The notes: generated by a model not told the origin, from the letters alone. A DNA stretch of 64,000 bases from an uncultured Actinomycetes bacterium (GCA_963730285.1 CAVSQY010000008.1:57433-121432), one strand, 5' to 3'; shown: positions 1 through 64,000, counted from the first letter of the stretch. Numbers and translations are program-made.

Positions 1-77
1 AGGTTGGATACAGCGGAGGCCACCTCCTCCTTCACCTCGTGGGCGAGAGCCCGCCCGTCCAGTATCCGAGCGGCCAT
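1..77 (-). CDS. folD: 5' end of methylenetetrahydrofolate dehydrogenase/cyclohydrolase (runs off window)
   Basis: ATG overlaps the purH stop (TGATG). Reads MAARILDGRALAHEVKEEV, a typical FolD N-terminus. purN-purH-folD order. Confidence 0.8.
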   Translation of the reverse strand, partial: MAARILDGRALAHEVKEEVASAVSN

Positions 78-1579
78 CAGTGTTTGAAGTGTCTTTGCCC
101 GGTGAATATCAAAACCACATCGTGCTCGTTCGCCGCATCGATCAGTTCCGGGTCGTTTCTGGATCCACCAGGCTCCACCACTGCCGAAACACCCGCCTCC
201 GCCAGAGCGTCGAGACCGTCTCGAAATGGGAAGAAGGCGTCTGAGGCCGCCACTCCGCCGACGGCGCGGTCCCCGGCGCGAGCCAGAGCCCGCTCTGCAG
301 CCCCGACCCGGGATTGATCTCCCGCTCCGACTCCAACCGCCGCAGCGCCATTCACCACCACTATCGCATTGGACTTCGTGTTCATGGCCACCATCCACCC
401 GAACCTCAGCTCCTGCAACTCTGCCTCTGTGGGTCGGCGCCTGGAGACCACCGACCAGTCTTCCTCACCGATACGGTCCCGCGATTGGATGAGCAGGCCC
501 GACTCGATCCTTCTCATATCGTCATCGCCCCCATGTGGCGGCGGAGCCTCGAGGACGCGCAGGTTGGATCGGCTTGCCAGGATCTCCAACGCACCCTCAC
601 CAATCTCGCGGCATATCACAACCTCGATGAATCGCTCGGCGATGGCTGAGGCGGTGGGACGATCCAGAGTTCCATTTAGAGCCACAACGCTCCCGAAGGC
701 CGATATTGGGTCACATTCCCATGCCCTGAGGAAGGTCTCGTGCACCGTGTCGCCGTATGCCGCTCCGCATGGGTTGGTGTGCTTGATGACACCCACACAA
801 CCCGACCGGCCGTTTACCAATCTCCAAGCGGCGTCGGCGTCGGCGTAGTTGTTGAAAGACATCTCCTTGCCCTGGTGCTGGGTCGCCGCGGCCCACCAAC
901 TCGGCTGACCAGCCTCGGCGTAGAGGGCAGCCTCCTGGTGCGGATTCTCCCCGTAGCGGAGGTCGCCCGCCCGCCGCAACCCGATGAATCTGTCATGCCC
1001 CATCCATCCGACGATCGCTGCGTCATATCCGGCTGTGTGAAAGAACGCCTCGTTGGCGAGATCTCTGCGGAGCGCATCATCCAGCCCACCGTCTTCGATG
1101 GCGATCGCAACCTTCTCATACTGGGACCGGTCGGTTACCACGCCGACAAAGCGATGATTCTTGGCCGCGGCCCGGATCATTGTCGGCCCACCGATATCGA
1201 TCTTCTCGATGATCTCGCTCTCACTCGCCCCTGGCCGCGCCGCGGTCTCCGCAAATGGATAGAGGTCCACCACCACCAGTTGAAAGGGCCGGATGCCGTT
1301 GTCGGCCAGGTCGGCAACATCACCGGGCTCATCGACACGGGCGAGGATGCCACCGTGGATCGAGGGGTGGAGGGTCTTGACGCGGCCACCGAGGATCTCC
1401 GGCGCGCCCGTCACCGATTCGACGGTGACTACGGGGATGCCGGCGTCGGCCAGGGCGGCGGCGGTCCCCCCTGAGGACACGATCTCCACACCCGCCTGTT
1501 GCAGTCGGCGAGCGAGATCCACCACCCCGATCTTGTCGTAGACGCTGATCAATGCCCGCTTGACGGCAACGATGGTCAT
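77..1579 (-). CDS. purH: Bifunctional AICAR transformylase/IMP cyclohydrolase
   Basis: RALISVYDK, GGRVKTLHP, IDIGGPTMIRAAAKN, LRYGENPHQ, SDAFFPF, C-terminal RHFKH. Confidence 0.97.
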   Translation of the reverse strand: MTIVAVKRALISVYDKIGVVDLARRLQQAGVEIVSSGGTAAALADAGIPVVTVESVTGAPEILGGRVKTLHPSIHGGILARVDEPGDVADLADNGIRPFQLVVVDLYPFAETAARPGASESEIIEKIDIGGPTMIRAAAKNHRFVGVVTDRSQYEKVAIAIEDGGLDDALRRDLANEAFFHTAGYDAAIVGWMGHDRFIGLRRAGDLRYGENPHQEAALYAEAGQPSWWAAATQHQGKEMSFNNYADADAAWRLVNGRSGCVGVIKHTNPCGAAYGDTVHETFLRAWECDPISAFGSVVALNGTLDRPTASAIAERFIEVVICREIGEGALEILASRSNLRVLEAPPPHGGDDDMRRIESGLLIQSRDRIGEEDWSVVSRRRPTEAELQELRFGWMVAMNTKSNAIVVVNGAAAVGVGAGDQSRVGAAERALARAGDRAVGGVAASDAFFPFRDGLDALAEAGVSAVVEPGGSRNDPELIDAANEHDVVLIFTGQRHFKH

Positions 1580-2184
1580 CGCCAGGTCACCAACCGGCCA
1601 TCGACTGCGATCTCGCCCCGGGCAAATGCCCCTACGACTCTTGGATAGAGATCATGCTCCTCCTGCTGGATCCGACGATGAAGGGCCTCGACGTCATCAC
1701 CGTCGAGCACCGGCACAGCCCTCTGGGCGATGATCGGCCCGTGATCAACCCGCTCATCCACGAAATGCACAGTAACCCCTGTCAGCTTGACTCCGTGCTC
1801 CAGGGCTTGTTGGACGGCGTGGGCTCCGGGGAAGGCGGGCAAGAGCGATGGGTGGATATTGAGAATCCGATTCGGGAAGAGTGCGACGAAATCGGCAGTG
1901 AGGATCCGCATGAAGCCGGCGAGCACCAGCGCCTCCACTCGCCACGCCCCGACCACCTCTGCCAGTCTCGCGCAAAAGCCAGCCCGATCGTGGAATAGGC
2001 CCCAATCCACGATCTCGACAGGTATCGCTGCTGCTCGGGCCCGCTCCAGGGCGCCACAGCCAGGCTGATCGGTCAACAGAAGTGCAACATCGATTCCAGG
2101 CTCAGAGCTGGCGAGGATTGCCTGGAGGTTTGTGCCCGAGCCTGAGGCAAGGACTGCGATTCTGATGATGAGCCTCCACGCCAA
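1576..2184 (-). CDS. purN: Phosphoribosylglycinamide formyltransferase (start uncertain: TTG 2184 or ATC 2166)
   Basis: IAVLASGSGTNLQA, LAGFMRIL, NIHPSLLPAFPG, GVTVHFVD; stop overlaps purH start. Confidence 0.95.
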   Translation of the reverse strand: MAWRLIIRIAVLASGSGTNLQAILASSEPGIDVALLLTDQPGCGALERARAAAIPVEIVDWGLFHDRAGFCARLAEVVGAWRVEALVLAGFMRILTADFVALFPNRILNIHPSLLPAFPGAHAVQQALEHGVKLTGVTVHFVDERVDHGPIIAQRAVPVLDGDDVEALHRRIQQEEHDLYPRVVGAFARGEIAVDGRLVTWR

Positions 2185-2202
2185 GGATCTGGTCGGGGCG
2201 GC

Positions 2203-2227
2203 AGTGTAGAGGCGCAACAGTTGCGCC
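2203..2227 (-). promoter_or_regulatory. Putative purN promoter (-10 TACACT) with adjacent 7-3-7 palindrome GGCGCAA-CAG-TTGCGCC
   Basis: TANNNT at 2208-2203 on the minus strand; perfect inverted repeat at 2211-2227. Confidence 0.45.
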
Positions 2228-2483
2228 GATCATCACGCCGCCGACCGTCGCGGGGTCTTTCGCCCGTAGAGCACCGGGCGGGGCAGGGACCGGCCATACG
2301 TAACTCGAGCAAAGAGTGTCCGAGGCGATCGACTGGTCAGCGCCGAAATCGAGGAGCAACGGAGCAAGTGAGCCGAGGTCGCCCAAGTACTGCCACCCAT
2401 CCGATGGGATCGGCTTGAATCTGGGGACAGCGTCAACACTCCGTCGCTGTCGCACATCATGTCTAACCGGGAAGGTCGGCCAA

Positions 2484-2786
2484 GTGTCGCTGTTCGAGAA
2501 CGTCCCTGCCCACGGGTGGGAGAATTGGGTGACCACCAACGAGGCAACGGTCATCGACATCCGCGAACCGGCGGAATGGGAGCTGGGGACCCTTCCCGGG
2601 GCACTTCTGATCTCGATGGGCGAGATCCTCCAATCCATCGATCAATTGGATGGGGAAGCCCCAACGCTCCTGGTGTGCCGATCGGGCAGCAGGAGCCAGC
2701 AGCTCGCCGGCTATCTGGCCATGCGCGGCTTCACCCGCGTGGCCAATATGGCGGGCGGGATGAAAGCGCTCGGCCTTCAGGATTAG
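2484..2786 (+). CDS. Single-domain rhodanese-like protein
   Basis: VIDIREPAEW, catalytic loop CRSGSRS, NMAGGMKA; GTG start inferred. Confidence 0.88.
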   Translation: MSLFENVPAHGWENWVTTNEATVIDIREPAEWELGTLPGALLISMGEILQSIDQLDGEAPTLLVCRSGSRSQQLAGYLAMRGFTRVANMAGGMKALGLQD

Positions 2787-2826
2787 AAAGGCGGTCTCGA
2801 CGCCCCGATTCTGACAGTCTGCGAGA

Positions 2827-3276
2827 ATGCCGCCGATGGATTCGCGCAAGATGCCGGGCTGGGCGATACCCCTGGCAGTTGCCCTCGCAGTGGTGGCGCT
2901 GGTCGTCGTCGGGCTGTCGCGCAAGCCGGTTGAGTTAGGCACCGAAACTCCTGAGGGAACGGTCCAGGCATATCTGAATGCAATTGCCCGCTCCGACTTC
3001 GACACAGCATCGACGTATTGGGATGAGCAGGGATGTGTGCCGTCAACCACCGACCCGGGCGGCTTCGATCCGGGTTTCTCGGCCACTCTGGTCAGCGTCG
3101 AGACCACGGTCGGCCAGGCCACCGTGGTGGTCGGCATCTCGCAGGGGACCACCGATGCAGTTGGCGGCTACACCGAGTATCAGGAGTGGTTCAGCCTCGT
3201 CCCAGGTGACAACGGCTGGAAGATACGCCAGCCTTCCTGGCCCTTCTACGACGTCACTTGCGAGGACCAGGCATGA
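2827..3276 (+). CDS. Hypothetical membrane-anchored protein
   Basis: N-terminal hydrophobic helix, TPEGTVQAYLNA motif, C-terminal GWKI; stop overlaps the next ATG. Confidence 0.7.
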   Translation: MPPMDSRKMPGWAIPLAVALAVVALVVVGLSRKPVELGTETPEGTVQAYLNAIARSDFDTASTYWDEQGCVPSTTDPGGFDPGFSATLVSVETTVGQATVVVGISQGTTDAVGGYTEYQEWFSLVPGDNGWKIRQPSWPFYDVTCEDQA

Positions 3277-4910
3277 GCGGGGTATTCGCCATCCTGGTCT
3301 TCGTCGTCGTCATCGGAGGTCTCATCCTGCTCGGTGTGAGCTTATGGCGAAGACACGAAAACAGGGACGCAGGAGAAGGCCTGGACCTCATCCCCTACCT
3401 GATCCTCGCACTGGCGGTGGGTGTAACCGGGTTCTCGCTCGCACGCCTGGCCCGGGCGAGCATGGACTCCTACCGGCTGGTCGGCAGGCCAAGCACTGAG
3501 ATCGCTGTTGCCCTGGCGGGAATCGTGGTTGCGGCTCCGCTTGCCTTCTTCCTCTGGAGACGTCAAGCGAGCCGGCGAAGGAAAGACCCCGACGTCCCTG
3601 GCTGGCCAATCTATCTCATGCTGATCGAAGGCATCTTCTCCATCGCCTTCTTCGTGGCCGCGGCTCAGGTGGCCGATTCTCTGGCCAGTGGGAGCTGGGC
3701 CGGCTCCGACTGGCCCAACCTCGTGGTCTACGGGGCAATCGTCGGGTTCCATTGGCACGCCGGGCATCAGGAACCGCCACCAGGGGAGGTGGGTGAGCTG
3801 CCCAGGCTGATCGGCTCCGGTGTGGCATTGGTGGCCCTAGCCGTCGGCGCGTACGGTTTGCTCCATTGGCTGCTGGGGCAGGGCTACGACGCCCTCACCG
3901 GCGGTAGCGGCCTCGTCTTTGTCGACCCCGGGTTTCCGGCCGCCGCCCTCGGCCTGACTCTGACAGCCCTGCCCACCTGGGCCCATCGATGGCTGCCGGC
4001 GTGGAAGCGCCCGCCCGGGATATTTCGCTCCATCTACATCGCCTTGGCCTCGGTCAGCTCGCTAAATGCGGCCTTGGGGGCGGCCGTCACTGTCGTCGCG
4101 AACGGTATCGCCTACCCCCTCGACGCTTCGGGACCAGCCGATCGCTACTTTGGATTCTTGCCGACTGCTCTCGGCATCGGTGTGATCGGCGCAGCCTCGT
4201 GGGCTCATCACCAGAGAAAGCTCGGTCCTGGGCGAGCCTCGTCGACCAGGACATATCAGTACGCGATGGCGGCCACCGGGCTTGGAGTCCTGGTGGGAGC
4301 CGCGACCGGTTTGGCGGTGGCGGCATTCAACACCCGCCTCATCGGCGGCAACCCGGGACGAACCTTGGTGGCACTCGGGCTCAGTGCGCTAACCGCCTAC
4401 GGCGTCTGGATGTGGTTCTGGCGCCAGGCTCAAGCAGCCCCGCGTGCCGAGGAAGTCGGGACCCTCCAGCGGAGGATCTATCTGATCGGGATGACGATCG
4501 TCACCGGTCTGACGGCGGCCGGTGCCCTCATCGGGACTCTCGTCGTCCTCTTCCGGGCTCTCCTCGGTGCCGGCGACTCGATCGCTGAGAGCCTTCGCAT
4601 ACCTCTTGCACTCACCATCTTCTCCGGGGGCGCTTTCTGGCATCTCTTTCTCCAGATTCGAGCAGACGGCGCGATGCGTCCACGTTCGGCGGTCGGGCCA
4701 TTCACCGTGACGATCATCTGCTCGCATCCCGGGCGTTTGGCGACGCTGTTCCCAGGTGAGGCACGATTGCAGGTCATCTACCGGGGCGACGATGCCGGTG
4801 TGGTCAGCGATGAGATGGCCGCCGTCATCGCCGACGAGATCGGCACGACGTCGTCGGTGGTATGGGTGGACGGCGACGGATATCGCGTCGCACCTTTGCG
4901 AGCTCGTTGA
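3273..4910 (+). CDS. Polytopic membrane protein (DUF5671-like repeats)
   Basis: More than 12 hydrophobic segments with recurring R-x-x-Y-L/W-x-x-H units; ATGA coupling to upstream gene. Confidence 0.7.
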   Translation: MSGVFAILVFVVVIGGLILLGVSLWRRHENRDAGEGLDLIPYLILALAVGVTGFSLARLARASMDSYRLVGRPSTEIAVALAGIVVAAPLAFFLWRRQASRRRKDPDVPGWPIYLMLIEGIFSIAFFVAAAQVADSLASGSWAGSDWPNLVVYGAIVGFHWHAGHQEPPPGEVGELPRLIGSGVALVALAVGAYGLLHWLLGQGYDALTGGSGLVFVDPGFPAAALGLTLTALPTWAHRWLPAWKRPPGIFRSIYIALASVSSLNAALGAAVTVVANGIAYPLDASGPADRYFGFLPTALGIGVIGAASWAHHQRKLGPGRASSTRTYQYAMAATGLGVLVGAATGLAVAAFNTRLIGGNPGRTLVALGLSALTAYGVWMWFWRQAQAAPRAEEVGTLQRRIYLIGMTIVTGLTAAGALIGTLVVLFRALLGAGDSIAESLRIPLALTIFSGGAFWHLFLQIRADGAMRPRSAVGPFTVTIICSHPGRLATLFPGEARLQVIYRGDDAGVVSDEMAAVIADEIGTTSSVVWVDGDGYRVAPLRAR

Positions 4911-4914
4911 GCCG

Positions 4915-5484
4915 ATGAGATGGCTGGCCGAGCTCTACCTCAGACTGCGCGGATGGGAATTCGTCGGGGAAGTCCCCGATATCCCCAAGATGATCATCGT
5001 CGGAGGGCCTCACACCTCCAACTGGGATTTCGTGGTCTTTCTCGGCGCCATCCGCCATTGGCACATCTCGCCGCGTTACATCGGAAAGCACACGCTTTTC
5101 CGATGGCCGGCCGGCTGGTTCTTCAGGAGGATGGGTGGGATCCCGGTCGACCGAGGCCGGCCCGGTGGCCTGGTCGGTCAGGTCGCCGATGCGTTTGCCG
5201 CCAACGACCGGCTGATCCTCGTGATATCGCCTGAAGGAACGCGGCGGGCTGTCCCCTATTGGAAATCGGGGTTTGTGAAGATTGCCGAAAAGGCCAAGGT
5301 ACCCATCGTCCCGGCATTCATCTCATATGAGAACAAGGAGGTAGGCCTTGGCTCACCCATCCGTTTCACAGGGGATGAGGGAGTGCTCATGGACCAGATC
5401 CGTAGCTTCGTCCGTCACGGCGATGGGCTCCACCCCGAGGGAAAGGGCCCGGTGAGGCTGAAGGATGAGGAGGGCATCTCATGA
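4915..5484 (+). CDS. Lysophospholipid acyltransferase (PlsC family)
   Basis: PHTSNWD (HxxxxD), GGIPVDR, ISPEGTR, WKSGF. Confidence 0.9.
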   Translation: MRWLAELYLRLRGWEFVGEVPDIPKMIIVGGPHTSNWDFVVFLGAIRHWHISPRYIGKHTLFRWPAGWFFRRMGGIPVDRGRPGGLVGQVADAFAANDRLILVISPEGTRRAVPYWKSGFVKIAEKAKVPIVPAFISYENKEVGLGSPIRFTGDEGVLMDQIRSFVRHGDGLHPEGKGPVRLKDEEGIS

Positions 5485-6702
5485 CCGCTCGGCCAGACGC
5501 CTGAAGTCCTCTGACACGACACTGCCGACTAGCCGCCCACCTCTGTGCAGGAGATCACGACCAAAACGCTCCCGAATGCCGTCCACCGAGTCGTCGAGTG
5601 CCCTCCGCTTCAGGTCGAGCGTGCTTCCCGGGTCGAGAACACCGCCCGCACCGACCGGTAGCTCGAGCTGGAGACACTCGTCGGTCACCAGGTTGGACAC
5701 CGACAACCCGATGAGAGTGACCGGTTCGGTCTGGTTCTCGATGGCCCTCTCCAGGAGCACCTGGCCCAGCTCGACGATGGCAGCTGTCGAATCGGTGGGC
5801 GCCCCGAGTGTGTGGCTACGCGAAACTTGTCGTGGGCCTGGATATCGAACCCGCACGGTGAGTGTCGACCCGGCACGCTCCTTCTTGCGAAGACGCCGGC
5901 CGATGCGATCGGCAAGGCCGAGCACCACGACGGCCATTTGATCGTGGTCGGTCAGTCCCCTGCCCAATGCCTGCTGGCTGCCGACACTCCCGGCTCGCCT
6001 CCCTCCAAGGACACGGCGCGGGTCACGGTTCCAGGCGAGGGAATGAAGGGCACCGCCGGGCACCGATCCCAGCTTCGTGCGCAGGGACTCGACCGGGACG
6101 TCGGCCAGGTCGCCGATGGTGAACAGCCCGAGTCGGTGGAGGCCTGCCGCCGTGACCCGGCCTACGCCCCACATCGCCTCCACAGGGAGGGGATGGAGAA
6201 ACTCGAGCTCTGACCCCTTCTCGATAACCACCAGCCCGTCCGGTTTAGCCCTCGCCGAGCCGATCTTGGCGAGAAACTTGGTCGAGGCGATGCCAACGGA
6301 AAGGGGAAGACCCACCTCATCCCTGGCCCGTCGCCTCAGGTCCCGCGCGATCTGCGAGGGAGACCCGAGCAGGTGAGTCGAGCCGCTCACATCCAGGAAC
6401 GCCTCGTCGATCGAGATCTGCTCGATGATCGGGGTGGCGTCTTCGAGAATGGCCATGATCTGTGCCGAGAAATCGAGATAGCGATCGAAATGGCCCTCGA
6501 CCGCCACGGCCTCAGGGCAAAGGCCCTTTGCTTCCCGGACCGGCATCGGCGCCCTGATCCCGTAGGCGCGGGCCTCATATGAGGCGGCGAGAACGACGCC
6601 AGTCCCCACCAGGACAGGCCTGCCTCGCAGAGAGGGATCGAGGAGTTGCTCAACGGATGCATAGAAGGCGTCGAGATCCGCGTGGAGGATGGTGGGCTCC
6701 AT
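5479..6702 (-). CDS. dinB: DNA polymerase IV (Y family)
   Basis: ILHADLDAFYASVEQ, AASYEAR, SIDEAFLD, AKPDGL. Confidence 0.95.
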   Translation of the reverse strand: MEPTILHADLDAFYASVEQLLDPSLRGRPVLVGTGVVLAASYEARAYGIRAPMPVREAKGLCPEAVAVEGHFDRYLDFSAQIMAILEDATPIIEQISIDEAFLDVSGSTHLLGSPSQIARDLRRRARDEVGLPLSVGIASTKFLAKIGSARAKPDGLVVIEKGSELEFLHPLPVEAMWGVGRVTAAGLHRLGLFTIGDLADVPVESLRTKLGSVPGGALHSLAWNRDPRRVLGGRRAGSVGSQQALGRGLTDHDQMAVVVLGLADRIGRRLRKKERAGSTLTVRVRYPGPRQVSRSHTLGAPTDSTAAIVELGQVLLERAIENQTEPVTLIGLSVSNLVTDECLQLELPVGAGGVLDPGSTLDLKRRALDDSVDGIRERFGRDLLHRGGRLVGSVVSEDFRRLAERS

Positions 6703-6708
6703 ATACGG

Positions 6709-6731
6709 AGCATCACGGCGATCTGTGACAG
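6709..6731 (-). promoter_or_regulatory. RecA-NDp/PafBC-like DNA-damage promoter for leaderless dinB
   Basis: CTGTCACAG-N8-GATGCT, then 6 nt, then ATG; same spacing as tTGTCRGtg-N8-TAnnnT. Confidence 0.45.
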
Positions 6732-6753
6732 AAACCGAAAGGGGCCTCTCTGG

Positions 6754-8250
6754 TCAGGCAGAGCCCCTGAGAGCGCCACGGTCCACCTTGCCCAGATGGG
6801 TCCGGGGGAGCTCGTCGAGAAAGATGACGCGGCGGGGGTGTTTGTAGGGCTCCAGCCTGTCGAGTGACCAGCTCTTCAGGTCATCCTCGGTGACGTCATG
6901 AGCGACGACGAATGCCACCGGCTTGAGAAGGCCCGTGTCGTCGGCGATGGCCACAACCGCACACTCAGCGACGCATTCATGCTCGAGGAGCACCGACTCG
7001 AGCTCCTGGGGCCTGAACCACTTGCCCTTGATCTTCACAGCGTCATCGGCGCGCCCCCGATGTGTGACCAGTCCGCTCGCGTCGATCGACACCAGGTCGC
7101 CGCCCGCAAACCAACCAGCCCTGAAGGCCTTCGCCGTTGCTCCCGGGTTGCGCCAATAGCCGAGACCCAGCGATTCGCCATGCACCCAGAGCCGACCCAC
7201 CTCACCCGGATCCACCGGCACGCCCTCGTCGTCGGCGGCTTTGATCTCAAAGCCGGGGACCACCCGACCCAATGTCCCGGGGACAACGCCGCCCGGGACA
7301 TTGGACACGAATATGTGCCACATCTCGGCAGTGCCCAACCCGTCGAGCAACTCGACTCCGAAGCTGTCGACCCATTGTCGGTACAGGGTGTCGGGCAGTG
7401 CCTCGCCCGCCGACGTCGCCAGGCGGAGGGAGCTCAGGTCACGGACGGCAGAATCGGCCGCACCGAGCATCTGATTGATTGCGGAAGGGACGTTTATCAG
7501 CACGGTGGCGCGGTGTCTCTCGACCCGGTCGAAAAGGGCACCCGGTGTCGAGGGGCCCGGGAAGAGAACGGCCGATGCCCCCACCGACATCGGGAAGAAC
7601 AGGTTCGAGCCCATCGCGTAGCCGAAGTACAGCTTCGGGACTGCGATGGTGACATCGTCCTCAGAGAGTGACAAGGTTCCCTGGCCGTAGAGCCGGGTCG
7701 TGTTGGCGAAGGAGCGATGGGTTTGGACGACGGCCTTGGGAAGGCCGGTGGTCCCACCCGAGAAGATCCAAAGGGCGGGATCCATCGCATCTGTGTCCAC
7801 GGTGTCCACGTGGCCGTCGGGAAGTTCCATCCCCGGCCGGACGATCGACACGTTGGGAGGGTCGAAGGCGGCAAGGCCCACGGCCCGCCTGAAGGAAGGC
7901 TCGTACTCGTCGCCAACCAGGACCGCCGACGGCTCGGCCAGGTCGACGATCCCGGCCGTCGCCGGATCGGGCAGGCCCGGATTGAGCATCACCCCGACCG
8001 CGCCGATGCGGAGCACGCCGAAGAGCGCCGCCACGTATTCGAGACCATCTGGAAGCAGGAGCAACACGCGGTCTTCCCGCTCGACGCCCAGATCGAGTAG
8101 GACACGGGCAAACCCTGACGCCGCCGAATCGAGGTCCTCGTAGGAGATGTCGCCCCGGTCCAGACGAAGAGCCACCCTGGATCCCTTCGCCTCCCTGAGA
8201 CGATCACGGAGCAAGAAGTCATCGATGTTGAGATGCTCCGGCCAAGTCAC
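6754..8250 (-). CDS. Benzoate-CoA ligase family aryl-CoA ligase (possibly 2-aminobenzoate-CoA ligase)
   Basis: FSGGTTGLPK, PKLYFGYAMGSNLFFP, SAGEALP, LDGLGTAEMWHIF, GRADD. Confidence 0.85.
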   Translation of the reverse strand: MTWPEHLNIDDFLLRDRLREAKGSRVALRLDRGDISYEDLDSAASGFARVLLDLGVEREDRVLLLLPDGLEYVAALFGVLRIGAVGVMLNPGLPDPATAGIVDLAEPSAVLVGDEYEPSFRRAVGLAAFDPPNVSIVRPGMELPDGHVDTVDTDAMDPALWIFSGGTTGLPKAVVQTHRSFANTTRLYGQGTLSLSEDDVTIAVPKLYFGYAMGSNLFFPMSVGASAVLFPGPSTPGALFDRVERHRATVLINVPSAINQMLGAADSAVRDLSSLRLATSAGEALPDTLYRQWVDSFGVELLDGLGTAEMWHIFVSNVPGGVVPGTLGRVVPGFEIKAADDEGVPVDPGEVGRLWVHGESLGLGYWRNPGATAKAFRAGWFAGGDLVSIDASGLVTHRGRADDAVKIKGKWFRPQELESVLLEHECVAECAVVAIADDTGLLKPVAFVVAHDVTEDDLKSWSLDRLEPYKHPRRVIFLDELPRTHLGKVDRGALRGSA

Positions 8251-8262
8251 ATGTCGAAGCTA
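8247..8262 (-). promoter_or_regulatory. Leaderless promoter/start motif TAGCTTCGACATGTGA (copy 1)
   Basis: -10 TAGCTT + 6 nt + GTG start; 15/16 identical to 19192-19207. Confidence 0.55.
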
Positions 8263-8309
8263 CCAAGTCAGGCCTCTATCAGATCGGGGCCTCGCCCGCC
8301 GGGACGGCT

Positions 8310-9047
8310 TCAGGCCTCCGGCGAAAAGCGATACGGAAGCTCGAGCCGGTTGGCTCGCATTAGCTCGTCGTCACCCATGATCGTCTCGGTCGGCCCCTCC
8401 GCGACGATCGTTCCGCCATTCATGACCATCGAACGCGGACACAGTTCAAAGGCGAAAGGGAGGTCGTGCGTGACTATCAGCTGGGTGATCTCCAGCCCGG
8501 ACAGGAGATCTATCAACTCCCTACGGGAGGCCGGATCGAGATTCGATGTCGGCTCGTCCAGGACCAGGATCTCCGGCCTCATCGAGAGCACGGTGGCGAT
8601 CGCCACACGTCGTCTCTCGCCATAGCTCAGATGATGGGGAGCGCGATCGATGTTGTGCGACATCGAGACAGCAGATAGGGCCTCGTCGACCCTCTCCTCG
8701 AGCTCCCGCCCTTCGATACCCAGATTTGCCGGGCCAAACGCCACGTCCTGGCCGACGGTGGGCATGAAGAGTTGGTCGTCCGGGTCTTGAAAGACCAGAC
8801 CCACCCGCCGGCGCACCTCCAGGAGGTTCTCCTCGGTTACCTCGAGCCCAGCCACCTGGATCGAACCGCCCGATGGTCTCAATATCCCGTTGAGGTGGAG
8901 CAGGAGGGTGGTCTTGCCTGCACCGTTGGGCCCGAGCAATGAGACCCGCTCGCCTGGGTGAACGTGGAGGTTCACGTCCCGTAGGGCGCGGAAACCGTCC
9001 GGGTAGGCGAATCCAAGACCCACGACTTGCAGGGAAGGAGAGCTCAT
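8310..9047 (-). CDS. cbiO: ECF transporter ATPase (CbiO/NikO)
   Basis: GPNGAGKTT, VFQDPDDQLF, LSYGERRRVAIA, LDEPT. Confidence 0.92.
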   Translation of the reverse strand: MSSPSLQVVGLGFAYPDGFRALRDVNLHVHPGERVSLLGPNGAGKTTLLLHLNGILRPSGGSIQVAGLEVTEENLLEVRRRVGLVFQDPDDQLFMPTVGQDVAFGPANLGIEGRELEERVDEALSAVSMSHNIDRAPHHLSYGERRRVAIATVLSMRPEILVLDEPTSNLDPASRRELIDLLSGLEITQLIVTHDLPFAFELCPRSMVMNGGTIVAEGPTETIMGDDELMRANRLELPYRFSPEA

Positions 9048-9814
9048 CGAATGACTGTCATCGACAGCACGGCGATGAGCATGGTGCAGACAGACACGGC
9101 AAGCCCCCCCGCCCACTGGGACCCGGTGGCGGGCCGATCACCGAATCGGGGCATTCTCCCGTCGTATCCCCGGGCCACCATCGCATGATGCAGTCTCTCC
9201 CCACGCTCGAAAGACCTGATGAAGAGTGATCCGGCCGAGACGGCCATCGGCCCGGCCTGCCAGAACCAACGCGCCTGGTAGCCACGTGCGGCCATCGCAA
9301 CACGGCGACGGGCGAACTCACCCGCCACGATGTCGAGATACCTGACCATGAAGCCAATGATGGCCGTGAGGACCCGCGGGACATGGATCCGATCCAGTCC
9401 CTTGATCAGCTCCGGGATCGGCGTGGTTGCAGCCAGGATCACCGAGGCTCCCACACCCATCGTCGCCTTGCCCACGATGGCCCAGGCGCCCCACAAACCT
9501 TCAACTGAGAGCGAGATGCCAAGGATCACGGTGTCCGGGGCCGGCCCGAAGAAGGGGAGCAACGCAGCAAAGACCAAGATCGGCGTCTCGACGGTCATTC
9601 GCAGCAGCACGGTTCGCGGCCTCAACTCGGCGAGGACCATCACACCGACCATCAGGGCAGCCGCGAGGAAATACGCCCAGATCGCCTCGCGTGGGATGGC
9701 TACCACAGAGAAGACAAACAACAGCAGGCCCACCAGCTTGACCTGGGCCGGCACACGATGCACGGGAGTGTCCCCATGAACGTAGAGGGCGTGGGCGTGA
9801 GCGGTGCCGCTCAG
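9044..9814 (-). CDS. cbiQ: ECF transporter T component (CbiQ/NikQ), probable CTG start
   Basis: FMVRY, AMAARGY, LFIRSFERGER, AMVARGY; in-frame SGTAHAHALYVHGDTPVH extends back to a CTG overlapping the cbiM stop. Confidence 0.9.
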   Translation of the reverse strand: MSGTAHAHALYVHGDTPVHRVPAQVKLVGLLLFVFSVVAIPREAIWAYFLAAALMVGVMVLAELRPRTVLLRMTVETPILVFAALLPFFGPAPDTVILGISLSVEGLWGAWAIVGKATMGVGASVILAATTPIPELIKGLDRIHVPRVLTAIIGFMVRYLDIVAGEFARRRVAMAARGYQARWFWQAGPMAVSAGSLFIRSFERGERLHHAMVARGYDGRMPRFGDRPATGSQWAGGLAVSVCTMLIAVLSMTVIR

Positions 9815-10803
9815 ACCGAGGCCCTGTTTCGTTTGCGCAACATGGCGAAGCCACCAACGATCCCCAGGCCTACCAAAAAGGTGACGCCGATCCCCAGGAG
9901 CCCGCTGACCCTGATGCCCAAATTCTCATCCTGGACACCGCTCACCCTGTAACCCGCCAGGGGTGAAGCGGCCACCGCACCGTCCGTGACGTCTTGGGCA
10001 ATGCCCTGGTCGACCGTGAGGCGCTCCAGACCGTCCGGCTGGCTCGAGGCGAGGGGGGCGACGACCAGGACGAGCACTGCCGCCACGACCAAACCCACAG
10101 TTGCGAATCCCCAGACGCCCGACCTGACCGTACGCGTGTTGGGCGTTGTCATGCCTAGAAGGCCCTCGGTCCCGGCAATGACTCCGGGACGCGCCGCCGC
10201 CACGGCTCCCACGGTTGCCGCCGAGATCAAGCCCTCGCCGAGACCGATCAGGAAGTGCGTCCCAACCATGGCGGTGAAGACAGCACCGATCGGGGCGGCG
10301 CCACGTCCACCTGCGGCGTATTCCACGACAAATGCCAGAGAAGCCGCCACCACCGAGATGAGGCCTGCACTGAATGTCGCCACCATCGCCGAGGTCCAAT
10401 TCTTGGGGAGGACCTGCATCAGACCCCTGAAGACGAGCCAGCCAACAGCACCGGTGACCAGCGCCATGTTGACCACGTTGAGCCCGAGAGCAGTGACCCC
10501 GCCGTCGGCAAAGAGGAGCGCTTGGACCATGAGCACCACCGTCACTGCCAGCGTGCCCAACCAGGGACCCACCAGTATGACCGCCAAGGCTCCCCCCAAC
10601 AGGTGCCCGGAGGTGCCGGCCGCGACTGGGAAGTTCAACATCTGAAGGGCAAAGATGAACGCTGCGACGAGACCGGTCAGAGCAATCCGATGGTCTTGCA
10701 GGTACCGGCCTGCTCGTTTCAGCGAGACACCGACTCCGGCTGCTGCCAATGTCGCCGCACCAACCGAGGTGGGGAGGTCGACGAATCCATCCGGGATGTG
10801 CAC
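9811..10803 (-). CDS. cbiM: ECF substrate component CbiM/NikM fused to PDGLE (NikN-like) domain
   Basis: N-terminus MHIPDGF (GTG start), QMLNFPV..GTSGHLLGG, C-terminal SQPDGLE. Confidence 0.92.
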   Translation of the reverse strand: MHIPDGFVDLPTSVGAATLAAAGVGVSLKRAGRYLQDHRIALTGLVAAFIFALQMLNFPVAAGTSGHLLGGALAVILVGPWLGTLAVTVVLMVQALLFADGGVTALGLNVVNMALVTGAVGWLVFRGLMQVLPKNWTSAMVATFSAGLISVVAASLAFVVEYAAGGRGAAPIGAVFTAMVGTHFLIGLGEGLISAATVGAVAAARPGVIAGTEGLLGMTTPNTRTVRSGVWGFATVGLVVAAVLVLVVAPLASSQPDGLERLTVDQGIAQDVTDGAVAASPLAGYRVSGVQDENLGIRVSGLLGIGVTFLVGLGIVGGFAMLRKRNRASV

Positions 10804-10813
10804 TTCAGCCTTT

Positions 10814-10838
10814 CTGCGATCTAGTCGCAATAAGGTTA
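10814..10838 (-). promoter_or_regulatory. Putative Nur box TTGCGA-N5-TCGCAG just downstream of -10 TAACCT
   Basis: Inverted repeat at 10814-10830 resembles the Streptomyces Nur consensus tTGCaa-N5-ttGCAA; -10 at 10838-10833. Confidence 0.65.
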
Positions 10839-11312
10839 GTGCTCCGACCCCTCGCGGTGCTCGCCCGCGCATCTGGCACATAGACCAGACAATGCAAAGT
10901 GGCTGAGATCCGGGCGGAAACCCGTCGCCAGAGTGATCGCCTCGGCAAATCGGGTGGTCTCGTCCTCAGGGAGCGTCAGCGTGTCCCCGCAGATCCTGCA
11001 GACGAGGTGCTGATGACCGGCATCATCGGCCAGGTGATACACCGATGGGCCATGGCCGAGATGTGAATGGACCAACACCCCTGTCTCTTGAAGGGCATCC
11101 AGCGTCCGATACACCGTCGAGCGATCGACCCTGGTTCCGGCCTGGGCGCGGGCCAACCGATATATGTCGGCAGCGGTCAAATGTCGGTCGTGTGACGCCG
11201 CGACCACCACGCAAACCGCTTGACGTGCCCTGGTGATGCGAAATCCCCTCTCGCTCAGAACCTCTATCAGATCTTGCGCTTCGATGTGCACGGGCCTGAG
11301 AGTACGACTCAT
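10836..11312 (-). CDS. nur: Fur-family metalloregulator, Nur-like
   Basis: STVYRTL, HSHLGHG..YHL, HQHLVCxxC, SHFAL, CxxC; His pattern as in Nur; sits next to the Ni/Co ECF genes. Confidence 0.75.
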   Translation of the reverse strand: MSRTLRPVHIEAQDLIEVLSERGFRITRARQAVCVVVAASHDRHLTAADIYRLARAQAGTRVDRSTVYRTLDALQETGVLVHSHLGHGPSVYHLADDAGHQHLVCRICGDTLTLPEDETTRFAEAITLATGFRPDLSHFALSGLCARCAGEHREGSEH

Positions 11313-11341
11313 CCCCGGCCCGTGGCTACCGTCGTCTTGCT

Positions 11342-12142
11342 TTGGCTCTGGCAGTGGTGACCGGCCCCAATTCCGGTATCGGCAGACAGGTGACTCTCAG
11401 TCTGGCCCGCACGGGATTTCATGTGGTTGGCGCGGGTCGCTCGGAACAGAAGATCGGCAAAGTGATCGACGAGATCACGTCGTCCGGGGGCACCGCCGAA
11501 TACCTCGACCTCGACCTTTCGTCCCTCGACTCGGTTCGGGGCGCTGTCGAGACACTTCTCGGGACCGGTCGGGAAGTGGCCTTGCTGGTCAACAATGCCG
11601 GGGTGGGCGTCAATAGGCGGGGGCTGACCGACGATGGGTTTGAAGTCCATTTCGGGATCAACCACCTCGGCCATTTCGCCCTCACCATGGGTCTGGCCCC
11701 CGCGCTGAGCTCGGGAGCGCGCGTCGTCTCCCTGGCCAGCGCCGTCCACCATCGCGCCGATGGCATCGACTTCGACGGGGTGCGACGACCCACTCGGTTG
11801 ATTGGGCTCCATGAGTACGCCGTGTCGAAACTGGCCAACGTGCTCTTCACCAGGGAGTTGGCGCGAAGAGCCGAGAAATTCACGACATATGCCGTGCACC
11901 CGGGTTTCGTGGACACTCGCCTCATCCCCCGGTGGGTCAAACCTTTCGTCAGAAAGAGCCTGATCACTCCAGCACAGGGTGCGGACACCGTGCTCTGGTG
12001 TGCCACGTCCCCGGAGGTCGCCGGACAGACCGGGCTCTATTACCAGCGACGACACGTGGCCACGCCCTCACCCACGGCGCTCGATGATGATCTCGCCCAC
12101 GAATTGTGGACGAGGTCATCGGCCTGGGTCGACCCCAGTTGA
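11342..12142 (+). CDS. Short-chain dehydrogenase/reductase (retinol dehydrogenase-like)
   Basis: VTGPNSGIG, NNAG, FGINHLGHF, YAVSK, VHPGFVDT. Confidence 0.9.
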   Translation: MALAVVTGPNSGIGRQVTLSLARTGFHVVGAGRSEQKIGKVIDEITSSGGTAEYLDLDLSSLDSVRGAVETLLGTGREVALLVNNAGVGVNRRGLTDDGFEVHFGINHLGHFALTMGLAPALSSGARVVSLASAVHHRADGIDFDGVRRPTRLIGLHEYAVSKLANVLFTRELARRAEKFTTYAVHPGFVDTRLIPRWVKPFVRKSLITPAQGADTVLWCATSPEVAGQTGLYYQRRHVATPSPTALDDDLAHELWTRSSAWVDPS

Positions 12143-12212
12143 TCGACTCCCCCTGACGGCCGTTGGCGGCACAGCGAGACAAAGCGGACGGGCGATCATT
12201 ACCGTCGTTGAT

Positions 12213-13301
12213 GTGCAGGATCGAGAAGGGCTCTACTACGGCGACTATCTCCAGCTGGAGAAGATCCTGGGCGCCCAAGACCTGGAGAGCACGAAGTCCG
12301 GAGCGACGGTCCATGACGAGATGTTGTTCATCATCGTCCACCAGGCCTATGAGTTGTGGTTCAAGCAGATCCTCTGGGAGCTCGACGACCTGATCACCAT
12401 CTTCGGCGAAGACCTGGTGGACGAGGCGATGATGGGGACAGCGGTTGCCCGTCTTCGCCGCATCTCCGCGATCCAGGCTCTCCTGGTGCAACAGATCTCG
12501 GTGTTGGAGACCATGACCGCCCTCGACTTCCTCGATTTTCGCGACCATCTCTTCCCGGCATCGGGGTTCCAATCGGCGCAGTTCCGGATGGTCGAGAACA
12601 AACTCGGGCTGCTTCCGGGCAGCCGGTTGTTTCTGGCGGGCGCTCCGTATACCTCTCGCTTCACCGACGAGGACAAGGCCCTGGTCGAAACGACCGAGCA
12701 CACGGTGTCATTGTTCGACCTGGTGGAGAGATGGCTGGAGAGAACCCCTTTCCTGGATCACGGCGACTTCAGCTTCTGGGAGGAGTTTCAGGAAGCGGTG
12801 AGACAGCGGCTCGAGGCCGACCGGCGGGTGGTGGAGTCGAACCCGAACCTGACGGATGACGAGAAGACCGCCCAGGTCAAGGACTTCGACATCACCATGG
12901 AGCAATATGAGGCGCTCTTCGATCCGGCGAAGCACGCCGAGCAACAGGCGGCGGGCAGACGGCGGCTATCTCACCGCGCAACCCAGGCGGCCTTGTTCAT
13001 CAATCTGTATCGGGACCAGCCGGCCTTGCAGGAGGCATATCGCCTCCTGGACCTGCTGATGGACGTCGACGAGGGATTCACCACGTGGCGATACCGTCAC
13101 GCCCAAATGGCACTCCGGATGATCGGCCGCCGGATCGGGACGGGAGGTTCCGCGGGGGCCAAGTACCTCGAGAAGTCAGCCGAGCGGAGCCGTGTGTTCG
13201 GTGACCTCTTCAATCTGGCCACTTTCCTCATCCCTCGAGCTGACCGGCCGCCACTCCCGGAGAGCATCATGGAATCGATGCGTTTCAGATTCGAGCAATG
13301 A
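12213..13301 (+). CDS. kynA: Tryptophan 2,3-dioxygenase (long form, about 362 aa)
   Basis: YGDYLQL, HDEMLFIIVHQAYELWFKQ, PASGFQSAQFR, WRYRH, RMIG..GTGGSAG; GTG start follows TACCGT. Confidence 0.95.
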   Translation: MQDREGLYYGDYLQLEKILGAQDLESTKSGATVHDEMLFIIVHQAYELWFKQILWELDDLITIFGEDLVDEAMMGTAVARLRRISAIQALLVQQISVLETMTALDFLDFRDHLFPASGFQSAQFRMVENKLGLLPGSRLFLAGAPYTSRFTDEDKALVETTEHTVSLFDLVERWLERTPFLDHGDFSFWEEFQEAVRQRLEADRRVVESNPNLTDDEKTAQVKDFDITMEQYEALFDPAKHAEQQAAGRRRLSHRATQAALFINLYRDQPALQEAYRLLDLLMDVDEGFTTWRYRHAQMALRMIGRRIGTGGSAGAKYLEKSAERSRVFGDLFNLATFLIPRADRPPLPESIMESMRFRFEQ

Positions 13302-14437
13302 GCCTGAAGGGCCACTTCTCCCGGTTCCTCGAGTCGAGCCCGGGTCGTGTTCATTTCGCCGCCCACTCGCATCACCCGTGGCCCGATGTCTCCTTTGAGG
13401 CCCACCAACAAGCCTGGCTCGACGCAGCCCGATACATCGATGACAAATGGGCCCACATCTTTGGGACCGTGATCCCCGAGACGCAGGCTGCGATTTCGGA
13501 CATCCTCGGCCTGTCCGACCCGGCCACCCTCACCTTTGCCCCAAACACGCACGACCTCTTGATGCGCATCTTCTCCTGTCTCGACCCACCGGTTCGGGTA
13601 CTCACCACCGACGCAGAGTTCCACTCCTTCCGACGCCAGTCGTTGCGATGGGAGGAAGCCGGTTTGGCCCTGGTCGACCGTGTCCCGTCCGAGCCGTTCG
13701 ACACGTTCGCAGACCGTTTCACCCGGGAAGCCCGTGCCGGGGCACACGACCTCATCTATCTCAGCCAGGTGTTCTATGACTCTGGCTTTGTCGTGCCCGA
13801 CCTCGACCGCCTGGTCTCATCCGTCCCGGAGAACAGGACATTCGTGGTGCTGGACGGCTATCACGCCTTCATGGCAAAACCCATTTCGCTGGAGGCCATC
13901 CAGGATCGGGTCTTCTTCCTCGCCGGCGGGTATAAGTACGCCATGGCGGGTGAGGGGGTCTGCTTTCTCCATTCGCCTTCGGGGTACGGGGAGCGCCCGG
14001 TGGACACCGGGTGGTATGCCGGGTTCGACCAGCTACAGGAAGGTGTGGGCGCCAGGGTGTCGTACGCCCGGGACGGATCGCGATTCGCCGGGGCAACCTA
14101 TGACCCCTCGGGGGTGTACCGGCTGCGAGCCGTGCTGTCGTGGTGTGCGGACCTGAGGTTGACACCCGAAGAAATCCATCGTCATGCCAGGGACCTGCAG
14201 ACCCAATTCCTCGCAGCCGATGTCGCCCCGGGCGAGCTGATCCCGGGATCGGGTCTGGACCGCGGCAACTTCCTCACATATCGCACCTCACGAGCGGGCC
14301 AGATCTACACCGATCTCCACGAGATGGGCGTCATCATCGATCACCGGGCCGACCGGCTTCGAATCGGCTTCGGCATATATCAGGACGCCGAGGACGTCGG
14401 CCGCCTGATCGAGTCGGTCGAGAAGGCAATTGGCTAG
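13298..14437 (+). CDS. kynU: Kynureninase-like class-V PLP enzyme
   Basis: DGYH, GGYKY (PLP Lys), GW motif, LRIGFG; ATGA-coupled to TDO; atypical HFAAHSHH N-terminus. Confidence 0.75.
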   Translation: MSLKGHFSRFLESSPGRVHFAAHSHHPWPDVSFEAHQQAWLDAARYIDDKWAHIFGTVIPETQAAISDILGLSDPATLTFAPNTHDLLMRIFSCLDPPVRVLTTDAEFHSFRRQSLRWEEAGLALVDRVPSEPFDTFADRFTREARAGAHDLIYLSQVFYDSGFVVPDLDRLVSSVPENRTFVVLDGYHAFMAKPISLEAIQDRVFFLAGGYKYAMAGEGVCFLHSPSGYGERPVDTGWYAGFDQLQEGVGARVSYARDGSRFAGATYDPSGVYRLRAVLSWCADLRLTPEEIHRHARDLQTQFLAADVAPGELIPGSGLDRGNFLTYRTSRAGQIYTDLHEMGVIIDHRADRLRIGFGIYQDAEDVGRLIESVEKAIG

Positions 14438-16255
14438 GTGAAAGGCATGGACGGAGCCCTCAAAGGGGACAATGCGCCCGCCATCAGGGACTATGCGCTG
14501 ATCGGTGACTGTCAGGGTTTGGCGTTGGTCTCTGATTCGGGAGCCATCGATTGGTGTTGTGTCCCGAGACCAGACTCCGGAAGCTGCTTTGGGCGCCTGC
14601 TCGACCATGAAATCGGTGGCACTTTTCGAGTGTCCCCAACGGCAAGCTCGCGGGTCGAACGTAGATACATCGAGGACACCCTCGTCCTCGAGACCACCTT
14701 CCACACTGACACCGGGGTGATCCGATTGATCGATTGCATGGCCCTGGGCTCTGAAAGTGCCGGACCGAGGCTGATTCGAGCCGTCGAAGGTGTCGAGGGT
14801 CGAGTCTCCATCGACGTGCTCATTTCGCCTCGGCTGGAGTACGGCGCCCTCAGACCCTGGATCAGGTCACACGATGGCGGGGTGTTCACAGCCATCGGCG
14901 GGCCAACCGGTCTGGTCTTCTCGGGCTCGATCGATCTGCGTCAAGTCGGTCCTCACGACCTCATGGGGCAGGCGACGCTGACGAAGGGGGACCGTCACAC
15001 CCTCAGCATGACCTACTCGGCGCCGGATCAGATCGTGGAGGATCCGCCGAGTGACCTCTTGGACCAAGGCTGGGAAGAAGTCGAGCGCACCATTGCTTTC
15101 TGGAGCGCCTGGGCTGGATCGTCAGATTCGCAAAGACAGCGATCAGCGGCCATCCGATCGGCCGTGGTGCTGAAGGCGCTCTCATACTCACCCACTGGCG
15201 CGTTTGTCGCGGCTGCCACGACGAGTCTCCCGGAGGCGATGGGAGGTGTGCGCAACTGGGACTACAGGTACAGCTGGGTTCGCGACTCGGCCTTCGCTGC
15301 AAGGGCCCTCCTCCAGCTCGGATTCCGGGATGAGGCAACGCGGTTTCGCGGGTTCGTCGAGCGAAGCGCAGCTGGAAGCGCCGATGACCTCCAACCGATG
15401 TATGGGGTCGGGGGCGAGATCCGCCTGCCTGAGGTGGAACTCGACTTCCTGGATGGCTATCGAGGGTCGAGACCGGTGCGAGTCGGCAACGCTGCCTTCC
15501 CACAGCGCCAGCTGGACCTCTATGGATACTTACTCGACCTGGCTTGGCGCTGGCAGCTTCACGGCGTCACTCCGTCGCAGGCCTACTGGGAGTTCCTCGT
15601 CACCATCGTTGATGCCGCGTGTGAGCGATGGACAAAGCCCGACCGGGGCATATGGGAGGTTCGTGGCGAGCCCCAGCACTTCGTCCATTCCAAGGTCATG
15701 TGCTGGTCAGCCGTCGACTCTGGCCTCAGGTTGGCTGATGAGCTTGGAGTCGTCGCACCCGTGGGGCGCTGGGAGGAGACTCGAGCCGCGATGCAACACA
15801 GTATCGAGTCCCGCGGCTATGACGAGAGTCGAGGCGTGTTCGTCAGGGCCTACGAGAGCGGTGATCTGGACACAGCTCTTCTTCTCCTGCCATGGGTCGG
15901 ATTCGTCGATTTCGATGACGAACGGATGATCCGGACAACGGACGAGATCCAGGTGACACTGGGTCATCGGGGTCTGCTCCGGCGTTACACCGCCGATGAC
16001 GGCATCGACGGCGATGAGGGCACATTTGTGGCGTGCACCTTCTGGCTGGCCGAGTGTTTCGCCCGTCAGGGCAGGCTCGACAAAGCAACAGAGTCATTCG
16101 ACCTCGGCATCAACACCGCAAACGACCTCGGATTGTTCAGCGAGGAATATGACCCGGTCGGAAACGAGATGCTCGGGAACTTTCCCCAGGCCATGAGCCA
16201 CTTCTCGCACATCACTGCCCTTTGCGCCATCGAGGAGGCTCGGGCGCGTCTATAG
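14438..16255 (+). CDS. Glycoside hydrolase family 15 (trehalase/glucoamylase-like)
   Basis: DYALIGD, AAATTSLPE..GG.RNWDYRYSWVRD, GIWEVRG, LGLFSEE, GNFPQA. Confidence 0.92.
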   Translation: MKGMDGALKGDNAPAIRDYALIGDCQGLALVSDSGAIDWCCVPRPDSGSCFGRLLDHEIGGTFRVSPTASSRVERRYIEDTLVLETTFHTDTGVIRLIDCMALGSESAGPRLIRAVEGVEGRVSIDVLISPRLEYGALRPWIRSHDGGVFTAIGGPTGLVFSGSIDLRQVGPHDLMGQATLTKGDRHTLSMTYSAPDQIVEDPPSDLLDQGWEEVERTIAFWSAWAGSSDSQRQRSAAIRSAVVLKALSYSPTGAFVAAATTSLPEAMGGVRNWDYRYSWVRDSAFAARALLQLGFRDEATRFRGFVERSAAGSADDLQPMYGVGGEIRLPEVELDFLDGYRGSRPVRVGNAAFPQRQLDLYGYLLDLAWRWQLHGVTPSQAYWEFLVTIVDAACERWTKPDRGIWEVRGEPQHFVHSKVMCWSAVDSGLRLADELGVVAPVGRWEETRAAMQHSIESRGYDESRGVFVRAYESGDLDTALLLLPWVGFVDFDDERMIRTTDEIQVTLGHRGLLRRYTADDGIDGDEGTFVACTFWLAECFARQGRLDKATESFDLGINTANDLGLFSEEYDPVGNEMLGNFPQAMSHFSHITALCAIEEARARL

Positions 16256-16299
16256 AGGTATCGACGATCCTGAATTCGATGTCACGCCAGGACAAGTGA

Positions 16300-16327
16300 A
16301 ACGACGCCATCCGTCGATGGCGTCGTT
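16300..16327. terminator. 12-bp-stem hairpin between convergent transcription units
   Basis: AACGACGCCATC-cgtc-GATGGCGTCGTT; a second hairpin GGGCCGT/ACGGCCC lies at 16351-16371. Confidence 0.7.
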
Positions 16328-16380
16328 CAGAAAGGATGCAGATTGTCGGCGGGCCGTTTCGAACACGGCCCTATTTCCAG

Positions 16381-16473
16381 TCAGTCTTCTTCGTGGCGGT
16401 TGATCAGCCGCTTGGGCAGCACCGCGAACACGATGAACATTGCGATGAAGGCTCCGATTGCAACTAGTTCCAT
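16381..16473 (-). CDS. 30-aa single-pass membrane peptide MELVAIGAFIAMFIVFAVLPKRLINRHEED
   Basis: RBS GAGGAAAGGA 8 nt before ATG; about 18 hydrophobic residues then a charged tail; 49 bp after amt and followed by hairpins. Confidence 0.7.
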   Translation of the reverse strand: MELVAIGAFIAMFIVFAVLPKRLINRHEED

Positions 16474-16522
16474 TTCTGCTGTCCTTTCCTCTTGGCTTGC
16501 CTTGTCTTGAAATCTGCGGCCA

Positions 16523-17851
16523 TCAGGCGACGTAGCCCGCCTGGGCGAACTCGGTGGCGTCCAAACCGGCGTCCTCGTCGGCGTCGGAGACCCGGAGGCC
16601 GATGCTCCGCTTGATGAGCCCGAAGATGATGAAGGAGACGACTCCGGTCCAGGCCACAACCGCCAGCATCGAAACCAGCTGGGCCACGAAGGTGTCCACA
16701 CCGCCGTCGATCAGACCCGAGACATCCAGGTAGTCGCCATTGGCAAAGATGCCCAGAGCCAGCAGTCCCCACAGGCCGCAGACCCCGTGGCAGGCAATTG
16801 CCCACACCGGATCGTCGACCTTGAGCACCCGCTCGATGAACCCGGCCCCGTAGATGACCAGGGCACCCGCCACACCGCCGATGACCAACGCGGCCCAGTA
16901 GTCGACGAAGGCACACGGGGCGGTTATCCCAACCAAACCCGCGATGACGCCGGAGCATGTGACCGCGATGTCCGCCTTGCCGGTCTTGACCAATTGGATG
17001 TAATACGCAACCACACCGCCGGCGATCCCCGCCAGGAAGGTGTTGACCGCGATCGTGGCGATCCGGGGGTCGTTCCCACTCAATGTGGAACCGGGGTTGA
17101 AACCGAACCACCCGAAGAAGAGCACCATGGTCCCGATGACGATGTAACCCATGTTGTGGCCGGGTATGGAATTCGACCGACCATCAGCCTCGAACTTCCC
17201 TTTCCTGGCACCGACCATCCGAGCCCCCACGAAAGCGGCGACACCGCCAACGGCATGCACCACACCGGATCCGGCGAAGTCCCATGCCCCCATCTCGGAG
17301 AGCCAGCCACCGCCCCAGACCCAGTGCCCGTACACCGGGTAGACGATTGCCGAGATGAGGAACGAATAGGCCATGTAGGCGTCGAGACGGGTCCTCTCGG
17401 CCATGGCGCCCGAGACGATGGTGGCCGCGGTGGCTGCAAAGACCATCTGGAAGAACCAGAGGAGGGCGGTGTCGGTGTCGCCATAACTGCCTGAGAGGAA
17501 GAAGCCTTCAGTCCCAAAGAACTGATTTCCGGTGCCGAACATGATGGCGAAGCCAAAGGCCCAGAATGCCAGTCCACACATCATGAAATCCATCAGGTTC
17601 TTCATGAACACCGAGCCGGCGTTTCGGGATCTGGTGGACCCGGCTTCGAGCAGGGCGAAGCCCGCCTGCATCAGGAAGACCAGGAAGGCCGTGACCAACA
17701 CCCACACGTAGTCGAGCGAGCTGGCCACCGATTCCACAGTCGGCCCCTGTTGGGCCATCGCCAACCCGGTCGGGATCATCCCCACGATCAGAAGCGCCAA
17801 TGAGATCCACAAGCGTCTCTGCCTCAACCACCCTCTGAGAACCAGTGTCAT
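16523..17851 (-). CDS. amtB: Ammonium transporter
   Basis: FLMQAGFALLEAG, FQMVFAAT, SGAMAER, DFAGSGVVH, GWFGFNPGS, VDDP..AIACHG (both pore His present). Confidence 0.96.
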   Translation of the reverse strand: MTLVLRGWLRQRRLWISLALLIVGMIPTGLAMAQQGPTVESVASSLDYVWVLVTAFLVFLMQAGFALLEAGSTRSRNAGSVFMKNLMDFMMCGLAFWAFGFAIMFGTGNQFFGTEGFFLSGSYGDTDTALLWFFQMVFAATAATIVSGAMAERTRLDAYMAYSFLISAIVYPVYGHWVWGGGWLSEMGAWDFAGSGVVHAVGGVAAFVGARMVGARKGKFEADGRSNSIPGHNMGYIVIGTMVLFFGWFGFNPGSTLSGNDPRIATIAVNTFLAGIAGGVVAYYIQLVKTGKADIAVTCSGVIAGLVGITAPCAFVDYWAALVIGGVAGALVIYGAGFIERVLKVDDPVWAIACHGVCGLWGLLALGIFANGDYLDVSGLIDGGVDTFVAQLVSMLAVVAWTGVVSFIIFGLIKRSIGLRVSDADEDAGLDATEFAQAGYVA

Positions 17852-17920
17852 GCCCCTTGCCGCCTCCAGGTCGCTGGAGCCCCGGGACCTCCGGAGCCAA
17901 GGGAAGGTTCCCCGGGCTTT

Positions 17921-17958
17921 GTTTCGTGTTTGTTTCAGCCCGGTTTACGTCGGGTGAA
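17921..17958 (-). promoter_or_regulatory. Tandem GlnR-box-like array
   Basis: TTCAC-n6-TAAAC-n6-GAAAC-n6-GAAAC on the minus strand: four 5-mers at exact 11-bp period, about 70 bp upstream of amt. Confidence 0.75.
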
Positions 17959-17966
17959 CGATCTGG

Positions 17967-18371
17967 TCAGGGAATCGGCACGACTGCGGTGCCCACCAAC
18001 TCGACCAATGCGGCGGGGTCGAACAACTCGGCGACACCGATCAGTGCCATTGCCGGGAAGTGTTTTCCGAAGACCCGGCGATACGACTCACCGATCTCGT
18101 CGAGCCTGCTGCGATATCCGGTCACATCGGTGGTGTAGATGACGAGGGAGACGAGATCGGACGCCGACCCTCCCGCCTCCTCGATCACTCTGGCCACCGC
18201 GGCACATGCGAGCCTGAACTGGGCGACGAGGTCGGGGTCGATGGAGAGGTCGGAGCGGTGGCCTGTTTGGCCGGCGATGTGAACGATCCGCCCCTCCGCC
18301 GCCAGGACACCGTGGGAGAACCCGACCGGCGGGGGCATCCCGGAGGGGTTGATCATGCGGTGCCGGCTCAC
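17967..18371 (-). CDS. RidA family protein
   Basis: INP..PPVGFSHG, IAGQ, FGKHFPAMALIGV, LVEL; GTGA overlap with the ECH stop. Confidence 0.9.
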   Translation of the reverse strand: MSRHRMINPSGMPPPVGFSHGVLAAEGRIVHIAGQTGHRSDLSIDPDLVAQFRLACAAVARVIEEAGGSASDLVSLVIYTTDVTGYRSRLDEIGESYRRVFGKHFPAMALIGVAELFDPAALVELVGTAVVPIP

Positions 18372-19195
18372 CGTCCCGTCCATTTCGGCGGTCTCTTGCC
18401 CGTGAGGGCCGCATAGAACTCGGCATGGTCTTCGCTGGTCATGAGAAGCGCCTGAGTGAAAGCCTCGAGCTCGATGGACGACCCTAGGTCCATGTCCAGC
18501 TCGCGGCTGATGAGCAGCTTGGTCGCCCCATAGGCGAGCGCCGGGCCGGTCGCCAGCTGCGCTGCCAAGCCCGCCGCCTCTGCTTTGAGGTCCGCATCCG
18601 GCACCACCCGTGTCGCCAGTCCTATCTCGACCGCTCGCGTCGACCCAACGCTCTCCCCAAGGAGCAGCAGCTCACTGGCCCGGCCCAGACCCACCACGCG
18701 TGGCAACAAATAGGCGGAGCCCATGTCGGCGCCGGCCAGACCCACCTTTGTGAACAGGAACTGGAATGAGGCCGACTCTGCGAGGATCCGCAGATCCGAC
18801 GCCAATGCGAGGACGGCGCCGGCGCCGGCCGCCACACCGTTGACTGCCGCCACCACCGGGATCGGGATCCTTCGCAACCTCTCGACAACGGTGCCGGTCA
18901 TCCTGGTGAACTCGAGAAGAGTGCGGATGTCGGCCGCCTGGAGCTCGCCGATGATCCCGTTCACGTCGCCTCCCGAGCAAAAGCCTCTCCCCTCGCCCGT
19001 GAGGACGATGACCTTGACCTCGCCTCGATGCTCGATCTCTGTCACTAGATCACGCAGATCGGAATAGACACCGAAAGTGAGGGCATTGAGACGCTCTGGC
19101 CTGCTGAACGTGACGGTGGCAACACCACCCGCGAGGTCGAAGTCGAAGTTCTCCCAGGATTCGGTGAAAGGGGCAGACGCTCGGAAAGGGCTCAC
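18368..19195 (-). CDS. Enoyl-CoA hydratase family protein (resembles those in 2-aminobenzoate clusters)
   Basis: RPERLNALTF, FCSGGDV, AAVNGVAAGAG, FLFTKVGLAGADMG. Confidence 0.88.
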   Translation of the reverse strand: MSPFRASAPFTESWENFDFDLAGGVATVTFSRPERLNALTFGVYSDLRDLVTEIEHRGEVKVIVLTGEGRGFCSGGDVNGIIGELQAADIRTLLEFTRMTGTVVERLRRIPIPVVAAVNGVAAGAGAVLALASDLRILAESASFQFLFTKVGLAGADMGSAYLLPRVVGLGRASELLLLGESVGSTRAVEIGLATRVVPDADLKAEAAGLAAQLATGPALAYGATKLLISRELDMDLGSSIELEAFTQALLMTSEDHAEFYAALTGKRPPKWTGR

Positions 19196-19207
19196 ATGTC
19201 GAGGCTA
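19192..19207 (-). promoter_or_regulatory. Leaderless promoter/start motif TAGCCTCGACATGTGA (copy 2)
   Basis: -10 TAGCCT + 6 nt + GTG start; 15/16 identical to 8247-8262. Confidence 0.55.
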
Positions 19208-19276
19208 ACCCGTGAAGGCCCGGGGAGAGGCTGCTGACTTGGCCCGGCTGTCCTGAGGAAGCGGTATGTTCCACCC

Positions 19277-20386
19277 ATGACGTTGCCCGCCGCCACCGTG
19301 GAGGAATGCGAGCGGCTAGCACACGCCCTCACGCCCATCGCATCCAACGGGAAGCCGGGCCGGGTCAACCGAGAGCTGGTTGCCGCCATCGCCGGTCATG
19401 GGTTGTTCGATCGCCTCTTTGCCCAGGATGGGATCACCGCCACCGACCTCTGTGCCATCCGCCAGGGCCTGGCCCGGGTCTCGACCGAGACAGAGACTGC
19501 TTTCGCGGTGCAGGGCCTCGGCGCCATCCCCATCCACCTCAACGGTGGCGCTTCATTGATCGATCGCGTGATGCCGGGGATCCGGTCGGGCGAGCTGGTG
19601 GCCGGTTTCGCCTTGACCGAGCCTGGTGCGGGATCTGATGCGGCGGCGTTGTCAACCGTGGCCGAGCGAGACGGAGACGGGTTCAGGATCACAGGCGAGA
19701 AGGCGTACATCTCGAACGCCCCCGATGCGGACGTTTACACGCTCTTCGCCCGAACCACCCCCGCGGCCGGCTCACGGGGGGTGACCGCCTTCGTGGTCAC
19801 AAGCGACCTCGACGGGCTCGGCGGCGAGGTGATAGAGATGATCTCCCCTCACCCCCTCGGGCGTCTCGAGCTCGACCACGTCTTTGTGCCGTCAGAGAAC
19901 GTCCTCGGGGAAGTTGACCATGGGTTCCGGGTGGCGATGCAGACCCTGGATTTGTTTCGCCCCTCGGTCGGGGCCTTCGCGGTCGGTATGGCCGAAGAGG
20001 CGCTGAGGATTGCCGTCAGCCACGCCCGGACTCGGACCGCCTTTGGCTCCCTTCTCGTCGACTTCCAGGGCATCTCCCACCAACTCGCCGATGTCCGGAC
20101 CGAAATCGGCGCAGCGGAGCTCTTGGTCTACTCGGCTGCGGCCGCCCATGACGCAGGGGACTTCGAGACCCTCACCGGCAAGGCGGCGATGGCCAAGCTC
20201 TTTGCCACCGAGGCCGCGCAAAGAGCAGTGGACACCGCCATACAGGTGCTCGGGGCTCGTGGTCTCGAGGACGACTCGGCCCTGTCCCACCTCTACAAAG
20301 AGGTCCGGGCTCCCCGCATCTACGAGGGAACCTCAGAGATCCAGCGGAATATCATCGCCCGTGAGCTATTCGACGAGCGGATCTGA
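19277..20386 (+). CDS. Acyl-CoA dehydrogenase
   Basis: AFAVQGLG, FALTEPGAGSD, GEKAYISN, RAPRIYEGTSEIQR. Confidence 0.93.
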   Translation: MTLPAATVEECERLAHALTPIASNGKPGRVNRELVAAIAGHGLFDRLFAQDGITATDLCAIRQGLARVSTETETAFAVQGLGAIPIHLNGGASLIDRVMPGIRSGELVAGFALTEPGAGSDAAALSTVAERDGDGFRITGEKAYISNAPDADVYTLFARTTPAAGSRGVTAFVVTSDLDGLGGEVIEMISPHPLGRLELDHVFVPSENVLGEVDHGFRVAMQTLDLFRPSVGAFAVGMAEEALRIAVSHARTRTAFGSLLVDFQGISHQLADVRTEIGAAELLVYSAAAAHDAGDFETLTGKAAMAKLFATEAAQRAVDTAIQVLGARGLEDDSALSHLYKEVRAPRIYEGTSEIQRNIIARELFDERI

Positions 20387-20412
20387 GCCTCCACTCTTCC
20401 CCGAGGTGAGAG

Positions 20413-20814
20413 TCAAGCGCTCGAGAGGGGCCTCGCCCTGACCATGATGCAGGCGTCTGCCAGCCAGGTGAAAGGCCCGGCATCCAGCCGCTCCAACAAT
20501 TGACGTGACTCGGCACCGGGTTGGACCCAGATGTTCTCGATCCCGGAGTCCTCGCACTCTGCCAGCACTCTCAGGCCGTGATTCGCTGGGACCACCAGAT
20601 CGACGATCGTTGGGGTCTCCGGGAGATCGCCTACTTTCGCCCAGCAGGGGTCGCCGTCAACCGTCTCACGGCCGGGATTCACCGCAAATACCTTGTAGCC
20701 CTTCCGCTTCAGGTCGCGATAGATGATTCCGCCGTACTTACCGGGCGTGTCGGTTGCCCCGATCACTGCAACGGAAGCGCCCGGCCCGGCGAGGAGTGGG
20801 GTTAGGTCGGTCAT
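20413..20814 (-). CDS. CoA-binding protein (YccU-like)
   Basis: VAVIGATD..KYG, VFAVNP, IWVQPGAE, C-terminal CIMV. Confidence 0.88.
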   Translation of the reverse strand: MTDLTPLLAGPGASVAVIGATDTPGKYGGIIYRDLKRKGYKVFAVNPGRETVDGDPCWAKVGDLPETPTIVDLVVPANHGLRVLAECEDSGIENIWVQPGAESRQLLERLDAGPFTWLADACIMVRARPLSSA

Positions 20815-20879
20815 ACGGTTCCTGCAACGTTATCGATGGTGTCCGGCTTCCCGATAATCGACTCGGTACCGTGACGCCT

Positions 20880-22388
20880 GTGACCGACATCATGATCGAC
20901 GGTGGGCCTTTGACCACGGACCAGGTGGTCGACGTGGCCAAGGGGCGGGCCAGGGCGGTGGCATCCGATGATTTGCCGAGGAGGATGGGGCCGGCTCGCG
21001 AGATAGTGGAGCGGACCTTGGAAGCAGGAGAGATCGTCTACGGCATCACCACCGGATTTGGCGCTCTGTCTTCCACCCACATCGGCAAGGACCAAGCCGA
21101 GGCTCTCCAATACAACCTCATCCGATCACACGCCTCTGGGGTGGGAAAGCCATTGCCCGATGAGCTGGTGAGAGCGATCCTGCTGTTGAGGGCCCGCACC
21201 CTTTCACAGGGGCACTCGGGGGTCAGGCCGGTGATCGTGCGTCGTCTTCTGGAGATGATCGACCGGGGCATTCTCCCGGTTATCCCCTCCCAGGGCTCCG
21301 TGGGCGCCTCGGGTGACCTGGCACCATTTGCCCACATGGCTCTTGCTCTCATAGGCGAAGGCCCGGTGAGAGTCGGCGGGAGGGTGATGTCTGCCTCCGA
21401 GTCAGGGTTGGAGCCACTGGCCCTTCTCACCAAGGAGGGCCTGTCGCTGCTCAACGGCACCGAGGGTATGACGGCGATGGGGGCGCTGGCCCTTCATCAA
21501 GCGAGAAGCCTGTTGGTGGCGGCCGACGTGGCTTGTGCATTGACGGTCGAAGCGATGATGGGCAGCTCCCGGCCATTTCGGCATGACATCCACGAGCTCA
21601 GACCACACCCCGGTCAGCTGGCCTCGGCACGCCGCATCAGCGAGCTCATCGAGGGAAGCCCCATTGGGGCGAGTCACGCCGACGACTTCGACCATGCCGT
21701 TCAGGACGCCTACTCCCTGCGGTGCGCACCACAAGTCCACGGCGCAGTTGGCGACACACTCGACCACATGGAGAGCGTCCTCAACCGTGAGCTTGGGTCG
21801 GTGGTGGACAACCCGATCGTTTTTCCTGAGACCGGCGAGGTGGTATCCGGAGGCAATTTCCATGGCCAGCCCCTGGCCTTCGTCCTCGACTTCGCAGCAA
21901 TAGCCGTGTCTGAATTGGGGTCGATTGCCGAGCGTCGCACAGACAGGCTCCTGGATCCCGCCCGGTCCCGGGGCCTCCCCGCCTTCCTGGCACACAACCC
22001 GGGTGTGGAGTCCGGTTACATGATCCCCCAATACGTGCAGGCAGCATTGGTGGCAGAGAACAAGATCCTCTCCCATCCGGCATCGGTCGACACGATCCCC
22101 ACCTCCGGAAACCAGGAAGATCACGTGTCCATGGGTTGGGGTGCGGGGCGAAAGCTCTTCACTGTGTTGGAGAACGCACGTCGGGTGATCGCCATCGAGC
22201 TGATTTGTGCCACCCAGGGAATCGAGTTTCGCTCGCCACTACAGCCGGCTCCCGGCACTGCGGCGGTGGTCCGGCGCATCAGAGAGATAGTGCCGTCACT
22301 CGATCGAGACCGCTCAGCCACCGACGAAATCGAGGCGGTGGCCTCGTTTATCGACCAAGAGGGCTTAGACGAGTTCTTAGATAGATGA
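20880..22388 (+). CDS. hutH: Histidine ammonia-lyase (start approximate)
   Basis: YGITTGFG, NLIRSHA, MIO motif GASGDLAP, QDAYSLRC, QEDHVSMG. Confidence 0.93.
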   Translation: MTDIMIDGGPLTTDQVVDVAKGRARAVASDDLPRRMGPAREIVERTLEAGEIVYGITTGFGALSSTHIGKDQAEALQYNLIRSHASGVGKPLPDELVRAILLLRARTLSQGHSGVRPVIVRRLLEMIDRGILPVIPSQGSVGASGDLAPFAHMALALIGEGPVRVGGRVMSASESGLEPLALLTKEGLSLLNGTEGMTAMGALALHQARSLLVAADVACALTVEAMMGSSRPFRHDIHELRPHPGQLASARRISELIEGSPIGASHADDFDHAVQDAYSLRCAPQVHGAVGDTLDHMESVLNRELGSVVDNPIVFPETGEVVSGGNFHGQPLAFVLDFAAIAVSELGSIAERRTDRLLDPARSRGLPAFLAHNPGVESGYMIPQYVQAALVAENKILSHPASVDTIPTSGNQEDHVSMGWGAGRKLFTVLENARRVIAIELICATQGIEFRSPLQPAPGTAAVVRRIREIVPSLDRDRSATDEIEAVASFIDQEGLDEFLDR

Positions 22389-23578
22389 CTGCCCTGCTCC
22401 TCACTGGGATCGGTCATCTCACCACCAACGTCGGCGAGCCGATCAGAGACGCACAGGTCAAGATAGAGGGGGGATCGATCATCGAGGTGGAGCCTCGATC
22501 GGTTGTTGCCGTGGAGGACGACGTCCAGGTCATCGATTGCGAGGGACGAGCAGTCATGCCAGGTTTCGTCGACTCACACACCCATCTGGTGTTCGCCGGA
22601 GACCGATCCGAGGAGTTCGCTCGCCGGCTCGCCGGTGTCCCGTACCAGGACATCGCCGCACGGGGAGGCGGGATCCTGGCCACGGTCTTGGATACCCGGG
22701 CAGCATCAGCCGAAGAGTTGTTCGAGTTGGCTTCGCAGAGGGTGCTTCGAATGATCCGCGGTGGTAGCACAACCATCGAGATCAAGTCGGGGTATGGCCT
22801 GGATCTCGAGAGCGAGTTGAAGTTGCTGCGGGTGGCGAAACGGATCTCCGAGGAGCTTCCAATCACCGTGAAGACGACCTTTCTCGGCGCTCATGCCATC
22901 CCACCCGAGTATCAGGATCGCAGGGATCGATATGTGGACATGGTGATCGCCGACATGATCCCGGCGGTTCAGGGTCTGGCCGACTATTGCGATGTCTTCG
23001 TCGAAGACGGAGCCTTCAACGTCGATGAAGCAGAGCGGATACTCCTGGCGGGCCGAGAGCACGGATTGACACCCCGGATCCACGCCGAGCAGCTCTCACA
23101 CGCCGGAGGAGCCTTGCTCGCCGCGCGATTGGGAGCGGCCAGCGCCGATCACCTCGATCACGTCACCCAGGCCGATGCCGACGCCCTCGCCTCGGCCGGT
23201 GTGGTTGCGGGCCTGGTCCCAGGCGCCTCGTACTCCCTGGGCCTACCCCAGGCACCTGCCAGGATGCTCCTCGATCGTGGCGTGACGGTTTCGCTCGCCA
23301 CGGACTGCAACCCGGGCACGTCCTACTTCGAGTCGATGAGCCTCGTGCTCTCCATGGCAGTCGTCCAGATGGGCCTCACGGTCGCAGAAGCGGTGTTTGC
23401 CGCCACCAGGGGTGGGGCCATGTCGCTGGGTCTGACCGAGCATGGGTTGGTTGCCCCTGGTGCGGCCGCCGACCTGATCGTCCTCGATTCGCCGAATCCG
23501 ACGCACATCGCCTATCGACCCGCGACCAACCTGATTTGGAAGACGATAAGGGCCGGGGTCGTAGGCGAGACCCACTAG
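22385..23578 (+). CDS. hutI: Imidazolonepropionase
   Basis: PGFVDSHTHLVF, EIKSGYGL, FLGAH, IHAEQL, LATDCNPG; coupled to hutH. Confidence 0.94.
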   Translation: MTALLLTGIGHLTTNVGEPIRDAQVKIEGGSIIEVEPRSVVAVEDDVQVIDCEGRAVMPGFVDSHTHLVFAGDRSEEFARRLAGVPYQDIAARGGGILATVLDTRAASAEELFELASQRVLRMIRGGSTTIEIKSGYGLDLESELKLLRVAKRISEELPITVKTTFLGAHAIPPEYQDRRDRYVDMVIADMIPAVQGLADYCDVFVEDGAFNVDEAERILLAGREHGLTPRIHAEQLSHAGGALLAARLGAASADHLDHVTQADADALASAGVVAGLVPGASYSLGLPQAPARMLLDRGVTVSLATDCNPGTSYFESMSLVLSMAVVQMGLTVAEAVFAATRGGAMSLGLTEHGLVAPGAAADLIVLDSPNPTHIAYRPATNLIWKTIRAGVVGETH

Positions 23579-23588
23579 CTTCAGCCGA

Positions 23589-24647
23589 GTGAGCAGCCTG
23601 GACCGGGCAAAGATCGAAGCATTCCTCGGGCATTTCGTGGAGATGGCGTCGGGTGCAACCACCATCGGGCTGCTAGCCGTCGCCGATCGGAGCGGTCTGG
23701 CGAGATACCTGAGCGGGCATGGGCCCGGGACTGCCGAGGAGATCGCAGCGGCCGCCGGGCTAGACGACCGTTACGTTCGTGAGATCCTGTCGGGCCTGGC
23801 CGCAGCGGGCGTCGTGGACTTCGACCCCGAAACCGCGCGATTCCATCTCCCCCCCGAGCACGCCCTCTTCATCGCGGACGAAGCCAGTCCCTATTTCATG
23901 GGTGGCTTTCTCGACATGATCCCGAGCGGGCTCGGCCATCTCGAGGGTGTCACCGAAGCCACCCGTCACGGCGGTGGGGTGAGTTTCGAGGAGTTCGGTG
24001 GCCGGATGGTGACAGGGATCGAGAGATCGAACGCCCCCTCTCAGACTGTGTTCCTCACGTCACGGTGGCTGCCGGCGGTCCCGGGCTTGGTGGACCGCCT
24101 TCATGCAGGGATCCGGGTCGCCGACGTTGGCTGTGGCTCGGGGACCGCGGCAAGGATCATGGCCGAAGCTTTTCCCGCCAGCCAGGTCATCGGCTACGAC
24201 TCCTCAGAGGGATCTATCGATCTGGCAAGGGAGCGTGTGGGCGGCCTGGCCAATCTCTCATATGAATGCGCCCGGGCGGAGAGCTTGCCCGAAACTGAGC
24301 GCTTCGGCCTCATAACGACATTCGACGTGATCCACGATCTCGTGAAGCCACTAGCCACCCTGATACGGATCCGCGAGGCATTGACCGACGACGGTGTCTA
24401 CCTGATGATGGAGCCCAACCTCTCCTCGAACCTCGAGGACAACTTGAGCCCGCATGGCGCACTGATGTATGGCGTGAGCACCCTCCACTGCATGACCCAG
24501 TCCCTGGCACAAGGCGGGGCCGGGCTCGGAGCTGCCTGGGGCCGCCAGGGTGCTGCCCGGATGGCCGCCCAAGCAGGATTCGGCTCATTCGAGGAGTTGG
24601 ACCAGATCAGCAACCGATTCTCGGCGTTCTACCAGCTCAGAGCCTGA
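23589..24647 (+). CDS. Class I SAM methyltransferase with N-terminal winged helix (Rv2258c-like)
   Basis: RYVREIL, VADVGCGSG, FDVIHDL, YGVSTLHCM. Confidence 0.85.
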   Translation: MSSLDRAKIEAFLGHFVEMASGATTIGLLAVADRSGLARYLSGHGPGTAEEIAAAAGLDDRYVREILSGLAAAGVVDFDPETARFHLPPEHALFIADEASPYFMGGFLDMIPSGLGHLEGVTEATRHGGGVSFEEFGGRMVTGIERSNAPSQTVFLTSRWLPAVPGLVDRLHAGIRVADVGCGSGTAARIMAEAFPASQVIGYDSSEGSIDLARERVGGLANLSYECARAESLPETERFGLITTFDVIHDLVKPLATLIRIREALTDDGVYLMMEPNLSSNLEDNLSPHGALMYGVSTLHCMTQSLAQGGAGLGAAWGRQGAARMAAQAGFGSFEELDQISNRFSAFYQLRA

Positions 24648-25488
24648 CCCCGACCGCCGAGATTCGACGCAGCCAATGTGGAAGCGCGTCGCCGAGGCCG
24701 CCGACTCCGCCTGATCCCGGGCATGCGGCGATCTCACTGACCTGTGACGCATGGGGCCCGAAGAGGGTGGGGTCGATCTCGAGAGGCACACCGCACTGGA
24801 TGAGGTCCACCCCGACCCAGACGAATTCCCAAGGCTCGGGATTCGGGCCCTGCTCGGAGACGCCGTCGGGATAGCTCGGTATGAAGCCGAACCTCTTCGC
24901 GTTGTAGAAGTTGTCCGCCGCCAGCCATGCGTAGTCCGGCGTATCACGGAATTCGGCGAAGGTGCCATCTCGATAACGAAAGTCGAGGGCATACCCACTG
25001 TGGTGTTTCGATGTCCCCGGAATCGAGTACCAGGTGAGGGCGGCGTCAATGGCCTCGTCACTCGTCCCCTGAAGCTTTGACAGGAACTGGCTCCTCTGGC
25101 TCTTCGGCGAGCGGTAAGCAGATGAGACGATGAAACCAAGACCGCTGGCGCGAGCGTCAGCCTTCAGCTGACGCCAGGCATCGGCCGCCTGAGGTTGCAT
25201 GGGCACTCCGTCGGCAGATGCGAGGTCTCCCAAGGCCACCGGTCGCAGGACGTACCCGCGCTCGGAAGCGATCTTCCAAATCCGATCGTCGAGGGTCTCG
25301 TCACCGGTCACCTCGGGGCGGCCTTGTGGAGACTCGAGGTTCGGAAGCACGTGAGCGACGGCGTGCTCATAGAGCTCTTTGAAGCCCTCACCCGTGTAGG
25401 TGGGGAAGTCCTCAGGTGCGGCAACCGCCTGCAGCGGTGAGGCAACGAGCGCCACGACCATGACAACGAGCGGTGCCAGCCGTCTCAT
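24637..25488 (-). CDS. Secreted M15B D,D-carboxypeptidase (VanY-like)
   Basis: Signal peptide, SAYRS..Q, PGTSKHHSGYALD, EPWEF. Confidence 0.85.
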   Translation of the reverse strand: MRRLAPLVVMVVALVASPLQAVAAPEDFPTYTGEGFKELYEHAVAHVLPNLESPQGRPEVTGDETLDDRIWKIASERGYVLRPVALGDLASADGVPMQPQAADAWRQLKADARASGLGFIVSSAYRSPKSQRSQFLSKLQGTSDEAIDAALTWYSIPGTSKHHSGYALDFRYRDGTFAEFRDTPDYAWLAADNFYNAKRFGFIPSYPDGVSEQGPNPEPWEFVWVGVDLIQCGVPLEIDPTLFGPHASQVSEIAACPGSGGVGGLGDALPHWLRRISAVGVRL

Positions 25489-25530
25489 GCGTGGCGACGG
25501 TAGACCACACGGCACCCCTAAACCGGTGAC

Positions 25531-27384
25531 CTACCAGGCGCCGCCGCCCCCACCGCCGCCGCCACCACCACCACCACCGGAGAAGCCCCCACCGCCGCCA
25601 CTCGAGGACGGCGGGCTGAACGCGCCGGCCAGGGCGGAGTTGAGCCCGGCAAACGCATTTTCGGTATGACCGCCCGAGTAGCCGTAGGTACCGAACCAAT
25701 AGATGGACGAGTTCGTCTCCAGGTCGGGTGGCGCGTGGAGACGTGCTTGTTGCAGGACCTCCTCCGCCACCCCAAACACGATGGCGTAGATCAGGAAGCG
25801 GTCCCACAACTCGAGCGAGATCGGTGGCGCTTCCTCGAGACGGGAGAAGTCGGCCAGATAGCGTTTGAACGCATCCCAGCGCGCCGCCTCCAGCGCACCC
25901 TCTTTGGATCTCCTGACTCTCACCCGCCGGAACGCAAGGAAGACGAAGAGAACAACCGCACCAACCACCATCCCGACGATCACGAAAACGGCGATGGTTT
26001 GACCGGCTGGCCGTCGCGAAAGCACCTTGGGAAGCAGGAAGAACGACCCGAAAATCAGGGCCGCGACTGCGATCGCGGCGAAGACAGCAACTCCATTGCC
26101 GGAAATGTCGAGCATCCCTGCCCTCTTGATCGCATTGACGACCCGGCTGCGAAAAGACTGATAGGTCTCGGCGTTGGATGCGGCGTCGTCCCTGATGGCC
26201 TGTCTGAACTCATGCAGCGGCCGAGGCCCGAGCTCGAGGGCCCGTCTCACCACTGTCATCACCGATTGCTCGAAGTCTCTGAGGCCCGTCTCCTTGTCGG
26301 TGAGGCCAAGGACGAGGTCGGTGATCGTCTCGGTCTTCAAACCGCCCCAGGTGCTCTTCTGCACCTGTGACGGGGTGGCGGAGATCGCTCCCTGGCGGAT
26401 CAGGTCGAAGAGAGTGGCCGTGAACTCCTTTTCCGTCACACCTCCCTGAGTGAGAAGGGCTCCTACCTCCGCAGGGCTGAGATCGGATGGCGGCTCCTGC
26501 TCGTACTCGCGGTCATAGGCCACCCTGGGCTCACGGCCATAGCCGAAATAGACGAGCGCGCCTAGCCCTATGGCAATCGCTATGGCGAGACCCGACCCCC
26601 AGGCCAACCCGGTGCGCCACGCGTTGGCCGCGTCGGTGTCCTCCTGGGCAAACCGCTGCTCCTCATCGAGGATGCCGGGCAGGCCATCGCCTGCAACCGT
26701 GGTGGCGCCGTCCGTCGATGTGAGAGAGTCGGCGGGAAGCACGACCCTCATCTCGACCCACTGATTGGCCGGGATGCCGGTGGCGGTCAGCGTCGGAGCC
26801 ACATCACCAGCTCCGAGATCGGTGACACCATTGACACCACCAGGATGACCCCAAACTCTGACGTCCCCCACTTGGGGCGCACCGGGAAGATCCATGCTCG
26901 CCTGGAGACGATCGAGACCCACGGACCACTCATCCCCCCAAACCCGGAGATTCACATCGACCACGTCGTCGTAGGCGATGGCGAGCCCGGTCATGTGATA
27001 GGAGATGTGGAATGTGCGCAGCTCGTTGGACGATTGGTGATGCCAGACGATGCGGACGAACCCCGGGTTCTGCTCGACGCCATAGGTCCCCGGCGGCGAA
27101 GTACAGCCAAGCGAGGTGCAACCACCCAACTGGTACTCGACGGACTCGTCACGAACCTGGACCGACCCGATGGTCACGCCCGCCCGGAGCGGGATATCCC
27201 GATAGGCCCCCGAGAATTGGCCCGAGAAGTCGAACGTGAGGGCCTCGTCGACGTCGAGGGAGCCGTCTCCATTGACCACGACCGTCACATTTGCGTCGCT
27301 CATCCAAAACGACTTGGCCAATACCGCCGTGGCTGGTCCCAGCACCAGGACCAGGACGACCAGGGCCTGAGTTATGCGTCGCAA
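25531..27384 (-). CDS. DUF2207 family membrane protein
   Basis: Signal peptide, DGSLDVDE, ATLFDLIRQG, WDRFLIYAIVFGV, Gly-rich tail ending GGGAW; downstream of LemA. Confidence 0.88.
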   Translation of the reverse strand: MRRITQALVVLVLVLGPATAVLAKSFWMSDANVTVVVNGDGSLDVDEALTFDFSGQFSGAYRDIPLRAGVTIGSVQVRDESVEYQLGGCTSLGCTSPPGTYGVEQNPGFVRIVWHHQSSNELRTFHISYHMTGLAIAYDDVVDVNLRVWGDEWSVGLDRLQASMDLPGAPQVGDVRVWGHPGGVNGVTDLGAGDVAPTLTATGIPANQWVEMRVVLPADSLTSTDGATTVAGDGLPGILDEEQRFAQEDTDAANAWRTGLAWGSGLAIAIAIGLGALVYFGYGREPRVAYDREYEQEPPSDLSPAEVGALLTQGGVTEKEFTATLFDLIRQGAISATPSQVQKSTWGGLKTETITDLVLGLTDKETGLRDFEQSVMTVVRRALELGPRPLHEFRQAIRDDAASNAETYQSFRSRVVNAIKRAGMLDISGNGVAVFAAIAVAALIFGSFFLLPKVLSRRPAGQTIAVFVIVGMVVGAVVLFVFLAFRRVRVRRSKEGALEAARWDAFKRYLADFSRLEEAPPISLELWDRFLIYAIVFGVAEEVLQQARLHAPPDLETNSSIYWFGTYGYSGGHTENAFAGLNSALAGAFSPPSSSGGGGGFSGGGGGGGGGGGGGAW

Positions 27385-27385
27385 C

Positions 27386-27934
27386 TCAGAATTCGACGGC
27401 CGGGGCCTCTGCGGCTTCGGGCCCGGCTTCGAAGAATTCCCTGGTCTTGAAGCCGGTCATGGCGGCAACGACGTTGGTCGGGATCTGCTGGACCTTGTTG
27501 TTGTAAGTGAGGACCGTGTCGTTGTAGATCTGACGCGAAACCGCGATCTTGTTCTCGGTCTCTGAGAGCTGGTTTTGCAGATTCTGGAAGTTCTCCGTCG
27601 CCCTCAGCTCCGGATATGCCTCGGCAACGGCAAAGAGCTGTCTCAGGGCCTGGGTGAGGAATCCCTCCGCCTGAGCCTGCTCGGCAGGGCCTGTCGCCGA
27701 CTGGGCTGCACTCCTCGCCTGGGTGACGCGCTCGAAGGTCTCGCGCTCATGCGACGCATAGCCCTTGACCGTCTCGACCAGATTTGGAATCAGGTCGTAG
27801 CGGCGTTTCAGCTGCACGTCCACTTGCGCCCACGCGTTGTCGACACGATTGCGTGACTGGATGAGGCCGTTGTATATGACGACGAAGAAAAGAACCAAGA
27901 CCGCTATGACGGCCAGGACGATTACCCATTGCAT
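27386..27934 (-). CDS. lemA: LemA family protein
   Basis: YNGL..RN.VDNAW..VDVQLKRRYDLIPNLVETVKGYA.HE, EAYPELRA. Confidence 0.95.
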   Translation of the reverse strand: MQWVIVLAVIAVLVLFFVVIYNGLIQSRNRVDNAWAQVDVQLKRRYDLIPNLVETVKGYASHERETFERVTQARSAAQSATGPAEQAQAEGFLTQALRQLFAVAEAYPELRATENFQNLQNQLSETENKIAVSRQIYNDTVLTYNNKVQQIPTNVVAAMTGFKTREFFEAGPEAAEAPAVEF

Positions 27935-27997
27935 GCGCCGAGTCTAGGGCCGGCGAATCGCCGCTCGGGGCGGGTCTGCCCAATATGATCGTTACAC

Positions 27998-28381
27998 ATG
28001 ACGAGCACAGGCCGATTCGCCACGGCGGTGTCGTGTATCGACGGCCGAATCCAAACCCGGGTCATCGATCAGGTCATGCTCCGCTTCGGGGCTCGCCACG
28101 TCGACAACATCACGGCCCCGGGTGCGGTCAGACACCTGGCCGGCGAGACCACCGACACCGGTGACTTCCTCCTCGAGCACGTCCGTATCGCGATGCAAGC
28201 CCATCAATCGTCCGAAGTGGCGATCATCGCCCACGCCACATGTGCCGGCAACCCTGTGCCCGACGCCAAGCAGAAGGAGCAGCTGCGGGCTGCGACGCAG
28301 CTGGTCGAGGAGCGATTTCCCGGGGCGACGGTCGTGGGTCTCTTCCTCGACCTCAAAACAGGCTTCGAGAAGGTGCGGTAA
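27998..28381 (+). CDS. Small putative beta-type carbonic anhydrase-like protein
   Basis: CIDGR, ITAPG and HATCAG (Cys/His/Cys metal ligands). Confidence 0.75.
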   Translation: MTSTGRFATAVSCIDGRIQTRVIDQVMLRFGARHVDNITAPGAVRHLAGETTDTGDFLLEHVRIAMQAHQSSEVAIIAHATCAGNPVPDAKQKEQLRAATQLVEERFPGATVVGLFLDLKTGFEKVR

Positions 28382-28410
28382 GTTCCTGACGACTACGACC
28401 AAGGGAACAC

Positions 28411-29121
28411 ATGAGTCTTGCCGAACTGTCCGATTCACTGACCGACATGCTGGGTCTGGCCCACGCACCCGTGGCCATCACGTTTCACGACGGAACCCGC
28501 ACCGAGGGCGTGCCCCTGTACGACGCACCAATGACCGAGCCCACCGAAGACGGACGGTCGGGACGGGTGGCGGCTCCCTGCGTCTTTTGGGCTGACGCCC
28601 ACGAGCGCACCTTCGACACGCTCGCCGCCGACCATGGCAACTGCTCGGTCGGCCAATTCACCCACGGCTTCGTCGATGCCGGTGACATCTTGGACCGCAC
28701 CGATGTCGGAACCCTGCTCGAGGTGGGATGGGTGACCATGGAGGCCTTTGCCGGGGTCGCCACCCTCGACAAGCGGCCGGGCGGGGTGCGCTACGGGCCG
28801 CTCGCCGAGAGCCGCTCCGTCCCCGACGTGGTCCTGCTTCGGGTGACACCAAGACAGATGATGGAGATCAACGACGCCGTGGAGGTCGAGTGGTCGGGCA
28901 AACCCCAGTGTCAGATCCTGCCCCGGGCCGCCCAAGATGGTGTCATCGCCGCCTCGATGGGATGTGCCTTGTCCCGGGCCCGGACCGGCATGAGTGACGA
29001 AGAGCTGACCGTGGCCATTCCCGGCAGTCGAGTCGAGGAGTTGGTGGAGGCGTTGACCGGGGTGTGCCGCGCCGATCTCGCCGTGGTCGGCTACGCCGAA
29101 GCGGACCTGGCTCGGTTCTAG
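28411..29121 (+). CDS. DUF169-like Cys-motif protein
   Basis: PVAITF, CVFW, HGNCSVG, YGPL..PDVVL, PQC, SMGCALSRART. Confidence 0.7.
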   Translation: MSLAELSDSLTDMLGLAHAPVAITFHDGTRTEGVPLYDAPMTEPTEDGRSGRVAAPCVFWADAHERTFDTLAADHGNCSVGQFTHGFVDAGDILDRTDVGTLLEVGWVTMEAFAGVATLDKRPGGVRYGPLAESRSVPDVVLLRVTPRQMMEINDAVEVEWSGKPQCQILPRAAQDGVIAASMGCALSRARTGMSDEELTVAIPGSRVEELVEALTGVCRADLAVVGYAEADLARF

Positions 29122-29257
29122 ACCCCTGGCCGGTGTCTGGAAGTCGGCCGCGAAACCCGACGGAACCCAGGCAATAGCTTGTAAACCCTACGTCAGGTCC
29201 GGCAGAAACGGCGTCAGTCGAATCATCCCCACACATCCCTGACGGATCTCTGGTTCT

Positions 29258-29296
29258 TCGTCGTTGGGGAGTTGTAGGGTAGCGAACATATGTTCG
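29258..29296 (+). promoter_or_regulatory. RecA-NDp-like promoter followed by a LexA (SOS) box
   Basis: TCGTCGTTG-N8-TAGGGT (29258-29280); perfect palindrome CGAAC-ATAT-GTTCG (29283-29296) containing the ATG. Confidence 0.8.
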
Positions 29297-29874
29297 GGAG
29301 AGAGATCATGATGCCCTCGAAGACTGGCCCGCTACTACCTCGACCACACGAACACTCCCACCGTCGGGGGGGAGAAACCCCACGTCAACCTGGTCTTGTG
29401 ACCTCAACGCCCTCCAAAGGAGTAGCAGGAGGGTCACATGAGACCATCCCAGGACGAGTGTTGACCGTCACCCAGGTCAGAACCCTGGCCTGCGATGCTT
29501 CGGTCAGCCGGATCGTCTTGGGTGCAGCTTCGGAGATCATCGACATCGGTTGAAGAACCAGAGTCATACCAGCAGCCCTACGTCGAGCGGTCATCACAAG
29601 AGACCGGCATTGCACCTGGAAGAAAGGATGCAACCGGCCCGCCCGGTGGTGTGACATCCACCACGACCAACACTGGGCGAACGGCGGGCAGACCGGCCTC
29701 CACAACTGCCGGCTCCTCTGCCGGTACCACCACACCCTCACCCACCAGCTAGAACAAACCACACGACCACAGGATCGGCAGAGAAGACCACCGATTGGAC
29801 GTCAACCCTGGATGAGCCGACCGATGCGAGATCTGTCAAGAGCCCGGTCGCCCGCCCTCGTCCGACGGGAGTGA
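29290..29874 (+). pseudogene. Internally deleted DUF222/HNH endonuclease (REP13E12-like) remnant
   Basis: LACDA..RIV..DIG*RTR..RRAV..RDRHC..GC..WCDIHH..W..GG.T..N..LLC.YHH; in-frame TGA at 29551; frameshifted DALED/LARYYLDH..GGEKPHV segment. Confidence 0.85.
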
Positions 29875-29903
29875 GACATCCGAAGCTTCAGATCGAGGAT
29901 CAA

Positions 29904-30566
29904 TCAGCGCTTGGGAGGGGGATCCAGGCTGTCGACGGCTTTCGCCCAGCTATCCGGGAGCTCGACCGGGGAGGGGCGGGACATCAGTCTGAGGAAGAGA
30001 TCGGACGCCGTGCCGGAGACCGTTGCCGTGGGCTCGCCGAGCTTGTAATCCCACAAACGCCCGGCGTCGGTGGCGTGCAGACGGATCGGCTCGATGTCAC
30101 CCAGCCGGGGAAGCCACATCGAGGGGAACTCGTCGAGCCCGGCCAGAGCCACCTGTGGTAGGAGGGGTCGCTCCTGGCCGAAAGCCTGCTCGGCGTCCCA
30201 ACGATGGACACCGGTCTCGATCAGCATCCGGTCCTCCCAGAAAGACAGAGTGCAGTTCGGGACGAATCCCCACACCGGCGTCGAGTCGTCGGCGGCCGCC
30301 AGGGCCTCCAACATCGCATCGAGTGTTGCCTCATACCAAACGACCGGGTCTGCCCCTTCGGGTATCGGGGGGGAGGCGACTCGCTCGGTGGGCAACTCGT
30401 TGCATATGAGCGTGGTGCGGCCATGGATAGCGGCCGTGTGTGTCACCAGATCGCCCATCGTCCAACCCGGGTATTGGGGAACCGGCCTTTCCGGGTCTCG
30501 TCGGGCCAGCTGAGCGATTCGGTCACCCTCCACCCGGATCGCGGAAAGCGTCTCAGCCGAGGGCAC
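29904..30566 (-). CDS. Mycothiol-dependent maleylpyruvate isomerase family (DinB-fold) protein
   Basis: [36 protein letters not shown]. Confidence 0.82.
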
Positions 30567-31476
30567 GGACCATCGCCTCACCCATGTCGGACGGGGTCTG
30601 TGCAATCACGATCCCGGCTTCGGTCATGGCTGCAATCTTGGCCTTTGCCGTGCCCCGGCCACCGGACACAATTGCCCCGGCGTGACCCATGCGCTTGCCG
30701 GCAGGCGCCGTCGTGCCCGCAATGAACCCGGCAACCGGCTTGGACATCTGCGACGAGACGAAGTCGGCAGCCTCCTCCTCGGCCGTCCCTCCTATCTCGC
30801 CGATCATCACCACACCTTCCGTCTCGGGGTCGGCCTCGAACATGGCAAGCACATCGAGGAAGCTGGTGCCATTGACGGGGTCACCGCCGATGCCCACTGC
30901 AGTGGTCTGGCCCAACCCGATGGCAGTGAGCTGATGCACTGCCTCATAGGTGAGCGTGCCGGACCGGGACACGACACCGATGCGGCCGCGCTGATGGATA
31001 TAGCCGGGCATGATCCCGATCTTGCACTCGCCGGGCGTGATGACGCCGGGGCAGTTGGGCCCGATCAGACGGGTGGGCTTGTCGGCCAGATATCGCTTGA
31101 CTTCGACCATGTCGTCCACCGGTATCCCCTCGGTGATGGCGACGACCAAGGCGATGCCGGCCGACGCAGCCTCCATGATGGCGTCGGCGGCGAAGGGCGG
31201 GGGCACATAGACCACAGATGCGTTGGCTCCGGTCTCGGCGACAGCCTCTCGCACCGTGGCGAACACGGGCAACTCGACCGAGTAGCGGTCGGCCCGGCCG
31301 GGGACGCCGGAGTGATCGGTCTCGCCTTCGAACCCAACTGTCGTCCCGGCTCGCGACGGGTGAACCGCCCCAACCATGTTCGTCCCGTAGGCGATTGCCT
31401 TGTCGGTGTGGAACTGCCCTGTCTTCCCCAGACCTTGAATCAGAACCTTGGTTCCCTTGTCGACCAGGATGCTCAT
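30553..31476 (-). CDS. sucD: Succinyl-CoA synthetase alpha subunit
   Basis: [35 protein letters not shown]. Confidence 0.95.
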
Positions 31477-32696
31477 CGAGCCAGCTCCACGATCTTCTCT
31501 GCGCCGTCCTTGAGACTGTCGGCCGAAATCACATCCAGACCCGAGTCCTCGATTATCTGTTTGCCCATGTCGACGTTGGTTCCCTCGAGCCGAACCACGA
31601 GCGGGACCTGCAAACCAACCTTCTTCACAGCTGCCACGATCCCTGAGGCGATGACGTCGCACCTCATGATGCCGCCGAAGATGTTCACGAAGATCCCCTT
31701 GACGTTCGGGTCCCTCATGATGATCTGAAAGGCAGTCGTGACCTGCTCCTCGTCGGCGCCACCCCCGACGTCGAGAAAATTGGCGGGCTCGGCACCGACG
31801 TGTTTGATGGTGTCCATGGTGGCCATGGCCAGACCGGCGCCATTGACCAGGCAGCCGATCGTCCCGTCCAACTTGATGTAGTTGAGACCTGACTTCTTGG
31901 CCTCGAGCTCGGCGGGATCTTCCTCGCTCTCATCACGCATGGCGGCCACGTCGGGGTGTCGGAACAAGGCGTTGTCGTCAAAGGCCATCTTGCCGTCGAG
32001 TGCCATCACCCTCCCATCGGTGGTCACGACCAGGGGGTTTATCTCGACCAGGTCCGTGTCCAGCTCGGTGGCCGCCTTGTCCAGCGCCTTGACGAAGGGG
32101 GCAAAATGCTTGCCTGCCTCATCGCTCAAGCCCAGCCCGAACGCCAGCTCTCGTGCCTGAAAGTCGGCCAGCCCGATGGCCGGGTCGATCTCTTCACGCA
32201 GGATCTTCTCCGGGGTCTCCTCGGCGACCTTCTCGATCTCCATCCCGCCTTCCGTCGACGCCATGACAATGTTCCGACCTACAGCACGGTCGAGGAGGAT
32301 GGCCAGATAGAGCTCCCTCTCGATGTCGATCCCCTGCTCCAGATAGACCCGGTTGACCACCTTTCCCTCCGGACCTGTCTGCACCGTCACGAGTGTCGAG
32401 CCGAGCATCTTGGAGGCAAGGTCACGGACTTCAGCCTCCGCCGCCTCAGGCCCACCTTTGATCCCGCCGGTGATGACATTGACTCCACGGACGTCGGGAT
32501 GCTCCTTGAACGTCCCCTTGCCACGTCCGCCTGCGTGGATCTGCGCCTTCAGCACGACTACCGGACTACCCGACTCATCTATCAACGGCCGGACTGCGAC
32601 GACGGCCTCGTCGAGTGTGGTCGCCAGACGTCCGAGCGGGACCGGTATCCCCCTGTCGGCCATGAGCCGCTTGGCCTGGTACTCGTGAATCTTCAA
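31473..32696 (-). CDS. sucC: Succinyl-CoA synthetase beta subunit
   Basis: MKIHEYQAK (TTG start), [37 protein letters not shown]. Confidence 0.95.
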
Positions 32697-32711
32697 TGGG
32701 TTCCCTTCTTG

Positions 32712-33107
32712 TCAGACCCTGGACGGGACATTTGCATCCACCCATGCCGTGATCTCATCCAGTGGCGCTCCGGGGGTGAAGATCACTGCCAACCCTGCAT
32801 CGAGCAGGTCCTGGAAATCCGCCTCGGGGATCACACCTCCCCCGAACACCACCGTTTCCCCGGCGGAACGCTCCTGCAGCTCCTCCACCACCTGGGGAAA
32901 CAGGGTTCGATGTGCGCCGGACAACGACGAGAGCCCTACTGCATCGACATCCTCCTGGACCGCAGTCTCTGCGATTTGGGCCGGCGTCTGGTGTAGACCG
33001 GAGTAGATGACCTCGAACCCAGCGTCCCGCAAAGCCCTTGCGATCACCTTTGCCCCGCGATCGTGGCCGTCGAGACCTGGCTTGGCGATGAGGATCCTTC
33101 GAGGCAT
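32712..33107 (-). CDS. Stand-alone cobalamin-binding subunit of an acyl-CoA mutase
   Basis: AKPGLDGHDRGAKVIARALRDAGFEVIY, GLSSLSGAH, GGVIP. Confidence 0.93.
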   Translation of the reverse strand: MPRRILIAKPGLDGHDRGAKVIARALRDAGFEVIYSGLHQTPAQIAETAVQEDVDAVGLSSLSGAHRTLFPQVVEELQERSAGETVVFGGGVIPEADFQDLLDAGLAVIFTPGAPLDEITAWVDANVPSRV

Positions 33108-33134
33108 GCCGGCAGGCAAGGGTAGTGCGGTAGT

Positions 33135-33644
33135 TCAGGATCGATAATTCTGCTGGTCGGGGTGGGGGCCGGCAGGGCCAACATCCCCCTTGGGCATATA
33201 CAGATCCCGAGGCGGCTCCAATCTCACCGGCTCCCAGGGGGTCTGATCGGAATCGCAGTCCCCCGCCACCACCGATGTCGATCCCTCATCCACGGAAACC
33301 GAATGACATGTCATCTCGATTCGGAGAGGGGCGGTGGCCTCACGATCCTGGGTCCGGTCTTCGTAGACCTTCACCAGGTTCGGCCCGATACGTCTGACGA
33401 TGTCATAGACCGGATCTCCCTCTGAGGTGAGATGGGCAGCCACGATCTCGACGGCGCGGCCGACCGCGACCGCATCGGAAAAACAGGATCGAGCATCTGG
33501 ATCGTCCGCCAGACCGCAATAGGCCATCTCGACACCGCTCTCAGGTCTCGGATAACCCAATAGCCGTGAGGCGTACCCGGGTGGCGTGGCGGAAGAGCAC
33601 GACATCACAAAGAGGACGAGAACCGTCAGCAGAGAGATCCTCAC
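33135..33644 (-). CDS. Hypothetical lipoprotein (DUF4362-like)
   Basis: Lipobox-like VMSC, TSEGDP motif, paired Cys; GTGA overlap with upstream gene. Confidence 0.6.
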   Translation of the reverse strand: MRISLLTVLVLFVMSCSSATPPGYASRLLGYPRPESGVEMAYCGLADDPDARSCFSDAVAVGRAVEIVAAHLTSEGDPVYDIVRRIGPNLVKVYEDRTQDREATAPLRIEMTCHSVSVDEGSTSVVAGDCDSDQTPWEPVRLEPPRDLYMPKGDVGPAGPHPDQQNYRS

Positions 33645-34267
33645 TGCTGAGCCAAGCGCCACTTTGCCCAATCATCGAGGTGCTCCAGCTGAAAGTCGGC
33701 GCAGGCGACATCACGCACGGGTGTCGCATAACAGACATCGTTGTATTCGATTGCCAGACCTTCGATCAACATGAAGTTGGCAAAGCTGCCGTCTATCTCC
33801 GGATCGAGCGGGTAGTCGTCCCGATTGAAATTGGTGCTGATCACGGCCACCCGGCCTTCGTTCACCTCAAAGCTGACTGGGACCACGATCGGGTGACGAT
33901 CGATGGCCTCATTCAGGTCGTTCGAGTAGGACATGTCGCAGGCGAGCAACGACCCGACCTTGTGACAACTCACGATTCGGGCCTGCGCGCCGATGGCTCC
34001 CTGATAGCGGATCTCATCGTCGGGGATGTCGATCCCACGGGCGGCCGGGACAGACAGCAGAAGGCGCCTCGCCTCGGCCACATCACCACCAAACCATGCC
34101 GCAACCGTGTCGGCGACCAACTCCTGCTCGTCGAGAGGTCGAGAGCCCTGGTTGCCGAAGTAGACGAGAGTGGCGACTGCGACCAAGCCCAAAAGCACGA
34201 CCCCGATCAGAGGCGCTCGTGAGCGGCGTTGCCGGGATTCGAGCGGACGATCAACCTCGACGCTCAT
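33641..34267 (-). CDS. Hypothetical membrane-anchored protein
   Basis: One N-terminal TM helix then a soluble domain; coupled to the downstream ORF. Confidence 0.6.
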   Translation of the reverse strand: MSVEVDRPLESRQRRSRAPLIGVVLLGLVAVATLVYFGNQGSRPLDEQELVADTVAAWFGGDVAEARRLLLSVPAARGIDIPDDEIRYQGAIGAQARIVSCHKVGSLLACDMSYSNDLNEAIDRHPIVVPVSFEVNEGRVAVISTNFNRDDYPLDPEIDGSFANFMLIEGLAIEYNDVCYATPVRDVACADFQLEHLDDWAKWRLAQQ

Positions 34268-34387
34268 CTGAGCCCAGCCAATAAAAGAGCCTGCAATGCC
34301 GAATCATCCCGCTTCGTCACCATCATGAGACCCCGCGCTGCCGCGTTGCCCGATTCTATGCGATGCCAACTCCCCTAGCCTGGGGGC

Positions 34388-35485
34388 ATGAGCTCTTCCA
34401 ATCTTCACGGGCTCGCCGCCGCCGGCGTCTCCGTCTGGTCGGATCAGATCTCCCGAGCCATGCTGGACAGCGGTGAGTTGAAGCGGAGAATCGAGGAGGA
34501 CGCCGTCACAGGTGTCACCTCGAACCCCACGATCTTCGCCAAGGCCATCGGCGAGTCGACCGACTACGACGCTGATCTCGCTGAGGTGAAGGCGGCAGGG
34601 TTGCCCGACGAGGAGATCGTCAAGAGTCTCATGGCCACCGACATCCAGCGAGCCTGCGACACGCTTCGCGAGGTCTTCAACCGGACCGAAGGGCGCGACG
34701 GATTCGTCTCGGTTGAGGTCTCCCCCACTTTGGCAAGAGACACCGAGGCGACCATCGAGGAAGCCCGAGACTGGGTGAAGCAGATCGACAGGCGCAACCT
34801 GCTGGTCAAAGTGCCTGCCACCGCCGAGGGGATCCCAGCGATAAGACGCTTGATCGGAGAGGGCATTTCGGTGAACGTGACCCTGATCTTCGGGTTGGAG
34901 CGCTATCGCGGGGTGATCGACGCCTACCTCGGCGGTCTCGAGGACTTCAGCGCAGCCGGAGGCCGGTTGTCCGCCGTTGCCTCGGTGGCCTCTTTCTTCG
35001 TCTCCCGTTTCGATTCCGAGGTCGACCCGCGTCTCGAGGCCCTGGAGTCGGAAGATGCATCCTCGCTTCAAGGAAAGACGGCAGTGGCCAACGCACGGGC
35101 CGCATACGGAATCTTCCTCCGGGAGTTCGCCACCACCCGTTTTGGCCTTCTCTCTGGCAAAGGCGCAAGGCTGCAACGGCCGCTGTGGGCGTCGACTTCG
35201 ACCAAGAACCCGGCTTACTCCGACCTCCTTTATGTCGAGGAGCTGGTCGCCCCCGACACGGTCAACACGATGCCACTCGATACCATTGACGCCTATCAGG
35301 ATCATGGAAGGCCCAGCCCCAGGGAGTTCAACGAATTCGACATCGAACAGGCCAACAAGGACCTGGCGCGATTACAGCACCTCGGCGTCGACTACCAGGA
35401 GGTGGTCCAAGTCCTGGAAGACGAAGGCGTCGAGAAGTTCACCAAGAGCTGGATCGAGCTCCTCGACCGGGTCCGTCAGGCCTGA
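34388..35485 (+). CDS. tal: Transaldolase
   Basis: GVTSNPTIF, VSVEVSP, VKVPAT, VNVTLIF, ASFFVSR, LWASTSTKNP; leaderless (TAGCCT + 6 nt + ATG). Confidence 0.95.
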   Translation: MSSSNLHGLAAAGVSVWSDQISRAMLDSGELKRRIEEDAVTGVTSNPTIFAKAIGESTDYDADLAEVKAAGLPDEEIVKSLMATDIQRACDTLREVFNRTEGRDGFVSVEVSPTLARDTEATIEEARDWVKQIDRRNLLVKVPATAEGIPAIRRLIGEGISVNVTLIFGLERYRGVIDAYLGGLEDFSAAGGRLSAVASVASFFVSRFDSEVDPRLEALESEDASSLQGKTAVANARAAYGIFLREFATTRFGLLSGKGARLQRPLWASTSTKNPAYSDLLYVEELVAPDTVNTMPLDTIDAYQDHGRPSPREFNEFDIEQANKDLARLQHLGVDYQEVVQVLEDEGVEKFTKSWIELLDRVRQA

Positions 35486-35503
35486 TCCGACCATCGGCGG
35501 GGT

Positions 35504-35530
35504 GGAACCAACCCATCACTTCCGACGTCA
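35504..35530 (+). promoter_or_regulatory. ECF-sigma-type promoter GGAAC-N17-CGTCA
   Basis: Matches the GGAAC-N16-18-CGTC ECF pattern; ends 8 nt before the lipoprotein ATG. Confidence 0.55.
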
Positions 35531-35538
35531 AAAGATGC

Positions 35539-36720
35539 ATGAAGGTAGGCGTCGGCGTATTGGCACTTGCGATGCTATGCGCTGCCTGTGGTCTCGACAC
35601 TGCCTCCCAAGTCGCCCCAACCTCCTCGACCGAGCTTCCCCGTCAGAGACCGGCCGGATCCGTTGAGGTCGTCATTACCGCCACACCCGTGGCTGGATCG
35701 GACGGATCGGTCGAATTGTGCCCGCCTGGCATGACCGGCAAATGCCCCGGCATACAACTCGACGGCGAGCTGCCCTCGGGCCTTTTGTCCGACGAGTCGA
35801 CGACCAAATTGGTTCAGGTGACGGGTTGGTACGACGGCGCCGCCATCGTGCCAACCTCCGATCCCGTCGAAGTCGAGTATCCGCCTGCAGACCAACCTGA
35901 CTTCTCATCGTTGTGCCCGGACATGAGGGGCACCGCATCTGTCAATCCTGACGATGCGGTCACGGAGGCCCTTGCCGACTACGTCGCCGATCGGGCCGAC
36001 TATGCCGCCATGTGGTGGGATCCGGAGTCGGCAGTCATGACCGTCTGGTTCGTGGGAGACGACGTCTCCGACCAAGCTGGCGCGATCGCCGAGCTGGTGG
36101 CGGATGAGCCGGTCTGCGTGGCCGGTGGGGCGGCCTTCTCCGAATCCGAGTTGATGGAGGCAGCGGATCTGCTCAACGGAGTGCGCGACAGCCGGGGACT
36201 GCCGCTGGCCACTTTCGGATATGCCGTAGGAGGAAGGTCAAATCGCATAGAGGTCCCTGTCGAAGGTCTGGACACACAGACCCGCCGGGCAATTGCCGAT
36301 CTCGTGGGAGATCGTGTCGCCCTATACCCCTTTCTGGAGATTCTGGGATCGTCGCTCGCCGACCTTCCCGAGCCGGTCCCGGTAGTCCCGGGAGACGTCG
36401 AGTTGCTGACCAGCCGGGTTAGGTCCGGTGGGGGAATGCTCGCCCTTGGCCAATTCCGAGTTGAGCACGATCCTGACCTGAACTGTGTCTACTTCCCGGG
36501 CGACGATTCAGGCGATGGCGGGCGCACTGTCCCCGTCTGGCCATTCGGATACTCAGCCACCGCTTCTCCGCTGACCATCTACGACTACGACGGCGAAATG
36601 ATCGCTGGGGAGGGCGACACCATCGAGCTGGGCGGCGGGTTCGTCGATCTCGATTTCCTCGACCAAATGGCCGGAGCCAACGCTTGTGGGGCCACCGGGG
36701 CCTGGATCGTCAACGTCTGA
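35539..36720 (+). CDS. Hypothetical acidic lipoprotein
   Basis: MK + hydrophobic stretch + lipobox CAAC; 393-aa ORF. Confidence 0.7.
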   Translation: MKVGVGVLALAMLCAACGLDTASQVAPTSSTELPRQRPAGSVEVVITATPVAGSDGSVELCPPGMTGKCPGIQLDGELPSGLLSDESTTKLVQVTGWYDGAAIVPTSDPVEVEYPPADQPDFSSLCPDMRGTASVNPDDAVTEALADYVADRADYAAMWWDPESAVMTVWFVGDDVSDQAGAIAELVADEPVCVAGGAAFSESELMEAADLLNGVRDSRGLPLATFGYAVGGRSNRIEVPVEGLDTQTRRAIADLVGDRVALYPFLEILGSSLADLPEPVPVVPGDVELLTSRVRSGGGMLALGQFRVEHDPDLNCVYFPGDDSGDGGRTVPVWPFGYSATASPLTIYDYDGEMIAGEGDTIELGGGFVDLDFLDQMAGANACGATGAWIVNV

Positions 36721-36738
36721 GCCGCCATACTCGAGGAA

Positions 36739-37383
36739 ATGATCCTCACTCGACTCGGCCATGCCACCCTTCTCCTCGAGACATCCGACGCTCGGATGCT
36801 CATCGACCCCGGCGGCTTCTCGGATCGCTGGCACGGGCTCACCGATCTCGATGCGATCCTCATCACCCACCAACATTCGGATCACTTCGACAAGGACAAT
36901 GTCACGCCACTCATCGCCACAAACCCCAAGGCAAAGGTGCTGGTCGAGCCGGCCGTCGTCGAGATGATCACCAGCTCGGCAGCTCGCGCGGCACAGGTGA
37001 GCTCTTCGGTCGAGATCGGCGATTGCACTATCGATGTCGTCGGCGGCGACCACACGCTGATACACGAGAAGATCCCCAGAATCGGAAATGTCGGGTTTGT
37101 GATAACCGAGTCGGGGAGCTCCCGGGTCTTTCATCCGGGTGACTCCTACGGGACCGCGCCCGAAGGGGTGGACCTCCTCGCCCTCCCGATCACGGCTCCT
37201 TGGGCCAAGGTCGGAGAGACCATCGACTTCGCCGTCCGAGTCGGGGCCCCGAGGATGATCCCGATACACGACGCCATCATCAGCCCGATCGGACGGCCCA
37301 TCTACATGCGCATGTGCTCCAGCGTCATCGGAGACGAGATCGAGCTGGACGACCCCGAGGTCGGCCAGCAGTACACGCTCTGA
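36739..37383 (+). CDS. MBL-fold metallo-hydrolase (UlaG-like)
   Basis: LGHA, IDPG, THQHSDH, HPGDS, PIHD. Confidence 0.88.
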   Translation: MILTRLGHATLLLETSDARMLIDPGGFSDRWHGLTDLDAILITHQHSDHFDKDNVTPLIATNPKAKVLVEPAVVEMITSSAARAAQVSSSVEIGDCTIDVVGGDHTLIHEKIPRIGNVGFVITESGSSRVFHPGDSYGTAPEGVDLLALPITAPWAKVGETIDFAVRVGAPRMIPIHDAIISPIGRPIYMRMCSSVIGDEIELDDPEVGQQYTL

Positions 37384-37508
37384 AAGCGTCTACATTCCAC
37401 GCCTGTGTCAGAACACGCCGACAAGGGCCTTGTCTTGGGAGCATCCGACCGAGCACCGGATCCTTGGTCGCTGACGAACGTTCCCTGGCCCGCATCGGTT
37501 GACGATCG

Positions 37509-39278
37509 ATGACTGCAAGCAATCCGATCGAGGACGGTGGAGCCACATACGACCTGGTGATCGCAGGAGGTACCGCAGGCGGGCTTTCGGTTGCGATCTC
37601 GTCGCTGCGATCAGGTCTCGGCCTGGTGCGCATCATCGAGTCGAGCCACTCCGTTGTGTTTCCAGAACTGGTCGGCCCTGATGAGCTCGACGTGGGTTAT
37701 GGCGAGAGGGTTGTCGGGATCGACGCTGACGGTGACGTCGTGGTGGTGCGGACCAATAAACAGGTCTACCGCTCCAGGGCCTGCCTGATCGCGAATCGAC
37801 GGCCCCGGACAGACTGGAAGCCACCGCTCGAAGTCTTCGACAGCCCTCGGATCCACATTGACAGCATGCCCCAGCACATCGCCGAAAGTGACGTTCTGGT
37901 CGTCGGTTATACCGATCACGCAGTCGAACTGACAGCCCAGATAGCTGCCACCGGGGCCAGGGTGGTCCTGGCTGCCGGCGGCATGGACCCCGGTCGGCTG
38001 TCCCCAGCCGGCAGCTTTGTCCTGAAGCAGCTGGAGCGGGAGCGCCGGGCCACGTTGCTCTACCGATCAACACCAGAGCAGATAACCGACACGGATGGCT
38101 ATCCCATGGTCTACTTCGGCGACCGGAGGACACCCGACCTCCAATTCGACCACGTTGTCTTTGCCACCCGACGGGAGACCCTGCAACCCGCCGACGTCGG
38201 GCTGACGAAGGCGGGTCTGGATTCGGGGCGCGTCTGGTTCCTGGGCGAGCCCGATGAAGACAGCAATGCCCCGACCGCACCCGGGTGGCGCATCGGCTTG
38301 GAGATCGCGACTGCGTGCTTCCCCGAGTTGGAGGTCACACAGAGACCACCCTCGATCGATCGCCGCGGCCGTCACACCGCAGTCCTCGATGAGCTGAGGA
38401 AAGAGCACTACAACGCCACCATCACCTTCTTCGAGCCGACCCACTCCGATCTCTGGGTACTCCGGGTTCGCCCCGATCAGGGCGGAAGCTCATTTGTGCC
38501 CGGGCAGTACGCATCCCTCGGCTTGGGCTATTGGGAGGAGAGGGTCGATGACGCCGAAGACCCCGGTCTCGCGAAGAGGTGGGACAGGCTCATACGCCGC
38601 TCCTACTCGATCTCCTCCCGCATCTTCGACGAATCGGGATATCTGGCCGACGAACGCGGCCTCGACGAACTCGAGTTCTACATCGTGCTGGTGCCGCCCA
38701 CAGAGGACAATGTTCCCAGGCTGACACCCCGGCTGGCACTCAAGCGACCCGGCGATCGCATATACCTTGGGCCGAAAGTCGCAGGTCGGTACACCCTAGG
38801 CCCGGTCATCGACCCTGCCTCGACCGTTGCCTTCCTCGCCACCGGGACCGGGGAAGCACCACACAACGCGATGATCGTCGAGCTGCTCCGCAAGGGCCAC
38901 TACGGGCCTATCGTCTCAGCCGTGTCGGTGCGGAAACGGGCCGACCTTGGATACCTTGACCGGCACAATGCGCTTGCCAACCGCTACCCCAACTATCACT
39001 ACCTCCCCCTCCCGACCAGGGAGCCGGACACACCCAAGCGATACATCCAGGATCTAGTCCGTGACGGTGACCTGGAACAGTTGGGGGTCGGTCTCGACCC
39101 TGGGTGCACCAATGTCTTCCTCTGTGGAAACCCGGCGATGATCGGAATCCCGGAGACCAACGACGATGAGATGACTTTTCCCGAGCCGGTGGGTGTTGTC
39201 GAGCTTCTGACCGAGAGAGGCTTCACGCTGGACCGTCGCAGGAGCGTCGGCAATATCCATGTCGAGGAGTATTGGTAA
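37509..39278 (+). CDS. Fusion of degenerate pyridine-nucleotide-disulfide-reductase-like N-terminus and ferredoxin-NADP+ reductase-like C-terminus
   Basis: N: YDLVIAGGTAGG and DVLVVGYTDHAVE. C: PGQY, RRSYSISS, ATGTGEAP, FLCGNPAMI, EEYW. Confidence 0.8.
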   Translation: MTASNPIEDGGATYDLVIAGGTAGGLSVAISSLRSGLGLVRIIESSHSVVFPELVGPDELDVGYGERVVGIDADGDVVVVRTNKQVYRSRACLIANRRPRTDWKPPLEVFDSPRIHIDSMPQHIAESDVLVVGYTDHAVELTAQIAATGARVVLAAGGMDPGRLSPAGSFVLKQLERERRATLLYRSTPEQITDTDGYPMVYFGDRRTPDLQFDHVVFATRRETLQPADVGLTKAGLDSGRVWFLGEPDEDSNAPTAPGWRIGLEIATACFPELEVTQRPPSIDRRGRHTAVLDELRKEHYNATITFFEPTHSDLWVLRVRPDQGGSSFVPGQYASLGLGYWEERVDDAEDPGLAKRWDRLIRRSYSISSRIFDESGYLADERGLDELEFYIVLVPPTEDNVPRLTPRLALKRPGDRIYLGPKVAGRYTLGPVIDPASTVAFLATGTGEAPHNAMIVELLRKGHYGPIVSAVSVRKRADLGYLDRHNALANRYPNYHYLPLPTREPDTPKRYIQDLVRDGDLEQLGVGLDPGCTNVFLCGNPAMIGIPETNDDEMTFPEPVGVVELLTERGFTLDRRRSVGNIHVEEYW

Positions 39279-39300
39279 GACCACCAAGACAGCCGTGCTT

Positions 39301-39486
39301 TCAGCGGGCGAGACCTTCCACGGTTTGCTTGGCCCGTCGCTCCCTCGTCTCTTGCCTCTTGCCCTCGGCCACATACTTGATGTGCTCGCGGCGGTGAGAG
39401 GGGCTCAGGGCGTCAAAGGCCGAACGAGCGCCTTCGTCCCGGGCAAGCGCCGCGGACAACTCTGTTGGGATCTCAGGGTCGCTCAT
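39301..39486 (-). CDS. Small YdeI/OmpD-associated (OmdA) domain protein
   Basis: P.ELSAAL..A..AFDALSPSHRRE..YV.EGK..ETRERR; ATGA-coupled to pcrA. Confidence 0.8.
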   Translation of the reverse strand: MSDPEIPTELSAALARDEGARSAFDALSPSHRREHIKYVAEGKRQETRERRAKQTVEGLAR

Positions 39487-41711
39487 GCTCGCTCCAGCGG
39501 GGCCCAAGCGAGAAGAAGCCGCTTCTTACCCTGAGTGTCGAACATCACCTCGGCTTCGGCGCGATCGCCGCTGCCCACTATCTCACGGACCGTTCCAAGA
39601 CCCCACTTGTCGTGGCGGACCCGGTCACCCGGCCCCACATCTGTGGCGTTGAGGACGGTGCGAGGACCCGCCGACGCGACTCGCTCTGACGCGGTGCGGC
39701 GTTGTCGCTTTCCGGCCTTCTCCACGAGACCATCGGGGATCTCGGCCAGGAAGCGCGAAGGGGGGTTGTAGTTGGAGCCACCGAACAGCATGCGGCTCCA
39801 GGCCGAGGTCAGATGCAAGTGGTCCTGTGCGCGAGTGATCCCGACATAAGCCAGCCTTCGCTCTTCCTCCAGCTCGGCCGGGTCGCCGAGGGATCGCATG
39901 TGCGGGAAGACGCCGTCCTCCATGCCGACGATGAAGACGACAGGGAACTCGAGGCCCTTCGCCGTGTGGAGCGTCATGAGGGTCACCGCACCGGCCCCCT
40001 CCTCCCACTCGTCGATGTCTGCCACCAGGGCGGTCGATTCGAGGAAGATCTCCAGGCGTCGCATGTTGTCCAGGTCATCGAAGGCTTCATCGCCGATGAT
40101 TGCCCCCTCATTCCCGTGCTCGAATTCGGCGGCGACACCGACCAGCTCACGCAGGTTCTCCACCCGGCCCATCGCCTCGATGGTCCGTTCCGACTCCAGA
40201 CGGGCCAGCATGCCGGTCACATCGAGAACAGCCTGAACCGCCGCCTCCACCCCGCCCGCCACAGCCTCCTCGCGGAGTCGCTCCATGATGGCCGCGAATT
40301 CCGCGACGGCCGCCTGGGCTCGTGCGTTCAGCTGGGCAATCTGGTCGACATGGGCGATGGCCTCGAAGAAGCTGATCTTGTGGTCCTGGCTGTAACGATC
40401 GAGATGGGCGATTGTGGTGTCTCCGATCCCGCGCCGCGGCTCGTTGATGATGCGTTTCACGGAGACTTCGTCGGAGGGGTTGACGATGCTGCGCAAATAG
40501 GCCACAGCGTCCTTGATCTCCTTGCGGTCGTAGAACTTGACCGATCCGACCACCGAGTACTGGATGCCGCGGCGGACGAAGACATCCTCGATCACCCGCG
40601 ACATCGCGTTGGTCCGATAGAACACCGCCATGTCGGAAAGATTGAACCCTTCCGTCTTCAGCTTCTCGACTTGATCGACCACATAGCCGGCCTCGTCGTG
40701 CTCATCCTCCGCCTCGTATCTGAAGATGGGCACCCCCTTCCCCCGGTCGGACCAGAGGCTCTTCGGGGTTCTTTGGGTGTTGTTGGCGATCACAGAGTTG
40801 GCCGCGTCGAGAATCGTCTCGGTGGATCGGTAATTCTGCTCGAGCACGACGATCCGCGAATCCGGGTAGTCGCGCTCGAATTCTCGGATGTTTCGGATGT
40901 CGGCGCCCCGGAATTTGTAGATCGACTGGTCCGAGTCACCCACGACACAGAGGTTCCTATGGCTATCGGTCAGCTGCTTCACCAGCATGTATTGGGCCCG
41001 ATTGGTGTCCTGGTACTCGTCCACGAGGACATATCTGAATCGTTCCTGATAATGGGATTGGACGTCGGGAAACGCCCCGAAAAGCTCAACGGTCACCATC
41101 AGCAGGTCGTCGAAGTCCATTGCAGATGCCTGCAGGAGGCGTTGCTGATACAGGCGGTAGATATCGGCCACCTGCTCGTGATAGAAGCCATCGCCCTGGT
41201 CGGAGAACGACTCGTAGTCGACCAGTTCGTTCTTCGCCTTGGAAATCACCGCCTTCATCGCCTTGGGCGGGAATCGCTTGGTGTCGAGGTCGAGGTCCTT
41301 GACCACGAGGTTGAGGAGTCGCAGCGAATCGGCGTCGTCGTAGATGGAGAATCCCGATCGATAGCCGAGCCTCGACGCCTCACGGCGAAGGATGCGGACG
41401 CAGGCCGAGTGGAACGTCGACACCCACATCGAGCGGACCGCTCCGCCCACCAGGGCCCCGACACGATCCTTCATCTCGTCTGCTGCCTTGTTGGTGAATG
41501 TGATCGCGAGAATCGACTGCGGGGCAACACCGAGGTCCCTGATGAGATGGGCGATCCGATAGGTGAGAACTCTGGTTTTCCCGGACCCGGCGCCGGCGAC
41601 GACGAGCACCGGCCCTTCCGTCGCCGCCACTGCCTCCCGTTGGGTGGGGTTCAGATCGGCGAATAGGGGCGATTCGGCCGGCACATCATCGAGAAACCAT
41701 TCCGCCTGCAT
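39483..41711 (-). CDS. pcrA: ATP-dependent DNA helicase PcrA/UvrD
   Basis: AGAGSGKT, TFTNKAA, DEYQDTN, VGDSDQSIY, HTAKGLEF, EERRLAYVGITRA, Tudor-like C-terminus. Confidence 0.96.
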   Translation of the reverse strand: MQAEWFLDDVPAESPLFADLNPTQREAVAATEGPVLVVAGAGSGKTRVLTYRIAHLIRDLGVAPQSILAITFTNKAADEMKDRVGALVGGAVRSMWVSTFHSACVRILRREASRLGYRSGFSIYDDADSLRLLNLVVKDLDLDTKRFPPKAMKAVISKAKNELVDYESFSDQGDGFYHEQVADIYRLYQQRLLQASAMDFDDLLMVTVELFGAFPDVQSHYQERFRYVLVDEYQDTNRAQYMLVKQLTDSHRNLCVVGDSDQSIYKFRGADIRNIREFERDYPDSRIVVLEQNYRSTETILDAANSVIANNTQRTPKSLWSDRGKGVPIFRYEAEDEHDEAGYVVDQVEKLKTEGFNLSDMAVFYRTNAMSRVIEDVFVRRGIQYSVVGSVKFYDRKEIKDAVAYLRSIVNPSDEVSVKRIINEPRRGIGDTTIAHLDRYSQDHKISFFEAIAHVDQIAQLNARAQAAVAEFAAIMERLREEAVAGGVEAAVQAVLDVTGMLARLESERTIEAMGRVENLRELVGVAAEFEHGNEGAIIGDEAFDDLDNMRRLEIFLESTALVADIDEWEEGAGAVTLMTLHTAKGLEFPVVFIVGMEDGVFPHMRSLGDPAELEEERRLAYVGITRAQDHLHLTSAWSRMLFGGSNYNPPSRFLAEIPDGLVEKAGKRQRRTASERVASAGPRTVLNATDVGPGDRVRHDKWGLGTVREIVGSGDRAEAEVMFDTQGKKRLLLAWAPLERA

Positions 41712-41759
41712 CGTGAGCCGATGGTACCGGCGGCCGCCGATTGAATCACAACGATGTGA

Positions 41760-42668
41760 TCAGGTGGTGAGAACCGTCTCGTCGTCGAGCTCGACGGCGG
41801 CCGTGGAGTCGGCATCGAAAGGCTCGATCAACTCTGCGTCACCGACCACGGTGCGTCGACGCAATGGCAACGAGTAACAGAATCGAGCGCCGGTCGGGAA
41901 TCGACGCTCATACCAGACTTCGCCACCCATTGCGCGGGCCAGGCGGCGGGCGATGGGAAGGCCGAGACCGATGCCCGTCGATTCCCTGGCATCGCCCTTG
42001 GAGAGTTGCTCGAAGTTCTCGAACACTCGCTGGGTCTCCTGGTCCGGCACCCCCGGGCCATTGTCCGAGATCACGATCAGATATTGGTCACCCATGACAA
42101 ACCCCTCGACCATTATCTGATCTCCGCCGTATTTCCTGGCATTCTCCATCAGGTTCCTGATCACCTGCTGGACCCGCCTACGGTCGGCTTTGACCCGCAC
42201 CCCGTCGGGGAGGGAGATGAGCGAGCTCTTCTTCCCACCGTTGGGGAACACCATGTTGGCCACGTCTTCGATCAGGTCACCGAGATCGAAGAGCTCGGGA
42301 TTGAAGCGAAGCCGATCGGCCTCGAGGCGGGGGATGACCAGCACGTCCTCCACCAGATCCCCCAGATAGACGGCCTGTCTATTGATGATCCCGAGGAATT
42401 CGTCGACCTCTGACTCAGGGAGCTCCTGCCAGGAATCGACCAAAGTGTCGGCAAAACCCGCGATCGATGTCAGTGGGGTCCGGAGCTCGTGACTCACCAT
42501 GGCGACGAAATCGTTCTTGATGCGATGGGCCTCCTCTGACAGTCGACGGACCTCGCGCTCTCGTTGCCGTCCGTGCCGGGTGATGGCGAGCGCCCAGACG
42601 ACACCACCCAGACCCACCAGCGGGAGGAGGTAGATCAACCAATCGGGGAGCTGGGGCAGATCGAGCAT
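41760..42668 (-). CDS. Single-TM histidine kinase without an obvious sensor domain
   Basis: SHELRTPL, NLMENARKY, DNGPG, GIGLGL. Confidence 0.92.
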   Translation of the reverse strand: MLDLPQLPDWLIYLLPLVGLGGVVWALAITRHGRQREREVRRLSEEAHRIKNDFVAMVSHELRTPLTSIAGFADTLVDSWQELPESEVDEFLGIINRQAVYLGDLVEDVLVIPRLEADRLRFNPELFDLGDLIEDVANMVFPNGGKKSSLISLPDGVRVKADRRRVQQVIRNLMENARKYGGDQIMVEGFVMGDQYLIVISDNGPGVPDQETQRVFENFEQLSKGDARESTGIGLGLPIARRLARAMGGEVWYERRFPTGARFCYSLPLRRRTVVGDAELIEPFDADSTAAVELDDETVLTT

Positions 42669-42677
42669 TCCCGTGGT

Positions 42678-42705
42678 TTATCGGCCGATGCCCGAGTCGG
42701 GTTTA
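42678..42705 (-). promoter_or_regulatory. Sigma28 (FliA/WhiG)-type promoter TAAA-N16-GCCGATAA
   Basis: Both boxes match the consensus exactly; 9 nt before the kinase ATG. Confidence 0.75.
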
Positions 42706-42723
42706 GTGCTCACAGCCGGCCTG

Positions 42724-44733
42724 TCACCCGGCGCCGGCGTCCTCGTCGAAACCCATTAGACGGCGCAAGGTTGTGCTGAGAACTCCCTGTCTCAAGTCGA
42801 ACTTGTCCAGGTAAGCGTCGACCCCGACCTCCCATGCCGCCCGTTTCTCCTCTTGTGTCGCCACACCCGAGACCATGACTATCGGCACCCTCACGTCCGA
42901 GGCGCGCAGAGTTCGCACCAGTTCGACACCATTGCTGCGTGGCATCGAGTAATCGATGACCATCGCCTCGAAGCCATCGGCCACCATGGCCTGCATCGCC
43001 TCTCGAGCGCTGGCCGCCACCTCCACCTCGAAACCGGCGCCATTGAGGGTGGCGGAGAGAAGCTGTCGAACCCCGGCGGAGTCGTCCACCACCAGCACTC
43101 GGGGCCGATGGTCTGCGCTATGGGGGCGACGTGTGGCGGTCAGACCCAGGAAGTTCGGGTCCAACACCACCAGGACCTGACCACCCCCCAACAAGGCGGC
43201 GCCGGTCACGTGCCCTGAGCCCTCGAGAATGGGACCCAGGTTCTTCACCGCCACCCGTCTCCGATCGACCAGCTCGCTGACCTTCACAGCAACGAGGCCA
43301 AAGCGCGTATTGACGACGATCAACTCCGACTCATCGGGGATCGGATCCAGCCCAACCGCCTTGGACAGGGAAACACAAGGGATATCGCGGCTCAGGAATC
43401 CCACCGACTGACCCACTTCCGTGTCGGTCAGCTGAGCATTGCTCAGGGGCATGGTTGCCTCGATCGACGCCTCCGGCAATCCCCAGAATTGATCACCCGT
43501 GGCCACCACCAGGACATTCTGGAGGACCATGGAGAGCGGGAGGGTCATGGTGACCGTGGTCCCCTGGCCCGTCGGCGACTCGACCCGGACTATCCCATTG
43601 ACCCGCTCCATGGCATCGCGCACTGTGGCCAGACCCTCACCAGAGCCCGAGAAATCCGTGACCTCCTCAGACGTGGTGAATCCTGGGCGGAACAGGACGG
43701 GGCTCATGTCTGCGAAGACGAAGGGGATCTTTTCCTGGGTCGCCACCTCGGCGACGCGATCCCAGTCGATGCCTCTGCCGTCATCCGATACCGAGATCTC
43801 CACGCTGTCATCGACCACTTGCGCCTTGATGCTCACTCTCCCGGTAGCGCTCTTGCCAATGGCGACTCGCTGGTCCGGCGGCTCGATCCCATGATCGACG
43901 GCATTGACGAGGAGATGACGAAGGGGCTCGCGGAGCATGTCCACGATCTGCCTGTCGATCTGCACATCCTCGCCGCTCGACTCGATGCGCACGTCCTTGC
44001 CCACCCGGCGTCCCAGGTACCGAACAAACTGAGTGAAGGTGGCAGTGGCGTCCCGAAAGGAGACGTTGGCAAGCGCGACCGCCTGGTCCTGGATCTCGCC
44101 GACTGAGTTGGAGAGGCGCTCCAGCTGTCCCCGCCAGGTCTTTCTGAAGAGAGAGGGATCAGTGCCTTCGATCGAGATGAGGGACAGGTCGACGAGGGCT
44201 TCGGCGTCGAGGGACACCTCGACGATACGGTTGATGAGGCGATAGAGGTCTGAGGTATCGACTCTCGTCGCGCCACCGAGGAGAGATTCCGAGATGGAGG
44301 TCAGAAGGCCACCCAGGTTGCCGGGGTCCGGTCGTCGCAGCGGGACCACCTCCGCCGGCTCTCCCTCCTCGCTCGAAAAGAGAACGAGACGGTCGGCGAT
44401 GCGTGTCAGCTCGGAGTCGTCACCGGTGTCCATCGAGTCGAGCAAGCGGCCGGCGCTGGCCTCCATCGCCACCATCACCTCCGCAGACTGCCGGGTCCCC
44501 TCTCCAACCGAGCGCCACAGACTCTCGAGACGTGAGGCAACCTCCTTGATCTGCGGGTAGCCGAGAAGGCTGGCCGAGCCTTTCACCGTGTGTGCATCCC
44601 GAATGAGGTCCTGAACCCTGGCCTCATCGAGATCACGATCTTGCAGGGCTCGCGCACCCGCGACCAAACGCCGTGAGCGTTCCTCGAGCTCCTCGCGGAA
44701 AATGCGCGTCAACTCCGCTGGTTTGTCCTCCAA
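42724..44733 (-). CDS. CheA-like hybrid kinase (Hpt-HATPase-CheW-REC); start approximate (TTG)
   Basis: AHTVKGSA (Hpt His), HLLVNAVDHGIE, DDGRGID, FRPGFTT, CheW-like domain, REC domain VVDDS..IDYSMP..K. Confidence 0.88.
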   Translation of the reverse strand: MEDKPAELTRIFREELEERSRRLVAGARALQDRDLDEARVQDLIRDAHTVKGSASLLGYPQIKEVASRLESLWRSVGEGTRQSAEVMVAMEASAGRLLDSMDTGDDSELTRIADRLVLFSSEEGEPAEVVPLRRPDPGNLGGLLTSISESLLGGATRVDTSDLYRLINRIVEVSLDAEALVDLSLISIEGTDPSLFRKTWRGQLERLSNSVGEIQDQAVALANVSFRDATATFTQFVRYLGRRVGKDVRIESSGEDVQIDRQIVDMLREPLRHLLVNAVDHGIEPPDQRVAIGKSATGRVSIKAQVVDDSVEISVSDDGRGIDWDRVAEVATQEKIPFVFADMSPVLFRPGFTTSEEVTDFSGSGEGLATVRDAMERVNGIVRVESPTGQGTTVTMTLPLSMVLQNVLVVATGDQFWGLPEASIEATMPLSNAQLTDTEVGQSVGFLSRDIPCVSLSKAVGLDPIPDESELIVVNTRFGLVAVKVSELVDRRRVAVKNLGPILEGSGHVTGAALLGGGQVLVVLDPNFLGLTATRRPHSADHRPRVLVVDDSAGVRQLLSATLNGAGFEVEVAASAREAMQAMVADGFEAMVIDYSMPRSNGVELVRTLRASDVRVPIVMVSGVATQEEKRAAWEVGVDAYLDKFDLRQGVLSTTLRRLMGFDEDAGAG

Positions 44734-44761
44734 TGGATCAATCCCCTGGCCGGTCGGGTTG

Positions 44762-44788
44762 TTATCGGCACGCCACCGTCCCCTCTGA
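44762..44788 (-). promoter_or_regulatory. Sigma28-type promoter TCAG-N15-GCCGATAA
   Basis: Perfect -10 octamer 28 nt upstream of the inferred start; imperfect -35. Confidence 0.6.
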
Positions 44789-44901
44789 ATGAACCGAACG
44801 ACCCTGGCCCCGGATTGCGCCAGGGCGAAGAGATTTGGAGATCCATCGCCATGAAACCGCACTCCCGGCCATTGGGTTTGTCGCTCAAGTGGGGAAGGTG
44901 C

Positions 44902-46461
44902 TCACTCCCACTCGATGGTCGCAGGGGGTTTGGACGAAATGTCGTATGCAACGCGATTGATACCGGGTACCTCGTTGATCACCCGGCTCGATATCCGCTC
45001 CAGAACCTCATAGGGAAGTCTCGCCCAGTCCGCCGTCATCGCATCTTCTGACGTGACCGCCCTGACGATCAACGGATAGGCATAGGTCCGCAGGTCCCCC
45101 TGGACTCCCACCGTTCGAACGGCGGGGAGCACGCCGAAAGCCTGCCAGATCTCCCGGTACAGTCCCGCCCGCCGAATCTCCTCGGTCACCACCCGATCGG
45201 CCTCCCTGAGAATGGCGAGACGGTCCCTGGTCACCTCGCCGATGATGCGCACCGCCAGCCCGGGGCCCGGGAACGGTTGACGCCACACGATGTCCTCGGG
45301 AAGCCCTAGCTCTTCTCCGATGGCTCTCACCTCGTCTTTGAAAAGATCGCGCAGCGGCTCCACCAACTCGAATTGCATGTCGTCGGGTAGGCCGCCGACA
45401 TTGTGATGGGTCTTGATGGTGGCTGCAGACGATGACCCGGACTCGATGACATCGGGGTAGAGAGTGCCCTGTACGAGGAATCGAGCATCCCCGACCGTCG
45501 AAGCCGCCTCCTCGAAGACCCGGATGAATGTCTCACCGATGATCTTCCTCTTCTCCTCGGGATCGACCACCCCCGCAAGCAACTCGAGAAACCGATCCTC
45601 GGCCTTGACGTGGACGAATTCCACCTCGAAGTGAGATCGGAATGTCTCCTCGACCTGTTCGGCCTCACCCGACCTGAGCAGACCGTGGTCAACGAAGATA
45701 CAGGTGAGCCGATCACCCACGGCGGCATGGACTATGGCGGCCGCCACCGCCGAGTCGACTCCGCCCGAAAGGCCACATATCACATGCCCCTCACCCACCT
45801 GGGCTCTGATGGCCGCAATCTCCCATTCGATGATGGAGTGGGATGTCCATCCCGGTGTGGCTCCACAGACCTCATAGAGGAAACGCTTGAGGATGTCGGC
45901 GCCATGGGGAGTGTGAGCTACCTCGGGATGGAATTGGACTCCATACAGAGCGCGGTCGCGATCCTCCATTGCTGCCACCTTGGCCCCCATGGACGTGGCA
46001 ACGGAAACGAAGCCCGGCGGGGCCTCGGTCACTTGGTCGCGATGTGACATCCAGACTTGTTGATCTTTGGGCAGTGCCTGCATGAGAAGTGAGTCGGCAA
46101 CGACTTCCATGGTGGTGTTGCCGTACTCGGCGGTCTCACTGTTGGCAACTGTCCCACCGGCGAGATCTGCCATCACTTGATGGCCGTAACAGATGCCGAG
46201 GACCGGTATCCCCATCTCGAGGATGGCGGGGTCCATCCGATAGGCGCCCTCGGCATACACCGAGGCGGGGCCACCCGACAGGATCAAGCCGACCGGATGG
46301 CGCTCACGGATCTCCTCGGGAGTTATCTCCCTGGAGACGATCTCAGAATGGACATGGGCCTCCCGCACTCGGCGAGCGATCAACTGGGCGTATTGAGCGC
46401 CGAAGTCGACAACGAGGACCGATTCTTCGGGTCTGGCCGATGAGCGCTCCTCCGGGCTCAT
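44902..46461 (-). CDS. guaA: GMP synthase (glutamine-hydrolysing)
   Basis: [39 protein letters not shown]. Confidence 0.97.
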
Positions 46462-46507
46462 CGCCGGTCCGGCCGCCCCGACCAGGGGCGCGAGGCCGGT
46501 GGGTGGG

Positions 46508-47665
46508 TCATCCCATCCCTACACGCTGACTGCGCTGCAGCGACTTGCCTTCGGTCATCAGCGAGGGAGCGATCATCACTTCAGCCTTCTGGAACTCCTT
46601 TACATCGGAGTACCCGGTGGTCGCCATCGACACCTGAAGCGCCCCAAAGAGATTCAGCTTCCCGTCGTTCTCATGGGCGGGACCGAGCAGGATTTGATGA
46701 AGGGGCCCACGGCGACCAACCTCGACGCGGGCTCCCCTGGGAAGCGTGGGGTGGAAGGTGGCCATACCCCAATGGAAACCACGTCCTGGCGCCTCACTCG
46801 CCGAGGCGAGTGGCGACCCGATCATGACGGCATCGGCCCCACAGGCGATGGCCTTGGCCACATCACCACCGGTGCGCATACCCCCGTCCGCTATCACGTG
46901 GACATAGCGCCCGGTTTCATCGAGGTAGCGAATCCTGGCGCCGGCCGCATCGGCGATAGCCGTGGCCTGCGGGACACCCACACCAAGGACGCCACGGGTC
47001 GTACAGGCGGCTCCAGGCCCGACACCAACGAGTATGCCCACGGCGCCTGTGCGCATCAGATGCAGTGCCGTCGAATAACTGGCGCAACCCCCTACGAGGA
47101 CGGGGACCTCGCAATTGGCGATGTACTCCTTGAGGTTGAGCGGCTCCTCGCGACTGGAAACATGCTCTGCCGACACAACCGTGCCCTGTATCACCAGGAC
47201 GTCCAGCCCTGCTGACAGGGCATGTGGCGCCCAGCTCCCGACCCGCTGTGGGGTGAGCGAGGCGGCAGTCACGACTCCTTCGGCCTTTATCTCTTCGACC
47301 CGGCGGCCGATCAAATCGGGTTTGACCGGCTCGAGATAGATCTCCTGCATGCGGAGAGTCGCCTTCTCGGTGTCGAGCTCGGCAATCTCCTCGAAATAGG
47401 GCTCGGGGTCTTCATAGCGTGTCCACAGGCCCTCGAGATTCAACACGGCAAGACCGCCAAGCTTGCCGATCTGCACGGCAGTGGCCGGGCTGATGGCAGA
47501 GTCCATTGCCGACCCCATCATCGGGAGGTCGAACTTGAAGGCGTCGAGTTGCCACGAGATGTCCACGTCGTCGGGATCCCGTGTCCTCCTGGAGGGGACG
47601 ATCGCAATGTCGTCGAACCCGAATGCCTGCCGACCCGACTTGCCAATGCCGATGTCGATTTCCAC
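46508..47665 (-). CDS. guaB3: GuaB3-family IMP dehydrogenase-related protein
   Basis: [46 protein letters not shown]; GGAGG upstream of GTG. Confidence 0.92.
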
Positions 47666-47742
47666 TTTGTCGCTACCTCCGCCGACGATCAATTCAGCGT
47701 AACAGTGACGGCCGCCGGTCCATCTGTAGGCTGCCCGAGCCC

Positions 47743-48447
47743 GTGCGCAAGTCCTGGTCCTACATCGATTTCTTGTTGGTCGTCCTCGGAGGGTTCCTCG
47801 GCGCCGGTGCCTTCGTGGCCGTTGCAAGCCTTTTCTCGAGTGATGAGCTGGCACTCGTGATGGTGCTCATCGGTCAGTACGTCGGGCATCTCGTGGTGTT
47901 GTGGCTCCTGGCCCGCACCAAAGAGAATCCGGACCTGGGTTTCGCCATCGAGGGTACCGATCTCCTCTACCTCTTCCTCGGGGTCGGCCTCCAACTTGGT
48001 CTGGCACTCCTCTTCCTGCCACTGAGCACGCTGCTGTTCCCCAACGGGGACACGGCACAACAAGTCGGCTCCGCGCTGGGGGGCCTTCAGACCACCGCAG
48101 CCAAAGTGGCCGCAGTCTTCACGGCGACGGTCGTTGCCCCTGTGACCGAGGAGCTGACCTTCCGCGGTGTCCTGATCAAGGCAATGAGCACCCGCTCGCG
48201 GCGGGTGATCATGGTGGCCACAGCAGCCATATTCGCCGCTTTCCACCTGCTCGGGCTCGACCCGACGCACATGCTGGCCGCGGCCGCCGTGGTGCTCCCC
48301 CAGCTTTTCCTGGTTGGGCTCCTGTTGGCTTGGGTGACTCTACGTTCCGGACGTCTCGGCCCGGCGATATTCATCCACTCCGGCTTCAATCTCCTGGCCG
48401 CGCTCATCCTGCTGCTGCCTTCGCAGCTGCTCGAATCGATCAAGTAG
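47743..48447 (+). CDS. CPBP (Abi/CAAX) intramembrane protease
   Basis: APVTEELTFRG, FAAFH, IFIHSGFN. Confidence 0.88.
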   Translation: MRKSWSYIDFLLVVLGGFLGAGAFVAVASLFSSDELALVMVLIGQYVGHLVVLWLLARTKENPDLGFAIEGTDLLYLFLGVGLQLGLALLFLPLSTLLFPNGDTAQQVGSALGGLQTTAAKVAAVFTATVVAPVTEELTFRGVLIKAMSTRSRRVIMVATAAIFAAFHLLGLDPTHMLAAAAVVLPQLFLVGLLLAWVTLRSGRLGPAIFIHSGFNLLAALILLLPSQLLESIK

Positions 48448-48457
48448 CGGTTTCGGC

Positions 48458-49438
48458 TTAACCGAGCCCGACCTTCTCACGAACTGTGATCATGGAGCGC
48501 TCGGCGCGCTCCATGGCGATCTTGGCGCTGTTCTCCATCACCGCCGACACCTCGGCGTCGGTGAGCGAGCGGTATGCCTCTTGGATGGGGCGGAGACCCT
48601 CGACGATGGCATCGGCCACGGCGGTTTTGAACACCCCATACCCTCCTTGCGCAAAGTCGACGACCAGCTCATCGATCGGGCGCTCGGTGAAGAAACTGAA
48701 CAACTCCAGCAGGTTGGAGATGCCTGGCTTCCTCTCCCAGTCATAAGCCACGTCGGTGCCGGCGTCCGTCACCGCCGACTTGATCTTCTTCACGATCTGG
48801 TCGGGCGCGTCGTTCAGCAAGATGCGCGACCGCTCACTGGGGTCCGACTTCGACATCTTGGAAGTCGGTTCGGTCAGCGACATCACCCGGGCGCCGATCT
48901 CTGGGGTAATCCGTTCGGGGATGGGGAACTCTTCCCCGAAGCGATGATTGAATCGCTCGGCAACATCGCGGGTCAGCTCCAGATGCTGGGCTTGGTCGTC
49001 GCCCACGGGGACCGCATGGACCTTGTGGATCAAGATGTCCGCCGCCTGCAGGACCGGGTAGGCGAGAAGACCCAGGTTCTGACCCGAGCGATCGGTCTTC
49101 TCCTTGAACTGGGTCATCCTCTCCAATTGGCCCAGACCCACCAGGTTTCCCAGTATCCAGGAGAGCTCGAGATGCTGAGGGACCTCGGATTGGTAGTAGA
49201 GGAGCGATCGCTTCGGGTCGACGCCGGTTGCCAAGATCATGCGCGCTAGCTCGTGACGGTCGCGACGGAGCTGAGCCGGGTCGTAGGGAAGCGTCATTGC
49301 GTGCAGATCGACCACGCAGTAGATCGTCTCGTACTCGTCCTGCATGCGCACCCAGTTGTCCAGGGCGCCCACCAGATTGCCCAGGTGTGGCTCGCCGGTG
49401 GGTTGCATCCCCGAGAAAACTCTCTTGTCGCTCATCAT
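48458..49438 (-). CDS. trpS: Tryptophan--tRNA ligase
   Basis: SGMQPTG.PHLGN, RMTQFKEK, YPVLQAADIL, VPVGDDQ, KMSKS. Confidence 0.97.
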   Translation of the reverse strand: MMSDKRVFSGMQPTGEPHLGNLVGALDNWVRMQDEYETIYCVVDLHAMTLPYDPAQLRRDRHELARMILATGVDPKRSLLYYQSEVPQHLELSWILGNLVGLGQLERMTQFKEKTDRSGQNLGLLAYPVLQAADILIHKVHAVPVGDDQAQHLELTRDVAERFNHRFGEEFPIPERITPEIGARVMSLTEPTSKMSKSDPSERSRILLNDAPDQIVKKIKSAVTDAGTDVAYDWERKPGISNLLELFSFFTERPIDELVVDFAQGGYGVFKTAVADAIVEGLRPIQEAYRSLTDAEVSAVMENSAKIAMERAERSMITVREKVGLG

Positions 49439-49452
49439 CTCCGGATCTCATG

Positions 49453-49505
49453 AAAAAGCCGTCGTGGCCGGGGCCGCCGACGGCATCTCGACGCGGGTTG
49501 TCGGC
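49453..49505 (-). terminator. Attenuator terminator/antiterminator upstream of trpS
   Basis: Stem GCCGTCG..CGACGGC followed by TTTTT (49484-49453); GCCGAC at 49505-49500 can pair with GTCGGC in the 5' arm. Confidence 0.8.
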
Positions 49506-49508
49506 TAC

Positions 49509-49547
49509 TCAGTGTCGGCGCCGGCTCCATCGCCTTTCTCGTGTCAC
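49509..49547 (-). CDS. Putative trpS leader peptide MTRERRWSRRRH
   Basis: GTG..TGA with one Trp codon, lying between a TTGACA promoter and the terminator hairpin. Confidence 0.65.
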   Translation of the reverse strand: MTRERRWSRRRH

Positions 49548-49555
49548 AGCCGTGC

Positions 49556-49585
49556 ACAGTATCGGCGGGTGCGAGAGGGTGTCAA
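49556..49585 (-). promoter_or_regulatory. Sigma70-type promoter of the trpS leader
   Basis: TTGACA (49585-49580) with TACTGT (18-nt spacer) or GATACT (16-nt spacer). Confidence 0.6.
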
Positions 49586-50586
49586 CGCCACGCGGCCACA
49601 TAGGCCTCCTGGTCCTCCAGGAGGCCCCATGCGCCGGAGAGGTCGGTTCCGGTGAGGACCGCCCCGCCTCCGGCACCGCTGAAGCGTGTGGCCGACAAGG
49701 CGGTTCCCGATAGGTCGGCGTCCGAGAGATCGGCCCCCGAGAAGTCTGCCCCCTCCAGGTCGGAGCCAGAGAGATCGGCGCCACGGAGGTTGGCTCCGGA
49801 CAGGTCGCTCAGCGACAGGTTGGAATTGCGCAGATCGGCGTCGGGCAGGGCGACGCCGCGGAGATCGCAATTCTTGAGGTAGAGACGGGAAAGGCGGCGG
49901 GTTGACGGAGCCCACGCCCGGAGATCGGCTCCGAGCAAGACCCGCCCCCGATACTTGTCGTAGCTATCAGCGGCAAGGAAGCGTCCCAGCTGCTCAGGGC
50001 GCATGGAGCCTGTTGAGAATCGCTCTTGGCCCGACGTCGGATCTCCGTTGTTGTGATAGGCCGAGTTGCTTTCCCACCATCCCTCTCGATCCTCGGCGAG
50101 CAGCACTACCCGCCGCACCCACTTGGGCGACTTGTAGAAGTATCGACCGGGCGTCACCACCCGAACCGGGCCACCGTGCTCGATCGGCAGCGGCTCCCCT
50201 TCGAATCGGTGCACCACCCAGCTTCGCTCCATCACCAGCTCGAGTGGCAACGATGTGTGATGCCCGTGCGTGGAGTACGTCTCGAACGAGACGAAGCGAG
50301 CGCCAGGGCTTGGCCCCGCTCTCTCCAGGAGCCTGGCCATGGGGGCTCCGGTCCAGTGGGAGCCGAAGCGGCTCCAACCAGTGACGCAATGGATGTCGAA
50401 GATGAGTGGCGAGGTGGCAAATGAGGTGAGCTCCCCAACGCCGATGCTGACCTCGGTGTTGACCAGTCCGGTCACCACCAGGCACCAGTCGGGGGTCTCA
50501 CCGAGCTCGGGTGACGGTGCACGCTCGCCCACGATAGGGAAGCGCTTGGTCTCGATCTGACCGGGGGGAAGCCGATGCTCGCTCAC
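49582..50586 (-). CDS. Molybdopterin oxidoreductase (sulfite-oxidase/MsrP-like) fused to pentapeptide repeats
   Basis: RLPPGQ, DIHCVTGWS, EHGGPVR..P.RYFYKSPKW; C-terminal (A/S)(D/N)LSG-type repeats. Confidence 0.88.
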   Translation of the reverse strand: MSEHRLPPGQIETKRFPIVGERAPSPELGETPDWCLVVTGLVNTEVSIGVGELTSFATSPLIFDIHCVTGWSRFGSHWTGAPMARLLERAGPSPGARFVSFETYSTHGHHTSLPLELVMERSWVVHRFEGEPLPIEHGGPVRVVTPGRYFYKSPKWVRRVVLLAEDREGWWESNSAYHNNGDPTSGQERFSTGSMRPEQLGRFLAADSYDKYRGRVLLGADLRAWAPSTRRLSRLYLKNCDLRGVALPDADLRNSNLSLSDLSGANLRGADLSGSDLEGADFSGADLSDADLSGTALSATRFSGAGGGAVLTGTDLSGAWGLLEDQEAYVAAWR

Positions 50587-50612
50587 CCCGACATTGTGGC
50601 AAAGACGGTCGT

Positions 50613-51674
50613 TCAGCCGGCCATGGCGCCGGTCACGTCATCGGCAGTCTCGGGTGCCAGGGCAGAGGCGACGAGGTCGGCGATGTCGACTTGAGCGACC
50701 AGAACCGCGGCGCCAGCCGACGTGGTGGCGTCAGAGACCGGGATGGTCAGCTGGTCGACGGTGCCTCGCCCCAGGCCGCGCATGGACCAGGCCAGATCCA
50801 CCGCATCGAACAGGGTGAGGTCCGAGTCGACGGTCACGTAGGGAGCGATAACTCGAGCGATGTCCGCCATGTCGGCCGGGCTGCCGAGGTTGGACATCCG
50901 CCCCATCATGTCGAGGAGGAACTTCCGCTGGCGCTCATTGCGAGTCAGGTCGCTGACACCGGGAATGGTTCGCCAGCCGTTGTCGGTCAGCTCTTGGGTG
51001 TGGCGCGATCTCAACCAGGCGAGTGCCTGGGCACCGGTTGCATGAGTGCATCCCTTGGGGAGATCGAGATCCGCCTTTTGATCTCGCACCGCTTTGTCGA
51101 GACAGATCTCGTAGCCACCAATGGCATCGACCGCTTCCTGAAAACCGGCGAGATCGACCAGGGCAAAGTGGTCGATGGTCTGCCCAATAACGTTCTCAAC
51201 GGTCTGGGTCAAGGCAGTCGGCCCGTTCATCGTGTCGCCGCAGCCTTCGAGGGCATCGTTGAGCCGATGCTCGGCATCGCTGCAGACGTCATCGACCAGC
51301 AGGTCCCGCGGGAGTGACAGCAGCAGGGCGTGTGTCCCATCCTGCGGCTTGATCAGGACCATCACCACATCGGCGCGATTGCCCTGAAAATCTCCAAAAC
51401 CCTCTGTGGAGGTGAGGTCGGCGCGGGAGTCCGACCCGACCAACAATGTCACACTCAGCCCGTCACCACCCACCGAGGCGGCCAAAGGGCCAGCGTCGGA
51501 AGACGCCTGGTTACCTTGACCGGAGTCGGGTGAGGGGCCCACATTGGCGTCGATGGCCTCTCGATCGATACTGACACGTTTGACGTCACCCCAAGTGGAC
51601 AAGGCAAATGCCACACCAACTCCTGCCACCAGCAAGAGCACGATGGCACTACCGACCAAGATGCGTTTTCTCAT
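50613..51674 (-). CDS. LCP (LytR-CpsA-Psr) family protein
   Basis: N-terminal TM, LLVGSDSR, RADVVM, SLPRD, VDAIGG, RSRH, DLTRNERQ. Confidence 0.92.
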   Translation of the reverse strand: MRKRILVGSAIVLLLVAGVGVAFALSTWGDVKRVSIDREAIDANVGPSPDSGQGNQASSDAGPLAASVGGDGLSVTLLVGSDSRADLTSTEGFGDFQGNRADVVMVLIKPQDGTHALLLSLPRDLLVDDVCSDAEHRLNDALEGCGDTMNGPTALTQTVENVIGQTIDHFALVDLAGFQEAVDAIGGYEICLDKAVRDQKADLDLPKGCTHATGAQALAWLRSRHTQELTDNGWRTIPGVSDLTRNERQRKFLLDMMGRMSNLGSPADMADIARVIAPYVTVDSDLTLFDAVDLAWSMRGLGRGTVDQLTIPVSDATTSAGAAVLVAQVDIADLVASALAPETADDVTGAMAG

Positions 51675-51758
51675 TGCTCACCCAAAGTGGACATACCCCA
51701 AAGACCTGAATCCTATGTGTTGAGACGCTTCCGCGAGCCCGGTGCCACGAAGCGGGAG

Positions 51759-53537
51759 TCAGGCAGTCACCGGGACTTCTGCTGTTGCAACCACATCCAA
51801 CGGGGCGCTGACCGGGAGGGACAACTCGAAACGAGGTTCCACGTCGGCGCCCACATATCGTAGCGTTCCCCCCATCATCTCCGCCAGCTGACGGGATACT
51901 GCCAGGCCTATCCCCACTGATCCGGGCTGGGTGGGCGACTGGTCGCTGCGGTAGTAGCGCTCGAAGATCAATTCCGTCTCGGCCTCACCCACTCCCGAGC
52001 CATCGTCGATGACCAGAACCTGGGCCAGGTCGGTCGTTTCCCGCACGACCACCGCGATCCGGTTTCCGCCGTATCGGATGGCGTTTGTCAACAGGTTGCG
52101 GATGACCTGGCGGGATCGAAGAGGGTCTGCCCACGCCACCACATCCCCATCTCCAGCCACGACGATGACCTTCTGGGTCGGGTGTGACTCTCGAATCCCG
52201 CGCACGACACTCTCGACCTCGGTCATGACATTCATGTCTTGCGGCTTGATCGAGAGATTCCCAAACTCCGCCCTCGACGCCACCAGCAGGTCCTCGACGA
52301 GCTCCGCGAGCTCTCGACTCTGCACCGCGATGATCCCGTTCAACTCGTCGAGCTCCTCCGCCCCGAGACTGGTCCGGCTGGCAACGATCTCCTCCGACAG
52401 GCCGACGATGGCCGTGAGTGGCGTCCTTATCTCATGGCTCACCGACGCCAACAGCTTGTCCTTGGACTCGTTGGACGCCTTCAGTTGTTCTTGGTCGTCC
52501 TGACGTCTCCAATACGCCCCGATCATGTGCGACGCCCGCCAAAGCGTGCTCACCTCGTCCTCGGTCCACTGACGCTCACCCGTGTACTCGACGAAGCCGA
52601 TCGATCCCCGGAACTCCTCGCCCACGAATATCGGGACCGAAAGCTCGGTGACAATCCCATCCCGCGCATACTCGTCCCGGTCCTCACCGGTGAGCTGGTC
52701 GGTGTGAATTGCTATCGCCCGCCCTGTCGACAACGCCCGGTAGGTGGAGGACTGCTCCCGGTAGACACCACTCTTCCAACCTCCGGTCGCATGCTCGGCC
52801 TTGCGATGGGCATCGGCAATGATCTCCCAGTGGGTCTCATCGTCTCTGACTGAGTTGCGATCCACATAGGAGTAATCGGCTTCCGTGGCGACGAGAAGCG
52901 CCTTCAATGCCTCGTAGATGGCAAATGTGTCGGTCTGCACCAAGAGTGACTCCGAGCACGTGGCGATGGCATGCTGCAGGCGCGTGGCCCTTTCATATCG
53001 GGAGATGGACTCCGACAATTGGTCATACAACTTCGAGACCAGGGTCGTCGTGAAGACGACACCCGCCAATGCCGTCACCGCTCGTATGGCAACGACCTCG
53101 GCCTTCTCCCCGTCGAGGATGCCCATGGTGACACTCCACACTGCCACGGCCACCCCTGCGGCCACGGACCAGACCACCCGGCTGCCTGAGCTCAGGGTCC
53201 CGGCGAGGACCGCGAGCATCATTATCAGCCCGAACGTGGTGGTGAAGTCGAATGCCGATATCTCGATATGGAACAGGCCCTCGACGACTGAGAGGGTTCC
53301 GAAGAACCAAATGGTGGTGAGAACCAGGAGCATTGAGTCTGCATCTCGCCTCTGGGTAAGCCAGACAGCCCATATGGCCAGCACCAGGTAGCTGGCCCAG
53401 CGGATCGGAGCCAGCGGTGACTTCATGTCCATGCCGACGATCTCGAGGACCGCCAGCGCTGGGAAGGTCACGGCGAACAACACTGCCACATAGCGGTGGA
53501 AGCGTTGTTGCGCCTCAATTGGAGCGCGCACACTCAC
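51759..53537 (-). CDS. Membrane sensor histidine kinase with GAF domain (start approximate)
   Basis: About 6 TM helices, GAF (SVPIFV..GSIGF..WTEDE), SHEIRTPL, NLLTNAIRY, DDGSG, GIGL. Confidence 0.9.
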   Translation of the reverse strand: MSVRAPIEAQQRFHRYVAVLFAVTFPALAVLEIVGMDMKSPLAPIRWASYLVLAIWAVWLTQRRDADSMLLVLTTIWFFGTLSVVEGLFHIEISAFDFTTTFGLIMMLAVLAGTLSSGSRVVWSVAAGVAVAVWSVTMGILDGEKAEVVAIRAVTALAGVVFTTTLVSKLYDQLSESISRYERATRLQHAIATCSESLLVQTDTFAIYEALKALLVATEADYSYVDRNSVRDDETHWEIIADAHRKAEHATGGWKSGVYREQSSTYRALSTGRAIAIHTDQLTGEDRDEYARDGIVTELSVPIFVGEEFRGSIGFVEYTGERQWTEDEVSTLWRASHMIGAYWRRQDDQEQLKASNESKDKLLASVSHEIRTPLTAIVGLSEEIVASRTSLGAEELDELNGIIAVQSRELAELVEDLLVASRAEFGNLSIKPQDMNVMTEVESVVRGIRESHPTQKVIVVAGDGDVVAWADPLRSRQVIRNLLTNAIRYGGNRIAVVVRETTDLAQVLVIDDGSGVGEAETELIFERYYRSDQSPTQPGSVGIGLAVSRQLAEMMGGTLRYVGADVEPRFELSLPVSAPLDVVATAEVPVTA

Positions 53538-53544
53538 CCTGGAA

Positions 53545-53573
53545 TGATCGGCAGGCGGACAATCGGAACTTGA
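53545..53573 (-). promoter_or_regulatory. Sigma28-like promoter TCAAG-N16-GCCGATCA
   Basis: 7/8 match to the -10 octamer; 7 nt before an in-frame GTG. Confidence 0.5.
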
Positions 53574-53586
53574 CGGGTCGGCCGAC

Positions 53587-54114
53587 CTATGAGAGACCGA
53601 GCAGGGATCGGACCATGAATGCGGTGGCGCCCCACAATGTGTCGCCCTCGAGGTCGTAATACCAGACCTGGCGGCCGTCCCAGGGAACATGCCACCATCT
53701 CGACTCGTCGGCGAGCTCGGCGAGGCGAGGCGTATAGACCTTGGCCACCTCTCGTTCGCTCGGAATCAGGTTGAGAGGCATCCGTATTCGGCCCACCACA
53801 GGCACCACCCACGGTCTGAACTCGACCGTGTCTATGACAGGGAGAAACCCCAGGACCTCCACCCTCTCGGGCTCTATGCCCACCTCCTCGTGGGTCTCAC
53901 GGAGCGCAGTGGCCACCGGGCCCGAGTCATCAGGATTGGCCCTCCCCCCGGGAAATGCGATGTGCCCCGCATGAGTGGGCATGGTGTCGGGGCGTTTGGT
54001 GAGGATCACCCTCACGTCACCGTCCTCGTCCTCGTAGAGGGGGGCGAGAACCGCAGCCATCGCGTCGGAGTCGTCGAGCCCGGCTTCGTGCAGCAGATGG
54101 AGTCTGTCCCACAT
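53587..54114 (-). CDS. Nudix CoA pyrophosphatase
   Basis: LTKR..HAGHIAFPGG, ALRETHEEVG, LWGATA. Confidence 0.92.
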   Translation of the reverse strand: MWDRLHLLHEAGLDDSDAMAAVLAPLYEDEDGDVRVILTKRPDTMPTHAGHIAFPGGRANPDDSGPVATALRETHEEVGIEPERVEVLGFLPVIDTVEFRPWVVPVVGRIRMPLNLIPSEREVAKVYTPRLAELADESRWWHVPWDGRQVWYYDLEGDTLWGATAFMVRSLLGLS

Positions 54115-54151
54115 TCATGCCACAGGTTACGCCCGCCGATAATGTGAACCG

Positions 54152-54736
54152 GTGCCCAGGCCTACGATCGAGACCGACCGGTTGATTCTCCAGAAGCTCA
54201 GCAGACGCGACGTGAGCACCTACGACGAGGCGACCAGGGTCTCGCTCCCTGAGTTGAATCAATGGCTGCCCTGGGCGCGGCTCGACTATGAGACGGCCGA
54301 CACCACCGCGTTCATCAGGGAGTCAATTCAGGCCTGGAAGGAGGAACGGGCCTGGGATTACTCGATCAGGCTTCTCGACAACCCCGACCGTCATGTGGGC
54401 AGTATCTCGCTGTGGACGGTGTCGAAGCTGGGGAAGATCGCCGAATTCGGATACTGGATCCGGAGTGACGAGCAATCTCGCGGCATCTGCACGGAAGCTG
54501 TTGAGTTGCTTCTGGACGAGGCCTTCACCTCCATGAAGTACCACAAGGTGACCCTTCGCATCGCGGTAGGGAACACGGCATCGGAACGTGTGGCTGAGAA
54601 GGTCGGGTTCACCAAGGAGGGGATCCTGCGAGAAGAGCTCCTGATCCGCGGCAACTGGGTGGATCACTCGTTGTGGTCATTGCTAGACCGCGAGTTCCGG
54701 TCGATCCGGCGAAGCGGGGCTCGCTCGACACCGTGA
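54152..54736 (+). CDS. GNAT acetyltransferase, RimJ/RimL family
   Basis: ETDRLIL, WLPW, EFGYW, N.AS.RVAEKVGF..EG.LR. Confidence 0.9.
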   Translation: MPRPTIETDRLILQKLSRRDVSTYDEATRVSLPELNQWLPWARLDYETADTTAFIRESIQAWKEERAWDYSIRLLDNPDRHVGSISLWTVSKLGKIAEFGYWIRSDEQSRGICTEAVELLLDEAFTSMKYHKVTLRIAVGNTASERVAEKVGFTKEGILREELLIRGNWVDHSLWSLLDREFRSIRRSGARSTP

Positions 54737-55794
54737 CCAATCGCGATATCAAGGGGCTGGCCGACTGGTTGGACCAGCAGCAACGAAAGGGCCTGTTCAG
54801 CGGCGCCGCCCTCGCTCGATCCGGCGGCGAGGTGCTATTCGAGCACCAGTCCGGATGGGCACATCGCGGTCATCGGGCCCCCCTGCGGAGGGACACAAGG
54901 TTCCAGGTGGCCTCGATCACGAAGATGATCACAGCCACCACGGCGCTGCGCCTCGTGGAGCAGGGAGCGCTGAACCTCGATCGGCCCCTGAGCGGCTTTC
55001 TGCCACCGGATCTCAGACCCGCGTCTCTCGATGACCGGCACACCCTCCGGCATCTTCTCTCCCACACCTCTGGCCTGGATGACTACCACGAGGACGACGA
55101 TGCCTGGACATCGCTGCTCGAGGCGTGGGATCACGTGCCGGTGTATCGGGCGCGTGGCCCCAAGGACTTGCTCCCCCTGGTCAAGGACTTGCCGCTGATC
55201 GCCGAACTGGGCGAGTTCTCCTATTCCGACGCCAACTTCATCCTGATCGGGCTCCTGGTCGAGTGGATCACCGACAAGCCCTACGCCCGGGTGGCGACCG
55301 AGGAGGTCCTGATGCCGGCCGGGATGGACGAGTCGGGCTTTTTCGAGCTCGATCTCGAGCCTGACGACATGGCAACCGCATATCTGTCCAGTGAGTCGCC
55401 GTCGGAGACATGGCGATCGAACATCTACAGCGTTCCAGCCGGAGGGATGCCCGACGGCGGGCTCATCTCCACACCCACCGACATCTCCCGGTTCCTCGAA
55501 CGCTTGCAGTCCGGGGGCCTTTTGGGCCCAGAGCTGCTCTCCGAGATGCTCTCGACACAGACTCGGGACGAGGAGGGAGCGGAGGGATACGGGCTTGGCA
55601 TGGAAGTGGTGGTGCAGAGCGACGAAGTCGTCATATACGGCCATGGAGGGGCTCATCCGGGCGTCTCGAGCATGGTCTCTCACTATGTCGGCCCCGATGT
55701 CACGGTCATCGTCTTGTGCAACCAGGACCGTGGGGCATGGGCTGCCGCTCGTGAGGTCGCCAATCGGCTTGGGCTCGACGATCCGAGGGAATAG
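54733..55794 (+). CDS. Serine hydrolase, beta-lactamase family
   Basis: FQVASITK (SxxK), HLLSHTSG, FSYSD, HGG. Confidence 0.9.
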   Translation: MTNRDIKGLADWLDQQQRKGLFSGAALARSGGEVLFEHQSGWAHRGHRAPLRRDTRFQVASITKMITATTALRLVEQGALNLDRPLSGFLPPDLRPASLDDRHTLRHLLSHTSGLDDYHEDDDAWTSLLEAWDHVPVYRARGPKDLLPLVKDLPLIAELGEFSYSDANFILIGLLVEWITDKPYARVATEEVLMPAGMDESGFFELDLEPDDMATAYLSSESPSETWRSNIYSVPAGGMPDGGLISTPTDISRFLERLQSGGLLGPELLSEMLSTQTRDEEGAEGYGLGMEVVVQSDEVVIYGHGGAHPGVSSMVSHYVGPDVTVIVLCNQDRGAWAAAREVANRLGLDDPRE

Positions 55795-55821
55795 GGCCCA
55801 GCAGGGCGTTGTCGAAACCGC

Positions 55822-57306
55822 TCAGCCCCCAGCCGTGATGACCCGGGAAGCCTCACCCACAAAGGTTGCGATGGTCGGAAAGAAGCCGATGACGACGGTT
55901 ATCACCAGTGACAACCCCAGCGCCAAACGCAGCGACCCGGCCGGGGCGAGCGCGGCATCGGGCAGGAACTCGCCTTCGGCGTCGTCAAGCCACACCGACT
56001 TGACCACGCGGGCGTAGTAGTAGAGGGCAATAACCGAGTTCACTGCTGCGATCGCCGCGAGGACGACTGTGGCGGCACCACCGGCGATGATCACAGAGCG
56101 GAACATCGCGAACTTGGCGAACCATCCGGCCAGTGGGGGAATCCCGGCCAAGCTGAAGAAGAAGACCGCAACGAGAACGCCCAGCCTCGTGTCGGCCTGG
56201 GCCAGGCCCGCCCAGGCGCTGATCTCGCCCGACTGGGTCTTCCTCGCGCCGGCGATCACCACTGCAAATGCCCCGAGGTTCATCACTGCGTAGATCACCA
56301 GGTAGATGACCGTGGCGGAGAAGGCCTCCGACAGGTCTGAGCCGGCCACGGCGGCGGCGGCGAACGGGACGAGCATGAAACCGGCCTGAGCGATCGACGA
56401 GTAGGCGAGAAGCCGAACGATGTTGCTTTGTCTCAGGGCGGCCAGGTTCCCGATGGTCATCGAGAGGGCGGCTAGAAGCCAGAGGGCAGGGGCCCAGATG
56501 TCGGAGGCTCCGGGCAGAGCCAGGTACATGACGAGCAGCATCCCGACGAAACCAGCTGCCTTCGAGTTGACCGACAGGTAGGCGGTCACCGGCGTCGGAG
56601 CGCCCTCGTAGGTGTCGGGAGCCCAGAAGTGAAACGGCACCGCCGAGACCTTGAACCCGAACCCGGCGATCACCAACAGCACCGCGATGATCAGAGCAGG
56701 CTCATCGACCATCCCGGCGGTGGCCGTGGCAAGCCCGGCGAAGCTCACCTCACCGGTGAGCCCATAGAGCAAGGACATCCCGTAGAGGAGCAAAGCAGTG
56801 GACAGCACCCCGAGGATGAAGTACTTCATGGATGCCTCGTTCGACTTGGCATCGCCTTTCCGCCAGCCGGCGAGGAGATAAAGCGGGCCGGTGGTCAACT
56901 CCAGGCCGATGAAGATGACGATCAGGTCACGCGCCGAGGCCATGACCAGTGAGCCGAGGACCGAAGCCAGGATGAGAAAGTAGTACTCCCCCTGGTAGTA
57001 ACGCTCCGACTCGATGTAGTGATGAGACATCAACAACACCAGGTAGGCCGACACGATGAGCACGGCCTTGAGAGCGAGAGCGAAGTCGTCCACGACATAT
57101 GACCCGTCGAACATCGACCTGACAGACCCGTCGGCGGCCAGGATCACCAAAGGCACCGCCGCCAGGGCGGTGCCGGCCACCGCCGCCGTGGCCGTCCAGT
57201 ACTTGCGGGCGCGGGGCAGGGCGAGATCGAGGGCGAAGACCACGATCATGGTTGCCACGATCGTCAGTTCGGGCGCCAGCGCCAGATAGTCGATCTGATA
57301 GCTCAT
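55822..57306 (-). CDS. nuoN: NADH-quinone oxidoreductase subunit N
   Basis: EASMKYF, FKVSAVPFHFWAPDTYEGAPTP, RLLAYSSIAQ. Confidence 0.95.
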   Translation of the reverse strand: MSYQIDYLALAPELTIVATMIVVFALDLALPRARKYWTATAAVAGTALAAVPLVILAADGSVRSMFDGSYVVDDFALALKAVLIVSAYLVLLMSHHYIESERYYQGEYYFLILASVLGSLVMASARDLIVIFIGLELTTGPLYLLAGWRKGDAKSNEASMKYFILGVLSTALLLYGMSLLYGLTGEVSFAGLATATAGMVDEPALIIAVLLVIAGFGFKVSAVPFHFWAPDTYEGAPTPVTAYLSVNSKAAGFVGMLLVMYLALPGASDIWAPALWLLAALSMTIGNLAALRQSNIVRLLAYSSIAQAGFMLVPFAAAAVAGSDLSEAFSATVIYLVIYAVMNLGAFAVVIAGARKTQSGEISAWAGLAQADTRLGVLVAVFFFSLAGIPPLAGWFAKFAMFRSVIIAGGAATVVLAAIAAVNSVIALYYYARVVKSVWLDDAEGEFLPDAALAPAGSLRLALGLSLVITVVIGFFPTIATFVGEASRVITAGG

Positions 57307-57364
57307 GTCATCCGATCGTGGTCGAGAGTCGGCACGCTCACACCGACAGGGTCAGGGCAGGTCA

Positions 57365-58978
57365 TCACCCTCCCGCTCCCAGGGAAGCCACTATGTCCGA
57401 GTTGAGCACCGTGTTCACCAAGGAGCTGACCGAATCGGTGGTGGCATGGAAGACGAACTTGGGGAAGAACCCGATGACGACGATCAGCACGATCAAGGGC
57501 ACCCAGGACGTCAGCTCGAACCTGTCGACATCGTGGAACTCGTGTCCTGTCCACTCTTCTTTTGGCTCACCGAGGTTGACCTGTTGCAGCATCCACAGCA
57601 TGTACCCGGCCGTGAGAACGGTCCCCACCGCACCCAACACCATGGACGTGCGGAAAACGCCCAAGGAGAGCCCGGCAAGGGGGTTGTAGGAGCCGACCAG
57701 CGACATGAACTCACCCCAGAAGCCTGCCAACCCGGGAAGGCCGAGTGATGCCATCGCCGTGAAGGCGAGAATCCCACCCATGATGGGCATGAGCTTGATG
57801 TTGCCCCCCAGCCTCGACATCTCGCGGGTGTGGTAGCGATGGGACATCGACCCGGCCAGGAAGAAGAGAAGGCCGGTGATCAGCCCGTGAGCCACCATCC
57901 CGATGATGGCGGCGTTGATCCCTATGTCGGTCATTGTGGCGATGCCGAGCATGACGAAGCCCATGTGGCCCACCGACGAGAAGGCGATAAGACGTTTCAT
58001 GTCGGTCTGGGCCAGACAGGCCAAAGATCCGTAGATGATCCCTATCACTGCCAGGATGGCGATGGCCGGGGCCCATCGCGCCGCCTCCTGGGGCAGTATG
58101 GGAAGTGAGATCCTGATGAACCCGTATGCGCCGAGCTTCAACATGACCGCTGCGAGGAGAACCGAGCCCACGGTCGGGGCGGCCGTGTGGGCGTCGGGGA
58201 GCCATGTGTGGAGTGGCCACATCGGTACCTTCACCGCGAAGCCGAGGAACATGGCGCCGAAGACGAGGAAGGCGAATTGGCCGCCAAAGGCGCCCGATGC
58301 CCCCAAATTGGTCAGTTGGGTGATGTCGAAAGTCCTGGGGCCGGAGTTCCCGGACTCGAAGTAGAGGGCCAGGAATCCGAGCAGCATGAAGGCCGATCCG
58401 AACAGCGTGAACAGGAAGAATTTGATAGAGGCATAGAGCCTGGTCTGGATCTCCTTGCTGAACCCGGGGATCTTTCGCGGCGTGCGATCGCCCCAGATGC
58501 CGATCATGAAGTACATGGGCAGCAGCACGACCTCGAAGAAGATGAAAAAGAGGACCAGGTCGAGGGAGACAAACGTCCCATTCATCCCGGTGGCCAAGAT
58601 CAGCATGAGGATCAGGAACGCCTTTGGGTTCTTTGGCTCCTCCCAGTGGTTCCAGCTGTAGACAACGGCGAGAACCACCATGAAGGTGGAGAGCACGAGC
58701 ATGGGAAGGCTGATCCCGTCGATCCCCATGTGGTAGTTGGCGTTGATGGCCCCGATCCAACTGCGGTTGACCTCGAACTGGTAGTGGTTGTAGGTCCCGG
58801 CCCCGAAGTCGAATTGGAAGATGACGACCACGGAGAGGATGAACGCTGCCAGTGTCACCAGCAATGCCGTGGCCTTGAGTGCGTCCTCCCGTTCCTTGGG
58901 CATGAACCCAAGGAGCAGGGCGCCGGCGAGGGGCAGGAACACGATCAGTGTCAGGCCCCAGGTATCCAACCATTCCAT
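57365..58978 (-). CDS. nuoM: NADH-quinone oxidoreductase subunit M
   Basis: GIDGIS, KVPMWPLHTWLPDAH, DMKRLIAFSSVGHMG. Confidence 0.95.
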   Translation of the reverse strand: MEWLDTWGLTLIVFLPLAGALLLGFMPKEREDALKATALLVTLAAFILSVVVIFQFDFGAGTYNHYQFEVNRSWIGAINANYHMGIDGISLPMLVLSTFMVVLAVVYSWNHWEEPKNPKAFLILMLILATGMNGTFVSLDLVLFFIFFEVVLLPMYFMIGIWGDRTPRKIPGFSKEIQTRLYASIKFFLFTLFGSAFMLLGFLALYFESGNSGPRTFDITQLTNLGASGAFGGQFAFLVFGAMFLGFAVKVPMWPLHTWLPDAHTAAPTVGSVLLAAVMLKLGAYGFIRISLPILPQEAARWAPAIAILAVIGIIYGSLACLAQTDMKRLIAFSSVGHMGFVMLGIATMTDIGINAAIIGMVAHGLITGLLFFLAGSMSHRYHTREMSRLGGNIKLMPIMGGILAFTAMASLGLPGLAGFWGEFMSLVGSYNPLAGLSLGVFRTSMVLGAVGTVLTAGYMLWMLQQVNLGEPKEEWTGHEFHDVDRFELTSWVPLIVLIVVIGFFPKFVFHATTDSVSSLVNTVLNSDIVASLGAGG

Positions 58979-58994
58979 TTGCTCTCAGCCTCTC

Positions 58995-61022
58995 CTATAT
59001 GACGAAGACGAACAGGACAATCAAGACCAACGCGCCACCCACGAAGGAAGCCGCGTATTGCTGCACCCTCCCGGTCTGCAACTTGCGCAGAGCCGAGCCG
59101 GCGCCGTCGGCTGCCGCCGACAAACCGTTGAAGACACCATCGATCCCCCGCTGGTCCACACCGGCGTAGATGAAGGTGCCGAGACCCTTGATCAGCATTG
59201 CAACGCCGTTGACGATTGCGTCGATGATGTAGGTGTTGGTCCAATTGACGAAGTGGGCCACCGGGCCCATGGTCGCCGCCACCAACCCCAGCGCGGCGTC
59301 GTCGATGTAGTACTTGTGACGGAGCAGCGGGTAGAGGAGGGGAATCTCAAAGATGTCTCTCTCCTTCTGGGTGGGCCTGTCCTTTGAGTAGATGAGCCAA
59401 CCTGCGGCGAAACCACCCACCGCGGCGAGAAGGCCTATCGCGGCCAGACCCCAGTTGATCCCCTCCGCGTGATGATCTCCCATGGGGACGACGCGAACGG
59501 CAAGCCACTCGGTGAAGTTGCCGATTCCCGGGATCTCGACGCCCGGGATGTTGAACAAGCCGAAGAGGATGGAGGGGATGGCGAGAGCCACGAGAGGGCC
59601 GGTCATGACTCGTGGCGACTCGTGTGGCGTGCCGTGACCCTTGTAGTCCCCGTGGAAGGTGAGGGCGATGGCACGCGCCATGTAGAACGCTGTGACGAAG
59701 GCACCGGCAATGGCGATCCACATGACCGCGGTGTAGCCACCGTCACCCAAGGTGGCGAGGATCTCGTCTTTGGACCAGAACCCGGCGAAGGGGATGATCC
59801 CGGCAAGCGCCAGCGATCCGGCGACAAAGGTCCAGTAGGTGGTGGGCATGTACTTCCTGAGACCACCCATGTCGCTCATGTTGTTGGAGTGAACCGCATG
59901 TATCACCGACCCGGCCCCGAGGAAGAGGAGAGCCTTGAAGAAGGCATGAGTGAAGAGATGGAAGAGACCGGCGGTGTATCCACCCGCGGCCACAGCCGTC
60001 ATCATGTAGCCGAGCTGGGAGACGGTGGAGTAGGCGAGCACCTTCTTGATGTCGTCGGCGACCAGGGCGAGAAGACCCATGGCAAAAAGGGTTATGGCGC
60101 CGATAACCACCATGGTCGGGCGAGCGGCCTGTGCCATGTTCTGAAACAGGGGAAAGGTCCTGGCCATCAGGTAGACGCCTGCTGTCACCATGGTGGCGGC
60201 GTGCATCAAGGCAGACACCGGAGTTGGGCCGGCCATAGCGTCGGGAAGCCAAATGTGCAGGGGGAACTGAGCGCTCTTGCCCATCGCTCCGAAGAAGAGC
60301 AACGCACCGCCCACAACCGCTACCGCTGACAGCGCCTGCAATCCCCCCACTGCCGCCTCGTTGATAGCGGCGAAGTCGAATGAGCCCACCGAGGCCCCGA
60401 GGATGATTGTCCCCAGGATGAGGCCAACATCGGCGACTTTGTTGACCATGAATGCCTTGTTGCCGGCCCGTACGTTTTCCAAGTCCTCCCAGTAGAAGCC
60501 GATCAGGAGGTAGGAGGCGAGCCCCACACCCTCCCAGCCGATGATCATTTGGATCAGGTTGGGCGCCCCGACGAGGATCAGCATTGAGCCGGCAAACAAG
60601 GAGAAGGCTGCGAAGAACCACTCGACGCGGACGTCGCCGTGCATGTAGCCGACCGCATATATGAAGACAAACAGCCCGACCACGCTGACCAGGAAGTACA
60701 TCATGATGGAGAGCCCGTCGACCACCCAACCCAGCTCGAAGACCAGACCACTCCCGATGCGGGCTATCTCGAAAGTGGTGGTCGAGAGGACGCCTTCGGT
60801 CATGTTGGTCAGGAAGAGGATCAGGGCCCAAAGCGAGTTGATGGCCAGAGCGCCAATGGCGAGCTCCGCACCGTGATACCGCATCCGCTTGCCAAAGGCC
60901 ATGATCAGAAGGAAGGCGACCAAGGGGAGGGCCAACATGATCCCGGCTGTGTCTGCCCAAAACCCGCCGTTGCCGGCTGTCACGGCGTGCGTCGTCTCCT
61001 GGGCAAGGATCCACATCCCCAT
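58995..61022 (-). CDS. nuoL: NADH-quinone oxidoreductase subunit L
   Basis: WEGVGL.SYLLIGF, GKSAQFPLHIWLPDAMAGPTPVSALMHAATMV, HAFFKALLFL. Confidence 0.95.
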   Translation of the reverse strand: MGMWILAQETTHAVTAGNGGFWADTAGIMLALPLVAFLLIMAFGKRMRYHGAELAIGALAINSLWALILFLTNMTEGVLSTTTFEIARIGSGLVFELGWVVDGLSIMMYFLVSVVGLFVFIYAVGYMHGDVRVEWFFAAFSLFAGSMLILVGAPNLIQMIIGWEGVGLASYLLIGFYWEDLENVRAGNKAFMVNKVADVGLILGTIILGASVGSFDFAAINEAAVGGLQALSAVAVVGGALLFFGAMGKSAQFPLHIWLPDAMAGPTPVSALMHAATMVTAGVYLMARTFPLFQNMAQAARPTMVVIGAITLFAMGLLALVADDIKKVLAYSTVSQLGYMMTAVAAGGYTAGLFHLFTHAFFKALLFLGAGSVIHAVHSNNMSDMGGLRKYMPTTYWTFVAGSLALAGIIPFAGFWSKDEILATLGDGGYTAVMWIAIAGAFVTAFYMARAIALTFHGDYKGHGTPHESPRVMTGPLVALAIPSILFGLFNIPGVEIPGIGNFTEWLAVRVVPMGDHHAEGINWGLAAIGLLAAVGGFAAGWLIYSKDRPTQKERDIFEIPLLYPLLRHKYYIDDAALGLVAATMGPVAHFVNWTNTYIIDAIVNGVAMLIKGLGTFIYAGVDQRGIDGVFNGLSAAADGAGSALRKLQTGRVQQYAASFVGGALVLIVLFVFVI

Positions 61023-61327
61023 CACCACCTCATCAAGTTGAGGTCGTTGACGTTGGCCGACTTCCGATTGCGGAAGATCATCAAGACGATGGCAAGCCCT
61101 ATGCCCACCTCGGCGGCGGCGACGGTGATCACGAAGATGGCGAAGACCTGGCCGATGGCCTGACTGGATCGAAGAGATGCCTCGAAGGCGACCAGATTGA
61201 TGTTCACCGCGTTCAACATCAGCTCCACGGAGAGCAAGATGAGCACGATGTTGCGTCGGACGAGCAAGCCATAGATCCCCAGGGCGAACAGCGCCGCCGA
61301 CAACACCAGGAATTGATTTACCAGCAT
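61022..61327 (-). CDS. nuoK: NADH-quinone oxidoreductase subunit K
   Basis: RRN..LSVELMLNA, VAAAEVGIGLA. Confidence 0.95.
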   Translation of the reverse strand: MLVNQFLVLSAALFALGIYGLLVRRNIVLILLSVELMLNAVNINLVAFEASLRSSQAIGQVFAIFVITVAAAEVGIGLAIVLMIFRNRKSANVNDLNLMRW

Positions 61328-61878
61328 CAGACGGAGACCCTCTCTTCTTCCTCGGCCGGGCTCAGGTCACGTCTGGCGATGGTTATCCCACCGATCAGTG
61401 CCGCCAGCAAGACGAAGGAGACCACCTCGAAGGGGATCACGAATCGACCAAGCAATGACTCGCCGATCACCTCTGTCGGGGTGGCCTCGCCCGGGTTGGC
61501 AACCACACTCGAGCCAAACGCCTCGATCGACGCCCAGGAAAGGGCGACGAAGGTGGCAATAGATAGAAAGGCCGGCCAGATCTTCTTGTCGGCGTCGAGA
61601 CCCTCGTCGAGACCTGTCGGAGCGCGGGTGATCATGATCCCGAAGAGGAAGAGGACGATGACGGCTCCGATGTAGACCAGGACCAGGACCCAGGCCACAA
61701 ACTCTGCGGACAGCATCAGGAACAGCCCGGCGGTCCCTGCCAAAGTCGCCACCAGGAAGAGAGCGGCATGGACCATGTTCGGCGAGGTCACGACCCGGAA
61801 GGCCGAGACCAGGACGGCCAGGCCGATCACCACGAAGACCCAGTTGGCAGGTTCGGAGGCCCAGTCAACGATTGTCAC
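61327..61878 (-). CDS. nuoJ: NADH-quinone oxidoreductase subunit J
   Basis: HAALFL, AEFVA..LVYIGAVIVLFLF, PFEVVS.VLLAA. Confidence 0.93.
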   Translation of the reverse strand: MTIVDWASEPANWVFVVIGLAVLVSAFRVVTSPNMVHAALFLVATLAGTAGLFLMLSAEFVAWVLVLVYIGAVIVLFLFGIMITRAPTGLDEGLDADKKIWPAFLSIATFVALSWASIEAFGSSVVANPGEATPTEVIGESLLGRFVIPFEVVSFVLLAALIGGITIARRDLSPAEEEERVSV

Positions 61879-61887
61879 GGCGTCATC

Positions 61888-62376
61888 TCACTTCTCCAGG
61901 GCCGGTGCCTCGGGGACCGTCTTCAGCCAATCCTGGAGACGGTCCATGTCGTGCAACATGGCGCCCATCTTGGTTTCGGAGTATTCATACTCCGGTGACC
62001 AGAACAGGGCGTCGAATGGGCAAACCTCGACACAGATGCCGCAGTACATGCACAGGGCGTAGTCGATGTCGAAGCGGTCGAGCTCGGAGCGCACCTTTAT
62101 CCGGCCGCCGGGTTGCGCCGGTTCCTGCTCCTCTTTGTGACCCTCGATGTAGATGCACCAGTCCGGGCAGTTCCGGGCGCAGAGCATGCAGACAGTGCAA
62201 GCCTCCTGGTCCAGGGCGATAACACCCCTGGCCCGGGGGACAGGCTGCTCCTTGACCTTGGGGTAGTTGACCGTTGCCAGGTGAGAGCCGGGAAACAAGA
62301 TGGTCTTGAACATGGTGGAGATCGTCACCAATAGGCCCTTGACCATGCCCTTCCCGGGGAAGCTGCGCTCCGCCAT
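61888..62376 (-). CDS. nuoI: NADH-quinone oxidoreductase subunit I
   Basis: Two CxxCxxCxxxCP motifs; ATG overlaps the nuoH stop. Confidence 0.93.
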
Positions 62377-63380
62377 CAGAGCAACACCTTGAAAACGCCG
62401 GTCACCAGGATGTTGGCCAGGGAGATCGGGATCAACCATTTCCAGGCGAGACTCTGAAGTTGATCCTCGCGGAATCTGGGAAAGGTCCAACGGAACCAGA
62501 TGATGGCGAAGACGAGGATGAAGACTTTGGCGATCAGGATGATCGGGCCAACGACCGCCAACGTGTCTTCCGGAATCCCGGGAAGCCAGTAACCACCCAA
62601 GAACAAGGTGGCCGCAATGGCCGACATCGAGAACATGTTGGCGAACTCGGCGAGGAAGAAGAACAGGAACCGAAAACCCGAGTACTCGGTCAGATAGCCC
62701 ATGACCAACTCGGACTCGGCGATTGGCATGTCGAATGGCGTCCGGGTCAACTCGGCGAGGGCAGCGATCATGAATACGCCGAAACCGATGAATTGGGTCA
62801 CGATGAAGGGATAGCCCGCCGCGATCTGGGCCTCGACGATGCCGCTCATGCTCATGGTCCCGGCCATGATCACCGAGCCCACCACCGCCAGGACCAGGGG
62901 CAGCTCATAGGCGATCAACTGTCCGGCGGCGCGCAATCCGCCCATCAGGGAGTACTTGTTGGCCGATGACCAACCCGCCATGAGGACGCCGATCGTGCTT
63001 AGCGATGAGATGGCGAGGGCGTAGAAGATCCCGACGGACAGATCCCGGAATATCAACCCCGGCCCGAAAGGGATCACCACGAATAGGGCGACCGTTGAGA
63101 CCAGGACCAGGATCGGTGCCAGCTTGAAGGCCGGACGATCAGCGTCGGCGGGGATCAGGTCTTCCTTCTGGAAGAACTTGACCCCATCGGCTATCAGCTG
63201 GGCCCATCCCCATCGTCCGCCGGCGAAGTACGGCCCAACTCTTGCCTGCATCTTGGCGGAGAGCTTGAGCTCGGCGAATCCGACTACAAGTCCTATGACC
63301 GGTATCAACAGGGCTACCAGCAGAACCTTGCCGGCGAGAGACACCCAGAAGTTGGCGAAGAGGTCGGTGAGGAATTCCAT
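62376..63380 (-). CDS. nuoH: NADH-quinone oxidoreductase subunit H
   Basis: [42 protein letters not shown]. Confidence 0.95.
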
Positions 63381-63388
63381 CAACTCGC

Positions 63389-64000
63389 CTACCTGTCCAC
63401 GTCGCCCAGGACGAAGTCGAGACTGCCCATGATCGCGATGATGTCCGGCACCAGGACACCTTCGAGGATCCACGGAAGTATGGAGATGTTCGAGAAGCTG
63501 GCCGAGCGGATCTTGAGCCGATAGGGGCCTTGACCCCCGTCCGAGATCAGGTAATAGCCCATCTCGCCCTTGGGATTCTCAGCGCGCACATAGGTCTCGC
63601 CCTTGGGCACTTTGATCACCTTGGGCACCTTCGCCTGGAGTGGCCCACTGGGGATGGTGTCGATCGCCTGCTGGATGATGTGGACCGACTGCCTTATCTC
63701 TTCGAGCCGGACGTGCCACCGATCCCAGCAGTCGCCGTCCCGACCTGTGGGCACATCGAAGTCGAACCGATCGTAAGGCAGGTAGTGCTCGACCTTGCGA
63801 AGGTCGAATTCGACACCCGACGCCCTCAAGTTCGGGCCCGACACCCCAAACGAGGCCGCCACCTCCGCCGGCAGAACGCCAATCCCCTTGGTGCGGGCCA
63901 GGATGATCTCATTGCCTGCCACCAAATCCTCGATCTCGTCGCAAACACCCAGAACCTTGTCCATCGCGTCCCGCGTCTCCGCGAGGAATCCCGCCGGCAG
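63389..64000 (-). CDS. nuoD: NADH-quinone oxidoreductase subunit D (5' part outside window)
   Basis: GPNLRASG..DLRK, ENPKGEMG, PYRLKIRS.SF, C-terminal DFVLGDVDR. Confidence 0.93.
   Translation of the reverse strand: MPAGFLAETRDAMDKVLGVCDEIEDLVAGNEIILARTKGIGVLPAEVAASFGVSGPNLRASGVEFDLRKVEHYLPYDRFDFDVPTGRDGDCWDRWHVRLEEIRQSVHIIQQAIDTIPSGPLQAKVPKVIKVPKGETYVRAENPKGEMGYYLISDGGQGPYRLKIRSASFSNISILPWILEGVLVPDIIAIMGSLDFVLGDVDR

Follow-up and report, generated by a model that had tools for sequence, protein, structure and literature searches.

Predicted WhiG-type promoters upstream of orphan histidine kinase genes in the genome of an uncultured soil Acidimicrobiia bacterium

Three histidine kinase genes are located in a 64-kb window (the whole stretch of DNA analysed, 64,000 nucleotides long, from the first letter of which positions without a contig prefix are counted) of an uncultured Acidimicrobiia metagenome-assembled genome from soil, which is 2.7 Mb in size and 96.9% complete. 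The question raised by this locus is whether the two-block elements found upstream of these genes are promoters that are read by one and the same sigma factor. A reading of the DNA by itself (the sequence-only reading) had recognised FliA-type motifs upstream of the three kinase genes and of a GNAT gene, and all four motifs were found in the sequence where they had been placed. The features are as follows.

41760–42668, minus strand: small histidine kinase, 302 amino acids (aa), HisKA and HATPase_c domains (Pfam)
42678–42705, minus strand: Site 1, predicted WhiG-type promoter of the small one-TM kinase, TAAA-N16-GCCGATAA
42724–44733, minus strand: hybrid CheA-like kinase, 669 aa from TTG 44733, Hpt, HATPase_c, CheW and receiver domains (Pfam)
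44762–44789, minus strand: Site 2, predicted WhiG-type promoter of the CheA hybrid, TTCA-N16-GCCGATAA
51759–53537, minus strand: GAF-HisKA-HATPase_c histidine kinase, 592 aa from GTG 53537 (Pfam)
53545–53573, minus strand: Site 3, predicted WhiG-type promoter of the GAF kinase, TCAA-N17-GCCGATCA
54115–54151, plus strand: Site 4, divergent NUDIX/GNAT spacer, TCAT-N16-GCCGATAA at 54115–54142

The kinase genes and their upstream elements

Exactly three kinases with a HATPase_c domain are encoded in the window and, as had been claimed, each of the genes is preceded by the motif, which is conserved in orthologues. They had also been described as lacking an adjacent response regulator, and no separate receiver gene was found in the 64-kb window, but the CheA hybrid has a receiver domain of its own at the C-terminus. 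Sites 1–3 are intergenic and lie within 200 bp of a start codon, the distances from the -10 block to the start being 9, 28 and 7 nt, respectively. The -10 block has a CGA core in each (exact GCCGATAA in Sites 1 and 2, GCCGATCA in Site 3), and this block is kept in orthologues.

Site 1 consists of TAAA at 42705–42702 and, after 16 nt, GCCGATAA at 42685–42678 (minus strand). The ATG of the small kinase gene (42668) is 9 nt past the -10 block, thus the mRNA would be leaderless or nearly so. The site is one of four matches in the genome to TAAA-N14–17-GCCGATAA with no more than one mismatch, all of which have the N16 spacing and are directly upstream of a start. In the genus, 11 of the 24 loci that could be evaluated have [GTA]CCGATA, or ATCGATAG in one case, at 9–10 nt from the start, and TCAA-N16-G[CT]CGA was present in all three evaluable loci from other families. 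However, Site 1 is degenerate in 13 of the 24 genus orthologues, suggesting that it is dispensable there, perhaps due to read-through from the CheA promoter into the small kinase gene. This kinase has a hydrophobic segment at the N-terminus and no sensor domain, and orthologues were found in all 41 relatives searched. Its gene begins 55 nt downstream of the CheA hybrid gene, and the two are neighbours, or no more than about 1 kb apart, in three other families.

Site 2 had been read as TCAG-N15, and the same DNA is better read as TTCA (44789–44786), N16 and GCCGATAA (44769–44762; minus strand). TTCA-N16-GCCGATA is present in 25/25 genus loci (24/24 leaving out the unpublished genome G019), and an alignment of the 25 unique genus sequences revealed TTCAG and TGCCGATA as the sole runs of three or more invariant columns, amid flanks and a spacer that vary freely. 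Orthologues from other families carry TCAA-N16-G[CT]CGATA in this position (4/4). The TTG start is 28 nt past the -10 block and is preceded by a ribosome-binding site, AGGGGA. A start further upstream, GTG 44862, was rejected, as similarity to relatives sets in near residue 44 and alignments extended beyond it cross stop codons, and the start is therefore placed at TTG 44733.

Site 3, previously described as TCAAG-N16, is equivalent to TCAA (53573–53570), N17 and GCCGATCA (53552–53545; minus strand). In the corrected gene model the GAF kinase starts at GTG 53537, 7 nt past the -10 block, hence its transcript would be leaderless. True orthologues were found in just five other genomes of the genus. 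GCCGAT is located 7–8 nt before the start in all six loci, with T-N-[AC]-A at N17 in five of them, and four unrelated spacer sequences are represented.

Site 4 had been put forward as a fourth FliA-type promoter overlapping a sigma70 -10 element. Both the motif and the overlap are present, the latter as TAATGT (TANNNT), with its end 6 nt from the start codon of GNAT (GTG 54152), but membership of the WhiG regulon is doubtful. It is probable that Site 4, and possibly other sites at which GCCGATAA is followed by T, are leaderless promoters of the housekeeping sigma-A, in which a TANNNT -10 simply overlaps the sigma-28 word. The hexamer is TAAYCT in relatives, and outside the genus only CGATAGGCT/TAGTCT is kept (TANNNT as TAGGCT and TAGTCT), 8 nt before the start and without the GCC. 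The supposed -35 coincides with the start codon of the NUDIX gene and is not constant (TCGA, TCAT or TCAA), and the entire 37-nt divergent spacer, AGGTTAAGCCCGCCGATAAYCTGA, is conserved, as expected of two back-to-back core promoters. However, 22 of the 23 genus loci retain GCCGATAA, so that dual recognition may occur, and TCAA is found at N15–16 in five genus loci. No TANNNT is present at the right place in Sites 1–3. A chance resemblance to a sigma-28 promoter also still stands as an explanation of Site 4.

The sigma factor and its putative anti-sigma factor

A genome profile search identified a single locus (C7:409467–410246) above the cut-off of TIGR02479, the FliA/WhiG model (270.7 bits against 189.6), confirming that a sigma-28 family gene of the kind predicted is present. 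The gene order around it, comM-dprA-xerC-whiG-rpsB-tsf-pyrH-frr, is that of the classic actinobacterial whiG locus. With NF004935 ('WhiG'), the same gene scored 334 bits against a cut-off of 343. The product aligns over its full length with 6pfj_A at 7e-81, its best solved relative, which we take to be WhiG of S. venezuelae in its complex with RsiG, whereas matches to FliA structures were weaker (7e-47).

A homologue of RsiG, the presence of which had also been anticipated, is encoded at C8:176356–176886, and matches 6pfj_T (1e-15) as well as chains that bear the name RsiG (1e-4). It includes two motifs, both with E-S-R-H-D in place of E(X)3S(X)2R(X)3Q(X)3D, i.e. His replaces Gln in each. In the published account of RsiG, His is described as often standing for Gln in the first motif, and as able to stack likewise (PMC8325347).

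Neither flagellin nor MCPsignal was matched in profile searches of the 96.9%-complete genome, and no free CheW was found, the sole CheW domain of the genome being that within the CheA hybrid. A CheA-like mode of action is possible for the hybrid but, with no MCP and no separate CheW found, it is outside any canonical chemotaxis system. WhiG with an RsiG homologue and no flagellin match is the WhiG2/RsiG pattern, an assignment based on gene content.

We consider it likely that transcription of the three kinase genes starts at promoters recognised by this single sigma-28 factor, an orthologue of actinobacterial WhiG. The WhiG holoenzyme would read a -35 of the form T-N-[A/C]-A (TAAA, TCAA, TTCA, TGAA or TGCA, usually then G or C) and, downstream of a spacer of 16 bp (17 bp in the GAF kinase promoter), a -10 of the form GCCGAT(A)(A). 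With starts 7–9 nt past the -10, the small kinase and GAF kinase transcripts would be leaderless or nearly so, and the CheA hybrid mRNA would have a leader of 28 nt that includes a ribosome-binding site. The RsiG homologue would presumably gate WhiG, so that one anti-sigma switch turns on an orphan signalling set. We infer initiation by WhiG at these sites, the gating of WhiG by RsiG and c-di-GMP, and the pairing of kinases with receivers. One GGDEF-type domain, which reads GGDDF and is part of a receiver-GGDDF protein, and one EAL domain, in a kinase-EAL protein, are encoded in the genome. As these only c-di-GMP enzymes are two-component fusions, the relay could, on the doubtful multi-kinase reading given below, set the level of c-di-GMP that RsiG reads, and the loop might close. 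Enrichment before GGDEF genes had been put forward as a check, and no WhiG-type site was found before the sole GGDEF-like gene.

The predicted regulon and alternative explanations

The motif words found independently in this genome match the published WhiG2 consensus, T(A/C)AA-N16-GCCGATAA (bioRxiv 10.64898/2026.01.14.699351), and the identification of the motif with the FliA/WhiG consensus holds for its words, spacing and CGA core. When four -35 words were combined with GCCGAT upstream of gene starts across the genome, 17 matches were found at N16 and 4 at N17, against 0–3 at each of 18 control spacers (mean 0.94; Poisson p = 4e-16 for N16), hence the enrichment at gene starts that had been looked for is seen at the right spacing only. 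With T-N-[AC]-A as the -35, 25 matches were found at N16 against a mean of 4.7, so that chance alone would account for about 5 of them. The gene starts used in these counts were from our own crude caller, which has no ribosome-site model.

The predicted WhiG regulon includes about twenty promoters and is rich in signalling proteins without a partner gene, namely at least six histidine kinases that have no separate regulator gene as partner, two DUF4388 proteins and a single-domain regulator of the CheY type. The motif is conserved before three further kinase genes, C14:112522 (13/13 loci), C7:73031 (5/5) and C6:217083 (23/23), and before the gene for the CheY-like regulator (C7:347654) in 22/22 genus loci and 4/7 loci from other families, though relatives are kin and not independent samples. 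In these loci, as in those of Sites 1–3, the two blocks are retained although the spacers differ. Pilin genes had been named as possible targets, and one WhiG-type promoter precedes Tad pseudopilin genes; several genes for cell-wall or S-layer-anchored enzymes are also preceded by such promoters.

The bias towards kinases is not confined to the window. With the relaxed motif, 7 of 25 kinase genes have a match compared with 19 of 2,615 other genes (Fisher, p = 2e-9), and outside the window the figures are 4 of 22 and 19 of 2,615 (p = 3e-5), as the sequence-only reading would predict. This stronger enrichment needs the relaxed -35, which was suggested by one of the kinases; when that kinase is left out, 3 of 21 remain (p = 6e-4), and the strict four-word motif precedes 1 of 22 kinases outside the window (p = 0.15). 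Of the 17 kinases that have no separate receiver gene in the surrounding 2 kb, 6 are preceded by a conserved motif, compared with none of the 11 paired kinases (p = 0.033 by a hand-calculated hypergeometric test). Depending on definition, the genome has 24–28 kinase genes; the Fisher tests are based on 25 of them and the comparison of orphan and paired kinases on 28.

Other predicted targets encode YkuD, VanY and CAP/SLH proteins, a PL14-SLH protein, an epimerase, a solute-binding protein and a Cap4-nuclease-domain protein. Given such YkuD, VanY, SLH-type, epimerase, solute-binding and Cap4 targets, and relay partners that are predicted from sequence, it is conceivable, if somewhat unlikely, that WhiG acts at genuine promoters but controls a mixed set of late-stage or stress genes, among which unrelated kinases are found by coincidence and not as parts of a single relay. 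However, kinases are over-represented and only orphan ones are, the CheY-like regulator and both DUF4388 proteins share the promoter type, and the CheA hybrid and small kinase genes stay close together in three other families.

That Sites 2, 3 and 4 are chance look-alikes, with the canonical Site 1 the only real sigma-28 promoter, is very unlikely. Under the WhiG2 search rule, T[A/C]AA at exactly N16 (bioRxiv 10.64898/2026.01.14.699351), Site 1 (TAAA-N16) fits but TTCA-N16, TCAA-N17 and TCAT at Sites 2, 3 and 4 break the rule, and a first scan allowing two mismatches in total placed these three level with intragenic noise. In the window, GCCGATAA occurs four times against 0.79 expected (1/100 shuffles reaches four), including a copy at 60099 that is antisense within a gene, and T[ACT][AC]A-N16-GCCGAT five times against 0.68 expected (0/100 shuffles reach five). 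The N17 form was not above chance (2 matches against 0.87 expected; 19/100 shuffles reach 2), and Site 3 is therefore not significant by window counts alone. Sites 2 and 3 fail the strict rule and pass through conservation only: the blocks of Site 2 are invariant in the genus and correspond to canonical TCAA-N16 in other families, and GCCGAT at Site 3 is at a fixed distance from the start despite unrelated spacers.

Recognition of the two-block element by another DNA-binding protein (a repressor, an activator or another alternative sigma factor) is highly improbable because, though sigma-70 family genes are numerous (28 region-2 matches above cut-off) and the tie to WhiG is a matter of sequence, the remaining sigma matches fall far under the FliA/WhiG cut-off, and the elements agree with reported FliA/WhiG promoters in their words, the order of these, the 16-bp spacing and the invariant CGA core, and lie 6–10 nt or a short leader from start codons, like a core promoter.

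The kinase promoters are thus predicted to belong to the WhiG regulon of an unstudied lineage, and the original interpretation of three kinase genes with WhiG-type promoters is supported and largely right, as none of the checks carried out here refuted it. An output of the network in motility, adhesion or development may be indicated by the Tad pseudopilin and cell-wall enzyme promoters, which are all that points to it. It is tentatively suggested, though we consider it doubtful, that WhiG kept the signalling half of an ancestral sigma-28 motility regulon, which expanded into a multi-kinase relay steering Tad pili and envelope remodelling. If so, a CheA-CheW-receiver fusion and a CheY-like protein would have been retained in flagellum-less soil Acidimicrobiia, around a quarter of the histidine kinases, all without partner regulators, would be co-activated by one anti-sigma switch, and the kinases would converge on a few single-domain receivers.

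Comparison with known WhiG and sigma-28 systems

In the non-sporulating actinobacterium Rubrobacter radiotolerans, RsiG is reported to be a single-motif homodimer, and WhiG promoters have a TAAA -35 and a GCCGATAA -10, with 3 of the 12 mapped promoters in a type IV pilus cluster and 5 before GGDEF/EAL genes (PMC8325347). As described there, that system shares with this genome WhiG and RsiG, the promoter words, and a regulon that includes pilus genes, of a dozen or so promoters in Rubrobacter. However, the predicted targets here are mainly orphan histidine kinases, the CheY-like regulator, Tad pseudopilins and wall enzymes, RsiG has twin motifs with His for Gln in both, and promoters are predicted from sequence whereas starts were mapped in Rubrobacter.

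WhiG of Streptomyces venezuelae and Streptomyces coelicolor is described as a dedicated sporulation factor with three known targets, whiH, whiI and vnz_15005 (PMC13595943). The sigma factors are orthologous, as seen in the full-length alignment with 6pfj_A, and the chromosomal neighbourhood, a twin-motif RsiG and an orphan response regulator among the targets (WhiI there, a CheY-like protein here) are also shared. In contrast to that account, about twenty promoters are predicted here, in a 2.7-Mb genome with no evidence of sporulation.

Sigma-28 drives cheA, cheW and cheY along with the motility apparatus in E. coli (FliA) and B. subtilis (SigD). The CheA-CheW-receiver fusion and CheY-like protein likewise have promoters of the sigma-28 type, though here flagellin, MCP and free CheW were not found and the anti-sigma factor is RsiG and not FlgM. 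The consensus reported for Actinoplanes missouriensis WhiG1/FliA is CTCA-N16–17-GCCGAACT (bioRxiv 10.64898/2026.01.14.699351), and the variation reported for that clade covers TTCA and TCAA as -35 words as well as a spacing of N17, as seen in Site 3. However, the WhiG1 clade is described as having a flagellar cluster and no RsiG, whereas this genome has RsiG and no flagellin match.

In the phylum-wide study of WhiG regulons by Denis et al. (bioRxiv 10.64898/2026.01.14.699351; mSystems 2026, PMC13595943), the consensus is T(A/C)AA-N16-GCCGA with a fixed CGA, and targets predicted in several families include regulators, chemotaxis, type IV pili and c-di-GMP enzymes. The terms 'kinase', 'CheA' and 'Acidimicrobi' are absent from the main text and 'histidine kinase' from three supplementary files, though kinases could be listed in its further tables (PMC13595943). 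The search logic and the consensus are common to that study, as presented in its text, and to ours. Just two Acidimicrobiia, Acidimicrobium ferrooxidans and Ilumatobacter coccineus, are included in its genome table, in which I. coccineus, like the genome examined here, has WhiG2 and RsiG and no flagellar cluster (PMC13595943).

Candidate WhiG-type promoters in the window

A sequence-only reading had placed WhiG-type promoters before three kinase genes and a GNAT gene, and all four motifs were present where it had located them. N16 and N17 denote the spacer length between the -35 and -10 words.

42678-42705 (-), site 1, upstream of the small kinase
44762-44789 (-), site 2, upstream of the CheA hybrid
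53545-53573 (-), site 3, upstream of the GAF kinase
54115-54151 (+), site 4, in the divergent NUDIX/GNAT spacer
42724-44733 (-), CheA hybrid (CheA-CheW-receiver)

Four copies of the -10 word GCCGATAA lie in the window where 0.79 would be expected (four reached in 1 of 100 shuffles), and the 2.71 Mb genome has 47, of which 16 are intergenic although the intergenic share, from crude gene calls, is only ~10%. The composite T[ACT][AC]A-N16-GCCGAT has five matches in the window against 0.68 expected, a number reached in none of 100 shuffles; these are sites 1 and 2, one within a 498-aa frame, one before a 125-aa frame and one at 60478. The corresponding N17 composite matches sites 3 and 4, and its count in the window was not above chance. 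At 29774-29799 (-), TCCA-N16-GCCGATCC is followed 7 nt on by a GTG that opens the frame 29385-29762 (125 aa), for which no Pfam family matched; it is a possible additional leaderless promoter of the WhiG type.

The window encodes three HATPase_c kinases in all, and its sole receiver domain is inside the CheA hybrid. The start of the CheA hybrid was revised to TTG 44733, hence site 2 falls within the guaA/cheA spacer, and that of the GAF kinase to GTG 53537, 7 nt past its -10. In three other families the CheA hybrid adjoins the small kinase or is within ~1 kb of it.

At site 4, 22 of 23 genus loci retain GCCGATAA, but the whole 37-nt spacer is conserved likewise, and the -35 position coincides with the NUDIX start codon. 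The overlap with a housekeeping -10 pointed out in the sequence-only reading was borne out, with TAAYCT (TANNNT) ending 6 nt before the GTG, and in other families the TANNNT is retained and the GCC is not. Site 4 is therefore read as a putative housekeeping leaderless promoter, though dual use by both sigma factors, consistent with retention of GCCGATAA within the genus, is possible.

Conservation of the candidate kinase promoters

Sites 2-4 had first been judged chance look-alikes, since strict scans, with either exact TAAA or two mismatches allowed overall, ranked them with noise, a view countered for sites 2 and 3 by their conservation in orthologues. Among 25 unique genus sequences, in which the CheA N-termini are only 66-93% identical, TTCAG and TGCCGATA are the only runs of at least three invariant columns in the alignment upstream of the CheA hybrid, with 15 variable columns between them, and orthologues from other families (33-44% identity) carry TCAA-N16-G[CT]CGATA in 4 of 4 cases. 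True orthologues of the GAF kinase were found in only five other genus genomes; GCCGAT lies 7-8 nt before the start in all six loci, and T-N-[AC]-A is present at N17 in five of them, with unrelated spacers. In most genus members (loci L195-L204 and others) the GAF kinase is absent, its place after the NUDIX gene being taken by a conserved GTCTTAGAAT block and another gene, indicating a recent gain or loss of the kinase.

Site 1 is less constrained. The -10 word [GTA]CCGATA (ATCGATAG in one locus) was found 9-10 nt before the start in 11 of 24 evaluable genus loci, preceded by TAAA, TACA, TTCA or TCAA at N15-16, and was lost in the other 13. TCAA-N16-G[CT]CGA was present in all three evaluable orthologues from other families. 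The small kinase starts 55 nt past the CheA hybrid, and transcription running on from site 2, which is always conserved, may account for this relaxation. Similar sites upstream of signalling genes elsewhere in the genome, located by contig and position, were also conserved. As the relatives compared are kin, these counts are footprints rather than independent trials, and some include loci of the unpublished genomes G019, G027 and G038, on which no conclusion rests.

Candidate WhiG-type promoters of signalling genes outside the window
C14:112522, kinase, conserved in 13/13 loci
C7:73031, kinase, conserved in 5/5 loci
C6:217083, kinase, conserved in 23/23 loci
CheY-like regulator, conserved in 22/22 genus loci and 4/7 loci of other families
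C14:43836 and C13:158061, kinases, weaker sites with a motif match alone

In the leader of the CheY-like regulator (loci L279-L300), a conserved short inverted repeat (gcgccc...ggggcg-like) lies between the promoter and a AGAGGTGA ribosome-binding site, and may form a leader hairpin.

Genome-wide signal and bias towards kinases

The genome was scanned for -35/-10 composites upstream of gene starts, taken from our own crude gene calls, with spacer length as the internal control, and the enrichment at gene starts expected of a WhiG regulon was found to peak at N16. Exact TAAA with GCCGATAA (at most one mismatch) gave four upstream matches at N16, no others genome-wide at spacers 14-17, and none upstream at any other spacer from 8 to 29. 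With four -35 words and GCCGAT, 17 upstream matches were obtained at N16 and four at N17, against 0-3 at each of 18 control spacers (mean 0.94; Poisson p = 4e-16 for N16), and T-N-[AC]-A with GCCGAT gave 25 at N16 against a control mean of 4.7 and maximum of 11. The -35 words that emerged, cTAAAc and cTCAAg, were obtained before comparison with the literature and match the consensus T(A/C)AA-N16-GCCGATAA given for the WhiG2 clade in PMC13595943. The profile over all 361 intergenic GCCGAT sites was nearly flat, A at -17 (107/361) being the sole standout, and was too diluted for a weight matrix to be built from it. Besides site 1, the genome has just one perfect TAAA-N16-GCCGATAA, outside the window at C2:247728 (-); it too has an ATG 9 nt on, and the 359-aa product of the gene it precedes has no Pfam family and a weak SCO4651-lipoprotein match.

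WhiG-type motif upstream of kinase genes and other genes (kinase denominators are approximate, 24-28 by definition)
Strict motif, all kinases: 4/25 vs 18/2,615, p = 4e-5
Strict motif, kinases outside the window: 1/22 vs 18/2,615, p = 0.15
Relaxed -35, all kinases: 7/25 vs 19/2,615, p = 2e-9
Relaxed -35, kinases outside the window: 4/22 vs 19/2,615, p = 3e-5
Relaxed -35, outside the window, minus the kinase that prompted the relaxation: 3/21 vs 19/2,615, p = 6e-4

The lack of partner regulators observed earlier for the motif-bearing kinases of the window extends genome-wide, as the motif was found before none of the 11 kinases that lie within 1.3 kb of a separate receiver gene, and in conserved form before 6 of the 17 kinases lacking such a gene, two more of which have the motif alone.

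WhiG, RsiG and the predicted regulon

A single locus scored above the FliA/WhiG model cut-off (270.7 bits vs 189.6), supplying the sigma-28 family gene that the sequence-only reading presupposed, and narrowly missed the WhiG equivalog model (334 bits, cut-off 343). The product aligned over its full length with 6pfj_A (7e-81) and with FliA structures at 7e-47. We take 6pfj to be the S. venezuelae RsiG-WhiG complex, the match title itself reading only 'RNA polymerase sigma factor'. The gene lies in the order comM-dprA-xerC-whiG-rpsB-tsf-pyrH-frr. An RsiG homologue of 176 aa is encoded outside the window at C8:176356-176886 (-) (locus L162:6356-6886), and was found with a six-frame motif regular expression allowing one mismatch, the exact pattern giving only spurious frames. 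It matched 6pfj_T at 1e-15 and RsiG-named chains at ~1e-4, and no NCBIfam model matched it. Both of its c-di-GMP-type motifs read E-S-R-H-D instead of E-S-R-Q-D; in the accessible portion of the 2021 paper (PMC8325347), His is frequent in the first motif only. T-N-[AC]-A-N16-GCCGAT was not found before whiG or rsiG.

No flagellin, MCP or CheW outside the CheA hybrid was found in the 96.9%-complete genome, and the CheA hybrid, as the sole CheW-domain protein, thus resembles CheA but lacks an accompanying chemotaxis system. Five T2SSE-type ATPases are encoded. The sole GGDEF-type domain (C7:602058-602993, +) reads GGDDF and follows a receiver domain, with no WhiG-type site seen in the 300 nt upstream of the gene, and the sole EAL domain (C14:68560-70347, +) is fused behind a HisKA/HATPase kinase. 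On these domain predictions, c-di-GMP turnover, if any, runs wholly through two-component fusions.

Predicted targets, classed by Pfam
Signalling: histidine kinases; receiver-only protein of 121-135 aa; HEAT-repeat protein, located after a receiver-only gene; two DUF4388 proteins
Pili: TadE and TadG pseudopilins
Envelope and other: YkuD; VanY; two CAP proteins (one with SLH); PL14-SLH protein; epimerase; solute-binding protein; Cap4-nuclease-domain protein; several without family

A TadE/TadG-like pseudopilin cluster lies just upstream of the window (C8:39420-44927, +; locus L260:3420-8927), with TCAA-N16-GCCGATGT at C8:42168 preceding its second half (TadE-TadG-TadE). TTGA-N16-GCCGATAA at C8:56614 (-), 0.8 kb ahead of the window, is 41 nt before the gene for a 788-aa PL14 polysaccharide-lyase/SLH protein.

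The most economical reading is that WhiG would be held by RsiG, with c-di-GMP as a possible signal, and that once WhiG is freed its holoenzyme would start transcription at ~20 promoters. At ~40% of these the start codon lies 6-11 nt past the -10, such that the mRNAs would be leaderless, and many predicted target genes are probably of this type. The products would chiefly be orphan signalling proteins, together with Tad pseudopilins and wall enzymes.

WhiG is a textbook sigma factor put to varied uses in flagella, spores and pili, and Acidimicrobiia are abundant in soil and water and barely cultured. A well-supported computational WhiG regulon is added here for this class, unusual in that its main cargo is orphan histidine kinases and a CheY-like regulator, which suggests that one common alternative sigma factor is a way to coordinate dispersed kinases that have no partner. 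For annotation, T-N-[A/C]-A, 16 bp, GCCGAT provides a working promoter rule for the lineage, and two gene starts were corrected. Earlier work (PMC8325347, PMC13595943) had already described this kind of promoter, both the sigma and the anti-sigma factor, and the re-use of WhiG for non-flagellar tasks. WhiG homologues from other hosts were shown to work in S. venezuelae (PMC13595943). Acidimicrobiia are omitted from the regulon survey as far as its available text extends (PMC13595943), and neither a WhiG regulon for this class nor histidine kinases as a target class was found in the literature, of which the published regulon tables were perhaps not fully covered. The predicted Acidimicrobiia regulon is one of known elements in a distinctive composition. 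In a published table (PMC13595943), Ilumatobacter coccineus YM16-304 has one WhiG2, one RsiG and no flagellar cluster, and the genome studied here shows the same pattern.
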